NCBI GenBank assembly: GCA_973851085.1
Contig: OZ316775.1
Span: 11,160,001 to 11,224,000, forward strand
Direction of reading: 5' to 3'
DNA: 64,000 nucleotides
From: Ptychomitrium polyphyllum
Taxonomy: Eukaryota
In this document: positions 1 through 64,000 of the stretch, one piece after another
How the letters are laid out: every line of letters starts with the position of its first letter
Numbering within the stretch: position 1 is the first letter of the stretch
Made by a program: the position numbers and the translations under genes
Notes under the pieces: model-generated
Databases searched by the model: none
Told to the model about the DNA's origin: nothing
What the model saw: the letters and a program-made list of their open reading frames with translations, nothing else

Positions 1-1552
1 CAGTAGTGTCAAGCTAAGGCAAAACCGCTGCAGTCATCCAGTTCCACAAAGGGCAGACATTTACAATGGAAACTTCAGCTGGTAGGTGAAGATATTTAAC
101 ATCATAGAACATAACTTATTATAAAACCATATTCTCCATATTGTTGTAACATAGAGGTGCATAGGTCACATGAGCGGAATCCAGAAGGTGACGATTTGAG
201 ACATTGGAGTGAATATGTGCTTGCAAGTGACCTGATTGAGGTTTTCAATTGTAAACTACAAGTAGCAGTGGCTTGCAAAGCACCAACTTGGTGGAGTGCT
301 TTCTGGATGCAAGATATCCCAACTGATTGATTGCAAATGCCAGAGTTCAACTCTGAGGGCCCCAGTTTCTGAGCTCCTATAGGGTAAAATTCTTGGTTCG
401 GTGAAAAGGGAGTTCTCACCAACCACGCCCTCACTGGGGACAATACAGAGTTAATGCCCTGCACCAGCTCCTTAGAAATCCAGTCGCTCTAATTTATCGC
501 CAGGGAATTCACCGAAGCCTCCAAGTGCTTTTGCTTTGTGTGTAATGCACAAGTCTCAAGATTGCGTCACGTGTCCTCGCAGTGAGTAATTTCTGCATGT
601 TGGGGTAGAACAAAGGGTTTAGACTCACTAAATGATTTTCTGGGTGGTGGCCAGGATGTAGGCATATGTGAATTTCAATTCCATGTAACAAGATGAATTT
701 CAATTTAAAACAGGCCCAAAGTCCAAGAGTGAAGACTGTTTGACTTGAGTTGACAGTAAATTTTCTATGCCCACTAGTTCCGCGGCTATCGGTAGGGCCC
801 GGCTTAGTGCACTGCCCTGTGCTCCCCCTATATGATCTCCAACCTGCTGTATTCTAATCACAAGTACAGTCCTAGACCATTTCTGTGTGACTGCACTTGC
901 AGTTTTCCTACCTCTGTTCATTCTTTCGGAAGCTAGGCTTCTCTTTGTGTGAGATATCTAAGAACTTCCATACTTTCACAGCAAGTTGGTGGCACAGTAA
1001 TCACCAGCTCACTAGCTTCGTGACTTTTAGGCGGGAGTTTCCATGTTCACAGTTCACAGCTTGTGTACAAGTGATTTTTAAGTTATCGTCCCTGCTGAAT
1101 TTCTGATTCTTTAACCCCATCTTCGACACTCTCGGTGCACATATCCTGGATTCATAGTCTGGATTCATATATCAATGTATCATTTTTTCATCAGAGATTG
1201 CGGAAGGTAGCTGACAAACGTAGCAAAGGTAAACCAGACTTGCTAGTGAACTATCAATGTATTGGTGTGGTGAAGCAGAATTTCCAGAATTGGCTCGGCC
1301 ATCGTTCTGTAAGTTAATAAATCAAGCTATTATTTCATGGATTGCTGACTTTCAATTATTCATAGATTTGGATTCAACATTTAAACTTGCAGTAAGCTTC
1401 CTGCAGGTATATATATACATAAAGAGAGAGAGAGACAACGGCAGGAAATCCAATTAGACCTGGGACCTGATCAAGGACAACTTCATTTACAACTGCTGGA
1501 TACACTAACCTCCAGTTGGAATTCTGAGGCTAGTACTGTGAGCAAGCCGAAA

Positions 1553-3544
1553 ATGCGCGTAGACCTGACCAAGCCAATTGTTGCTCAAGTGAGTAGCATA
1601 TGATGTCATGCACATTAAGCCACAACTAAATGCTGCATACTTCATATTTTTTCTACTCTAATGTTGTGTAGTTTACGTGTATACAGCGCACCATCTCCTC
1701 ACCGTATGTTATGAAACTACTGGTACATGAAATGCGTTTGGAATGTTTAGAACGAACTGAAACTGAATTCTATTGAGGGTACTGGTTTACATATTGAGTG
1801 TCGCAATTGTGATGCACAGTATTCTGATCGATCAGCAGGTCATGGACTCATGTTCAGTTAAGAGTTCATTCATTTTTTAATTATTCAAGATCGCATGCAT
1901 GATACTCTGGAAACATAAATTACAAGAATATTGAGTTTCTTTTCACCTGTAGTTGGGTAGCACTGTATACCATTATAATTGTCAAATATTCAGGTGCAAT
2001 TCGTGACCAGTAGAAGAACTCAAGCCATGTTGTGCAACAGTCTCAGCGATAATTGAATATTACCCAGTTTATTAGGACCGGAGTTTGAGAGGTCCCAGTA
2101 CTGACTTTGGACAGTCTTGGACGGTTGCGTTTTCCCAGGTGGGCCATCTCGGAGCGGATTATGACGACTGGGTGCACCAGCCAGTGACTCGCAAAGAAAG
2201 CCCCAGATTCTTCCAAAGCGATCTCCTTGAGGTGAGGCACATAGAGCAACTGATTTGTTTGCTTTTCTTCTCCCACTAAAGTTGAATCATACCACTTTCT
2301 TCATTAAATATCTTAACTCTCAGGCCAGTACTTTTGCTCCACAGAATGCTAAGAATTAGCACATCAGAGATAGTTCAAATTATGCAATGCATTTACTTGA
2401 AATATATTTTGGAAGTATGTCAGTCGTATTTGCCGATGATGTTTGACCTTGACCATGCAGATGGGGACCAAAGCGAAGTGGTGGATGATTCCAATGATAT
2501 GGGGGCCTGCGGTGGTCTTGTGCGAAGCAAGGGCAGTTCAGAAAGGACTTGCACCGCGTCTGCTGTTTCCTGTCTTCCTGCTGGGAGTACTTGCTTGGAC
2601 TTTGACAGAGTATCTCCTTCACCGCTTCTTATTTCACAAGAAGACCTCCAGTTATTGGTAAGAAAGCCTCATGTGGTTAATTATCATTTTAACGCTTAGA
2701 AGCTCTTTCAAACTGCTCCGACTCCGTAATAGGGACGAAAGTTCTTCCTAAATTTGTTCATTGAAGCATTCAGGAACCAGACAGACTATGGTTAATTCGC
2801 TGTGTTTTTTTAGGCCAAATACCATTCACTATATTATCCATGGATTTCATCACAAGCACCCCATGGACTCGGACCGTCTCGTGTTTCCCCCTCTCTTTGC
2901 ACTCGCTATCGCCGTCCCAGTAAGTACCGTGTCCTACAATTAGCTTTTTACCACAAGCAAAATATTATAGACGTTCGTTGATGTTGGTAACTTCGTTTTC
3001 TGAGATTTTTCTGGAGAATGATTTCACAAAGCTCAAAATTTTTGGGTTGTTCCTTTCGTTATGTAGGTGTGGTATCTTATGAATTTCCTCATACCATATC
3101 GAGCTGTGTGTTATTCGATGTTCGGAGGGGTGTTTCTGGGATACATTTGCTATGACCTTACACACTATTACCTCCACTTTGGCACGGCATTCACTGATCG
3201 TCTCTACAAGATGAAGGTATGATCTTGAAATTGGCTACAACTGAAGAATCCGTACTATTCAATTTCGATGATTATAGATTGGTTTCTCGTGATGGATTCT
3301 AGTGAGTGATAAGATTTAATAGACATAAAATATAGATCCAAGAATCTGTCTAATTTTTGGTGTTCATTTTCTGCAGAAAGATCATTCCAACCATCACTTC
3401 AAAACTCAGATGCATAACTACAGCTTCGGAGTGACCAGCCCCTTCTGGGACGTGATCTTCAACACACTCCCGCCTAAGAAACTGAAAAGCGTCCAAGCAA
3501 TGAGGAGCCAGCCTTCCACAGTGGACAGCTTGAGCGGAAACTAG
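1553..3544 (+). CDS. FAH: Sphingolipid fatty acid 2-hydroxylase (FAH1/FAH2-like), 6 exons: 1553-1588, 2139-2231, 2461-2657, 2814-2919, 3067-3216, 3377-3544
   Basis: Spliced translation [91 protein letters not shown]. It has the His-box pattern of plant FAH and all introns are GT-AG. The frame is open upstream to an AG at 1514-1515, so a further 5' exon is possible. Confidence 0.93.
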
Positions 3545-4446
3545 ACTCATGGTCGATTCTATTTCTGAATCAGTAGAATGAATATTCAGCTACTTGAGTC
3601 AAAGTTATAGAGGACTTCAAACTACAGTACTCATTCTTAATTGCAGTCAGTTGATACGCATTGTGATTTTCCATTGAGGATCTCTTTACTCAAAGTTGCA
3701 ACACGTACTATTCGAGCGATAGTACTTGGAATATGATATACTTTTTCCAACACAGAAATATTAATGATTCACAACCATGTGCATGATATTCCGGTATGTC
3801 AACTTATGAATATTGCCAATGCGCTGAGCAGGCAAAACCTGAAAATAAAACGATGTTAATCAAAGCCAGCTACGTAGCTGAGTGCTTGTCCAAGCTGGTA
3901 CACAAATGCGAAACACCACCAAGATTTCACTAAAGTCTTAAGCATAGCCGATCTGAAAAGTTGAAAACCTGCTTTTCAGTACTTAACTGAAGAACTAATT
4001 AAGAAGGCATAGTTGCTTCTACATTCTCCTAGAAGCTTGAAATCCGATAAAATTAATATCTGCTAAATGAAACCTCAGTTAAGTTCATGCTCAATCGACA
4101 GCCGTCATAATCGAGAAGTGACATGAAGCACAAAAATCTTCCGAGTTCCACAAAAAACCATAGCCATTGAAACGTATAACTTAATTTAAGTCATTAAAAT
4201 CGAATATTCAGAAGGTGCCATTCCAATGCAACCGACTGTCATCAGAGCAGCCTCGGTGACGTCGTTCACAGCCACGCTTTCCGGCTTTATCAAAAGAGTT
4301 CAATATGCATTCTCCTGTGGTTTCTGCTGAACTTGAAGCACACCAATCACGTACAAGAGTTTGGTCATCATCTGCAACGCTCACAGTCAATCGAGATGAG
4401 GAAGGCGATCATGTCTGCCGAAGTTCTTCAGTGTCCACGAGCTGCA

Positions 4447-5139
4447 TCATGAGCGATGGGTGTAGCATTTCTTGGTCATCACCTGCCCAGGACGACCAGA
4501 TGTAGGCGCCGACGTCGAAATTTCACATGTAGTCTTCACACCGAACCCAAAAGACCTGTAGCCCCCAATCCTAACCCTAGCCCTAACATCGACATAAACC
4601 TCGAAGTCGAGGCTACCACTCTGAATGTCACCCTGCAGGGCATTGGCTACGAGAAACGATACCGGCACGCTCATGGCCTTCACCTCTGTCCCCACAAATG
4701 TAACATTCGACTTTTCTTGGATGAACCCTGGCAATATTGCCCTCCCGAACACAGCCGTCGCATACGCAACTCTCATGTCAATCCGCTCGTAGACGACCTC
4801 CATGTGTCTGTTAAGATTACAACTCTTCAGCTTGACCACAATGTCGGCGTTCAAGAGATATGTCGTGATACCCCAGTTTTTGGTGGTTTCCACTTCCGCC
4901 AGAAGCCGTCGCGTTGTGGTCGATTGAATGTTGATCGTCACGACCTTCACGTCGTCCACCTCCCATGCGGGTGAGTGAATGGGTCGCAGCACAAGCCACA
5001 CAATGAAAGCTATCAAGCCCAGCACGATCAGCAAGATCACCAAAAATGACCCCACCAAGACGAGCATCCGCCTTATGGCATGCTTCCTCCGGTGTCGCTC
5101 CTCATTGTACTCAGGGTTCACCTTGTACACCTCCCCCAT
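4447..5139 (-). CDS. NDR1/HIN1-like (LEA_2 domain) membrane protein, intronless
   Basis: N-terminal TM helix (LVLVGSFLVILLIVLGLIAFIVWLVLRP), NLNRHMEVVYE motif, LPGFIQ, and C-terminal CEIS..KKC, all typical of NHL proteins. ATG placed at 5139. Confidence 0.85.
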   Translation of the reverse strand: MGEVYKVNPEYNEERHRRKHAIRRMLVLVGSFLVILLIVLGLIAFIVWLVLRPIHSPAWEVDDVKVVTINIQSTTTRRLLAEVETTKNWGITTYLLNADIVVKLKSCNLNRHMEVVYERIDMRVAYATAVFGRAILPGFIQEKSNVTFVGTEVKAMSVPVSFLVANALQGDIQSGSLDFEVYVDVRARVRIGGYRSFGFGVKTTCEISTSAPTSGRPGQVMTKKCYTHRS

Positions 5140-8100
5140 TCTTTGTTCGCCGCACCTCCACAATGCAGCAATATGGCCTATTAAACTAAAAAAATATGAA
5201 ACAAAGGACAATGGCGTTCTGAAATCCAAAGTAAGTAATGACCGATTATTTTTACAAACCGCACCTCAGGATCACTTCGCTATAGCATAACCTTACAAAG
5301 CACAACCTTGAGAAGATCAAAGCTAGACTACAAGTGCAAGGCTAGTTGGAGCTCACAGACGTGATGACGAAGTCGGACGAAATTGAAGCAATGTTCTTAA
5401 ACAACATGATCCGAAACAAAATTTTCAAGAAATTTTCAGGGAGATCTATGATGACTAACGTATACACACAACATTCAGGAGTAAACGATCATCTAAACGA
5501 AGGAAAAAGTTACACAATGTCGATCTCCAGAAAGCAATGTTCAAATGCAGGGATGCCTACTAAAAGAAAACAAGAAAAGGAGGACTTCAGGTAGTATTAT
5601 GAAATGCTAAGATTTCAATTGACCAATCCGTGGCTTCAGCTTTGCTACAGTGGCGAATGATCACGACCAGCAGAAGTGCTTGAGAGGATCGAATCAACTT
5701 GCCTTCAAGTGCAAAGCTTGAAGCTCACGACATGACAAGAAGAAGCAGTTAATTCCTGATCGACATGATTCCATGGATTCCTAAAAGAGATCATTTGCAA
5801 TGTGGGCACACCATCAACCGGAGAACATATCGTGCAGAAAGATTTATATGTGGAAAATAACCTACAGCAGGACTGCTTTGTGCAGGTCCTGAAAGCTGAG
5901 ACATGAGAATGAGAGACGGTGGCCGGACGGAGGAAGATTTGTTGATGACTCTTGGATGAGCATTATGATTGATGATTAATTCTCTCAAGTCACTTGTAAA
6001 GCATGTTCTTGAGACTACTTATTGTTAGAACAGGCTGGTGACAAGGCCATTTGGTTCTTACTGGCAATTCCATTGTGTCCTTATCCCCAAAGATGATGGA
6101 TATTCTGGAATAGTGGACTGTGATTTGTCATGGTAAGTTGATGTGATCACAGCAACTGACGGAGACATTTCAGCTCTTTTGACTGGAGTGAATTGAATGT
6201 TGTTAAATTCAGCCTGTGGTGGGAGTCAGTGTAGACTGCCGTGGTGTGTTAAGCACTTAAGATGTCTTTACATTCAATGGGCTGGGGTGACTTTGCAATC
6301 TGTAGTACTTAAAAGTTAGCTCACTTCTGGTCTGGTGTGTGTTCCAGGCTACAGGACATGAGCTAGCTTTTTAAATGCTCATGAACTGGATGATCATTGT
6401 TCAATGATGTAGATGTTGGTTGAGTTGTCAATTGGCATGCATGATGTACATGGTACAGTACATGTCAAACTGTTGTTTACGGACTAAGTTGGACAGATGA
6501 GGTTGAGTAGAAAATGTGGAAATGAGTGGCTCTGCAGTGTGGGTAGCTTGCATTTGTGGTTTTCATGGGCCATGGGGACAGCATGTTGTTTGTGTACTGC
6601 TCTTGAGGATAAATAGAAGTAGAGTGCTTGATGTAAATGGAACTCAATGCAGTGGAGTCATGCCCAATGCCTAATAGAGATACAGATAGATCACCCACTG
6701 AAATTTGGAAAATGAGCTTACGGATAGGTATATGGAATCAGTGTGGGGATATCTAGAGTACATTTCAATAAAAAAACGTTGTATTCAAGATGGATAAAAT
6801 CTAATTTTGAATCACTCGAACTACCTGCCAGTACTAGCTAGTACAGGGATGCAATTTTGGGGGCTTTTAATTGTGTCCATTGCTAATTAGCAATATTAGT
6901 TTCAAATTGTTTGAAGCCATGTCCAACCCAGTCAGAGGTGGCCAACATAAAAGTATCATCACTGTAAATTCACAGCAAGAGCATAAGTTACTTCTATATG
7001 TAGCTGCAACTGTAAATCATAGGACAGGGATTTGTTGTACTACACTGATGAGCTCAGCTATCTAGGCACTTTGCTTACATTACATTCTTCAGTGACCCCT
7101 ATGAATACCCTCTGAACACCCTCTTCCAAGAAAACTATTCTATCTTCTAAAGGTTCAATATTTATTGAGAAATTATAGAGTTTGTGTATTAAGTCACTAA
7201 ACTAAACTCATGCCTTCATATCACATATCACATGCACTCAAAAACATTTATTCTTCATTTCCCACTTTCCAAGGTGAGAATGAGGCCGTTCAAGCTAAAT
7301 GATGTTATGCAAGTGGAAACACCAAGGTAGCTTACATTTTGTTACATTGCTAGTCTGAAATTTTCTTCCAAAAAGTTTTCACATCCAACTTTTACATCTT
7401 TTGCTATCCACATTTACATTGCAATTTTGCTACCTGATGCTCATACAATATGCACTGTATGCAAAGTATGTATGCAAAGTATTCATCTGTAAACTTTAGA
7501 GAAAAGTCACCGACTGTTGCAATCAGATGCTATATGGTCACCCAGTAGATACTAGCAGACTGCAAAATTCAAGTTCCATCTGCAGCTGCAGTTGCGTAGC
7601 TGGATATTTAGCATAAATGGAGAGACGAGAATAGCACAAATTTGATTTCTCACAGGCAATTCAAATTATCAATTGAAACTTGTCTTGATACTCATAGTTA
7701 CACGGTTAGCAATTGTTTAGGGTCAACGTTGATAGAGGGGGAGTGCGCGTAACTGAAACCGGTATCCAGACACCTGAGCTGTAACTTGGCAGTATTATGC
7801 ACATGGCCAGCTGTTCTTGGGGTCTTCACATTTGTCGGTTGACGCTAACTCTTAAACAAATTCTGGATGTCTTATTTGGCAGCTCAAGGAATCTTGATGG
7901 GGAATCTTGATGCCGGGCTTTGGGCCAATCGTCAGGTAGAGGCTTTGGCAGTAAGGGAATGAATCGATGATCTATGCCGCTAGGATTCTGTAGAGCTGTT
8001 CTTGTTGAAAATTAATCCTGAAACGATGTAAGAGGAGCATTTGCAAGGTGACAGTCACAGCAAAGATGACAAGTCATAGCTGAAAAGACATTCACCAATA

Positions 8101-8142
8101 GATTTGAGCCGGCAGGTACTATACATCTAAAAATAAAAATTC

Positions 8143-8190
8143 GTCTCTGAACTGCAAGTCTCTGAACTGCAAGTCTCTGAACTGCAAGTC
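8143..8190. repeat. 15-bp tandem repeat x3 (GTCTCTGAACTGCAA)
   Basis: Seen directly. Confidence 0.9.
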
Positions 8191-8329
8191 ACAGGATATA
8201 GGCGTGAAAAACTCTATTTATTCCATGAGAAGTAAAATGAAAGGAAAAAGTGTACTCTTCATCGAATCCTTGTCGCTCACATGAGCAAGATGTGATTCTT
8301 CCACTGTTCATCAAGTGACCTTCTTTCTC

Positions 8330-9700
8330 AAAGATGAAGTCCAACCTTCATTCAGTGAACAAACTTGTTATGGGAGGCTTCATGGTTCATTTCAATATCA
8401 ATAAATGTGTTGTGAAGTCTTTGAATAGAGATGTTGCCATAGGTTTTAGGGATGGTAAATTATATTCCATCAAGTGTAAGAAGGTAAATGGAGTTGAATT
8501 GGTGGCTGTTGCAAAGTTTATACAAGACCAAAACAATTTTAATAGTTGTCATGAAATTTGCTTGTGAAGGTTGCATCCAAAGCAAACAACAAAGGGATTC
8601 ATTTCCAAGTGAAGTGGCAACATGTGCAAGTAAATTGCTGGAGTTTGGAGTTTGTTGATTTCAATGTATGTAGATCCATGAAGCTTTAAAAAGAGCAAGG
8701 TATTTCTTTATGTTCATTAATGATTTTTTAAAGAAGGTGTGGATTTTCATATAAAAAACATAAGGTTTTTTCCCAACTTTGGATGCATTGTATATGCAAA
8801 GGTATCAAATTGTATGAGCTCCAAGCGTAATGCACAAGGTACAAAATGTATGTTCTTTGGTCATTGCAAGGGTGCCAAGGTATATAGGCTAATATATTTA
8901 AAGAACACAAAGGTTATCAAAAGTTGTGATGTTGAGTTTTTGGAGCATAAAAGTGCTTGTAAGCACTTAAAGATGTGTCTAAGTGGGAGTAAGAGTGTGT
9001 TTGTAGACACATCTTCCAAATAAACAAAATAAAAAGAAGATGAAAGAACTAAAGAAGATGGCCTTTTTCAAAGTAGAAAGAGATATTCCACAAAAGAAAG
9101 AAGGCCACCTGATGAATTGTAAAAGAATCACATCTTTCCTTAAGTAAACAAAAAATATTCAAATGTGGCTCTTTTTGGTGATCATTTGACCTTGTACGAT
9201 GCAATGAAATCTTTGGATGCCATGAAGTGGAAGAAAGCAATGGAAAAAATGTACCAATAATTTATGGACAATGAAACATAGAAATTGATTCAACTTCATC
9301 CAAATTGTCCTTTGATTGATTATAAATGGATGTTTAAACCAAAAAGAATGCACTGGATGATGTTGCAAGATATAAGGAAAAATTAGTTGCCAAAGACTAT
9401 TTTTAAATTGCTAGTGTTGATTTCAATGAAATGTTTATATTTTTGGCAAAATTCACCACCATTAGAACTGTTCTAGCAATTTGGACAACATTGAACATGG
9501 AGATATTTATACCAAATGGATGTGAAGATGGCGTTTTTGAATGGAAAGTTGGAGGAGGACATCTATATGAATGATTAACATCACTTCCTTAGAAAAAAAA
9601 TTGAAAATGGAATGAGAAGTATGAAGTAATATGCAACTAAGAAAATGCTTGCTGATTTATTTGTAAAAGGGCTAGAAACCACTTGCTTATAAAGGCATTA
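8330..9700 (+). mobile_element. Degenerate Ty1/Copia pol remnant
   Basis: Fragments NLHSVNKL (protease), KCMFFGHCKGAKVYRL (post-integrase) and QMDVKMAFLNGKLEEDIY (RT, ~9512-9570), broken by stops, frameshifts and deletions. Confidence 0.85.
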
Positions 9701-9792
9701 GGCTTGAAGATCTCAAATACATAATAAAGTGGCAAAGTGGCGATTTGTTAATGGAATTATGTTACAAATGATCAAAAGATAAAAAAGTGGAT

Positions 9793-9884
9793 AAAGTAAT
9801 AAAGGTGGCATTTGAACAAAGTAGACAAAGTAATAAAGGTGGCATTTGAACAAAGTAGACAAAGTAATAAAGGTGGCATTTGAA
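9793..9884. repeat. 34-bp tandem repeat x2.7 (AAAGTAATAAAGGTGGCATTTGAACAAAGTAGAC)
   Basis: Seen directly, just downstream of the Copia remnant. Confidence 0.9.
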
Positions 9885-12239
9885 GACGTACTATTGGAAA
9901 TGAATGTCATCTTACTCCACACTTCTTTTATGTGTTCAGTTGCTCATTGGGAATATACAATACGCAATAAGGTGGACAAGTGAATGTGCAAGGAAAATGT
10001 GGAGTGTAATGACGCTGAGTTTCAACACCCTTTTGTTATAGGTGGTACATGCTCAAATTGTTGGCAAATATTATGGGACTTTTTTTCAATTCGCTTTGGC
10101 TAATCCTAGGAGCCGCATATTTACAGTCAGAATGACTGAAACGACGCAAGCTTTGATCTACAATTTGAAAGCACTTCATCATCTTGCAAGAAATATCTGT
10201 AACTTTGTTGTGAAACCACTGATGATGATTCAATTTTTTGAAGTGTTCCTTATTAAAAGTCCTCTTTTCTTCACAATCACAGCACCTGCCTTCACTAATA
10301 TCAGTGCAAATTGCTTTCGGGTTCTAAATTGATACGATGTTTGGGGAGTGATTAGCACTCACCTGATATATTTGCATAATTCTCATACACTGCTACTTAC
10401 TCAACTTAAAGGTTTGCAGAAACATTTTCTCAGTAAAATATTTCTGCAAACATTTCTGAACTTGTTGGTACAATGCATATGCACAACTGCCAGAACTTTC
10501 AACAATTTTTTGCTCTTCGTTGTCATTGAACCTTCAAGTTTCTGAAATCTACTCAACTTGGCGTTAGAGTTTCAAGTCGGAGGGTTCTAAGTTTGAGTAG
10601 AGGTTTCAGCCAAGTCAGAGAGTGTAAAATTCTTTGTGTCTAAACTCACTTCCCTACATGGTGGCCTCAGTGATTTCAAAATTACTGTACTCTCTGCAGT
10701 CTCCCTGATGCGTTTCAAGTAATCATGCTCAATACGCCATGGCCATGCTCTGAATACTGTTGGTAGGCTGCTTTTTTGATATGCAACGAGAAAGACGAAT
10801 ACAAATCTTTGCGTATTGTTGGAAGAACTTTCATTTCAGAATGAGTTAGGAAGGTCTACGTCACCTTTGGGAAGCTTAGGTTAACTTTCTGAAGCCCCTG
10901 AATCTTCGAGATCAAAAAGAAGAGGACACGTCTTAACGTTCAATTAGTCTTGGTGCCAGTGCACTATCCAGCTTCGTTGCTGAGGGACCGAGCTGTACAA
11001 AGTCTTTTGAAATTATCTTCCATTAGCGTCAAAAAATGGAGACGAGTGCACGTTTTAAAGCAGTTAGGAAGTATCTCAAGTGCGTTCGGCTCTCCAAGGA
11101 TGCCAGGTTCGTAATTTTCGATTGGAGATCCATGTCTCTGAAGACTTAAACCCTTCGATGTAATTATATAGGATATAATGTACTAAATGTGCCGTTGGAA
11201 ACGCTACAACTTCTGTGTTTGGAAACTCTGGACAATACAAAAGTACTGCAAAGTTTTGGAGGATTGTTCTGAAATCAGCCATGTCAAAACTAGTGGGAAT
11301 CTCACAACTGCCATATTTTGCGTGTAGACTACAAATAAGTGCAATTGTACCTTAAATTCCTTTACACGGATAGGCAAGTGCCTAAATTACCAACACTGCC
11401 AAAATACAGTATTATTCTAAATCAAACGACATTGAACTAGTGCCCCTACCTTAGGGCATGTTCGGGTTTGACTCTACTGTCTTCTGCTTTCAACCTGCCA
11501 TCAACAGCTGACGAATATGTGACGAAGTCTTTGGCTGGCTGCAATTTAGCAAAACATCATATTCTAAAGAGTACTGTACTTAGATTGGAAGGCTCAGTTG
11601 CAGTTCCGAAGAAGGTGATATTTACAGTACCTTCTAACTTGTCATCAGTCGTGAGCCACCATTTGGTTGAGTCTCACTGACTAGGGTCACATCGCGTGGA
11701 GCACTACTCGGCATAGACAGCAGAATGCCCCTGAGAAATCCGAGAAGTTTGCCAAGCAGTTCGAATAGTGATGGTGTTGTAAATACCATCTGGCCTTCTA
11801 CGGTGATGGTAAACTCAGATGGAATTTGTCTGCTAACTGGTCCTGAGTATGGCTGTGTGAGAACAACTTTAGCACCGAAGGTATAGTACTACTTCCTTTC
11901 AAGCGTAGACACTCATGAACAATTACCAGAAACAAGCTGTCTTAGCATTATTTAGGTTGTATTGTTACGCCTCGCAGGACCTGGGGGGTCTCTTGTACTT
12001 GTACTCTTTCTCTCCTCGCAGTAAAGGTTACCCTTTGTTCGATTGAAAAATAAAATAAAAAGTAACTTGTCATCATCACCTGCAGCAACTCGTTATGAAT
12101 TTTTTAGATGCTTTCTTTTCTCACATTGAACTTGCAATTCAAAACTCCTTCTAATATTACTTTGTACTACTATTTTATGCAATGAACTTCCGTTACATAT
12201 CTACTGGTGATGATTGAGGTTCCACAGTTTGTTCCCAAG

Positions 12240-12293
12240 GAAAAGAAAAAGAAAAAGAAAAAGAAAAAGAAAAAGAAAAAGAAAAAGAAAAAG
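12240..12293. repeat. (GAAAAA)n microsatellite
   Basis: About 8-9 hexamer units. Confidence 0.95.
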
Positions 12294-13179
12294 ATCCTTG
12301 TGACTAATCAATGACATAAATTGCACCAACTTGATGTTGGATTCAATTGGAAGTTTCATAAAAAAATAATTGCTAGCTGACCAAAGTGAGAAGCAAAAAT
12401 TTTCTGATAAAGACGTTCTTCAGTCATATCATCATGACCCTGCGAGGAAATTGGAATCCACAGAAGTCTAATAGGTAGTGTGTCTAAAAGATGGGGCTAG
12501 TACGGTATCAGCACCCCGGTGCCACACACCCTCCAGGTGGGTAGTAACAGGCGCCTCAGAGTCTCAGGCATGAATATTCTTGTTCAAATGACAATGAACA
12601 TGTCAATCTTCCGCCACGAGCGTTGAATTTAACATCCACAAAATAGAGAGTCAATCGTCTTCACTCTTCTGGCCATACCGTGGCGTGTGACCACCATCTC
12701 TGGAGTACAAATTAATCAAGAGCCGCGAATCCCACGTCCTCATGGTAACGCTTCACGAGATGATGCGAAGACTTTTAGTATAGTAGTATTGAACCTAGAA
12801 GGGCTGAAGAATTCATTATCCATGAGCTTGTACGTAAAGTGCATTATTAGGGGCATTCAAAAAATATTGAATAAAATAACCCTTATAGGTCCATGTGGTG
12901 AAATCCTCTAGCCTTAAAAGAGTTCAATGAGTCCCGTTGAATGCCTTGTAACGAATATGTTGCTCAACAGTCCTGCAGACAACAAACTTGCAGACAATCT
13001 GCCAGAAACAAAGCTCGACGATGAATAAGAACGACTTGCTTGCTTGGGTGCATGCAATCTTATAACTTGTAAGTTTGAGATCGTAAAGCTTGCAGAGATC
13101 ACTGGTGAAGGATTCAGGGTTACTTGGTGTTAGTCTGGAGTTAAGACAAGATTTTGAGTTGTGCAACACTACATCAATC

Positions 13180-16100
13180 ATGGGGCTGTTGGGAATGGTG
13201 TTCGGATTGCTCACTTCGTGGTTGGTCCTTCCGGATCTCCGACCTCTCTATTCCGAGATGGATTTCTTTCACAAACTCCTGTTTCTTGTAAGTCTTATAT
13301 CTCTTCTTACTGGTGATATTGGCCAGCTTCACCGTCAGAGATTCCCTGAAAGTAACTATTTTGATTATCAGTTGTGTTGCCAACTTATCATAACTTGTGT
13401 AATTCTATATATTGATGAAATCTACATCCTTCCTGCCAATAACCAATTGGCAATATTATCAACACGACTGGTATAATTTCTGGCACCTAGCTGGCTCCAG
13501 TGCCTTAACTCTCTCAGCGGTCAAACACTATTGTTGAGAGAGCATCATGTTTGGGGTCTAGGAACCTGTTATTATTTGTGAGGCACAAATCCAGCACAAA
13601 GTAGAACTTCACTGCTGAACCAGTGTTCTGTCTTCTCTAAGTACAAGACAGAGCATAAGTCTAGAATCTTCTCTCTTCACTGATGTTTTCTGTGAAGAAG
13701 AGATTTGGGAGCAGACCAGTTATAGATTCATAAGGATTTAGCTGATTTATTTGTGGTTCACTTGAATTCGCTCCTCAACTTCGATCACTAACATGTAACG
13801 TGGCTTCCAACACCCACGGACCGGGAATCAACAAACGAGGTGAATCAATCTAGAATTGTTTTAGAATTTGTTACCGAGATCTTAGAGTGAGTTTATTTTA
13901 TTCTCTACCTGTCTTGTTTGGCTTGAGCAGTTCATGCACATCTTCGACAGAGTCTGGAAATGGTACAATGCCCCTGTGTTTGTGGGACTGGTGTACCTGG
14001 AGATTCGACGAACGCTTCACCAGAAGTACAACCTCATCGCCGTTGAAATCGCCAGTTCCAGCCACCGTGTACCTGCTCCTCATCGATCCGAAGTTCTAAG
14101 TTACTGTAAACAATCACAAACGATATACGATCATGGTTCATCTGAAACTTCATACTCGGATGGGGAAAGCTTCTTCGGACGAAACATGGAGCCTCAACCG
14201 CAGAAAAATCAGGTCCACTCACACACACAACTCAATTTAACCAATCAATCAGCTTTCCATCTCTTATTAGTACTAGATTGATCCTCTGCCAAAATTTGCA
14301 ACCCTGTTTTGACAATGTTAGGTACTACTCTCCATTACATCAAACTCGATTAAGCAGTAAAAGGTATCATCTTCTTATAAATATGTTGGCGCAAACGACG
14401 AGAATAATTTCCAGCTAAGCAAGTCCAATGTGTTTCCTTAATTTTGATGCTTTGTATTTGCAAACGACTGGCAGTTCCCTACATGGGTTTGAGGACGTGA
14501 TGCCTACAGAAGGTGTACTAATGCAATGCGTTTGAGATGATGAGCACGTGAATCTGAGGATACGACTTTGAGTGTAGGATTTTTCATCATAACATGATTA
14601 GAATCGGTGGGTCTGTGTGTGCAGCTGCTAGATCCACATCCTTCGGTCGTTGCCGCAAAGCTGCTGAGCAGGACACAGCTGCAAGATGACGGCAAACAAT
14701 TCAACATGCTTGCCGCTGCATGGATCAACTTCATGATCCATGACTGGATCGACCACCTCGAAAATCTCACTGAGGTGCAATCTATCACTCATCATTCACT
14801 CCCTCCATATCGCAATGTGATGGCCTCCTGTTTGAAAGCATTTCAATTACTTATGCTTTACCGAGATCAATCACGAACCCCACATGCGCTTCTCAGTAAT
14901 GGAATAGTATCTCATTCCAATCTACATGAATCTGCTGCCAACAGAAGGTGGAGATCACGGCACCGTCGTCTGTAGCGGCGCAATGTCCATTGAAGAGCTT
15001 CAAATTCTACCCTACCAAGGAAATCCCTGCCGACAAGGGCGTAATCGGACACATCAACACTCGAACTCCTTGGTGGTATGCTTGATGCAAGCCTCACCAT
15101 GTGTGGATCGTTTTTGTGTAGATATTGGCAATTAGGTCGCATGTTATGGGAATGGTAAGAGAGGAATAGATTGATTGTTCAGGGTTATGGTTTGTTAAAG
15201 TTGATTGTTCGATCGGTATGTGGGAGCCAGGGATGCAAGCGTAATCTATGGGAGTACGAAGGAGGTGCAGCAAAGAGTGAGAACCTTTGAGAATGGGAAG
15301 TTGAAGATAAGGTCGGACGGCTGGCTGACGAGTGATAGCAACGGCCTCCCCGTTACTGGAGACATTCGGAATTTCTGGGTTGGTGTTTCCGCCATCCAGT
15401 CGCTCTTCATTGCGGAGCACAATGCCGTTTGTGATACGATCAAGGTGAGTTATCAATGATACTCTAGCGTCAAATTTTATTCAGATGTCTTGCGAGAGCT
15501 CAATTGCTACAACCAATTCTGTGCGATCATCACGTACTTGTTTGTGTCCAACTCTTGATTGCAGAAAGCGCATCCTGCCTTCAGCGATGAGGAGCTCTTC
15601 CAGCGTGCGAGGGTTGTCACCGCGGCGGTGTTGGCCAAGATTCATACTATTGACTGGACGCCGCAACTTCTGAAGAACAATGTCATGCTTGCAGCAATGC
15701 GAGCTAACTGGTAGGCTACTATCGTGTTCACAGTTGTTTGTGAATTCGGAGATGTGATTGACATTGCATGTTAGGGTTATGGTTCTACTTCCGCATGGGG
15801 ATCAATTTTGTTATGTTGAGATTCTGTTGCAGGTATGGATTGTTGGGAAAGCGGTTCAAAGACACGGTCGGGACCACGCCAATTTCGATCCTGAGTGGTT
15901 TGGTGGGGATGAAAGAACCGGTGGATCACGGCGTTCCCTACTCGCTTACGGAGGAGTTCACATCAGTATACCGCTTGCATCCCCTGTTGCCTGAGAAAAT
16001 TGATATCAAAAACATCAAATCGAGCGCCGTCAACTTGCACACACCTCCCACAGTCGAAGAGTAAGAATGCAACATTCATTACCCTCTGCTTGTAGTGTCG

Positions 16101-17105
16101 ATGATCAACTCTTTACTACAGTTACAAAAGTTTGTTCAGAATCGAGACCAAGAGAATTTGTTAAATTTTACGTAAGCAAATGACAGGATCCCAGTGCCTG
16201 CGCTGCTTGGATACGAGGGGAACGACAAGGCGTTAAGCCTGGGGTTGAAAACGCTCCTGACATCACTCGGCCATCAATCAGCCGGAGCACTGACATTGTT
16301 CAATTACCCGAAGTGGATGCGCGACATGACCGCTCAAGACACGAACGGCACCGACCGACCAGAGCGTGTGGACTTGGCCAGCCTTGAGAGTAAGTCACCT
16401 TGGGTTTCATCATGGCTTTTGTGAGAGTTAGCATTTGCTTGACAAGTGAGTTTGCGTGGTCTAGTACTCTTGTAATATGGATGATTTCCTTCTTTGCTGT
16501 GAATATAGTTTTTCGAGACCGAGAGCGATCTATTGCGCGCTACAACCAGTTCCGGCGGAGTTTGATGATGCCCACAATTAGAAAGTGGGAGGATCTGACA
16601 CAAGATAAGGAAACCCTGGCAATTATTCGTGAGCTCTATGGCAACAACGTTGAGAGTCTCGACTTACTGGTTGGCCTGCTCCTGGAGAAGAAGCCTCCTG
16701 GCTACGCCATCAGCGAGACTGCCTTCTTCATTTTCGTTATTATGGCTTCAAGGTACTCAATGAATCCTCCAGAACATCAACACCACCAGTTTTCTATATA
16801 CTGTCATTTAAGTGAATAAGTAGTCAAAAAACTTAATGAAAGTGCCGGTTGGTCCAATGTGCAGGCGGTTGGAAGCCGATCCACTATTTACGAAGAATTT
16901 CAACGAGGAGGTGTATACCAGGGAGGGGTTCAAGTGGGTGAATACCACCGAGGGCCTCAAGGACGTCCTGCGTCGCCACCATCCTGAGCTTGTGGGAGAC
17001 TGGATGACCTCCACTTCAGCATTCTCGGTGTGGAATCAGGTCCCAGAGCCGCCACATTCTGTCCCTCTTTATCTTCGGTGGGGCGCAGGTTCACCAAGCG
17101 CTTAA
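13180..17105 (+). CDS. alpha-DOX: Alpha-dioxygenase (fatty acid alpha-DOX/PIOX, heme peroxidase-cyclooxygenase family), 10 exons: 13180-13287, 13931-14212, 14625-14774, 14945/14948-15075, 15231-15444, 15565-15710, 15833-16060, 16187-16389, 16509-16752, 16865-17105
   Basis: Motifs PVFVGLVYLEIRR, FFGRNM, NMLAAAWINFMIHDWIDH (distal His), NTRTPWWDAS, EHNAVCD, KIHTIDWT, SLTEEFTSVYRLHPLLP (catalytic Tyr and proximal His), RDRER, ISETAFFIF..MASRRLEAD. Splice phases are consistent throughout. Confidence 0.95.
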
Positions 17106-18209
17106 GTGATCAGCTGAAACCTACTCTCCATGACTCTTAGTAATTCTTTTCAAAATGATTAGCTTCCAACTTGTAAAAATATGCCAAGGAAGTTCACATC
17201 TCTACGATCTTAGGTTCCATATGATGACTTGGGTGCAGTGTTTGGTTAGATGTTATCAGAATATATTCCTGTATAATCTGATCTATCTAATGGATATTTT
17301 CTTGGCCCTTGGTGTACAAATGCGGTGTGCTAGTATAATGAACCGTGTGTGTGAGCTTTCATCTCTAGCTGCTGCCGTTGTAGGAGATGACTCGTTGTTA
17401 AACTCTGAGTGTCTGCGTCTTGCTCCACTTCACTGGCAACTTCACTGCCTGGCACAGATTGATGACTAAACTGTTTGACATATCTTTATGCAAGCCCGAC
17501 TGTCTGTAAGTTCACTTTAACAGTATCTTTAAATACTCACGTCAACTCTAAACCTCAGACCGAAGGTTGTCAAGTTCTTGAGCATATGAGGTACCTTCGC
17601 CTTCCCAATGTCACACCGTGGTAAGAATTTTATTTCAAATACTATATGTCGAAACTGGTGTGAAAGTAGTGCCATTTACATGTGAATACATTGTTTTTGG
17701 AAAAAACTCTTTGGGATTGCAATGCTTATACTTGCAGGGTTATAGAAGGTTGCCAATGACTATATAATCCTCAATACAAGACAGAGCTCATCTGGAGCTT
17801 TCTCTATGTATGTCACAATCAACTAGCAATATTTTCAAATCTTTTTGCAGCTTTTGAGGCAAAGTTGTATTGTCTGTATTAGAAATGAACATATGACTGT
17901 TGGATTGCTAGTTGGGTACTAAGATAGTTCAGGGGAGTGAACCATGTGAGTGTTGGGTGTCCGACTGTGTCTTTCGTCTATTTGGTTCACAAAAGGCTTT
18001 TCAAAATTCTTTTGCATGGGCTTTCGCAAGAATCAGGGACTTGAATTTTTCCTTCATTCAGTCTCCTAATAACTTTTTCTCTATGATCAATAATCATTAT
18101 AGATAGTCATATTTGAAGGCATACTCGAATCCCACAAGAAACCTTGAGGGCATATTTGTACAATGTGACGCAGAACCCATCTGGGATTCATCACCTATGA
18201 ATACCAAGT

Positions 18210-18689
18210 CTACTTTACTAGAGACTTCACTTTCCAGTTATTAATGAAGACCCAGTTTGATAGCCCTCCTTGCCCTAAAGCAGGAGAGGCCGTGTAGAAT
18301 CCCTCCTTGGTGACTTTATACAAGCACTTGAATCTCCCATCACCACAATTTTTGGCAGGATCAGTTTGGACCTTCGCCTCTTCCCACACAGGAAACCCCT
18401 GTGTCTTGTTCAATTCCCACACGAAAGAGCAAGAATACATGGTTGTTCCATCTGGATTTTGGTAAAAGGTGAAGATATAATCGGTATCATGGGGCACTTC
18501 CTGTCGCATTAAGTCTGTGAATTGATCATGGCAATGGACTGATATTGGCTCCCCCACGTAGTTCCAGATTGTGACTGATGAGAGAGGTGCACCTTGAGCT
18601 ATGACAATTAATCTGTCAACGCAGGCTGTGGTGAATGCTATACTCAAGCATGACCAGAATGTCTTCATTAACTCTCTGCGTAAATCCAT
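18210..18689 (-). CDS. S-protein homologue (SPH; plant self-incompatibility S1 family) secreted protein, 159 aa
   Basis: Hydrophobic N-terminus, then VTIWN..ISVHC..DL..Y.FTF..TT.YSCSF.W..C..CLYKVTKEGFY, the SPH consensus with 4 mature-domain Cys. Confidence 0.8.
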   Translation of the reverse strand: MDLRRELMKTFWSCLSIAFTTACVDRLIVIAQGAPLSSVTIWNYVGEPISVHCHDQFTDLMRQEVPHDTDYIFTFYQNPDGTTMYSCSFVWELNKTQGFPVWEEAKVQTDPAKNCGDGRFKCLYKVTKEGFYTASPALGQGGLSNWVFINNWKVKSLVK

Positions 18690-21600
18690 TTGTGATCTTT
18701 AAACTGACAAGTTGCAAGTAATTTCTTTTATTTTGGATCAACCTCTTTGAAGGAACTTCAGAGTGTGGAATTGATCAATTTTGTTACTGTTACTTGCTGG
18801 CAGGTCGAAGGATGCGGAGCAGCTTCAAGTGTGACACGACAGGAAATTACTTAGGATCACAGATTAAGAATACCTCTATGTTCCTTGACGTTGGTTTTGA
18901 ACAGAAAGAAGTAAATACCGCAGAACCAAACAGTAAAAGTGACGTTTATCATGTTCTGTTTAGTATTTGCAGCGAACATGAAATCCTATATGACAACCTA
19001 GAGAATAAAATGTTTTGGCACGTCCCTCACGAAATCTTCACCTCATGACATGATCACTCTGTCCATCCTCAGTTCATGTATGACCCCAGACGACGTACAA
19101 TGCAGGTTTAGATCGGCAGGCAGAGACCACCCTGAACAATCAGAATGGCTTCTAGCAACGAAAGGGCCCTGCTGTTGCAACGCAAATGGTATATTCAAAT
19201 GCTATGATATAGTATTTAGATCTGGTACACTGTAGCAGAGGACTAGATCGGATTTGAATGAGTGCAAGCTTCAACTCTGGGTCACTTGTGAACGAATACA
19301 TATATACTCACAAGTGATTCCTCCTGAGGACAGCTCCTCCTTTCATCATGGCAGCTATCACAGTGCGGCAAGTCCTCACCAACTTCAGTCCCACCACCAT
19401 CAACAACCTTGTTTGTACATGCGCGCGTGTCCAGAACTCACGTACTGGGCCTCACTTTGGGACAAAGATAATGCTCAAATCCATGGGACAATGAAGGCCT
19501 AGTTCGGACTTTCGGAACTTCGGGAATGCACATGAAAGCACTGAAAAAATATATGTACCATTACTAGTGCAGTGGGGGGCAATCTCAAATGGGAATCAAA
19601 ACGTTCGGAAACTTTTTCCAGATTGGATCTGCCGCATGGTCCTTTCCAGTGTACTACTTTTCATCATGTAATGTAAGAGAATTCCTACAATATATACATA
19701 GATGAAGCTATGTGTCTTTAAAATGTAGCTCCAATGAAGGCATATGGCTCAAGTGTACCAAGGAAAAATACTTTGTTCATGGTGACTTCTTTAGAGTTAT
19801 TGATGATCTTCATTTTTCTCGTTTCTTTGCACTATTAAGACCAATGAACATAACATCCTTTTGCAATCATATTCAATGTAATAAACAACAAAACAACTAT
19901 ACATTTTCTTGACGATGTAGTTTGGTGAGATCTGTTTAAGCTTAAAATTCTAGAAATTTTCTATATTGTTTGACGTAAGTAGGAATTGCTTGAAGAATAC
20001 TATCCAAAATCTAACAAAGCCTTGATAGATGTTTGAAACTGTACTATTCAAAAAGAATTAACTCATTAGATATGCTTGAATATATTAATTTTTTTACAAT
20101 AACAATTGAAGATGATAGTTTTCATTCTTAAAAGTACAAATTGTGCTCATTACAATGCAATATAATACAATGGATGAAACTGTGTTAATTGTAAAAATGA
20201 TATGATTTGATGGTAACTATCTCTTCTATACAATATGATGAGAAATTAGGATTTTAACATAAATTAATGCAATCTTTATTTTCAAAATGCTTTTTTGAAA
20301 ATAACGTGATAATTTAGCAAAGCTCACAAGATGAAGATAATGTAGATAAAATAGTGTGGACTACGTGCATATTACTTTTAAGTACTCAAAAATTCAAAAT
20401 TAAACCTTCTTCAAGTTGAGGCAAGGGCCAAATTTGCTTTCTCCTAATGCATGTATATTCAAAGTTTTAAGTCAAAAACTTTATTTCATTGTAATAATAT
20501 AGGCAACTAATTTTATTTTTATTATGGTCTAGTATTTATTGCCCAAAATATGTATTTATATTGCATTCTATGCACTTTAATTCTATTTAGTTTAAATTAC
20601 TACATAAAAAAATCCTAGTTTTTTCTTGCTCTGATAGCCATAGCATTAGAACTCCACAATATCTACAATATTTGTAGATTTTATTAAAAAAATATAAATT
20701 GACCTTAAACAATGTTAATTTGGAGCACAATAATAATTTTAAGCATGAATCTCTTACATATTCTTATGTTGAAAGTTACCAAAAAGGTCTTCATATTATG
20801 AAGAATAACTAAAGCCAATGAAAAAATAATAGGCAATAACATTAGAATTTCAGAATCAAAACATCATTTAAGAAAATCTGAATTAAATGCCAAATTACTT
20901 TGATCAAAAATACTATTAAAATCTTATGCTATAAGTATAAGTCTATCACACTACACATTAAAATCTTTTGTTTCTAAGATTTGGCAAAATATATTAATAA
21001 AATACAATTTATATAAATATTTCTTTTATAAATCATACCCTTAATACTTTGCTAACATAAATTAATCATTTTATTTATCAAAGTTTTAACATTTTTGCAA
21101 TAACGTCCATGCAAGGTTTGAAGCTTATTTAAATAAAGATTTAAATCTTGCTTCCGTTGCATTTATATGATTTTTTTAGCAATGGAAATCATTAGCTTTA
21201 TGCATGAAGTAATATATTGACCCATTTGTACCTGCTTAATTGAAAAATGGCCCATTTAATTTGAGTGCAATATGCTTTTAAGTATTAAACTTGGCTTATT
21301 CTTTTTTCTTTAAGCTACTTGCATTTTAAACAACTACTGAATTTCAAATTGTTGATGCTAAGGAATTAAACTTCAAGCACATTTTATTTTGGCATTATTT
21401 ATGTTTTTTAATAATTGCATAATTGTAAAACTTTGAAAATGCTTAAAAAAATCCTTCATTGCCAAAGAATTGATTTCCAAGCACTTTTAACTTTAGCCCA
21501 ATATTGTAAGTTAAATTTATTTTTCTATTCTTTTCATTCTAACAATTTAAGAATTGGGAAAAAAAATAAATTTTGGAATCAAGAAATATTTTTTTTTAGC

Positions 21601-21964
21601 AAACTAATATTTAAAAAACTTATAAGCATTTGGAAAAAATGTATTATTAGCTTTAAAAAGGTATTTTTTAAATACTTATCAATTTCACTTCATAGCCTAT
21701 TGTAATGATACGTTGCAACTTCCTTTTATTTCGAGATTACGCTAGATAATAAATCCTTAATATCAAGAAATTATATTTTAAGTTTTTTTTATAAATAACA
21801 TGGAAGTAAGGTAGTTAAGGTAAGTGGAGCTATACCTAAGCTATATCTTCTTAAGCTTTTTAAGAACCTTCTTTAGAAGTATCCTAGGAGATATAAGTGT
21901 CATAGTATAAATAGGAAGCAAGGTATTCTTTAGTCTTGCCAACACAAGTTGTGGATCATCTTAA

Positions 21965-22710
21965 ATCCTGCCTTGTTCTAGTATTTATATCAAGTCCTTA
22001 TTAATCATTAGCTCTTTGGAAGTTAATTCTTGGGAAACACTTTGTTTCTACTTCTTGTTTTTTTTTTTTTACTTTATTGAAGCCTCGATAGTCCATGCAC
22101 ATACGTAATGATCCATCTTTTTTCTTTACAAATAGAATGGGTGCTCCAACCGGTGATTTAGACTGTTGAAAAAAATTCTTTCCCAAATTTTCATTTATAT
22201 ATATTCTCAAAAGATAGTCAACTTGGTTTGTGATAAGTTATAAATAGGTCCAAAAGGTGGTTGGGCTCCTTCTTGCAATACAATGGTACAATTGTAAGGC
22301 CGGTGCTTTGATCATATGTCCGCATTCTTCTTTTCAAAAACATCTTTATAATCTTGGTATTGATGAGGTATGTTCTAATTAGTCTCTATTATAAAGCTGG
22401 ACATTGTTGTGGCATAAATGACATAGATTGGTTCATCCTTTGCCGCTCTCATAAATGCCTTAGCTCCAATAAATGATGGTCCAGGATTTCTTGTACCTTA
22501 ACGTCTTTTTCTTGAGACTACACTCCGTGAATGCCACTCAATGTCTAGATTATGGAATCCAAACCAAAGAGGGATCAAAACAATAGGATTTGTTCGGCAC
22601 TAAATGATGTTGAAGACAATCTTAGATGTCTGGTCCCCTAAAACAACCTCCAAGGGTTGAGTTTCTTCAATAACATTGTCAGGTGCAAGAAATTGTCCAT
22701 CAATAACTTC
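21965..22710 (-). mobile_element. Inverted Ty3/gypsy fragment: protease C-terminus and RT N-terminus fused to an LTR fragment
   Basis: Minus strand reads EVIDGQFL..PIVL (protease region) and [30 protein letters not shown] (RT). 21965-22060 is a diverged reverse complement of 27447-27542. Confidence 0.85.
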
Positions 22711-22724
22711 AAGAAGAACGAGGT

Positions 22725-25700
22725 AAGATCAAGATTGATCTTAAGAGAACCTACAATTTTGTACGCATTAAAGAAACAGACGAATGGAAGACAATCTTTT
22801 GATTTAGATATGGCCATTTTGAATACAATGTCATGTCTTTTGGCCTTACTTGTCGCAACCCTTATAATGTACTTTAGCAAGCGTCACGCGCATCGACTCT
22901 GTACACCCCCACATGCACATGGTTAATCCCCATTCTCACTCTTTAAGTTTTTCTACCATTTCTCTTAGGACATCCAATTGATTGGTAGCCAATGGTTTGG
23001 TGTGGACTTCCATACATATCCAAGGCCTCACTTGGTATTACTCCCATTCCACACGGCCTAACTGCACTTAGTGGTGTCTCTTCACCACTACTCATGATCC
23101 CCATGTGATCCTAAGATCACCCCGGCCTATCATGGTGCCGACGTGAAGACACCACCCCAACTTAGTGGTAACAAGCGTGCCCTCTTGATCTCACTAGTTT
23201 CCTTTGTGAAACCGGTTGTTACCGACTCACAATAGTGTGGAAGTCCCCATGGTGAAGCCCCAATACTAGCTCCACCAACCGGGACTCCCTTTTGATTCCT
23301 ACCGGGACACTAGGGGAGTGGGAAGGAAGAGCAGCCCTCCTTTATAGTACTCTCTGTGGGATTCGGCAGGCCCAGTGGTCCTCTGTAGCTGGCTGAATCC
23401 CGACACACCCAAAGTTTTGGAAGACCACCCGATCTCCGTTGGAACTTAGCCGTTGGAAGCCTCCGGAACTCCCTATGGACCTTCAAGGAGCCATATCTTT
23501 CTTGTCCGGTGCCCAAATGTATCAAGCAATCACTTTACCGTCATCTACTCTTTGCGTAGATGCTGATAGACTCCTCAAATATCCAATTTGAGATAGTATT
23601 GTGGGAGATATGCCTCTCCTAAGGTTCGGGACTCCCGGGGGTCCCTCCCTAGACTGTCTCAGTCCAGTATAGTCACTGTGTAGGGCAGCCACAGTCTAGA
23701 ATAGCCCCTTGGCAACTCCAACTTTGGAATGCCATAACTTTGAGCTCCCTTGTCCGATTCGAGTAATCTTTAGCATTCTAAAATCAGCTCTTTGTGATTC
23801 CTCCAATGCCCACGATTTATCCTTCATGGCCCTTGGTCTACATGAGCAAGGATGTTTTTCTCCTTCGGGATCCTTCTCATGCTAAGTTCACTCGGTTCCT
23901 TTCACAATTGGCACCACAAGTCCCGGACGTCACTCTAGGGTCCCCCTTGTGCCCTTAGTGTTGCGGGCACTCCTCAAGGAAAGGTGCGCGACATTACTAA
24001 TGCCCCTACAGTATTTCAACACATAATGAATGAAATCTTTTATGAATACTTAGACAATTTTGTAGTTATCTACTTGGATGGCAATTTGATATATTCAAAG
24101 GATGAAAAAGAGGATGAATGTCATGTACAAGTGGTCTTAAAAATATTACGCCAGAAAGGATTATATGCCAAATTGGAGAAGTGCCTTTCCATGTATTCTT
24201 GGTTGAATTTTTAAGATATATCATCTCTAAAGGAGAAATCTATATGGATGAGAAGAAAATAAGCATTATCATGAAGTAGAGTATGCTAAGATCAATTCAA
24301 GATATTCAATGCTTCTTAAATTTTACAAACTTCTACAAGATATTTATCAAGGACTATTCCAAAATTACGGCACCACTAACACGACTTACGGAAAAGCAAA
24401 AATTCACTTAGAATAAAGAGGCAGAAAGAACATTTCAAAGTCTTTTAAATCATTCAATCCACTTCAACTTTTATTCATTCAAATTCATTAAAGCCTTTCT
24501 ATTTGGAAGCGGGTGCCTTAGATTTTGCACTTGACTGAATACTCTCACAATATGATGAAGATGGGAGATTCCATCTTATTGCTTTTTGTTTAAGGAAGTT
24601 CTCAGTGGCAAAGATCAATTATGATATACATAATAAGGATTTATTTATAATTGTGAATGCGTTTGAGGAATGGCGGCATTTATTAAAAGGAGTTCAACAG
24701 ACCATCACAATATACACAGACCACAAGAACTTAGAGTATTTCATTAGTGCGCATTCTGAATTGTCATCAAACAAGGTGGAGTATGTCGCTTTCCAGATTT
24801 GATTTTGTCATAACCTATCGACCTAGTAGCTTACAAGATAAGCCAAATGCCTTATTTTGAAGATTTTATTTAACTCTTGAATATGGAGATGATGTTTTGG
24901 ACCAATAAAGGACTAATTTATTAAAGCTACAAAAATCTTCAATTAAAAGCAACAATTATTACTACAACATTCCATCTTGACAAAATTTGGAGGGCTTGAA
25001 AGAATGATGTCTTTGTTTCAAATATAAAAAAGTGCTTTAAAGACAATGGAGATCTTTTAAATAACAAAGATTAAATAACAAAGAAGACTTTGAATTCCAA
25101 AAGGACCCATTGTATTATAAAGGACTTTTGTATCTACCTCTTGATCCTATGCAATTGAAGATCTTTCAAGCATGTCATGATTTTTTAGCAACAAAGCATT
25201 CTGGATTCAATAAAACAATGGAATTGATTGCTAGAGATTGTTAGTGGCCACAAATGTGGAAATATATGAAGTACTTTGTTCAATCATGCAACACTTGTGT
25301 AAAGGCCAAAGTACCAAGACACCCATCTCATAGTCTCCTCCATCCACTTCCAGTGCCCAAGGGTCCATGGTTGTTAATGTCAATGGATTTTATTACGAAC
25401 CTTCTAAAATCTGATTTTAAAGTTTTTATCTTAATAGTGGTGGACTGATTTACTAAGATAGTGCAGTTCATTCCAAATAACAAGATGATAACATGAAAAG
25501 AAACTATCAAATTATTCTTAAATCATATCTACCGCATATATGGACTACCAAACAATATTGTATCTGATCGAAGGCTGCAATTTATTTCCAACTTTTGAAA
25601 GACTCTATTTTAGCTGTTGCGCTTAAAGATCAATCTTTTTTTAGTATACTATGTGCAGGTTGATGGTCAAACCAAACTTGCAAATCAAATTTTGGAGCAG

Positions 25701-27545
25701 TATCTTTGTTGCAGTATAAACTACCAGCAAAATAATTGGATGGATTTCTTATCTTTGGCAAAATTTGCTTACAACAATATGATGCATTCTTCAACAACTC
25801 AAAGTCCATTCTTTGCAAACTATGGCTATTATTCTTGAATAGACCCTTTTCAAATCAAGCATGTTGGAAGTTTTATAGCAGAAGATTTTCCAACTTAAGC
25901 ATGTTGGAAGTCTTGCGATAGAGGATTTTGCAAAATCACCAAGTTAAGTTGCAAATAGAGGATTTTGCAAAATTCAACCAAGTTGAGTTGCAATAGAGGA
26001 TTTTGCAAAATTCACCAAGAACTTGCTTTGCAGTTACAACAAGCTCAAGATTGTTACAAAACTTATATAAATCGCCATAGAAAAGGACCATCCAAAGTTC
26101 AAGATTGGAGATAGTATATGCCTCCTACGACGAAACATATAAACAAAAAGATTGTCAAAGAAGCTAGACTATTGAAGACTAAGACCGTTTGAAATCAACA
26201 AACAAATAAATCCAATTAATTATTGTCTCAAACTACCACCAGCTATGCAAGTTCATCCAATGTTTTACATACCTTTGTTAGAAATTTACAACAAGTCATG
26301 TATACTAGAGAGGGTTATTCTTCCGTCTCCTCCAATGCAAATCAATAATGAAATGGAACATGAAGTCAAAGAAATTTTAGATTCACACATAAAAAATGAA
26401 CATGTATAATACCTTATACAGTGGCAAGGATATGGTATCAATGACTAAATATGAAAACCTTTGATGAACGTAACAAATCCAACTGAGAAGGTATGCAAAT
26501 TTTATCAACGATATCTTTAGTAACTAGGTCAGTAATGACATATTATCAATAGCCATTAGCTTCACAGAAAAGTTTTTCCATAAACAAATATAAGAAGGGA
26601 GGAGAGATATCCAAACCTCTAATTGTATACAACATTATTTCCAAAATAGATCATCTCTAAATCCTAGATAGTATGTCAAATCTTTATGTTATCATGGATA
26701 TGTGTGAAGAACAGTTGGCCATACCTTCTTCAATAGGAGTACCTATTGACCAACTCAACTTTCTCAACCTTCAATACTGAAAGATCTAAGCTAAAATATG
26801 AGATAAACATTCCAACGTCAAATACGATCTTGTATAGAAGTATTGGCCAATCGCCCTTTGCGTTCTAGTCTTGATTCAGGTGCTTGAGCTCTAATCACCT
26901 TGTTAGAAGTTGAAAGAATCATTCTTGGAGAATCGAAGATCTTATTTAGAGGATGTTTTGAAAGACTTAATCAACATCAGATCTTGAGCTAGGACACTTC
27001 AACAATAGAAGTCTTGGCTAGGAATTAGTGTTGTTTCTTGTAAGGACTTGTTGAATTAGTGAATAAAGAACATCAAGCAGAATATATTGCTCTCTTCTTC
27101 AACAAATTTAGGAAATTGTGGAGATGTGATGAGCAAACTATAAGAAGAGCTCGTCATGGAATTTGTTGCTAAAGGAGGAAGTGATGTCACTAACATGGAT
27201 CATGCAACATAATCTTTAAATTCTTCTAGAACCTTTTGGTATATTGTAGTAGTTTTTTAGAATATTTTCAACATCTCCATAGCCGTTTCTATCACCTTGG
27301 GAAACTTCCTAAGAAGAATCTTCTATCTTAAGAAATTTCCAAAGAAGGTTCCAACTCCTTGGAAGCTCCTTAAAAAGGTTCCACCATCTTGGAAAACTTC
27401 TTGGGAAGGTTCTATAAACTTTTAAAACATTTTTAAGCTTTGGAAGAAACAAGAAGCAGAGACAAAGTGTTTTTTAAGAATTAGCTTCCAAAGAGCTAAT
27501 GATTAACAAGAATTGATATAAAGACTAAAATAAAGGCAAGATACA
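22725..27545 (+). mobile_element. Degenerate Ty3/gypsy chromovirus (RT-RNaseH-integrase-chromodomain, PPT, partial 3' LTR)
   Basis: KIDL..YNFVRIK..DEWKT..RYGHFEYNVMSFGLT/NAPTVFQ..YLDG (RT); NYDIHNKDL..YTDHKNL (RNase H); CNTC..SMDFIT..DGQTK (integrase); HEVKEILDSH..YLIQWQGYG (chromodomain, ~26350-26520); purine tract AAAGGAGGAAGTGA followed by TGTCAC at 27185. Many stop codons. Confidence 0.9.
22851..23993. mobile_element. Solo LTR (1143 bp) inserted in the gypsy RT
   Basis: Inverted termini TGTCGC...GCGACA, flanked by a 5-bp direct repeat TTACT (22846-22850 and 23994-23998). Removing it restores the RT motif FGLT-NAP. GC content is higher than the host element. Confidence 0.9.
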
Positions 27546-27958
27546 CAAATTAAATCAAATTTGTAAGATCACAATGCAAAATAAAAGTAGCAATTATTTT
27601 TAAATATTATTTTTAATTTGGTATTGACAACTAATACCTTATTATTTTCTTATTGCATTTTGAAAAGTACTCATAAAATTGATAAATACCACTTTAAATT
27701 CTAATTTTTAAAATTCGCTTGTTTAATGTAGTTAAACAAAGATATTTTTTAATTAAAAATCTTATAATAAAAATTCAAAATAAATAAGAATCATTTATGT
27801 ATATTAATATAGACATATATGCTTTATATTGTTATTATTATAAGACATATAGTCTTCTTAAAACCTATTATCATCCGTAAAGTCATCGTTGCTTATAAGT
27901 TATCATCCAATAGTGGATGAATTCTGTCTGGACTCACGGTGACTTCCTTGAAATGAAG

Positions 27959-28020
27959 TTAGGGTTTCGGTGTATTGAGACGACTCTCCAGTTCTGCAAC
28001 GGCGCCAGGATTAGGGTTTG
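27959..28020 (+). promoter_or_regulatory. Telo-boxes (TTAGGGTTT) upstream of the snoRNA cluster
   Basis: TTAGGGTTT at ~27959 and ~28011 at the AT-to-GC transition. Telo-boxes are typical of plant ribosome-biogenesis and snoRNA promoters. Confidence 0.55.
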
Positions 28021-28572
28021 GCGCTCGCAGCCGCTGGCGAGCACTCTCTTCTCTACTTATTGTGCTCCCCACCAAGTCTTCCTCAAGTATTCTCTTCTAG
28101 TTCCCGGTTGGGGGCTTTTCTTCCCCTCTAGGTTTATGACACATGCAACTCTGTCTTTCCTGTTTTTCTATCAGCTCATTGGCCTCCGGTATCTGGTGCG
28201 GTGAGCATGCTTCGCTATGTAACGACCCCCACCTCGTAAGCGTGGCCTATATGGATCGTTTCAGGCGCGACGTGGGTTGGGTTGTCCCTCTGCCATTACT
28301 TATGTCCTGAGCATATTCTAATCTCCTTCTGAACTTGAGCGTAGTTGGTGTCTTCTTACAGCGGTTTTTCTTATTTCTAGGGTTGTTGTTGCGTTTCTGG
28401 AGGTGCTTTTAGGGTTGTTTCTTCTGGCCGAGGATGGTTACCTCTATGGGCGCAGTTGTGGGCGGTGCTGGGACCTTGTTTGACAAGGAGAACCTCCTCA
28501 GTATGCCGCCTGCATTTCTGTGACGCGAAACTGTAAACTGAGGCCTTATGATATCTGAGAACGTTATGTGAA

Positions 28573-28655
28573 CGAAGCCGGTGATGAAGATTATATCCGA
28601 AAACTTCTGATTCCTTTGATGTTTAACATATCACCATCTTTCGACTGAGGCTTCG
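28573..28655 (+). ncRNA. Box C/D snoRNA, U51/snR39-like (25S Am807-equivalent), copy 1
   Basis: Terminal stem CGAAGCC/GGCTTCG, C box GTGATGA at 28581, D' CTGA at 28607, C' TGATGT, D CTGA at 28645. Guide TCACCATCTTTCG is complementary to conserved 25S CGAAAGAUGGUGA. Confidence 0.85.
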
Positions 28656-28782
28656 GGTTCTATATTGATGAGTGGTTTTCGTCGTCGGTGTAGAATGCTG
28701 GTGGAGATAAATTTCAGAGAACTTCTCTGAAATACTTGCCCTAGTCTTTCTATACTGGAGTTTTTCGTTACTATAAGTTTGA

Positions 28783-29027
28783 TGACGGGAGTAACATCCT
28801 TGGCGGGGTGTTGCTCTGACATTGTGGAGCGACCATCTGCATCCCTGTGATGCGCTTGTGGTCGTAGAGTCTTTTGTTAACGTCAAAGAATGATGTGGTC
28901 ATTCGATGTTGTTTTTCAGTCTTCGGACCGAGGAATATATTGGATGATTCAGAGTTGCATATTCCATTGCCCTAGGGAGCAGCATCGCTGCAATTACTCT
29001 TTGGGACAGACCATGCCACTGACAGCT
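28783..29027 (+). ncRNA. Long box H/ACA snoRNA, candidate U17/snR30 homologue, copy 1
   Basis: 5' domain closed by TGACG/CGTCA, H box AAAGAA 28885-28890. 3' hairpin has an internal loop with m1-like ATATTCCA (28959-28966) and m2-like AGACCAT (29008-29014). ACA at 29022-29024 lies exactly 7 nt after m2. Confidence 0.75.
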
Positions 29028-29091
29028 TTGTACACCAAAGTGTTGCGATTGCCCTCTGCCTAGACAGACTCTTGCTCAACCAAACTGTAAG

Positions 29092-29180
29092 GAGACCAAT
29101 GATTACAACTCATCAAAATACCATCTTTCGGATCGTATACACCTTCGGGTGATGACGATTTTGTTACGTATGATGGTCTT
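29092..29180 (+). ncRNA. Probable box C/D snoRNA with degenerate boxes (snoR39BY/snR39B-like?)
   Basis: Terminal stem GAGACCA/TGGTCTT, C-like ATGATTA, C' GTGATGA at 29149, D-like ATGA. Antisense ACCATCTTTCGG matches 25S CCGAAAGAUGGU. Confidence 0.5.
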
Positions 29181-29210
29181 CAGATATGGTTTCCTAGTTG
29201 TATTTCTCAT

Positions 29211-29349
29211 GTCCTGTACAAAAAGCAGAGGTTATTGATAAGCCATGAGCTGATCTCTCGTCAGTTACAGGTATACTATATGCACCATCTTTAGGTGGTG
29301 AGCCACTGCCTTTCTGATGGCAAGGGGTTCAATCCATGGTGCTACACAT
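29211..29349 (+). ncRNA. U65: Box H/ACA snoRNA U65/snR34-like (two 25S pseudouridines)
   Basis: Hairpin 1 CCTGTA..TACAGG, H box ATACTA at 29273, hairpin 2 GCACCAT..ATGGTGC, ACA at 29344. Pockets CAAAAAGC/CGTC and GGTG/CAATCC bracket 25S GACG-Psi-U-GCUUUUUG and GGAUUG-Psi-U-CACC, each 14 nt from its box. Confidence 0.85.
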
Positions 29350-29372
29350 TTACGTCTTTCAGCATGTGCTTG

Positions 29373-29452
29373 GAGCCGATGATGAAGACAATATCCGAAA
29401 ACTTCTGATTTCTTTGATGTTTAACATATCACCATCTTTCGACTGAGGCCTC
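29373..29452 (+). ncRNA. Box C/D snoRNA, U51/snR39-like, copy 2
   Basis: Near-identical to 28573-28655: ATGATGA at 29379, D CTGA at 29443, same guide. Confidence 0.85.
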
Positions 29453-29474
29453 TTAATTTGTCTAGGAACTATTT

Positions 29475-29562
29475 GGCGAAGGCTGTGTGATGATAAAATA
29501 CATAGACCTGTTCTGAAACTGTATGTTGAACAAACATGCACTACCAACTGACAGCCTTCGCC
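29475..29562 (+). ncRNA. Dual-guide box C/D snoRNA (18S Gm1428-equivalent via D', 18S Um1269-equivalent via D; U25/snR56-like plus U33/snR55-like)
   Basis: Long terminal stem GGCGAAGGCTG/CAGCCTTCGCC, C box GTGATGA at 29487, D' CTGA at 29513, D CTGA at 29548. Guides CATAGACCTGTT (vs 18S AACAGGUCUGUG) and CATGCACTACCA (vs 18S UGGUGGUGCAUG). Confidence 0.88.
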
Positions 29563-29590
29563 CGGTCTTCGGAAATTTTATGTCAACAAC

Positions 29591-29843
29591 GACGGGGGTG
29601 GTATCCTTGGCGGGATTCTACTCTAACTGTGTGGAGCGACTATTCGCATCCTTGTGATGCACTTGTGGTCGTAGAGTCCATTGTAAACGTCACAGAACGA
29701 CGGTCTCACATGAGGAAGCTTTTGTTCATACGTGAGCGAAGGAATATTCATGTGAAAGCGAGGTTGCATATTCCATCGCCCTGGAGAGCAGCGTCGCTGC
29801 CATTACTCTTTGGGACAGACCATGCCACTTTTATGAGACAGTG
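29591..29843 (+). ncRNA. Candidate U17/snR30 homologue, copy 2 (3' box displaced)
   Basis: Paralogue of 28783-29027: H box ACAGAA at 29692, ATATTCCA at 29768, AGACCAT at 29817. No ACA at +7; the nearest ACA is at 29838. Confidence 0.6.
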
Positions 29844-29857
29844 CTTCCAAGAGTAAT

Positions 29858-29943
29858 GAGAAATGATGAGCATTCATATCCGTTACCACTCTGAAAGATT
29901 ACATGTGGACGAACTATCAAACCATGGCTGTGGTTCTGATCTC
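29858..29943 (+). ncRNA. Box C/D snoRNA
   Basis: Stem GAGA/TCTC, C box ATGATGA at 29863, D' CTGA at 29891, D CTGA at 29936. Guides CCGTTACCAC (vs 18S GUGGUAACGG) and TGGCTGTGGTT (vs 25S AACCACAGCCA). Confidence 0.82.
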
Positions 29944-30956
29944 TACTCTTTGATATGAACTTGTGTTTTAAAATTTGATCACAGATCTACCATCGCTGAA
30001 AGGGGATGCGGACGGAACATTATACCCGGCTGTGGTTCCGGTCTGATGTCGGCTAAATGTTTTCAAATTCTGGTGACGGGAAACATTATATACATCAAGT
30101 GATTTACTTATAAGAACGTAAAAGCCTTAGTTCATGTTCCCCCAGGACATTATAGTTTTCTTTTCGTCTTAGCCACGAAGTTACACACCAATGAAGGTTC
30201 ATCAAAGTTCATTCTGTATACACTCAAAGCAATCGGCATAGCTTACCATCAATCTGAACCGTACTTTGGAACACGAAAATTTTACATTTCTACTTTGCTC
30301 ATAAAAATATAGTGAGATGTTGATAATTACCTGGTGGGAACTTACGAATGTAGTCGCACATTCTACGAAGGTAAAAGGAAATACATGTCGAATTAAGATC
30401 GACATTCCAATTCAATCTTGTATTGAAAAATAGACAGACATCAGTAATACTTTTCTTCTTGGACCTTGTAAACCATTCGACTTAGAATCTGGACTGTCTA
30501 CTTCGGCGAGAACCTAGGCTATTCTCAATGTCTTTGACAACTGCAACTGAGCACGGAAACACTGTCTGCCACCTGTATATTACATTGTGGTACCTATATT
30601 GAATGGTGGAAGGCACCTCTATAGGACACTGGTGCCATGTTGTTTGTAACATAGTACGTTTGAAATATATATTGTGCTAAATATATGCAAAATTATTATG
30701 AAACCTTAATTTAATTGTTGAATGAAACCCTCCATATACCTCCTAATTTTCAAAAGCACGTCCTAGTAACAGGTCACTTATTTAGCCTATTTGATCAAAT
30801 AACCTCTTAGATTTAGCCTATAGACTTAGTCAATTTTACATTTAAACTTCATTTTTGACTTAATACACAAAAGTTCCCAGTATACTCTGATTGGGTGACT
30901 CGGTTGGAATAACACTTTTGTACCGTTTGGTGTGAGTTTATACCTTCAAGAGAGAG

Positions 30957-31116
30957 ACGGTGATGAACAAGCATCGGCAAGAATCAGCACGGTGATGAAC
31001 AAGCATCGGCAAGAATCAGCACGGTGATGAACAAGCATCGGCAAGAATCAGCACGGTGATGAACAAGCATCGGCAAGAATCAGCACGGTGATGAACAAGC
31101 ATCGGCAAGAATCAGC
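30957..31116. repeat. Perfect 32-bp minisatellite x5 (ACGGTGATGAACAAGCATCGGCAAGAATCAGC)
   Basis: Five identical head-to-tail units with no spacers. Confidence 0.97.
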
Positions 31117-31368
31117 ATGTTAAAACTGACGGAGTTTTCTAAATCCATTGAAATTTCAAATTGATTAAGATCTCTAAAGCAATGAAGACTTTTAAGTTAC
31201 AAGAGGTTGACTCAGGAATAAGGAGCAACTCAAACAGAAGAGGGAGTGCAAACCTTTTTTAGCAATCTGCAATGAGCAGACCACCAAGAGCACAACAAAA
31301 CGAAAACCAGACCACACTACCCTCATGAGGCGCGCGAATAATTGTACAAGGCAGCTCCATGTACAGTA

Positions 31369-31442
31369 TGCTTCCACTGAGAGTTGAACTCAGGACCTCC
31401 CGCTTACTAAACGGGTGCTCTAGCCAACTGAGCTATAGAAGC
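31369..31442 (-). tRNA. tRNA-Thr(AGT)
   Basis: GCTTCTATAGCTCAGTTGGCTAGAGCA-CCCGT TT AGT AA GCGGG-AGGTCCTGAGTTCAACTCTCAGTGGAAGCA folds as a full cloverleaf. Confidence 0.93.
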
Positions 31443-32350
31443 TAGGCAATCTCTTGATGGCGGTTGGAGATTTGGGTTATTTGTTTACATTTCTAACTCA
31501 GATGTTAGACGAGATCTCTTCCAGCTAACAAGGCCTTAAGCGACGACATCAACATAAGAGATGTGTAACTTGTTTTTGCATTTACTACGGCGTTATCATC
31601 CTTAACGGGTTGAGAAAAATAGCTATTTGCAGCAACAGTCTGGGATCGTTTCTGCATGTGGAAATGGAGTAACACTGATTTTATTGCAAAGGCTTTGGTG
31701 TCAGAAACCTTGATCTCCTGACACCGTGATCCTAAGTGGCGTCCTCAATCGTAGCCTATGTGGCGGTTGCTACCGATGAAAATTACCTCACATATGAGCT
31801 CAAAGATAATAGACACGTCGGAGATGAGCAGAAGAGATGCACACTTGACACACTTTCACCAACTTCTATAACGGTAGACCAAAAGCTACGGTTAAGAGAC
31901 TCTCCTGCAACCTGGTGGAACATGCTACGGAGTGCAGTGCTACTGCAACATAGCATAGTGCACGTTTAGCTCAGACAAAAGAAACATATAGGTGTCAATT
32001 TCATACACAGCATCAAACCAACATAGGTTTTGAGGAAGAGCCTAGGTGTAAAACCTGGTGCAACATGTAAATTTGCGGTGGAACTCCAACAAGAGTCCTT
32101 TAGAGTAGGCAATATCCAAGTCTCATGTCCAGTTTACACACAACAGAAAGAAACATGTACACGTGGATAAGCACCAGCAACTACTGTGCGTCCGGGTTGG
32201 TGAAGTGCGAAACGTGTCTGCATTTCGAAATCAAACGATAAAGCTGACTTCGACGACAACTAGCCCGTGTAACATACAGGCTTCTGAAAAATATAGTTGA
32301 GGGTACACGATTAATATCGCCGGCAGCCTGAACCCAAAGAAGGACTCCTC

Positions 32351-32422
32351 AGGTCCCACCGAGATTCGAACTCGGGTATTTGGATTCAAAGTCCAAAGTC
32401 GTAACCACTGGACCATGGGACC
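32351..32422 (-). tRNA. tRNA-Gln(TTG)
   Basis: GGTCCCATGGTCCAGTGGTTACGACT-TTGGA CT TTG AA TCCAA-ATACCCGAGTTCGAATCTCGGTGGGACCT. Confidence 0.93.
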
Positions 32423-33373
32423 GGAAGTAACGAAGAGAGAATGATTCTCTGTTTTAGAATTTTTGCACAAAAATAAAGAGAATATTTTGACAGAAAGAAA
32501 GTAAATACAAGGAACTCTCAGTTGCACAACAACTTCTGTGAATGAAGTGTGTGTGTATCTATTATTTTATTTTTTCGACTAAACAAGAATTTTTTGGTCT
32601 AATTAAAAAAAATCTGTAATTAAAAGATAATGTGTGATTGATTTAAAATTCATCTCATACGGCCATTTCATAATTCTCAAGCTCATGGCGGAAATAGATT
32701 AAGGTAGTCTATGAAGTTGAATCCTGTTAAAGTGTAAACAAAGTTCGTATGTTAACAAAGTTCGTTGTTGTTTTTCATTTGAATATATTTTTGTGTGTTA
32801 AGTAAATTATTTCAACGACATTGTGTAGAAGTGTGGATTACATTGATTCTACAGAGCCCTGCTAGTTTGGAAATCAAAAGCTAAACTACAATCTTTTAAA
32901 TTACACACAATATATTCTACATTATATAGAAGTTCAACCGTGGCTGTAAAACCACAACTGGACAAACCGATCTGATATGAACCCGACTCTTTATGCCATC
33001 ATAAGCACCATCTTCAGTCTATTGTGGACGTGATCTTATTTTCTTACCGTGCATAACTCCACTTCTCTTGTTTTGATAATAAACTGCTCCTAAAATCTCT
33101 TCTCAACAGTTTGCCAACGAGGTTGCTGGACATACTTCGGTACCATAAGCTGCCGACATAGAGTAGTGTGAAAAAACAATTGTACCAGTCAGGAGAAAGG
33201 CTATCAAGTGCAACAGAGAGTTCAGTTGCACCTGATGTGGTCATTATTTCTTCAAATTATGAATCTGAGAGAGCACTGCTTATTATAAAGTTATCACCTG
33301 TTTCACTGGGATTGGCATGGACTTTGATATTGGTTCAATATTTAGAGCAAAGCATGATTTATATCATTATGCA

Positions 33374-36300
33374 TCACCCAGTTCTGGATCTCTTAAGTAC
33401 CATGTTGTAAGGAGGTCCTGAACCTCCACCTTTAGGATTATCACTAAGCAACTTTAAATCGGCTTTACACGAGTTCCGGCAATCACAACTCTGACGTACC
33501 TCCCATGGATTTTGTCCAATTAGCCTACCTTCACCTGTATAGGTCACAGAATGTTCTTCGTTCTCGTGCAAGCTGCCAGCGCACATAGTTCCTTGATCAT
33601 GGTGTTTGGGACACTGGGTATATTTCCAAGGACCTGTGGACTCCTTAGGGTCGAAGCTGCCTTTCAACAAAGATTTATTGGAGTTATTGCCTGAAGCATT
33701 CGGTTGCCCAGGGAAATGCTGCCAGTCATTTTTATTGATCCTTGTTGACGAATAAGGGTCCCTGGTGATGATCATTTGATGGCACACGGGTATGTTTTGC
33801 TCCTCAAACTGCTTCATGTATACAGAGCTCTTTCGCAAAGTCGACGGCTTCCTCACCGTTGGCTTGACTCTCTTGTGACCATCGTTTAGTGGGGCTTTCC
33901 TCAAGATCTTCAGTGGCATTCTTGTAGGGTCGGCTCCTCTCCCAGAAATCACCCATCTGCAGAAGAAGCAATCGCTTCTTGCCTAAATATACGGCCAGAA
34001 ACTTTGATTCTTAGTTCATACCATATTAAGCTTGCAATACTTGACTTAAAAACAAGCAAGTGACAACACTCCATTAGTTTCATATGAAAAAGTGAGAATT
34101 TCCGAAAGTTATGATAGGCTACAGTATTGAAAATAACGCTGCAGTCACCTAGACCTACAGAACCGACTCGTTGTTTGGCTTAAGGAAGTGAAGATAAACA
34201 CTAAGCCAATTCCAGCCATTCTTGTCGCCATAACCATTTGATAGTTGCTGAAAACTTACACATTCCAAAGGTGCTTCATCCGCAATGCATGATCCTCAAT
34301 TGCTGCCACACACTGACGCAAACCTTATTTGTCAGTTCTCATTTTCAAATCTTTTTGGAAACAATGCTCTTCACATACGAGGTTACTATCCACGATGGGA
34401 AGGTTTCAATGAGACTGAACAGAGATGGAAATGAAAATCTTATAACTTTGCTACCACACGTATATCATCCAAACAAAAGGTACAGATAATATAAATAACA
34501 TATTATTGGAAGAATGTATTACTAGTCAGTCAAAAAATTGGTAGGTTGATTACCTCTGGCCATGGTTGGATGGCAGGGTAGAGAAACAGGTGTTCCCAGC
34601 AAACGAAGTTTGCAGACATTATGTTATGTTCTACCTGTTAGAAGATGTACTATTAAGTATATGGCTGCACTATGCTTTCTTAAAAGAATCATCTCAGTCA
34701 CTATCAGTTTAGCATAGGATAAAGGAGAGGAGAATTCATAGTGCACAAAAGACATCCCAGCGTAGATGCTTGGCAAATGCAGAATGCCTACTTGCGGGGT
34801 AATGGTAGCAGTCAAAAAGATGATCGGAAGATTATTATCTTACCGGAAGGCCAATTTGAAGATTTAGTATTGTGTGGTCACTTTCTTCGTATGCTGTTTT
34901 GAAGTCTTCAATAATACTCGACATGCTGAACATGCCAGATGCTTATGTGTTACAATTTTCTTCAATATGTTTCTCAAAACTCCAAGCTTAATTATTTTTA
35001 GGGAGAAAAACATGAACTCGGATATAAAAATGTTTTTTAATAAATCATATTAAAGCTAAAAGTGAGTACAACAGGCAATTTGATTTCTGAAAACCCTTGC
35101 TTATGATGCCTTGCTGTAGTTAAAAGCATTAAATGTTGTAACGTTTGGCACAGCGTTTATTTGCTCAAAAGCTCAGAAGCGGAAGATTCAAACATACCAA
35201 AACCTGTAATTAGTATTTCAAGTAAATGGTCCCAATTACCTATCATAACAGATTTCCTTGTTCATAAGATCCGGGCTTCTACTTATTCCAAACGCCCCAT
35301 ACTTGCCCTTGTGCTGCACCAGCAGGACAACGTGCTGAAACACCTGTTCGATCTCATACAAAGCATACCACATGTAAAAATCAGTGTTCGATGTCTCACA
35401 CCAGACATGCCACGTGTCAAACTATACAACAACGCGCCCAATGATGTGATAATATGATAAAAGTTGCGTGAAAAGTGCAATAAACAGTACCTGATTTGCA
35501 AATTGTGTTTTGAACCCAAGTGGTATGCGCTCTACTGATTGAAGACCAGCCTACAAGACAAGAATCAGACAATCTGGTTCATCAGACGTTTGTTGCTTTT
35601 CAAGTCTAATTTAGATTTCAATTCAACCTTAGCTCTAAGTTTGCATTCCGATCAGTAAATTACGGCAAGATTGAATGAACTTACAGTAAGATAGAGTGCA
35701 ATAAACACTGCCTCCACACACTTGATCGGCTCCGGCTGGTAAATAATCTGCAGTGCAATCGGTAAGACTGAGTTACATTCAATATTTGATTACAGAACCA
35801 TATTTCATCGGACATGTGTGCTGCACTCTTTATTTATAGCCTCATGTAAAATGTTTACGCACCCAGACTAAGTAGATTAAAGACTGTGGTACAACTCAAC
35901 ATGAAAGTCTAATAAAAAATTACACAAAATTTCTGCCGTGTAGAGACTCCACATAGGTTCACAAGCTTCCCCAATAGAGTGCAACATAATAATATTTGGT
36001 CTATAAAGAAAACCGAAATTCGCGGAGTGACATGACAAAGAAAACATCGATGTACCAGTTTTGCAGTTGCCATGAGACCTGACAGGGGCCGCAGCTTCTT
36101 GACCTGGAAGTTCGACATCGTGTTTAGCCTGTACTCGAAGTCATTCAGAAACTGTTCCACCAGCACCCAAAAAACATCACTTGCAGAATTCACTCTAGTA
36201 TCCTGAATGGAAGAGAACATACAAGATTAATAGTACTCCAGTAGTCTCTTCGATCTCCTGGCAACAAGGTTTGGACCATTACTCTGACACGTATATACGA

Positions 36301-37665
36301 ACCATAGCTGGTTAACCTGCTTGACAGCTTGAAGCCGCACTTTGATAGGCAGGTCAAAGAAATTGGCAGGCAGCTTGGGCTGAGCAGAAGAAACGCTTGA
36401 GACCATATTTTCTCCAATGCACTGGCATTGATCTATCTTCACATACGTGGAAGTAGTACCTGAGTCTGATTCCTGCAAGTTCAATTTCAAGGAATTCGTG
36501 ATACAAAGCCAAAACTGATCAATTGCCAGCTTGTCGACTAAAATGAAACTACATGCACAATAGCACATGCATAAGATTCCCAAAATCGACAAACGTGGAC
36601 TCTGGAAAGCGTTATAACAGAACTCCTAATCTGAAGAACAAGAATTTTTCTTAGTTAAGCTCAAGACATGATTTGGACACGATAATTTGGATACCTCAGT
36701 AGTGTGGTGTGACTTTTCAAAGATTTGTGATTTCTGAGACTTGCAAATGGCAGCAAGGCGAGTGCTTGTGTTTGCGTCCAATTTTCCAACGAAACCTACA
36801 GGCGACTTTCCACCATTTCTATTTGACCACACATCTGGCGGAGTAATATAACCTACCCGAGGAGTTGCCTCCCCAGGGATAGAGCAGGTTGATAAGCTCC
36901 TGCCTCGGCTGCCAACATCTCTATTAGTAGACCTTAAGTACAGTGCAGCATGGCTGGCATCTGAGTTGGGGGATGAGCATGCGTCCCGCGGTATGGAGCA
37001 ATTTGATAGAGTCTCGTCTCGACTATCCCGAAAATCTAATGTGTTTGGCCCACTTATTGCGTTGGTTAAACTATCGTCCGACTTGGAGGATGAACATGCC
37101 ATGAGTGGCACGGAGCCAATTGATAGAGATTGGTCTCCCCCTCGTAAACATAGTGGACTAGGATCTCTCAAAGAGTTGGCGAAGTACTGGGAAAAGATGT
37201 CGTCTGACTTCAAGGATGAACATGCATCCCGTGCCATAGAGCAATCTGATGGAGACGCGTCTCGGCTATCTTGGAAACCCGTTGAATTAGGTTCTCCCAA
37301 AATTCTAGCCAAGTACTCGGCAAAACTGTCATCTGACCTAAGAGATGTACAGGAAACAAAGCTTTTCATAACCTGCACAGCTCTTTGGCTAGCTCTTCCA
37401 AACCAACCGAAGAAGTTGAATGCCTGCGATTGTGTACGTGGCGAAACGTCCTCGGACATATCATCTGTTCACAAAGAACCACGAAGCTGAGATAAATTGC
37501 TATCACACTCCTAAGCATGAATATGTACGTAAGAAATTGAAGTTTTCTGATGAATGGACGAGGATTTGAGCTATTGTAAAAAAATGAAAATAAAATAAAA
37601 AGACAACAACGGATGTCTTAACTTGGAATGCAAAGAATATCCAAATTTCTGCGTTCCTGTCTCAT
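33374..37665 (-). CDS. VASH: Vasohibin-like tubulin tyrosine carboxypeptidase; 11 exons: 37665-37623, 37464-36695, 36472-36317, 36151-36056, 35747-35685, 35550-35491, 35343-35240, 34925-34844, 34634-34554, 34312-34260, 33956-33374
   Basis: Spliced core RLQAVKQFLNDFEY..FQVKKLRPLSGLMATAKLIIYQPEPIKCVEAVFIALYLTAGLQSVERIPLGFKTQFANQVFQHVVLLVQHKGKYGAFGISRSPDLMNK..IIEDFKTAYEESDHTILNLQIG is colinear with animal VASH (KKSRPLTGLM..PIKCLEAV..ERFPISFKT..FRHIVL..RYGALGMSRREDLMYK). Splice phases match. The first exon is less certain. Confidence 0.88.
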
Positions 37666-40600
37666 CTTCTTCTGCAGCAAAACACATTGCGCCTCTCCAC
37701 AGGTAGGCAGTTGTCCTTCTCGATACAAAAATCTCAAACCATTCCCAACACTAAAGAAATTTGTTCAATACCTGCGGTGTAGTGATCACTGACGAACTAG
37801 CTGCAAACATTTCTTTGTTTCATCACCAAACCTTTATTCACGAATTCAAAACTTCGTAAGCATCAAAAGCCTTCCAAATCACACACCTCCAGAACTCATC
37901 ATCCCTGATACAGAGTGAGGTTTTCGTTAAGTTTAAAGATTATCAGACTAATTGTGTCATCTCTCACGCACCTTCTAAACCTAGGGCTTCACACGGAAGT
38001 GAAAAGAACACGATGAGATGCTAATAGATGCGTTTGCGGCTCACCAACTACCGAACGGTTGTTTTGAGCAATATACGCAGACTTCAAGAAGGAGAAACCA
38101 AAAGGATATGGCATTCCAAAAGAGCAATGGATAATCATCATTTGCATTTCTAGGGTTTAGAACAGCCTTGTTGTGTCTCTATTAGACCTGAATCACCATA
38201 ATTTACAAGTGCTATCCGCTGGCCCTAGAGTCCTTCGAAAGACGGGAAATATTGCAAGTTGAGAGACCGGGAGTAAACCTAGCACATACTGCATCAAATC
38301 AAATAAGCAGGAGAGGAAGTTCTGCACGCATTACCTAGGTGTTGTGATAATCTTCAATCTAGTTCTCCTCGTAACCCTGGCCACTCTCCAGGAATTCTGT
38401 CATCTTTCATCCGCAAGCCTCATTTCCTGATATCGTCGCTCAGGAGCATGTATCAGGTAGGTTCAACATGATTCCGCATCAAGAAAGAAGCTCTTCAAGA
38501 TATCCATGGAAGCAGATGGAAATGCCGCCGGCGACCTTGAGAATTAAAGAACGGACCAACTGGACGGTGTGATGTTATCCAAGGAACCATAACAATGACC
38601 TTGAGGAAAACGGGACATCAACCGACAGTCTACACTTCAACTGATTTCTATCACGTAAGCTAGGATACTACCAGTTGCCATGGCGCATACCGAGGGACAA
38701 CGGGTAACTAAGCGACACCGTACCTCTTCGCCTCCTCTAGATATCTGTTCCAGCACAATTCGATTTCAACATCGCAGCCGCATGCGTGACAAATTCAAAA
38801 TCGAGAGAGGAAGGATGTTGATTATGGACTGAACCATCAAAACCTTCTCTAGACTGATTTGGTGTACCTCATCGTCTTCTTGCGATTGGTTTGTAAAATC
38901 CAGTGAAGCTTCATCACAACATGACACAGGAAAATCAATTAATTTCATAAGCTTAGAAAGCATGCTCCGTTCAAAGAGCTACACCAAAGCAGTCTAGAGA
39001 GGGTTTCGATGTCGCAACAACAAAGAAATCTCTTCTGTGTCTAAGAGTACAAATTCAGCTACAATATCCGATGTCAAACTCCGGATCACGCTTGCGCAAC
39101 TGTGCATTGCCCGCCATTGCACTTCTTGCCATGATCTCGCTTCTCTTTCAAGTTACCAGTGATTCACAAAACTTCGTCACTTCATCTTCGGTGCTCACCT
39201 TCGTTACAAAATCCTGAGCCCTAACTTCTCTGCTGCTCCATCCGTTGAAAAATCTTACCTCCGATTCTTTCACTTACCATAATTTCAACATAGCCTCAAC
39301 AGGACTGTAAGCCATACCATATCATTCACAAAAATGGTCACACGTTGCTGATTCAGCAACCGAAATGCTCACGGCAACCTGACATGCTCAGTCCAGCTAT
39401 CATGGCTGAATCAGCAGAGCCAATTAAGACATCAGAATCTCAGTCACGCTGTTGTTGTGGCAATGCATCTGAAGTTCACAGTTGATTAGCACAAGGAACA
39501 AAATTCCTGGATAGCAACTCTCATCCCATGCATCGAAGGTTGGAAAATCACGGCAGTACCTTCTGACACTTACATGCATTATGAGCTTGATTGTAAAATA
39601 GAAACATTGAATGAATCATTCACGCTCCATTCATGACTGCGAGACAATCGAAAGACAGTAGAGGTGACAAAAGGTTGGCTTCTTGTAAAATCTCTGCAAC
39701 GATGACGCGACAACCAGCCCCTCCAGTAGAATACCACATTAAATCCTCACCAATCAGAGGCTCGGATGGAAGGGTCAACCTTAAGCACTACCCAAGTATC
39801 ACGTATATATCACACAAATATAAACATAGTATCACAAAATTATACACCGTTATCACCCAAGTATCATCTAGTTCAGTATGGAATCTGTTTAATATTACAT
39901 GCTTATTCTTGGACTGTCACCTGTTTCTATAGGGTGAAGAATCTTAGGTATAAGGTGAATCTGGAATGGAAGAGCACAAGAAGCCTCGACGGCTTGCAAA
40001 GCAGTGATCTGCATTTCTCCAGATACCCACCAGAGTAGAGGTCGGGTATAAATACAGTATCGCCTCAGTATCATGCGAGTATTATCTAGGTATCACAGAT
40101 CCGGGCGTAGCGTCATTGAATATTCTAGGATGTTCGATCGAAGCTTGGGTGGTTTCAAGGTATCAAATGGACGACGGATGAAAATGCGGAACTAATTGCC
40201 GTGCGCACAATCTACAGTCAACACATGACATTCTTGACAGGCTATGGTGAGCCGGTGATGTGACCTCAAAGCTGAAGGCAAGGTCCAGTCACTTGAACTT
40301 TCGATGGAGAGGATAGTTTCAAAGTAAAGTGGGCTGTATCACAACAAATGATCAGCGTAAAAGCCAAATAAAATATTTAGGGAGAACATGGCGGGGGAGT
40401 CACGCAAGGCACAGTACGTTGCTACTTCGACGCATGCAGAGACGAGAGCACCGGGGTGAACTGGGAGAGCGTGAACTGAAAAGCTTTTCACTTTGAGAAT
40501 AGTTACACCCGGAAGTTTCTGGACAACGGAAGTCTAGTGTTTGAAGCAAGTTTGGGCCTCAACTTCATGTGCACTCCTGATTGAGGTGGAAACTAAGTTT

Positions 40601-41607
40601 AGCGTCGATCGCCGACTAATTACTAATTACTAATCACAACAGCTTGTAGTCTACGGCTGGGTTTCCTACAGACAATCCATGGTCATGCAGCCTTGTCCAG
40701 CCGGCGCCGTCCTTGCAGCTTCACAATCTCCACCCCGTTCACAAACATCAAATGCTCACCTTGGCATACGGAGTCACTGCACTCACAGAATTAGCCTGAT
40801 GTACACTGATGCAGTTAAAGGTCACAGTTGCAGCGACGTTTCTCTCATGTGTATGTGGTGTAATGCTCTACAGCTGCGTTGCCGCATTAGTGTACAAGTT
40901 ATAAGTTACAAGGACGATGATGTGGATAGGGAATCAGTTTCCACTGGAGTTGGTGAACACGTAGATGATTGGTTTCAATTAGCAGCAATCGGTGTCGGAT
41001 TGGTACGTTTGGCAGCTTTTTGGGTCCGGGGACGTTGACAGGGGAGATTATTGAGTGGTGGTCGAAGATGGGGATCTTCGTCGATACGTGACTTCGTTAG
41101 CGGTTTGATTATGCTTGCTTGGTAAAGCAATGGTGCTAGTAAGCAGTAGCGAGTTAGAATTGTCGCAGGTTGACAGATCCGGGACGGAGATGCTTCAGCG
41201 GGGGCTTGAGTGGAGGTGTCGATGAGTGGAGGTGGAAGTCGACGGGTGTTGTTGACGTTTTTGTTTCGCGGGTGTGGCTTGTAAGTTCATAATATGTCCA
41301 TGCACATGCCCATGTACGAGCTCTTTTGTGGCGCGTCGTCTTAGTAGAGCCTCTGAAGCAATCAAAAACCTCAGACATCTGCAACTGTAGGCTTTTTCAG
41401 GTCTGTTGAACGCAGCTTTTGGAATTTGGAGCTTTGTAAGCTCGTTTGCAAGTCAACTTTGCATTTTGCGTCAGTATGAAAAACAGAGCGTCTGCACATC
41501 GGCTTTGAAAATTATCTCTCGTAACCTCGATCGTTGTATTTATTGACGTGAGAATGTGCAGCTGTTTGAGGGGAATTTGTTTCTTTTGTTGGTCGTCATC
41601 GTCGGCA

Positions 41608-44448
41608 ATGAAAACCGGGGATATGAATATAAACCCAATGGTGCGAATGACCCTTGCTATGCCTAGAACTGTGCGGCAATCGTTTGTGGGAAGTGCGAAA
41701 TATGTGCTTTTAGAGACGATTCTGAATATTCTGCTCGTATGTGTTTCCTCGGCGCTTCTGAGTAAATACTTCCAAATCGGAAATGTGAGTCACCTCCATC
41801 AATCCTCTTTTTCTTTCCGACTTAAGTGGCTGCAAATTACATTGTTCCTGCTTCTTTGTTCCTGATGTTTCTCATGCTTTCTGTTCCTAGTTTCAGTTTC
41901 AGAGGAACATTTCTAATAAGACACTCGCAATCAATGTGCTTCGCTTTCTTGAACCTCACAAAAATTTGCTGGAATGTTCGGCTACATTCGTGGGCATTCG
42001 TCCTCAGTTTGGTAGGAATTGTCGCTTTAGCAGAACGGCTCGGGTTCATAACAGAGTGAGCTTCTTCAATATCCTTGTTCTACATCTCCTTCTTTGTGAC
42101 AGTTTGCAACGCCATGGCCTTCTGAACATTCTAGTCAAACACCTCGAATCTATGCAAAACAGATATTCGTTAACGAGGCAGACCTTTCAAATGCAACTTT
42201 TGTATGAATTTTTGCTAACAACAATTTCGTTTACATCAGACAATTGGCATATTTCACAGGTCCTACAGGTACTTCGAATCTCTTCCTGTTCACACAATTA
42301 TTTGAATAGCTTCACAAACCTAGTCCTTCCCTAAAGCCTAATCTCGTTGTAAGCTTTCTTAAGTCAATGTACAGCATTTCATGTGATCCTATTCGAATTC
42401 GGGAGTACTGCCAACATTTCTTTTTTTCGCAGTGGGTGGCCTTTTGAATGCAACATTCGGCAATGCAACTGAAATGATCATATGCGTGTTTGCACTACGA
42501 AACAATATGGTGCGAGTAGTGCAGCTGTCGATTATGGGATCCATTTTGTCCAATATGCTCTTAGTGTTGGGTTGTGCCTTCCTGTTTGGAGGGTTGCGAC
42601 TTCCAACAAAGAACAAAAATTTAATAAGGTGAGCATCCACGAGATGAACTACTTCCGAAACTACTCAGTTTCAAGATGCTTCACCAGAACAAGCATCTCA
42701 CTGCCTGCATCATCCTCTGATAATCTCTGACAACGATTTTCCAACAGGTGGTCCAGGAGGCAGCTCATTTTAATTCGAGCTTCCTGTTGATGGCTGTCAT
42801 GTGCGTACTCTTCCTTGCAGCTCTTCACGCAACGCGGACGGAGCTACATTTAGGGGAGTCTGAGCTAATACTGTCGAGAATCACCAGCTGCGTCATGCTC
42901 GTGGCGTACGCGGGATACATTTATTTCCAGCTCAATACTTCTCTCCTTCTTCGCGAAGAGGTGATCGATCACAACGGATTCACTTGAATCTTTGCTCTTC
43001 TATAAACGACGATCCTCATGAGTGTTGTTATGATTAACTTAGCTTTAGCTCATGATGATTATCCTATAATGATTTTGCTATTGATGTGTATGATCCTCTA
43101 CTTCAACGCCTTAGCCCTAAACTTAGGTAATGCACAATAAAGTGTTGACTGAAATGTATTTGGGGTTTCAGAAACCATCATTGTACTAAACCAAAGTTCC
43201 GTCACTGATTGCAGGACGTTGAAGCTGCTGAGAGTACAGAGTCTGAGGAGTCTCAAGTCGGTGCAAGGAGTGCCATTTTCTGGTTGGCAGTGCTTACAAT
43301 CTTCATATCGATACTCTCCGAGTATATCGTAGATGCTATAGAGGTACGTTCGTCAACTGACATTCTGCAGCAGCATATTAAATTTCCATGCAGAGTGAGG
43401 TGTGAAGTTCGACTCGGTAGAACGAGTTCTCTGAAATTAGGTCTTTTGAAGCAACATACTTGAGATGCAAATTGCTTTTTTGTTGTTACACAGTGTAAGA
43501 TGCACATATCCCAGCTACTTCCTGTTGACAGGGTGCTTCTGAGGCGTGGCACATCCCTGTTGCGTTCATAAGCGTCATCATTTTGCCAATTGTGGGGAAT
43601 GCAGCGGAGCATATGAGTGCTATCATTGTCGCAGTCAGAGATAATATGGTTCGTTGTGACTTCTTCAGTGATTGCTTTTGTGGTGCAACATGGTGAGAAA
43701 CGTTCATTTTCCAAGACTTGTCCATGTCTGCTGAACGAAATTGAAACCTTCCTCACTTTGATGACAGGACCTCTCCCTGGCTGTGGCGATCGGTTCCTCC
43801 ACCCAGATATCTATGCTTGTGGTGAGACCATTTTCTATCCTGCCACAAAGTTCGATTCAGATAGAAAGAATTGCTCTTCTTCAACCGCAAGCCATTCACT
43901 TTGAAAATATTCAGGGGATGACTGTTTGGATTTTGGATCCTCCTATCTCCACTTTGGTCTTCATGTTAATTTGAAACATACTTGGCGCTTGATGCAGATC
44001 CCCGTCTGTGTTATCCTCGCATGGCCCATGGGAGTGACCATGGATCTTAACTTCGAGTTGTTTGAAACAGGAGTACTCTTCATCTCTGTACTTGTGATGG
44101 CATTCATGCTTCTGGTATTCCTCACACCCTACCAATGTTTGGCAAACTCTGCATCTGATATTCTCCATTAGATAATCATCAGCACTGGCTTCTATAGAAT
44201 GCTGCTCAGTGTGCCTCGACAAAATAATCTTTTCATCTATGTCAGTGGTGTCGTAATCGTACAATCCTATTTAGCTTTCAGCAACTATACTCTTTCACCA
44301 TTTTTATGTAGTGACAATCCTCTGTGGTGTTTGGCAGGAAGGAACTGCAAATTATTTCAAAGGTGTCATGCTGGTGTTATGCTACTTTGTTGTAGGAGCC
44401 AGCTTCTTTGGACATGTAGATCCCCCAGTTCAAGTTGACATCTTATGA
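41608..44448 (+). pseudogene. CAX: Vacuolar cation/H+ exchanger (CAX) gene with inactivating lesions
   Basis: Motifs [86 protein letters not shown]. The exon-2 acceptor reads CAT instead of CAG (41985-41987) and there is a 1-nt frameshift at ~42605-42612. Confidence 0.8.
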
Positions 44449-44989
44449 GACGTGGCATAGTTTGCACAAACTGATTAATTAATAAGTTCTCTTTTTTCTT
44501 CTAATAAATTATTCCTATTTAAATAGAAAAATGCTACACATATTTCAAAGACTTTGAATTTAATTCACTCTAAATTTTTAAAACGTTACAAAATAAAATG
44601 ATTATAATTTAACAGCTTTTCTATGGAAAGTGTTGAACTGAGCCAAAACCATTAAATACTGACAAGTTCTTTGAATGCACTTGTCAGTACTTAGTCAATG
44701 AAAATGCTAAGTCATGCCTACAAAAGAGTCTCAAATAGTGAACTCTTCACTTGATAAATTGGAAGTTGATTTCATTGAATAAAGAAAACGTAACCACATA
44801 ACCTTGTGTAAATTAACGTGTAGATTCATGGAGTAGAATTTTGTTTCAGTAAAATCTTGTAGAATGTGAAAAACTGAGGTTTGACCAGAGTTGATCTATG
44901 CGGGCAGCTCCTCGTCGTAAACTTCAGGCTGCAATAAAGCATATTTGTGTTCCTCAAGGAATATTGACGCTTTGACCAAGAGCCATTAA

Positions 44990-45950
44990 AGGAGTCTGAA
45001 AACTTTCTTAATTCCTCACAAAACATCAGATTCAGCTTTGGGAGACTCGGAAGATGGCCAAAAGTTTAGCAAAGATCTTGTAATTGCTTGCAATCACTGG
45101 AATCAACTTCGGTCAACTCGCGAAGCTCACCAAAATTTTCCGGAAGGTCTTCCAATGCTGTGCTCCCCATGTGTAATATGCTCAGCTCCTTGAGCCCAGA
45201 CATAGAAGGTAACCTTTCAAGCATCTTCTACCAATCCAAGTCCAAAAACATTAAGTTCCACAAGTCTGAAAATACATCTGCCAACTACGTCAAAAATTTT
45301 ACAACTACTCAACGTGAGCTTCTCAAGGTTTCCAAGGCAGCCAAAATATTTAGTGAGTTTGCAACCTGTTGCAGTAGCGTGGACGAATTTCTCTCAAGCT
45401 TTAAAGTTGGCTGAAGTACTATGACAGTAGTTCCAGCGTTATCCCCTCCATGCTTAGTTTACTTAGCTTCTTGAGGCCAGAGACGGACGGAGGTAACTTT
45501 TCAAGCAGCGCACACCCAGCCAGATGCAATTTCTCTACGACGGACAAATTTGAAAAAAACTGGCAAGTTGGTCAAGCTATAACAACTGTCCAAAGTCTGC
45601 TTCTGGAGACTTCTGAGGCTGCCAAAATTTCACAGAAGACTTTCCAACTGGGTAGGATGTCCAAAACCAACTCTTGCCAAGCTCTGAAGTAGTCCAAAAC
45701 CCTCCTGTCGTATTTCCAATGCTGTATATCGCGGTATCAAAGTTTCAGTTTCTTGAGGTGAACGAGAGGAGGCAGTTATTCAAGCTTGAAAGATAAGCTT
45801 GAAAATGACTCTGGCAGCTCGGTCAAGCTCTCACATCCAGCTTGGTAAGTTTGAAAACGAATCGGGTAACTTGGTCAAGCTTTCACACCCATCCAAATTG
45901 AGCTGAAGGAGACTCCACAGACAGCCAAAACGTTCTCAAAGGTTTTGCAA
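44990..45950 (-). pseudogene. Degenerate leucine-rich-repeat (NLR-type LRR) fragment
   Basis: Repeating LxxLPxxFGxLxxLxxLxLxGC-like units (e.g. ERFGCLWSLLQLNLDGCESLTKLPDSFSNL) with multiple stops and frameshifts. Confidence 0.7.
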
Positions 45951-46749
45951 CTGCTTTCCCTGTTGTATGTGAAAAGCAAGCGTATTCATACATGTTACGT
46001 CATATGCGTGATATTTTTTACTCGTGTTTCACTATGAAAACCTGGGATGCGTTGCACCTTCTACAGTCCTCCTGAATCTTTGGTGCTTGTGCAGCAACTT
46101 CCTTGAACACGGATGGATCTTTAAAGCGCTCTTTGGCAGCATTTCATGAAGGAGCCTGTCACATGATAGTGAGGAAGAACCTCCTACATCTGAAATGTAA
46201 GTGCATTTCAGAGGCAAAATAATATTCCGCTTCACCATCATATCCGTCAACCTGAGAGAACTACAAGCATCCTAATAACCAGTTATAATTTGGGACAATT
46301 TTTTAGTGGACGTATCACATCTACTCGATATTTGCAGGTCAAGAAAAATGCAGAGCTCCGGCAAGGGCGTTAACAGGAGCCTGTCTCCTATTTCAGGCGT
46401 ATTTCCTACCTCGCAGAGCATCTGGCAAATCGGATAGGATCGAGTACATTGCAGGCGGTCACTTCCGACGTGGCATTCTGGCACAACCTCGTAAGTTTTA
46501 CATGATAGTCTCATTTTTATGCACAGTTTCAATTTTGCTATGTTAATTTTAATGTGCACGACGTCAGAGCTAAATTTGCAGTGTGATGATTCACGACTAT
46601 GAGAGATGTGACCCTTAAGATGGAGGTACCCAACTTGTGCACGCAGGTAGACCGCATCATTGAAACTTCCATTTACTTCACGTTCATATAGGTACAAAAC
46701 TGAGGATATCCTATATTCAAGTGCATTTCATTTAATAGTTCTTCACCTC

Positions 46750-48343
46750 CCATCAAGATCTGTTCCTATAACAAATGCCAAGTGGGATTCTATGAGAGAG
46801 GGAACTGAAAGGATCAACAAACCACTCCTCATATGTCCATGCCCTGCTGCAATGTCTCTTGCGAGAATCCAGACCAGGAGTGTTTTGGGTGTGTTGAACA
46901 TGGACCCATGATGCTCGGATATTGCACTTGCAATCATCACAGAAGAGAAAAGAAAGGGCAGGGAAGGGAGAAACTCTAACCCATCCTCCCCTCCAACTCA
47001 ACATCAAAGACGAAGTTCTCATTTGCCAGGCTCATTGCTTCACTCAACACGGCGTCCACATCCACAAACTTCTCCTCATCGCTAGCATTCTGCAACCAAA
47101 CCAGTCACCTGCGATTAGCAAACATGGACCAAAAGCAAAAATCCTCGAAAGAAAGGGACAAACATCCGAATCCCAGTCACAGACGTACTTCTGCAGATTC
47201 TTCTTTATTGTACGCAACAAGCTTTCGTGACGAGAAAACATGGAATAATGTGCAGAGTCACCTGCTTTCATCAGAAATCGACCACGTGGACATAAGGAAC
47301 ACATGATAAACAAATTCAAATCTTTCAAACAGGTATAGGTTTGCAAATGTACATATTCTTCTATTCTGTATGCAGTAATGCAAGCATGGCATGTAAAGAG
47401 AAAACATGCTAAAATGGGAAGAGTCATCTACTTGACAAGATTGTAGGACTTACGAGAAGCTCTGGAATTTCGTTCATGACATCTGCCACAACGTCCCTTG
47501 TGATACTTCCTTGCATCTGTAGTGTCCCCACAAAGACCACATCAGAACCACCGACGACTAGTTCTTTCAAATTTCTCACAGAATTGTAGACTGATTTGTG
47601 AGAGTTGGTGAAGGGTTTAGGGACTAGGGACAGGTGTTCCTGGTGCTTCTGACCTCTCCTGAGTCGTACTCTTTCTCAATTTCCTGCATCGTTGAGCGAG
47701 ACACCATGTTCTCGAACTCTGCACCCACACCTGCAACACCTGCTGGTGGTGCTTTCGATCCATGGCTGCTGCAACTTTTTTCGCCACTGCCGTTACCCTC
47801 GCTGCCTCCACAGCAGCTGCCACTCCCTTCGGCTGCACGGACAACCAGGCGAGCGTTGCGTCTTCGACAAAGACCTTGCACCTGATACCCCATACCTTTC
47901 AGATTCAGTAATATTCACTCAAGAATCATCAATGTTGAAAGAACGAAATGATTGAGAATATCATATGAACAGATCTTCCCAGGACAGCATATGACCTCGT
48001 TAAGAGTAGTTCAGACACTCAAAATCGTGGGCGACAATGTCTGTGAAAGCTTGATATCATTGAAAAATGATAATACTATGAAAATTGTGCGAGACTTGCA
48101 AATAAGTATTTGTCTACCCGGTTAGATTTAACATGGCCCTGCAGATGCAAAATGTGTGAAAACATACAAGTAAGGGGCTGAAAAGTGACATACATTTCTA
48201 GCTGCAGTGCGGGTGAAGCTCACTTTGGACGGCTTGTTCTTAACCTCCAGAGACGAAGATCCCTGAGGCACGTAATTTGACATCCGAAAACATGGTGCTT
48301 GGCAAGCAGCCATCGCCATTGCTTGTGTTTTGATTGCTTCCAC
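46750..48343 (-). CDS. Spliced protein of unknown function with a plastid transit-peptide-like N-terminus; 3' end uncertain
   Basis: MEAIKTQAMAMAACQAPCFR..RRRNARLVVRAAEGSG (Ser/Ala/Arg-rich, VVRA cleavage-like motif), then exon-like segments NLKELVVGGSDVVFVG.., FLMKAGDSAHY.. and NASDEEKFVDVDAVL.. bounded by plausible splice sites. Confidence 0.5.
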
Positions 48344-49776
48344 TCCTGTTCAAACCACGCCATTGCAAACCTCAGACTTGAATATCGAAAGCACAGATCT
48401 CGCCAAGAAACTTTAGAAATGATACAACTTTCAAGGCAGTGTCAGAAGAACCAACGCTCTATCCAGACGACATTCAGCATTAGTGCAAATTCCACAGGAA
48501 AGGTATTGTATAGCCGAGAGCACTTGATACAAAACATCTATAACATCAGAGGCAACCCTGGAATCCAAATGAAGGAATTTCTGGCCGCTTTCTGAGGTTC
48601 GAAGCTGGTTGAATCTTCAAGAAAAATCGAACACTTCTTTGGTAAGCTAGAATTATATCTGAACAGAGACACCACTACTAATCAACAGCATCACACCGAA
48701 AGTCAACCAGTATGTCCGTTTCAAGCTATCTCAGCTATGCGATGCGATGGACTCAAAAGTAGTGTGAGGTGCTGCAGTCCGCTGGTAACAGTAAAGACCA
48801 TATGTTGTTCACACTTAAGCACATTTCCAGAGGTACAATTGCAGTCAGGACCATGCTAAGTGCTCCGAGTTGAATATCACAGCCGGTGATAAAAACGTGA
48901 ACCAACCTCAAACCCTACAGACACAGCTCACACCAAAGCTTCCAATATACGAAAACGAACTCTGCAATTCTGAAACGCCAAACAGACACAATGTCCATCA
49001 CAAACGATCAGACCAGGAAAAGTCCTGTAAAGTATAGAACCGTGTCAGGTACTACAAAAGCACAAACCCTGCAATCCCTGGCATACTGAAGAGACGCAAT
49101 CATCGAGCAGATTGCGACGTCACATTCAAGTTTACAGAGGTCTGCGAGAGTTGCGGAAAGAAAACACAAGCAACACCCAGAACACAAAAAGTGGCTTGAA
49201 CGGAAGGAGAGTTCTGTAACCTGTTCCCTACGTCGCTGGGAAAGCTTGGAGCGATTGTTGTGAGAATCTGCTCAAAACTCTGCGACGAAAAGCGTGCCCA
49301 AGCTGCTCTTAGAGGCCTGAGTGAGGCGCAAAGCGAGACAGGAAAAGGATGAGGCTCGTATCCACTGCCGGCTGACGTGGGGCTATGGGTATGGTGGGTA
49401 CCGTGCTTATTTCTGATGTGGCATGGTGACATGGTGGTTGGGTCTCAGATCTTCGAGTTGTATATCTTCGCAACAACTCTCATGGAATGCTCTAACCGAA
49501 TGCATTCGCAACTTCTCATTCTTCTGGAGCTAAAACCCTTTTGAGTTCTGTGTGGAGCTAGATTTGGAGAGATTCTTTTGTTGAGATAGGGCGCCCTGGC
49601 CTACATTGTGGGTTAGAGGGGGAGAGCGAAGAAGAAAGACGTGCAAGGATGCTCGGAGTTTTTCTAGGATTGACGATCGAAAATTCCCAGGAGGGTTTTT
49701 CGTGTAGGCTGATCGAGTAAGAGAGATTCTCGGCTTCGTGCGATTGGTTTTAGGTAAAGAGGGATCACGGGAGGCG

Positions 49777-51748
49777 ATGGCGGCACCGGCAGCGGGAGGC
49801 GGAGCTGCAGTGGAGTGGCACTTGAGACCGCCGAACGCGAAAAACCCTATCGTCTTCTTTGATGTTACCATCGGCAGCCTGCCTGCCGGGCGGATTAAGA
49901 TGGAGCTCTTTGCTGACATCGTCCCGAAAACTGCAGAGAATTTTAGGTGGACACTCTTTCACTCCAATCAATTGCGATCACTGTTGTGATTCTGGTTTAT
50001 GTCCTTTTAGGGTTTTTCCGTGAGGTTTTGGGAAGCGAGATAGGTTTCTTAAGTCTAGATCAGAAGTGATGCTTAATGTTGCTCTCTTCTGATCGTGTAC
50101 TTTGGTGGACACTGCAGACAATTCTGCACTGGAGAGTTCAGGTACCAACTTTGTTCAGTTTTTTTGACTGTCTTATTGGTCTTCGCTCATTAAGGTTGTC
50201 TTTCAAAGGGAGGATGCTAAGCGATTACGTTGCTATGCGTAAGGAGATTTTATGTTATGTGCACTAGGCTGTCGGTAGTCTATATTGAATGTATGATGCC
50301 AGTTGTTCATGGTGGTGATGGCTTTTGCAGGAAGGGTAATAATCCAATTGGCTTCAAAACGTCCACATTCCATCGTGTCATCAAGGACTTCATGATTCAA
50401 GGGGGTGATTTCGTCAAGGGAGATGGAAGTGGCTGTACCAGCATCTATGGCAGTAAATTCGACGATGAGAACTTTATTGCAAAGCACACCGGTCCAGGCC
50501 TTCTCTCTATGGTATTCTCAAGTCGCCTGGACTTCACTGAATTGTTTCTGTTCCTCTTCTTCTGTTCATTGTGTTGAAACCAATGATACAGTTAGTCATT
50601 CTACCTGTTTTACACGAAAGTTATTTACTCAATGACTCACGCGTTCCTTGTGTGTCATGTATGTTGTATCAAACATGGTCTAGATAGTTTTTGGCCTCAT
50701 CTATCAGAGTAAGATCTCTGCTGTACTCATGTCTTTGTACAAACTCATATTCTTACATTAACAAAAGAAGAATCTGATCAGTGCTGTCCTGGCCACCATC
50801 AATAGAAGGTTTTTGGCTTCTAAACAAAGTAGTTGTGCTGATGGGGCAGATCCATATATCGCCTGCTGCATGGGTAGCAAAGCTTGTTCTGCGTTTCGTC
50901 GTTTATTTACGTACGGAGCCAAGGTATCTGAGGCTAAGGTATTTCTAATTGACAACCAAGTATTTAATTCTCTCTGTTGTGTGTACAGGCGAATAGTGGA
51001 CCGGGCACAAATGGATGCCAGGTATTCAACTTTGAATCATTTTCTCCTCACACGTTTTTTGATGATACGAATAGTCTAGATTGGATTCTGCAGTCTCGTT
51101 GGCTGCTGTGGGTCTTTCTTTTTCTTTTTTCTTTTTAGAGCATAATGTTCTTCCTAGTGATGTTCGATGTTTGTTGTCTAGTTTAAATAAGCTACTTAGT
51201 GTTAGTAACAATAGTGCCAAGAACTGTAGTGAGTGGTTTGAAGGGTCTATTCTCTAACTGGGTTGGTGGAATATGCCAGTTCTTTATCACTTGTGCCAAG
51301 TGCGACTGGTTGGACAACAAGCACGTCGTTTTTGGGGTAGGCTCCTTCGTCCTTTACTTTATTCGTATTCTGGGCTTGTTTACGTGGTGAATTGTTAAAG
51401 TGTGAAAATTCATCTTTTGGTTATTACTCTTAGATTTTTTAACTACGTTCAGCGTGCATTATGCTGGTCAGTCGAGTACGGAACCTCAATCACGCATGTA
51501 CATGCATTATGTTTCTTTTACATAGTATGTATTTACAGATTGGTTCAAGTGAGTACCTTGGTATCTTTCTGAATTCTTGTTCTCTAATCGAGATGATTGT
51601 ATTCACATTATGTGTTTTGTTCGGTGTCTTGTGCCAGCGCGTGCTTGGAGAAGGTCTGCTTGTTGTAAGAAAACTCGAGAATGTGCAAACAGGGCAAAAC
51701 AATCGCCCTAAGCTTGCGTGTACCATTGCCGAGTGTGGCGAGATGTAG
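49777..51748 (+). CDS. CYP22: Cyclophilin H / CYP22-type peptidyl-prolyl isomerase (U4/U6 snRNP), 6 exons: 49777-49946, 50118-50141, 50331-50511, 50989-51021, 51280-51336, 51638-51748
   Basis: [100 protein letters not shown]. Confidence 0.95.
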
Positions 51749-53493
51749 ACAGCTGTTATTTCGATTTGAATTTTTCTATTTACCATTTTTCGGTTTGACC
51801 ACATGACTTGTACATGTGTTCTGTTATAAGTTAGTATAGATTCCACCTTGTGCTCATCTTGTTTTGCATTGAGGCATGTGGCGGGATTGTGTTTGTTTTA
51901 GGCGATTGGGATCTGGATCGGACACAGCACGTGTACAATTCGGATGTCTATATCCTCATTCGGTCGTGTGCATTTTATAATGAAATTTGGGAATCAACCG
52001 GTGTGTATGCTGGTTTTTCTCAGTAGGAAATTTGGATAGCAGAACTTTATTGGTTTCCTTGTGGTATAAGCGGGATTTCGTTGACAGTATATATGGGTTC
52101 GGTTTTTGATGCTGATATTTTTCCCTCGACTTCACCTTACCATGCTTGAGAGAATCCTGGTCATGGTACAGGCAGCTATTCCCGCGGCTGCTCCAAGTCA
52201 CAGGTTGCAAGGAATAAGTTTCCTTTTTGTAATTCACAGATGATTCAAGAATCTTATTGCAAGCAGAGACCAGAGTACCAAGTGAAGCTAAAACAGGGCC
52301 TAAAAACTCCAGCAGCGCCACGAACAGGAGAACCCCACAGCTTACGTTGGGGAGATACTAACCTTCCTTCCAGGCTTGCTCATCTTCTATCCTGTCTAAT
52401 GCATAACATGTGGTTACTTTCCCAAAACTTTGTCAAGGTGATCATACCCGCGGATGCTCCAAGCGAATCTTTGCATAGTCAATTAGTCCCTTCCAAAGTC
52501 GCGAAGTAACCTTCTCCATGGGCCAATTCTCCTCCCAAAACACTATGGCACTCCGGGCGAGACATATCTCCCACAACATCAATCCTTTCAAAAAGGAAAC
52601 ACATGGTGATGAATTTACCAAAACGTTTGGATGGACTTCGTAAAAAATAGAGATTTACAGTAGAGATATAAGTTTCTTGCAGACACCATGCACAGATTTG
52701 CTATGTAGGATTTCAAGTAGACTTTTCATTCTTGAAATTGAATGCTTCACTTTTAGCTAAGAACTTACCAATCTTGAACATATTTGAACCACTTCTAAGT
52801 GTATGTAACCTAACCTATTCAAAATTTGTATATACATAATCCTTTAATGAAAGGAATTATGACTTAAATTATATGGTTCAATTATGTAGAATTTTGAAAT
52901 ATATAATGGGTGAAAAAAAGAATTAGATTTGAAGTTATATGACTTTCAAAATATAATTGTTTGAAGTATCAAAGATAAGAAATTTTTATTTTATTTTAAA
53001 AAAAGAATATATATAAATATAACATTTATATTATGCAATACATCTCACAACTAGACCTTGATAGCACATTTTTTTTTAAAATTTCTATATTAGTGTTACA
53101 TTGCTATCAATCTACGTACTAAATTGTAGGTGTTCCAATTGTTGTGTCCATGTCCTAAACTATTCTTAATGAATATTAAAAAAATTAATCACCCTACGTT
53201 CTTTAATTATTATTGATTCAAAAAGTCATAACTAATCATATGAAATTGCATTCCGCAACTTTACTTTACTTACAAAAAAATCTTACAGACTTTTAAACTT
53301 CTACAATTACGCACATTAATATTTCTAAAAGAGGTAAATCTAGCGTATATTTCAACGGTTTGATACAAAAAATGACTTTAAAGGGTAGTACAATTCAAAC
53401 ATACATAGAGTAATTGTATGATTTCAGGCTTTGAAAATTGGAGAACAGAGGATTTTCAAGTACTCCGTAACCTTGACCTCAGAATTCTGTATC

Positions 53494-53558
53494 GTTCTAT
53501 GTCACTTAGTTCATGAATAAGAATAGTTCTATGTCACTTAGTTCATGAATAAGAATAG
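53494..53558. repeat. 32-bp tandem duplication (GTTCTATGTCACTTAGTTCATGAATAAGAATA) x2
   Basis: Seen directly. Confidence 0.85.
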
Positions 53559-53900
53559 TAATGCGAAAATAAACCCTGTAAATAAGCACTAAGGAGACCC
53601 TATCAAGTGCGTAATAAATACGACCTGGTCTGCCGCATCAATGAAACCTTGGTCCAAAAAGTATTTAAACCTTCGTTGTGCAACACTGAGGAAATTTAAG
53701 AACATATAACTCTCTAAAATCACGAACATACAATCAAAGCACTCAGCGGAGACTCCGAGATGCAAGTCATTGCAGGTTGTAACTCTTCATTACAAGAAAA
53801 CCTGAGTCAAAGGATTTCAAAAACCAAGGCAAGACATACCCTTGCCAACGCTTCACACACAATCATGATCCTACCAACTGGCTACCAGTAGTTACTAAGC

Positions 53901-55857
<1,957 letters not shown>

Positions 55858-57898
55858 GATTGCGTTGCCACTGAGCTCACCAGTGAGCTCCGCTGCTTCA
55901 AGGTCACGCTGCGAAGCGGAAAAGAGAGCCTCTCCGCAGGCTGCCTCGGGCTTTAGGGTTTAACCCCCGCCCCTACCAGAAACCGTCACTTCACCAGAAC
56001 CAACACCATCCTCGTCCCAACGTAGATTCTGAAAGCCAAACTGTGTGAACATACGTAGACAAAATTTACAGTAAGTGTAGTAACGGTTTTCGGCATATAA
56101 AATTGAGGAGGCAGGATTCAGGAGCTTCTTCTCTACAACCGGCGTACAGCTGACGCTCTGGAATCTAGGATTTCAGTAGAGAAAACCGGGTTTGTGTGGG
56201 GTGTCGGGTGTTGTGTGAAATTCCTCCGGGCTTGGTCGCTCCCGCCCTTCGTTTCTCCGGGTAGACATCTGTAATTCTCAAAATAGATTGTGATTGTGTA
56301 TATGGTTCTAAAATGAAAAATAACTGAAACCATCAATATTTCCAATACCAACCTATGTTTGACGACAAAAATCACATATATTAATTGAATTTTTTTTTTA
56401 TAAATTTGATAATGTTTTTATATGAGCATTTTAGCCAATTGACCACAAGTTTCTTTTTGGTTAATTTTCTATCAATTCTTAAGAAATTGATTACTACTAT
56501 TTTGCCACCTTTATTTGATTACTACTATTTTGCCACCTTTATTTAATATCTTGAAAAATATTTTGAAAATAAAGGCTCCAACTTTTTATAACATTTTATA
56601 TCAATAAAAAAAGGCTATTCTTTGAAATGTATATTCCAACAAAGATTTTAATACAATTTCTTTTATATTTCATAAACAAATCCTCCATGTAACGAATGAA
56701 TTTTTATGAATTTATGTCATTGTTAAGTACATTTAGTTATTGTTTACAAATGTTGATCAAATGAAGAATCCAAGTTTTTCTTTGAAAACATTAAACAAGT
56801 TTAGCAATCTTCGTAAGAACTTAAAAGTTTAGCAACAACAATTACCAAAATTAAAAAATTAAAAAATATCCATTCATTAAATTTCTTTTATAGAATAAAA
56901 TTTGCATTGATAATAGCTTAAAAAAAGTGATAAAATGAAAATTTGATTAATGACTTTCTTAAAAAACATTTCTGCTTATGTAGTTTTCCAAATAAAAAAG
57001 ACATATTTATTTCATGGATTTATAATAAATTAAAAGTTTGAACTTTTTTTAAAATGCAAAATATTTGAATGCAGCTTCCAACTAAATGAAAATTAATGTA
57101 TTTTTAAATCATTGTACATTGAAACTGTATCATGGCATACAATTTCTTTTTTTAATTAATCATTGTGATGAATAATTCATAAGTTGTACTTTACAAATTT
57201 TGTTGGTTTCAAATAACCACAATATCTGAATCATGTGAATATTGTTTTGAATCATAATAATCTTTACAATGAAAAGATTTTTATATAAAATAAAATAAAA
57301 TATGTAAATCAAATGTCTAATAATTAGTTGACTTGTTGTAATTTTATAAAATATTATATAATATCATATAATATCATGAAATACCTTCCAAACTACTTAT
57401 AATCTATGATCATAATTTAAATATTCAAAATAGAATAAATACTTAATAATCAATAATTACACACATATACATATGTACATAGAAATAAATATACAATACA
57501 AATGATTGCATATTATCTTTTACTTATCACCTTACATCAATTTGTTCTTTATAATAATCCACCTTTAAAATACACCATATATCAATTCACATCACAAAAT
57601 GTCAAAAAAATCCTAAACAATAGTGTAAAAATGGTAAAAGTTGGGTCTAAAGAGATCCTGCAATATGCACAAATTTAACGAACTTCTTATAGTCCCTTTG
57701 AATGCCAAGTCAACTTGCAGGACGTCTCCTTAAATTCTTCATTCACTGCGGACGGATAGGGAGCCCAGTTGCGGGGACCGATGGGGACACTACACTCCCT
57801 GAAGGTGACTACGTGGCGAGATGTGAGTGGGTGAGCGTCGTCGTGCTTTGCAGCTTCAGTGCCGAAGGTTGAGCGCTGTGTCGAGTTTTGCTCGCACC

Positions 57899-58063
57899 AT
57901 GTCTGCGTCGGCCGACAAGCGCTCCATGCGCTTGCTCATGGTGTGCGCCATCGGCACCTTGGCCGGCATCCTCATGGCCTCCGCCGATCGTAAGGCCAGC
58001 AAGCAAGCCACCGGCGCTCTCACTGTGGAAGAGAGGTTGAAGCAGCTCGACCACAAGGGATAG
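57899..58063 (+). CDS. Candidate 54-aa single-pass membrane microprotein
   Basis: GC-rich ORF in good start context (GCACCATGT): MSASADKRSMRLLMVCAIGTLAGILMASADRKASKQATGALTVEERLKQLDHKG. Confidence 0.5.
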   Translation: MSASADKRSMRLLMVCAIGTLAGILMASADRKASKQATGALTVEERLKQLDHKG

Positions 58064-59413
58064 TGAACTGCCCTCTAGCACCACCAGGAGGATCCCCATC
58101 ACCGTGCGGATGATTGCTTCACGTTGGAAATACGAAGCGTGAGAGGAATAGTACAAACTGCTGTTACATTTCCGGTTGAGGATATGACTTTATTTTCTCG
58201 AAATGAGCAGGCAAGCTGGTACTACTGCGTAGTAGGGTTTTAGGGTTAGGGTTTAAGGTTGCGATTTCGGGAGTGACTGGGGAGAGAGTTTTGAGGTTGG
58301 GTGGAAGATGACACCGGTTTATCTGAGTGGTGCAAGTTTCGCTCGTTATGCACCTGCATGGTTAGCTACGGCATTTGTTACGACAGCAGGGTAGTTGATG
58401 AAACAGTGAAACCCTAATTTTTTTTGTGGAAGTTCGGTTTTGGATTGGCATTCGGAGATCGTTCAAATTTTTTTGGGAAATGTTCCCTTTGTTGCTGAGG
58501 ATTAAGTGTGAGAGCATGTAGGCACTCGTTGCGGCACTTGGGAATCGCAATTTGGGACTGGAGCGAAGCTGGGGTGGTGTGGTTGACCTTCACGGGGAAA
58601 TTGTGGAGTTGTTGGAGCGCTACATGTGATGTTAAGGCTACAATTTTCATGCAAAGTTTAGTTTGCGCACTTGGACAGCTTTTTTCTGATAGTTGCATGA
58701 AGCCTGGTGTAAGGTTTAGAAGGATGGGCTTACAAAAGGAAATTTGCTAGCATCGGAGGTATTCCATATATGCAATATTCTCAAAGTAAATCTCATTCAC
58801 AGTACATCCACAGTATGTGAGTGTAGATTCTCCACGATTGTTTGACCTGCAAGTTTGAACAAGCAATCATGAAGCTCCTTTATTGTGAATTTTAGAGACT
58901 ATTGAACCATGCAGAGAATTGACATCTGCCTTGTAAATCAGACTTAACTCTGGAACAACCAGCAAGTAATACAGTAGTGCGGTTGCAGAACACCTAAACC
59001 TTTGTGACTTCTCTTTGATAAGTGCCTACTGGTATGTATCAAACTGCCTCTTGATCTGACTTTTGCTGTGATCCATCTATGAGTTCCTCTGCTACCACAG
59101 CGAGTGGCCCTATTTGCTACGACTTTGTGCCAACAAGGTGAAATGAGTTCCAGTCGGGTCAAACTTATTCCTTGTCAAAATGATTACCTCCAAGTCAATT
59201 TTCAAGCAGATGCACAGTACCTACTATATGGGATAAACTGTTGGCTATTAGGGGGGTCAAAGCTTGATTACCTGGTCTTGGTGGATATAATTAGTGATGG
59301 TTCAGATGATCCCAAAGTAGTTGAAGGACTGTGATTGGGCGGATGGACTTAGTTGGAGTTTCTACATTGAAGAGAAAAAATGCTGCTCCGTGCAATTGCT
59401 ACTAATTTTTGAG

Positions 59414-59458
59414 TTGAGGACTTTGAATTGAGGACTTTGAATTGAGGACTTTGAGTTG
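59414..59458. repeat. 14-bp tandem repeat x3 (TTGAGGACTTTGAA)
   Basis: Seen directly. Confidence 0.85.
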
Positions 59459-62400
59459 AAGCCCCTCTGCTCCAAAAGCTGCTTGCTAGTCTTGTTGACG
59501 ATTCAAACAGCCTTAGCTCTACGGTACGACCTGGTATCGTATCCACTGACTGTTCGGTTGACAATTCAAACAGCCTTAGCAGTGAAAACCAGTATATGAA
59601 AAGCCATCTGAAGTCATCTCACACCTCTTGAACCTCACAATCCGGCGCAATATTGTAACATGCTCTATTTGGGGATCAGGTTGTGAGCTCAATCCCCACA
59701 TAATAACCAGGTGTGTTGCACTCATCATCATGAACCAGTCTCCATTCAACTAGTCTTGTCCTACTTTTCCTTATGCAGAATGACGACGGATGAAATGGGG
59801 TTGAAGAAGTCAAGCGCTTTGAGAGTGCTGCTGGTGGTCGATGCGATTGAAATGAGAAGAAGCCGAGGACTGAAGTGGGTCACGGATCGTGATTGTCTTG
59901 AAAGAGTCGATGAAGCCGCAATTGCTGCGCAGGGAGGAGTTAGTGCAGGGACGGTGGGCACCTTTTGAGGACATTCGAATTGAGGGCTTTGAATTTGTCG
60001 TTGCAGGAGGAAGGCGCAGGAGACGATGCTGGAGATGGTGCTGGACGAAGGCAGGATTGCGGTCCTCTCCCAAATAGGATGTGATCTTTCCTGGCTGACA
60101 GACCTTGTGAACAATTTTCCGTTGCAGAGTCTCAGTAATAATCTATCCTTATACTCTTTGAACAGCTTTTTGTCTGATCCAAGTGTATGCTCCTCCATCC
60201 TTAAAGATTCCTCTGTGCTTCCTCCTCCATCCTTCCGATGTTCCTCTCTTCTTCAACGTTCTCCTTCAACCCGCACCCAAGCCATTACATTCTTGCTGAT
60301 CCTCTCCGGTCCTTTGTAGTTAACCCTTTACGGTTTCCGGCTTGTTTTGAAGCAACTGATTTTTCTTGGGACGTAATTTATTCAAATATGACAATTGTAG
60401 GGTACAATTTGATGGTATGAACAACTTTGCAACCCAATTATACACGAATCGTTAAAAATGAAGTCTAAGTTACCAAACAACTTCCATTACTATGATGGAA
60501 GCATACACCACATGTGACAGAGAGCTCTGTATATACAACTTCACTGATCACTTTCGTTTACAAAATTTAATCACATGCCGGACTTGCAAGACACAAATGA
60601 GGATTGTTCCTGAATCAGACTTTCAAGATCTTTACAATGAGCTCAATCTTAATCTGAGGATCCGATGATCTAAGGAACAGAGACAGCACACGAAGAGAAC
60701 TGCAGAGAGATGCATAGAATTTTCAATTTGAAAAACACAGTTTGAGTGGAGATTTTAGGAAAATAGAAGTCAAAGATGGTGGTTTTCTTCAATGGTTACA
60801 CAACAATATGAAAGTGTGATTACAAATAACTATAATGAATCATCTATTTGTCACATTAAATATGTTCAGAGTAGAGAATCGATACATATTCTTGTGCATT
60901 TTCTTCCTAACACCATTCTTTCAAGAAATAAGGTAGCCAACTCATCATTTTTTCAAGAAAAAGTCAAGCTTTGGTTTTGAAACTTTGGGTTACATACTAT
61001 TTTAAATTTTTACTTGTATACAAGCTAATATTTAGAAATTTGTTGAAACAGAATAGTATCCAATTTCTACATTAAAGCACTATTTTTTTTTCACATGCAT
61101 TCTCTTCTAATACTTCAAAAATTCTTTCTAGATTTTGATCTGTTCCAAAAAATTGCACGTAGCAACCACTTTATGAATTGAACTTTATTTGGGACCTAAA
61201 GTATTCATGTGAATTGGGCCTAATTCATATTTAATGTTTGCATCCATCTTAATGATGTAGAATTGAACACCATATTCATTATAATGGAACAAAAAAAATA
61301 ATTTGGGACTATAATAGTAACTTGTTTAGATTTACCTTAAATTGATTCTATTATGAACATCTACTCTATTGCACATTTATTGTATTATAAAAATTAAGAA
61401 ATGTCAATTTGACTCAAGTTAAATTAAATACTTCATAAATTGTTTAAGTGCAAATCCAATGGCATTTGGTTGATGTTGCTCATTTACTGGCAAAATATTG
61501 CTATATAACTTCAAAGACATGACAATCATTATTGACAAATTTAATCCCTTTTAGATCTCTTTCATCTCACAAGATTATTTTAGAACTTCAAAAATTGCCA
61601 TTATAATAAATATGGTGTTATGGGCCTAACATTATACATAATTCTCAATTTATATTAGTATTTTTAAACATTTTTTTAATAATTAATTTTTTTTTATTAT
61701 ATACCAAATTTTGAAATATAATGATATAAATATTTTAAAAATTAGGCATGAATCTAAAGGTTTTTCTTCAATTGGACTTCTTTGCAATTTCTTGCATATT
61801 GAGTCACTTCATAATGTTGTCATTGTTGAAGTGTAGCACTATAAAGATTGAATTATCAACATCGTAATAATTGTCAAGCATACGAGAATACTATAGATGA
61901 ACATATGATACACAAACTCTGCACAATGTAACACTCTCATAAACTATAAATGATAAAATATTATGCTAAAAATATGTAGAGATTTACTACATTAGTTTGT
62001 TTTTATGTTGAATGAATTTGGTAGTTGCAAAGACAATAAATTAAGAAGTCAACATTAATTTTTAATTTATTTAATGGAAAGTAGATACGAGACATAACAA
62101 GGAAGAAAAGGAATTTATTGAGTACTTTGAATCTTTAGAAAAGACAAATAACCAAGCTATCTTTAACAAGAAGAGTTTGGTATCTTTTGACAATTTTTTG
62201 GAATTGATTCTATAAAGAATTGGAAAAAAAATCTTAGATGGAAAATAACACTTGTGGTGTAGTTGGAGGATTTTCTTATAACAAATTCATAGTTTACAAT
62301 AAAGATTGTTCCTACTAGCAAGGAAGCTTGAAAATTTTCTAGTTTTATTTAATATTTCTATTAGATTTTACAAACTACATTTTTAGTGAAGATCCTTTAG

Positions 62401-64000
62401 AAATTCATTCAATGTCTCCAAGTGAAAATTACATTGTAGATGGAGATGCTTAATTAATTGATATAACATTCTTAAGAATCAAAATTAAGACAAGATAAAA
62501 AAAATGTTGACTTTGAATTATTATTGGATATAAAACACATTAGAGATAAGTAATTGAATTCTTCATATCTTTCCATTTTTAGTATAAGATCATTAAAGAT
62601 GTGCATAACTTTGAAGATGATGAAAAACCAAAGATTGTATTTTATAACCTACACAATTTATAAAAAAATTTAGGAAAATATTAAAAAATATGTACATAAA
62701 ATGTTCAAATATCAAAAAAAACCAAATCATATATATGTAATATAAAAATGTGTATTATGCACTATTTTTTAAATTTAGAAGTTTGTTATTTTGATCATTC
62801 AATTAGATATCTTCAAATTTGATGCACTTTTATTCAACTTAAATATATTAGATCTATGAAGTTGCATGCTTTTTAAAATAATTAAAACGTAAGTGTTTTT
62901 TAACAATAATAATAATGAAAAATTAATATTCAAAATATTAATTTATAATATATCATTAAAAAACGTATTATACAAATCAAAATTATAGATAACAAAATCT
63001 ACTTTTTGAACTATACTTTTAAAATGTTTCTTTGCATTAAAAGAACACAAAAGATTGATTGTTCAATAGAAAGTTGATTTAAGGCTACTTTACATCTTTT
63101 TTTGGAGAAGACAAGATAACCAAAAAAAACATTAAAAAATATAAAATATGGATATTTTAGGTAAGAGATGATCTTTGGAAGAAGATATAAACGTAATGTT
63201 TAATAAAAGATGGCTTCTCCCATGTAAAAGCTCTTGGATCACCATTCCAAATGTCCTTTCAAAAACAATCAATAAAAAAGAAAAATTGGCAATAATTAAT
63301 CCCATATAAGTGGTTTATTCATTCTCATCCACCTTTAAATTGCTTCGTCCATGGAGAAGAGGACAAGGTATAATTCACTCAAACTTTTGACAATTCATAA
63401 TGTTGAATTTTCTAAATATGGGAGAAATCTCTCATGTGCATGAGAGATGACGATTCCAAGACACTCCTTGAAATCAATCCTTTCCTTCAACTTCAAAGCC
63501 TATTTTGGTATGCATGTTAAAATTAAAAAATTGAATTGTGATTTATAACCTATGTATGCACCATTGGATTTACCTTTGCCCTTAGTGTGTTTTCTGCCTT
63601 CGAGCGGATTGTGTAATATGCAATTAGCAAGCATGGCAGTGATAGAAAGGATTCAAAATCAGAGGTAGCAAAACGATTATGTGAACTTACCCCACGTATA
63701 AAAGATGGAGTGAAGGCTCCAAGGGTCAAGCACCATGTCCCTGATACACTTTCAAGGAACCAAATGTTTTATTATCGTTCTAGTTCACTTCTAAATAAAC
63801 CGCTGCAAAGTCTCACTAATCTTGCAAACCAATGGATTCACATTGATAAAATTTGCGGAGACTATCACTACTGACCATAATAGTCTGGAGTAAGTATCAA
63901 AGACTGTGTGTGAAAGTATCAAAATTATATTGAGATATTCGCTTGGGCATCTCTGAGGGACATGGTCCCCATAGAGGACACCCTCAAATAAATAAAACTA

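Follow-up and report, generated by a model that had tools for sequence, protein, structure and literature searches.

Is the plus-strand unit at positions 28783–29027 of this moss DNA a land-plant U17/snR30, the H/ACA snoRNA of 18S processing? Among the H/ACA RNAs of yeast, U17/snR30 alone is essential. According to a 2021 review, snR30/U17 had escaped identification in Arabidopsis, and plants may rely on a different route (PMC8351944); the first-pass annotation of this DNA knew of no well-established plant member. A 2020 table of 14 U17/snR30 RNAs contains no plant, and all 14 carry the m2 motif AAACCAU (PMC7601244, in part; "in part" marks sources of which a portion of the text was available). 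The open literature that we searched held no report of a plant U17/snR30; subscription papers were outside this scope, so an earlier report is possible. We analysed 64,000 nucleotides of Ptychomitrium polyphyllum (contig OZ316775.1), here called the window. Our conclusion, drawn from sequence, is that 28783–29027 is very probably a real moss U17/snR30 that would chaperone 18S maturation rather than guide pseudouridylation, because it combines boxes, motifs and spacing like those of U17/snR30 with m1 and m2 elements complementary to expansion segment 6 (ES6) of the moss's own 18S. The orthology that the first-pass annotation had proposed thus gains support from motifs, spacing and own-18S complementarity.

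The intact unit (copy 1) was complete for every feature tested, and is laid out as follows.

28783–29027 (+), U17/snR30-type box H/ACA snoRNA gene (candidate), intact copy 1, about 245 nt, predicted ends
28784–28884 (+), 5′ domain, with a predicted 4-bp closing stem (28784–28787 with 28881–28884)
28788–28817 (+), predicted hairpin 1 of the 5′ domain
28793–28804 (+), 12-nt exact antisense to seed-plant 18S 951–962, in hairpin 1
28829–28865 (+), predicted hairpin 2 of the 5′ domain
28885–28890 (+), H box AAAGAA, fitting ANANNA
28894–28951 (+), predicted internal hairpin, which folds in both copies
28959–28967 (+), m1 ATATTCCAT (RNA AUAUUCCAU), predicted partner 18S rm1
28971–29005 (+), upper stem of the 3′ hairpin, with a 6-nt bulge
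29008–29014 (+), m2 AGACCAT (AGACCAU), predicted partner 18S rm2 UGGUCU
29022–29024 (+), ACA box, 7 nt past m2

The H box and the extra internal sequence that had been noted earlier were both recovered, the latter as the predicted internal hairpin. The layout of the 5′ domain matches the Rfam SNORA73 consensus and human U17. Elements m1 and m2 occupy the two opposing strands at the pocket base of the 3′ hairpin, where the lower stem is taken from the model. Of the two stems previously described for this hairpin, the lower one holds at six of seven pairs and contains one U–C mismatch, and the upper one is rich in G–U pairs.

One element of the internal hairpin deserves mention in its own right. 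The letters GGAAUAU, which repeat the rm1 site of the rRNA, occur at 28933–28939 and 29742–29748, identical in both copies of the gene; they lie 20 nt before m1, in an internal hairpin that is otherwise 44% identical. RNAalifold pairs this element with m1, and such pairing could shield m1 before the rRNA arrives.

A second copy was found 807–809 nt downstream, which agrees with the duplicate previously placed about 800 bp away.

29590–29840 (+), copy 2, retaining H box, m1 and m2
29692–29697 (+), H box ACAGAA, in register with copy 1
29768–29776 (+), m1
29817–29823 (+), m2

The spacing of m2 to ACA distinguished the copies. An ACA box 7 nt from m2, which the first-pass annotation gave as established for yeast snR30 and vertebrate U17 and which accords with published work (PMC2664660, in part), is present in copy 1, whereas copy 2 has TTA (UUA) at +7 (29831–29833) and its next ACA at +14; the claim that ACA follows m2 by exactly 7 nt therefore holds for the first copy and fails for the second. 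Copy 2 is likely a weakened or decaying duplicate. The copies agree at 62/68 positions of the 3′ hairpin and 82/101 of the 5′ domain; the internal part agrees at 28/64, despite which each copy folds a long hairpin there. We also compared both copies with a U17-type model that runs from two 5′ hairpins within a closing stem through the H box, the internal hairpin and the 3′ hairpin to ACA. All 48 pairs were valid in both copies, and the nine that vary were all still paired; this count is partly circular, because most helices derive from a consensus fold computed on the same pair of sequences, and the covariation rests on one species. Contrary to the earlier description, the unit is not strictly free of open reading frames: frames of 57 codons (+) and of 43 and 63 codons (−) overlap copy 1 and are absent from copy 2. 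Since the overlapping frames are short and differ between the copies, a protein-coding reading was rejected.

We scanned 28740–29060 (321 nt) against Rfam and obtained three matches at E ≤ 10. The best was SNORA73 (RF00045), with 18.9 bits and an E-value of 0.0096 against a gathering threshold of 74; the suggested check against the U17/SNORA73 model thus named the expected family at a score too low for us to place the candidate in the Rfam SNORA73 entry. The alignment extends across the complete 3′ hairpin and takes in bulge letters beyond m1 and m2, where CAAUUACU is aligned to the SNORA73 consensus CAAUGACU. Fold z-scores against shuffles were −2.7 and −3.4 for the two copies. Unconstrained minimum-energy folds of both copies showed no U17-type lower stem in the 3′ hairpin, which counts mildly against the U17 reading.

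Motif frequencies were compared with simulated and shuffled controls. The full motif (m1, m2, seven nucleotides, ACA) occurred once in the window and gave one match in 150 simulated 64-kb windows; m1 followed by m2 alone occurred twice in the window and matched 25 times in the 150 simulations. When shuffled m1/m2 pairs were set against 5,410 nt of seed-plant rRNA at an ES6-like spacing of 25–50 nt, none of 300 reached 14 Watson-Crick pairs, and 15/300 succeeded at the looser bar of 12. The collections that we searched for other plant copies, which hold almost no plant nuclear DNA, yielded none. A pattern scan of metagenomes returned 18 matches, none with the U17-type hairpin by eye, none (0/18) assigned to a snoRNA family at E ≤ 0.5 and none fitting model R1; because the pattern fixed the GCAU/AUGC stem letters, true homologs may escape it. 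Eight matches to the snoRNA pattern in viral contigs likewise did not fit model R1, nor did any of five bacterial assemblies with plant rDNA contamination.

The decisive check was the pairing of m1 and m2 with ES6 of the species' own 18S, which the first-pass annotation had suggested, and this complementarity was found. The 18S came from two runs (X1 and X2) of one sample holding this DNA, neither recorded as RNA, and was placed on a seed-plant 18S reference locus. One contig dominated, with a depth of 6086 in X1 (all others ≤45) and 25,000 in X2, and from this depth we infer that it is the moss's own 18S. It differs from the seed-plant reference at 1242 (C>T), which yields an rm2 of UGGUCU, and at the variable position of rm1 it carries the A required by m1 and then AUAAC, the first letters of a loose end. 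The rm1 letters upstream of this A appear unchanged, as judged from an end-to-end alignment with two unplaced differences. The UGGUCU that the first-pass annotation had named for bryophyte ES6 is therefore present.

With this rm2, m2 (AGACCA) forms six of six Watson-Crick pairs, and the predicted binding energy was −7.0 kcal/mol for the moss's own site, −4.5 for an rm2 of the fungal/animal type and −1.9 for one of the seed-plant type. Because the own rm2 reads UGGUCU, m2 regains Watson-Crick pairing through its A-to-G change, which would be compensatory, as had been suggested. As far as these sequences can tell, the sole departure from the universal m2 is mirrored by one change in the moss's own rRNA. 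Element m1 pairs at eight of eight positions with the rm1 deduced for the moss. By eye, the loose end of the dominant contig contains an 8-bp hairpin between rm1 and rm2, a fitting arrangement because a three-way junction needs one. For comparison we collected 58 loci from eukaryotic contaminants of bacterial assemblies, of which 46 passed an 18S filter and 12 were dropped. The moss's rm1/rm2 combination was found in none of the 46, which fell into the types GGAAUA/UGGUU (21 loci), GGGAUA/UGGCC (21, the seed-plant type), GGGAUA/UGGUU (3) and GGGAUA/UGGAU (1). A further 18S search flagged one of 120 loci, which was not 18S, and gave no Rfam match for another six loci. As a separate observation, eukaryotic rDNA contigs are common in GTDB bacterial assemblies and are often of seed-plant type.

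The antisense element of hairpin 1 suggests a possible third 18S contact, which we offer as a lead only, as seed-plant 18S was used for it. Of the 31 loci that cover its target (18S 951–962), 29 show the identical sequence there, and copy 2 keeps 9 nt of exact antisense plus wobble pairs. Shuffled sequences gave a 12-nt antisense in 141/3000 cases anywhere in rRNA and in 8/3000 cases within 18S 780–1100, a region picked after the fact.

We compared the moss RNA with vertebrate U17/E1 (SNORA73, RF00045), yeast snR30 and the U17 RNAs of S. pombe, Tetrahymena and Trypanosoma. It resembles them in where m1 and m2 sit, at the foot of the 3′ pocket, in the 7 nt between m2 and ACA, in its 6–8 bp of complementarity to rm1 and rm2 of ES6, and in size (PMC7601244 and PMC2664660, both in part); like human U17, it has two 5′ stems and an internal hairpin, here predicted. 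It differs from the 14 tabulated members in an m2 of AGACCAU rather than AAACCAU (PMC7601244, in part), from U17/snR30 generally in an m1 that ends in CCAU and would lengthen the rm1 helix, and from these intron-borne or single genes in its placement in a polycistronic cluster. Yeast and vertebrate members make lineage-specific extra rRNA contacts (PMC7601244, in part); unlike vertebrate rRCSIII, the extra 5′ antisense element of the moss would target another 18S site, allowing for numbering offsets.

The cluster in question is a run of snoRNA genes on the plus strand, 28427–29943, recognised in the window by Rfam matches. Copy 1 sits inside this moss polycistronic snoRNA cluster with at least six other same-strand snoRNA genes for company, and the two copies occupy its two largest gaps. 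Among the neighbours listed here, 28573–28655 alone exceeds its Rfam gathering threshold.

27960–28019 (+), pair of telo-boxes preceding the cluster, out of 12 in the window
28573–28655 (+), C/D snoRNA of snoZ196/R39/U51 type (25S Am816 site), above gathering
29093–29179 (+), SNORD96/snoR39BY-like C/D snoRNA, the next gene 3′ of copy 1 (25.2 bits, gathering 43)
29219–29349 (+), snoR74-like H/ACA snoRNA (30 bits, gathering 44)
29371–29453 (+), second snoZ196/U51-type copy, below gathering
29480–29557 (+), SNORD33/U33-like C/D snoRNA (43.6 bits, gathering 44)
29858–29943 (+), C/D snoRNA 3′ of copy 2 with weak snoR21b and snoR16 scores and an 11-nt antisense to 25S 2362–2372

The gene at 29093–29179 carries a 12-nt guide for the 25S Gm814 site, and its boxes are degenerate. 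Telo-boxes act at plant snoRNA promoters, and the pair at 27960–28019 likely marks the promoter region of the cluster.

Several further features were seen in and around this run. At its head, 28427–28544 is a weak snoZ278-like C/D RNA (18.4 bits), and between the U51-type RNA and copy 1 lies a C/D-like stretch (28675–28735) without an Rfam match, with a 9-nt antisense to 18S 1726–1734 beside a CUGA. By eye, the D′ guide of 29858–29943 fits the 5′ region of 18S near position 345; a 10-nt repeat of the first guide of the same gene occurs 100 nt downstream (30028–30037). Upstream of the cluster, 28238–28362 (GTAAG...TTACAG) looks by eye like an intron spliced from a non-coding host transcript. 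Downstream, 30957–31118 holds five perfect 32-nt tandem copies, each with the C-box-like word GUGAUGA, and tRNA genes lie at 31369–31442 (−) and 32351–32422 (−), 1.4 and 2.4 kb 3′ of the cluster. Elsewhere in the window, the open reading frame 4450–5136 (−) has its nearest named relative in Ceratodon purpureus (77%; 7 matches among 477 candidates).

A mechanism can be sketched from these data and from yeast. The RNA would be excised from a polycistronic snoRNA precursor and loaded with Cbf5-Nop10-Nhp2-Gar1 at the H box and at ACA. At the base of the 3′ pocket, m1 would pair with rm1 (up to 8 bp) and m2 with rm2 (6 bp), and the intervening rRNA hairpin would complete a three-way junction; hairpin 1 may supply a third contact, to the platform region. 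In yeast, 18S production needs the m1/rm1 and m2/rm2 pairing, in dependence on ACA spacing (PMC2664660, in part), and the snR30 particle keeps ES6 and the platform, with Utp23, Krr1 and Kri1, off the Cbf5 active site (PMC12095548, in part). By analogy, the moss RNA, expressed from its cluster and acting like yeast snR30, would keep both ES6 and the platform accessible to Utp23, Krr1 and Kri1, and its release would then permit the early cleavages that yield 18S.

We sought a seed-plant counterpart in the literature. AtsnoR158a and b (Ath-143) are cloned orphan H/ACA RNAs of 226 nt, visible on northern blots, that stand in the Arabidopsis clusters snoR158a/snoR39BYa/snoR21a/snoR149 and snoR158b/snoR39BY/snoR21b (PMC2875012, in part). 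The cluster affected in hid1 comprises HID1 with SnoR39BYa, SnoR21.1 and SnoR149 (PMC8053127, in part), and Araport11 annotates HID1 as a snoRNA (PMC9388643). From these matching cluster members we deduce that HID1 (AT2G35747) is AtsnoR158a. HID1 reportedly has four stem-loops, the last of which is essential. Reviews describe HID1 as 236 nt long, with Physcomitrium homologs and 'snoRNA-like domains' (PMC10226578 and PMC4563214, both in part).

The moss gene resembles AtsnoR158/HID1 in size (226–236 nt there), in H/ACA class and in having two copies. The neighbourhood is also alike: the orphan RNA lies directly 5′ of snoR39BY in both Arabidopsis clusters, and copy 1 precedes a snoR39BY-like gene that, while below Rfam gathering, carries the guide for the snoR39BY site. 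The target G of that gene is 2 nt from the target A of the U51-type RNA, as are G814 and A816 in a published table (PMC8053127, in part). The published 24-nt 5′ primer of snoR158 matched 14/24 at 28774, at the 5′ end of copy 1, a match that is weak alone. It was the best of about 1,600 cluster offsets, and 0.06% of window offsets reach 14/24; it covers UGACG of the closing stem, and differs in having no in-register match over the first 5 nt of the moss 18S antisense element. Against the link, the gene 3′ of copy 2 is unconvincing as snoR21: we dropped the snoR21b label for 29858–29943 as synteny evidence, at 16.7 bits and an E-value of 0.53 and with a different guide. By size, AtsnoR159 (225 nt, orphan H/ACA) is another candidate. 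The HID1/snoR158 sequence was absent from the parts of the supplements of PMC7464842, PMC2875012, PMC8053127, PMC5122169 and PMC8351944 that were searched, and the 'snoR158a' of PMC5122169 (in part) was set aside as an unrelated rice C/D RNA and not AtsnoR158.

From size, class, copy number, gene order and the 5′ primer match, we lean towards the view that HID1, as the orphan snoR158, is the land-plant U17/snR30. We hold with similarly modest confidence a joint reading in which HID1 is the land-plant U17/snR30 and its pocket motifs covary with plant ES6 (seed plants being predicted to have m2 AGGCCA and m1 UAUCCC or UAUUCC), hid1 survives because it still has snoR158b, and the phenotypes reflect partly a shortage of 40S subunits or a core ribosome chaperone that gained a chromatin role. 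One measurement in hid1 found snoRNA levels, normalised to 18S, increased by 24% and 31% (PMC8053127, in part); this rise would look like the effect of reduced 18S, and its authors interpret it otherwise.

Unlike our reading of the moss gene, HID1 is published as a chromatin-acting lncRNA, and the moss RNA could be a U17 derivative whose main job in land plants has shifted to chromatin or light signalling, with the 18S pairing a side role or a relic. In favour of this, reviews available in part report that HID1 binds the PIF3 promoter as well as ATXR7 and that homologs exist in Physcomitrium; HID1 and the moss RNA are probably orthologues, and U17 was believed absent from Arabidopsis (PMC8351944). 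We nevertheless judge a shifted role unlikely, since a relic is not expected to follow the rm2 change of its own 18S, and the ACA spacing and the 3′ hairpin are retained; it can also be compatible with a moss U17/snR30.

An ordinary pseudouridylation guide is somewhat less probable still. The moss RNA shares with canonical guides its H and ACA boxes and a 3′ hairpin pocket whose top is about 16 nt from ACA, and the best fit of that pocket places 11 pairs (9 Watson-Crick) around a uridine near position 122 of seed-plant 18S. However, 43/300 shuffled guides did equally well in the 3′ pocket on the 5,410 nt of seed-plant rRNA, leaving no canonical target above chance. Its length and four-hairpin layout are atypical of guides, and its complementarity lies in the basal pocket, with two sites 36 nt apart in inverted order. 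Least probable of all is a coincidental motif or a pair of silent pseudogenes in cluster spacer, for which the missing ACA at +7 in copy 2 and the weak Rfam score could speak, and against which stand the single occurrence of the composite motif in 150 simulated windows, the low fold z-scores, the intactness of copy 1 in all tested features and the specific match to the own 18S.

Taken as a moss U17/snR30, this RNA likely means that the plant member counted as missing in the literature has been found. A land-plant U17/snR30 would remove an apparent plant exception, the gap stated in PMC8351944. We suggest that the plant RNA was overlooked because the docking sites in plant rRNA changed and the supposedly invariant m2 changed along with them, and the reading yields an exact motif prediction for seed plants. 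The moss gene may be equivalent to the Arabidopsis 'light-signalling lncRNA' HID1. If HID1/snoR158 is orthologous, an existing mutant gives an immediate test, and a much-cited conserved light-signalling lncRNA, studied for a decade, would need re-reading as a ribosome-assembly snoRNA.
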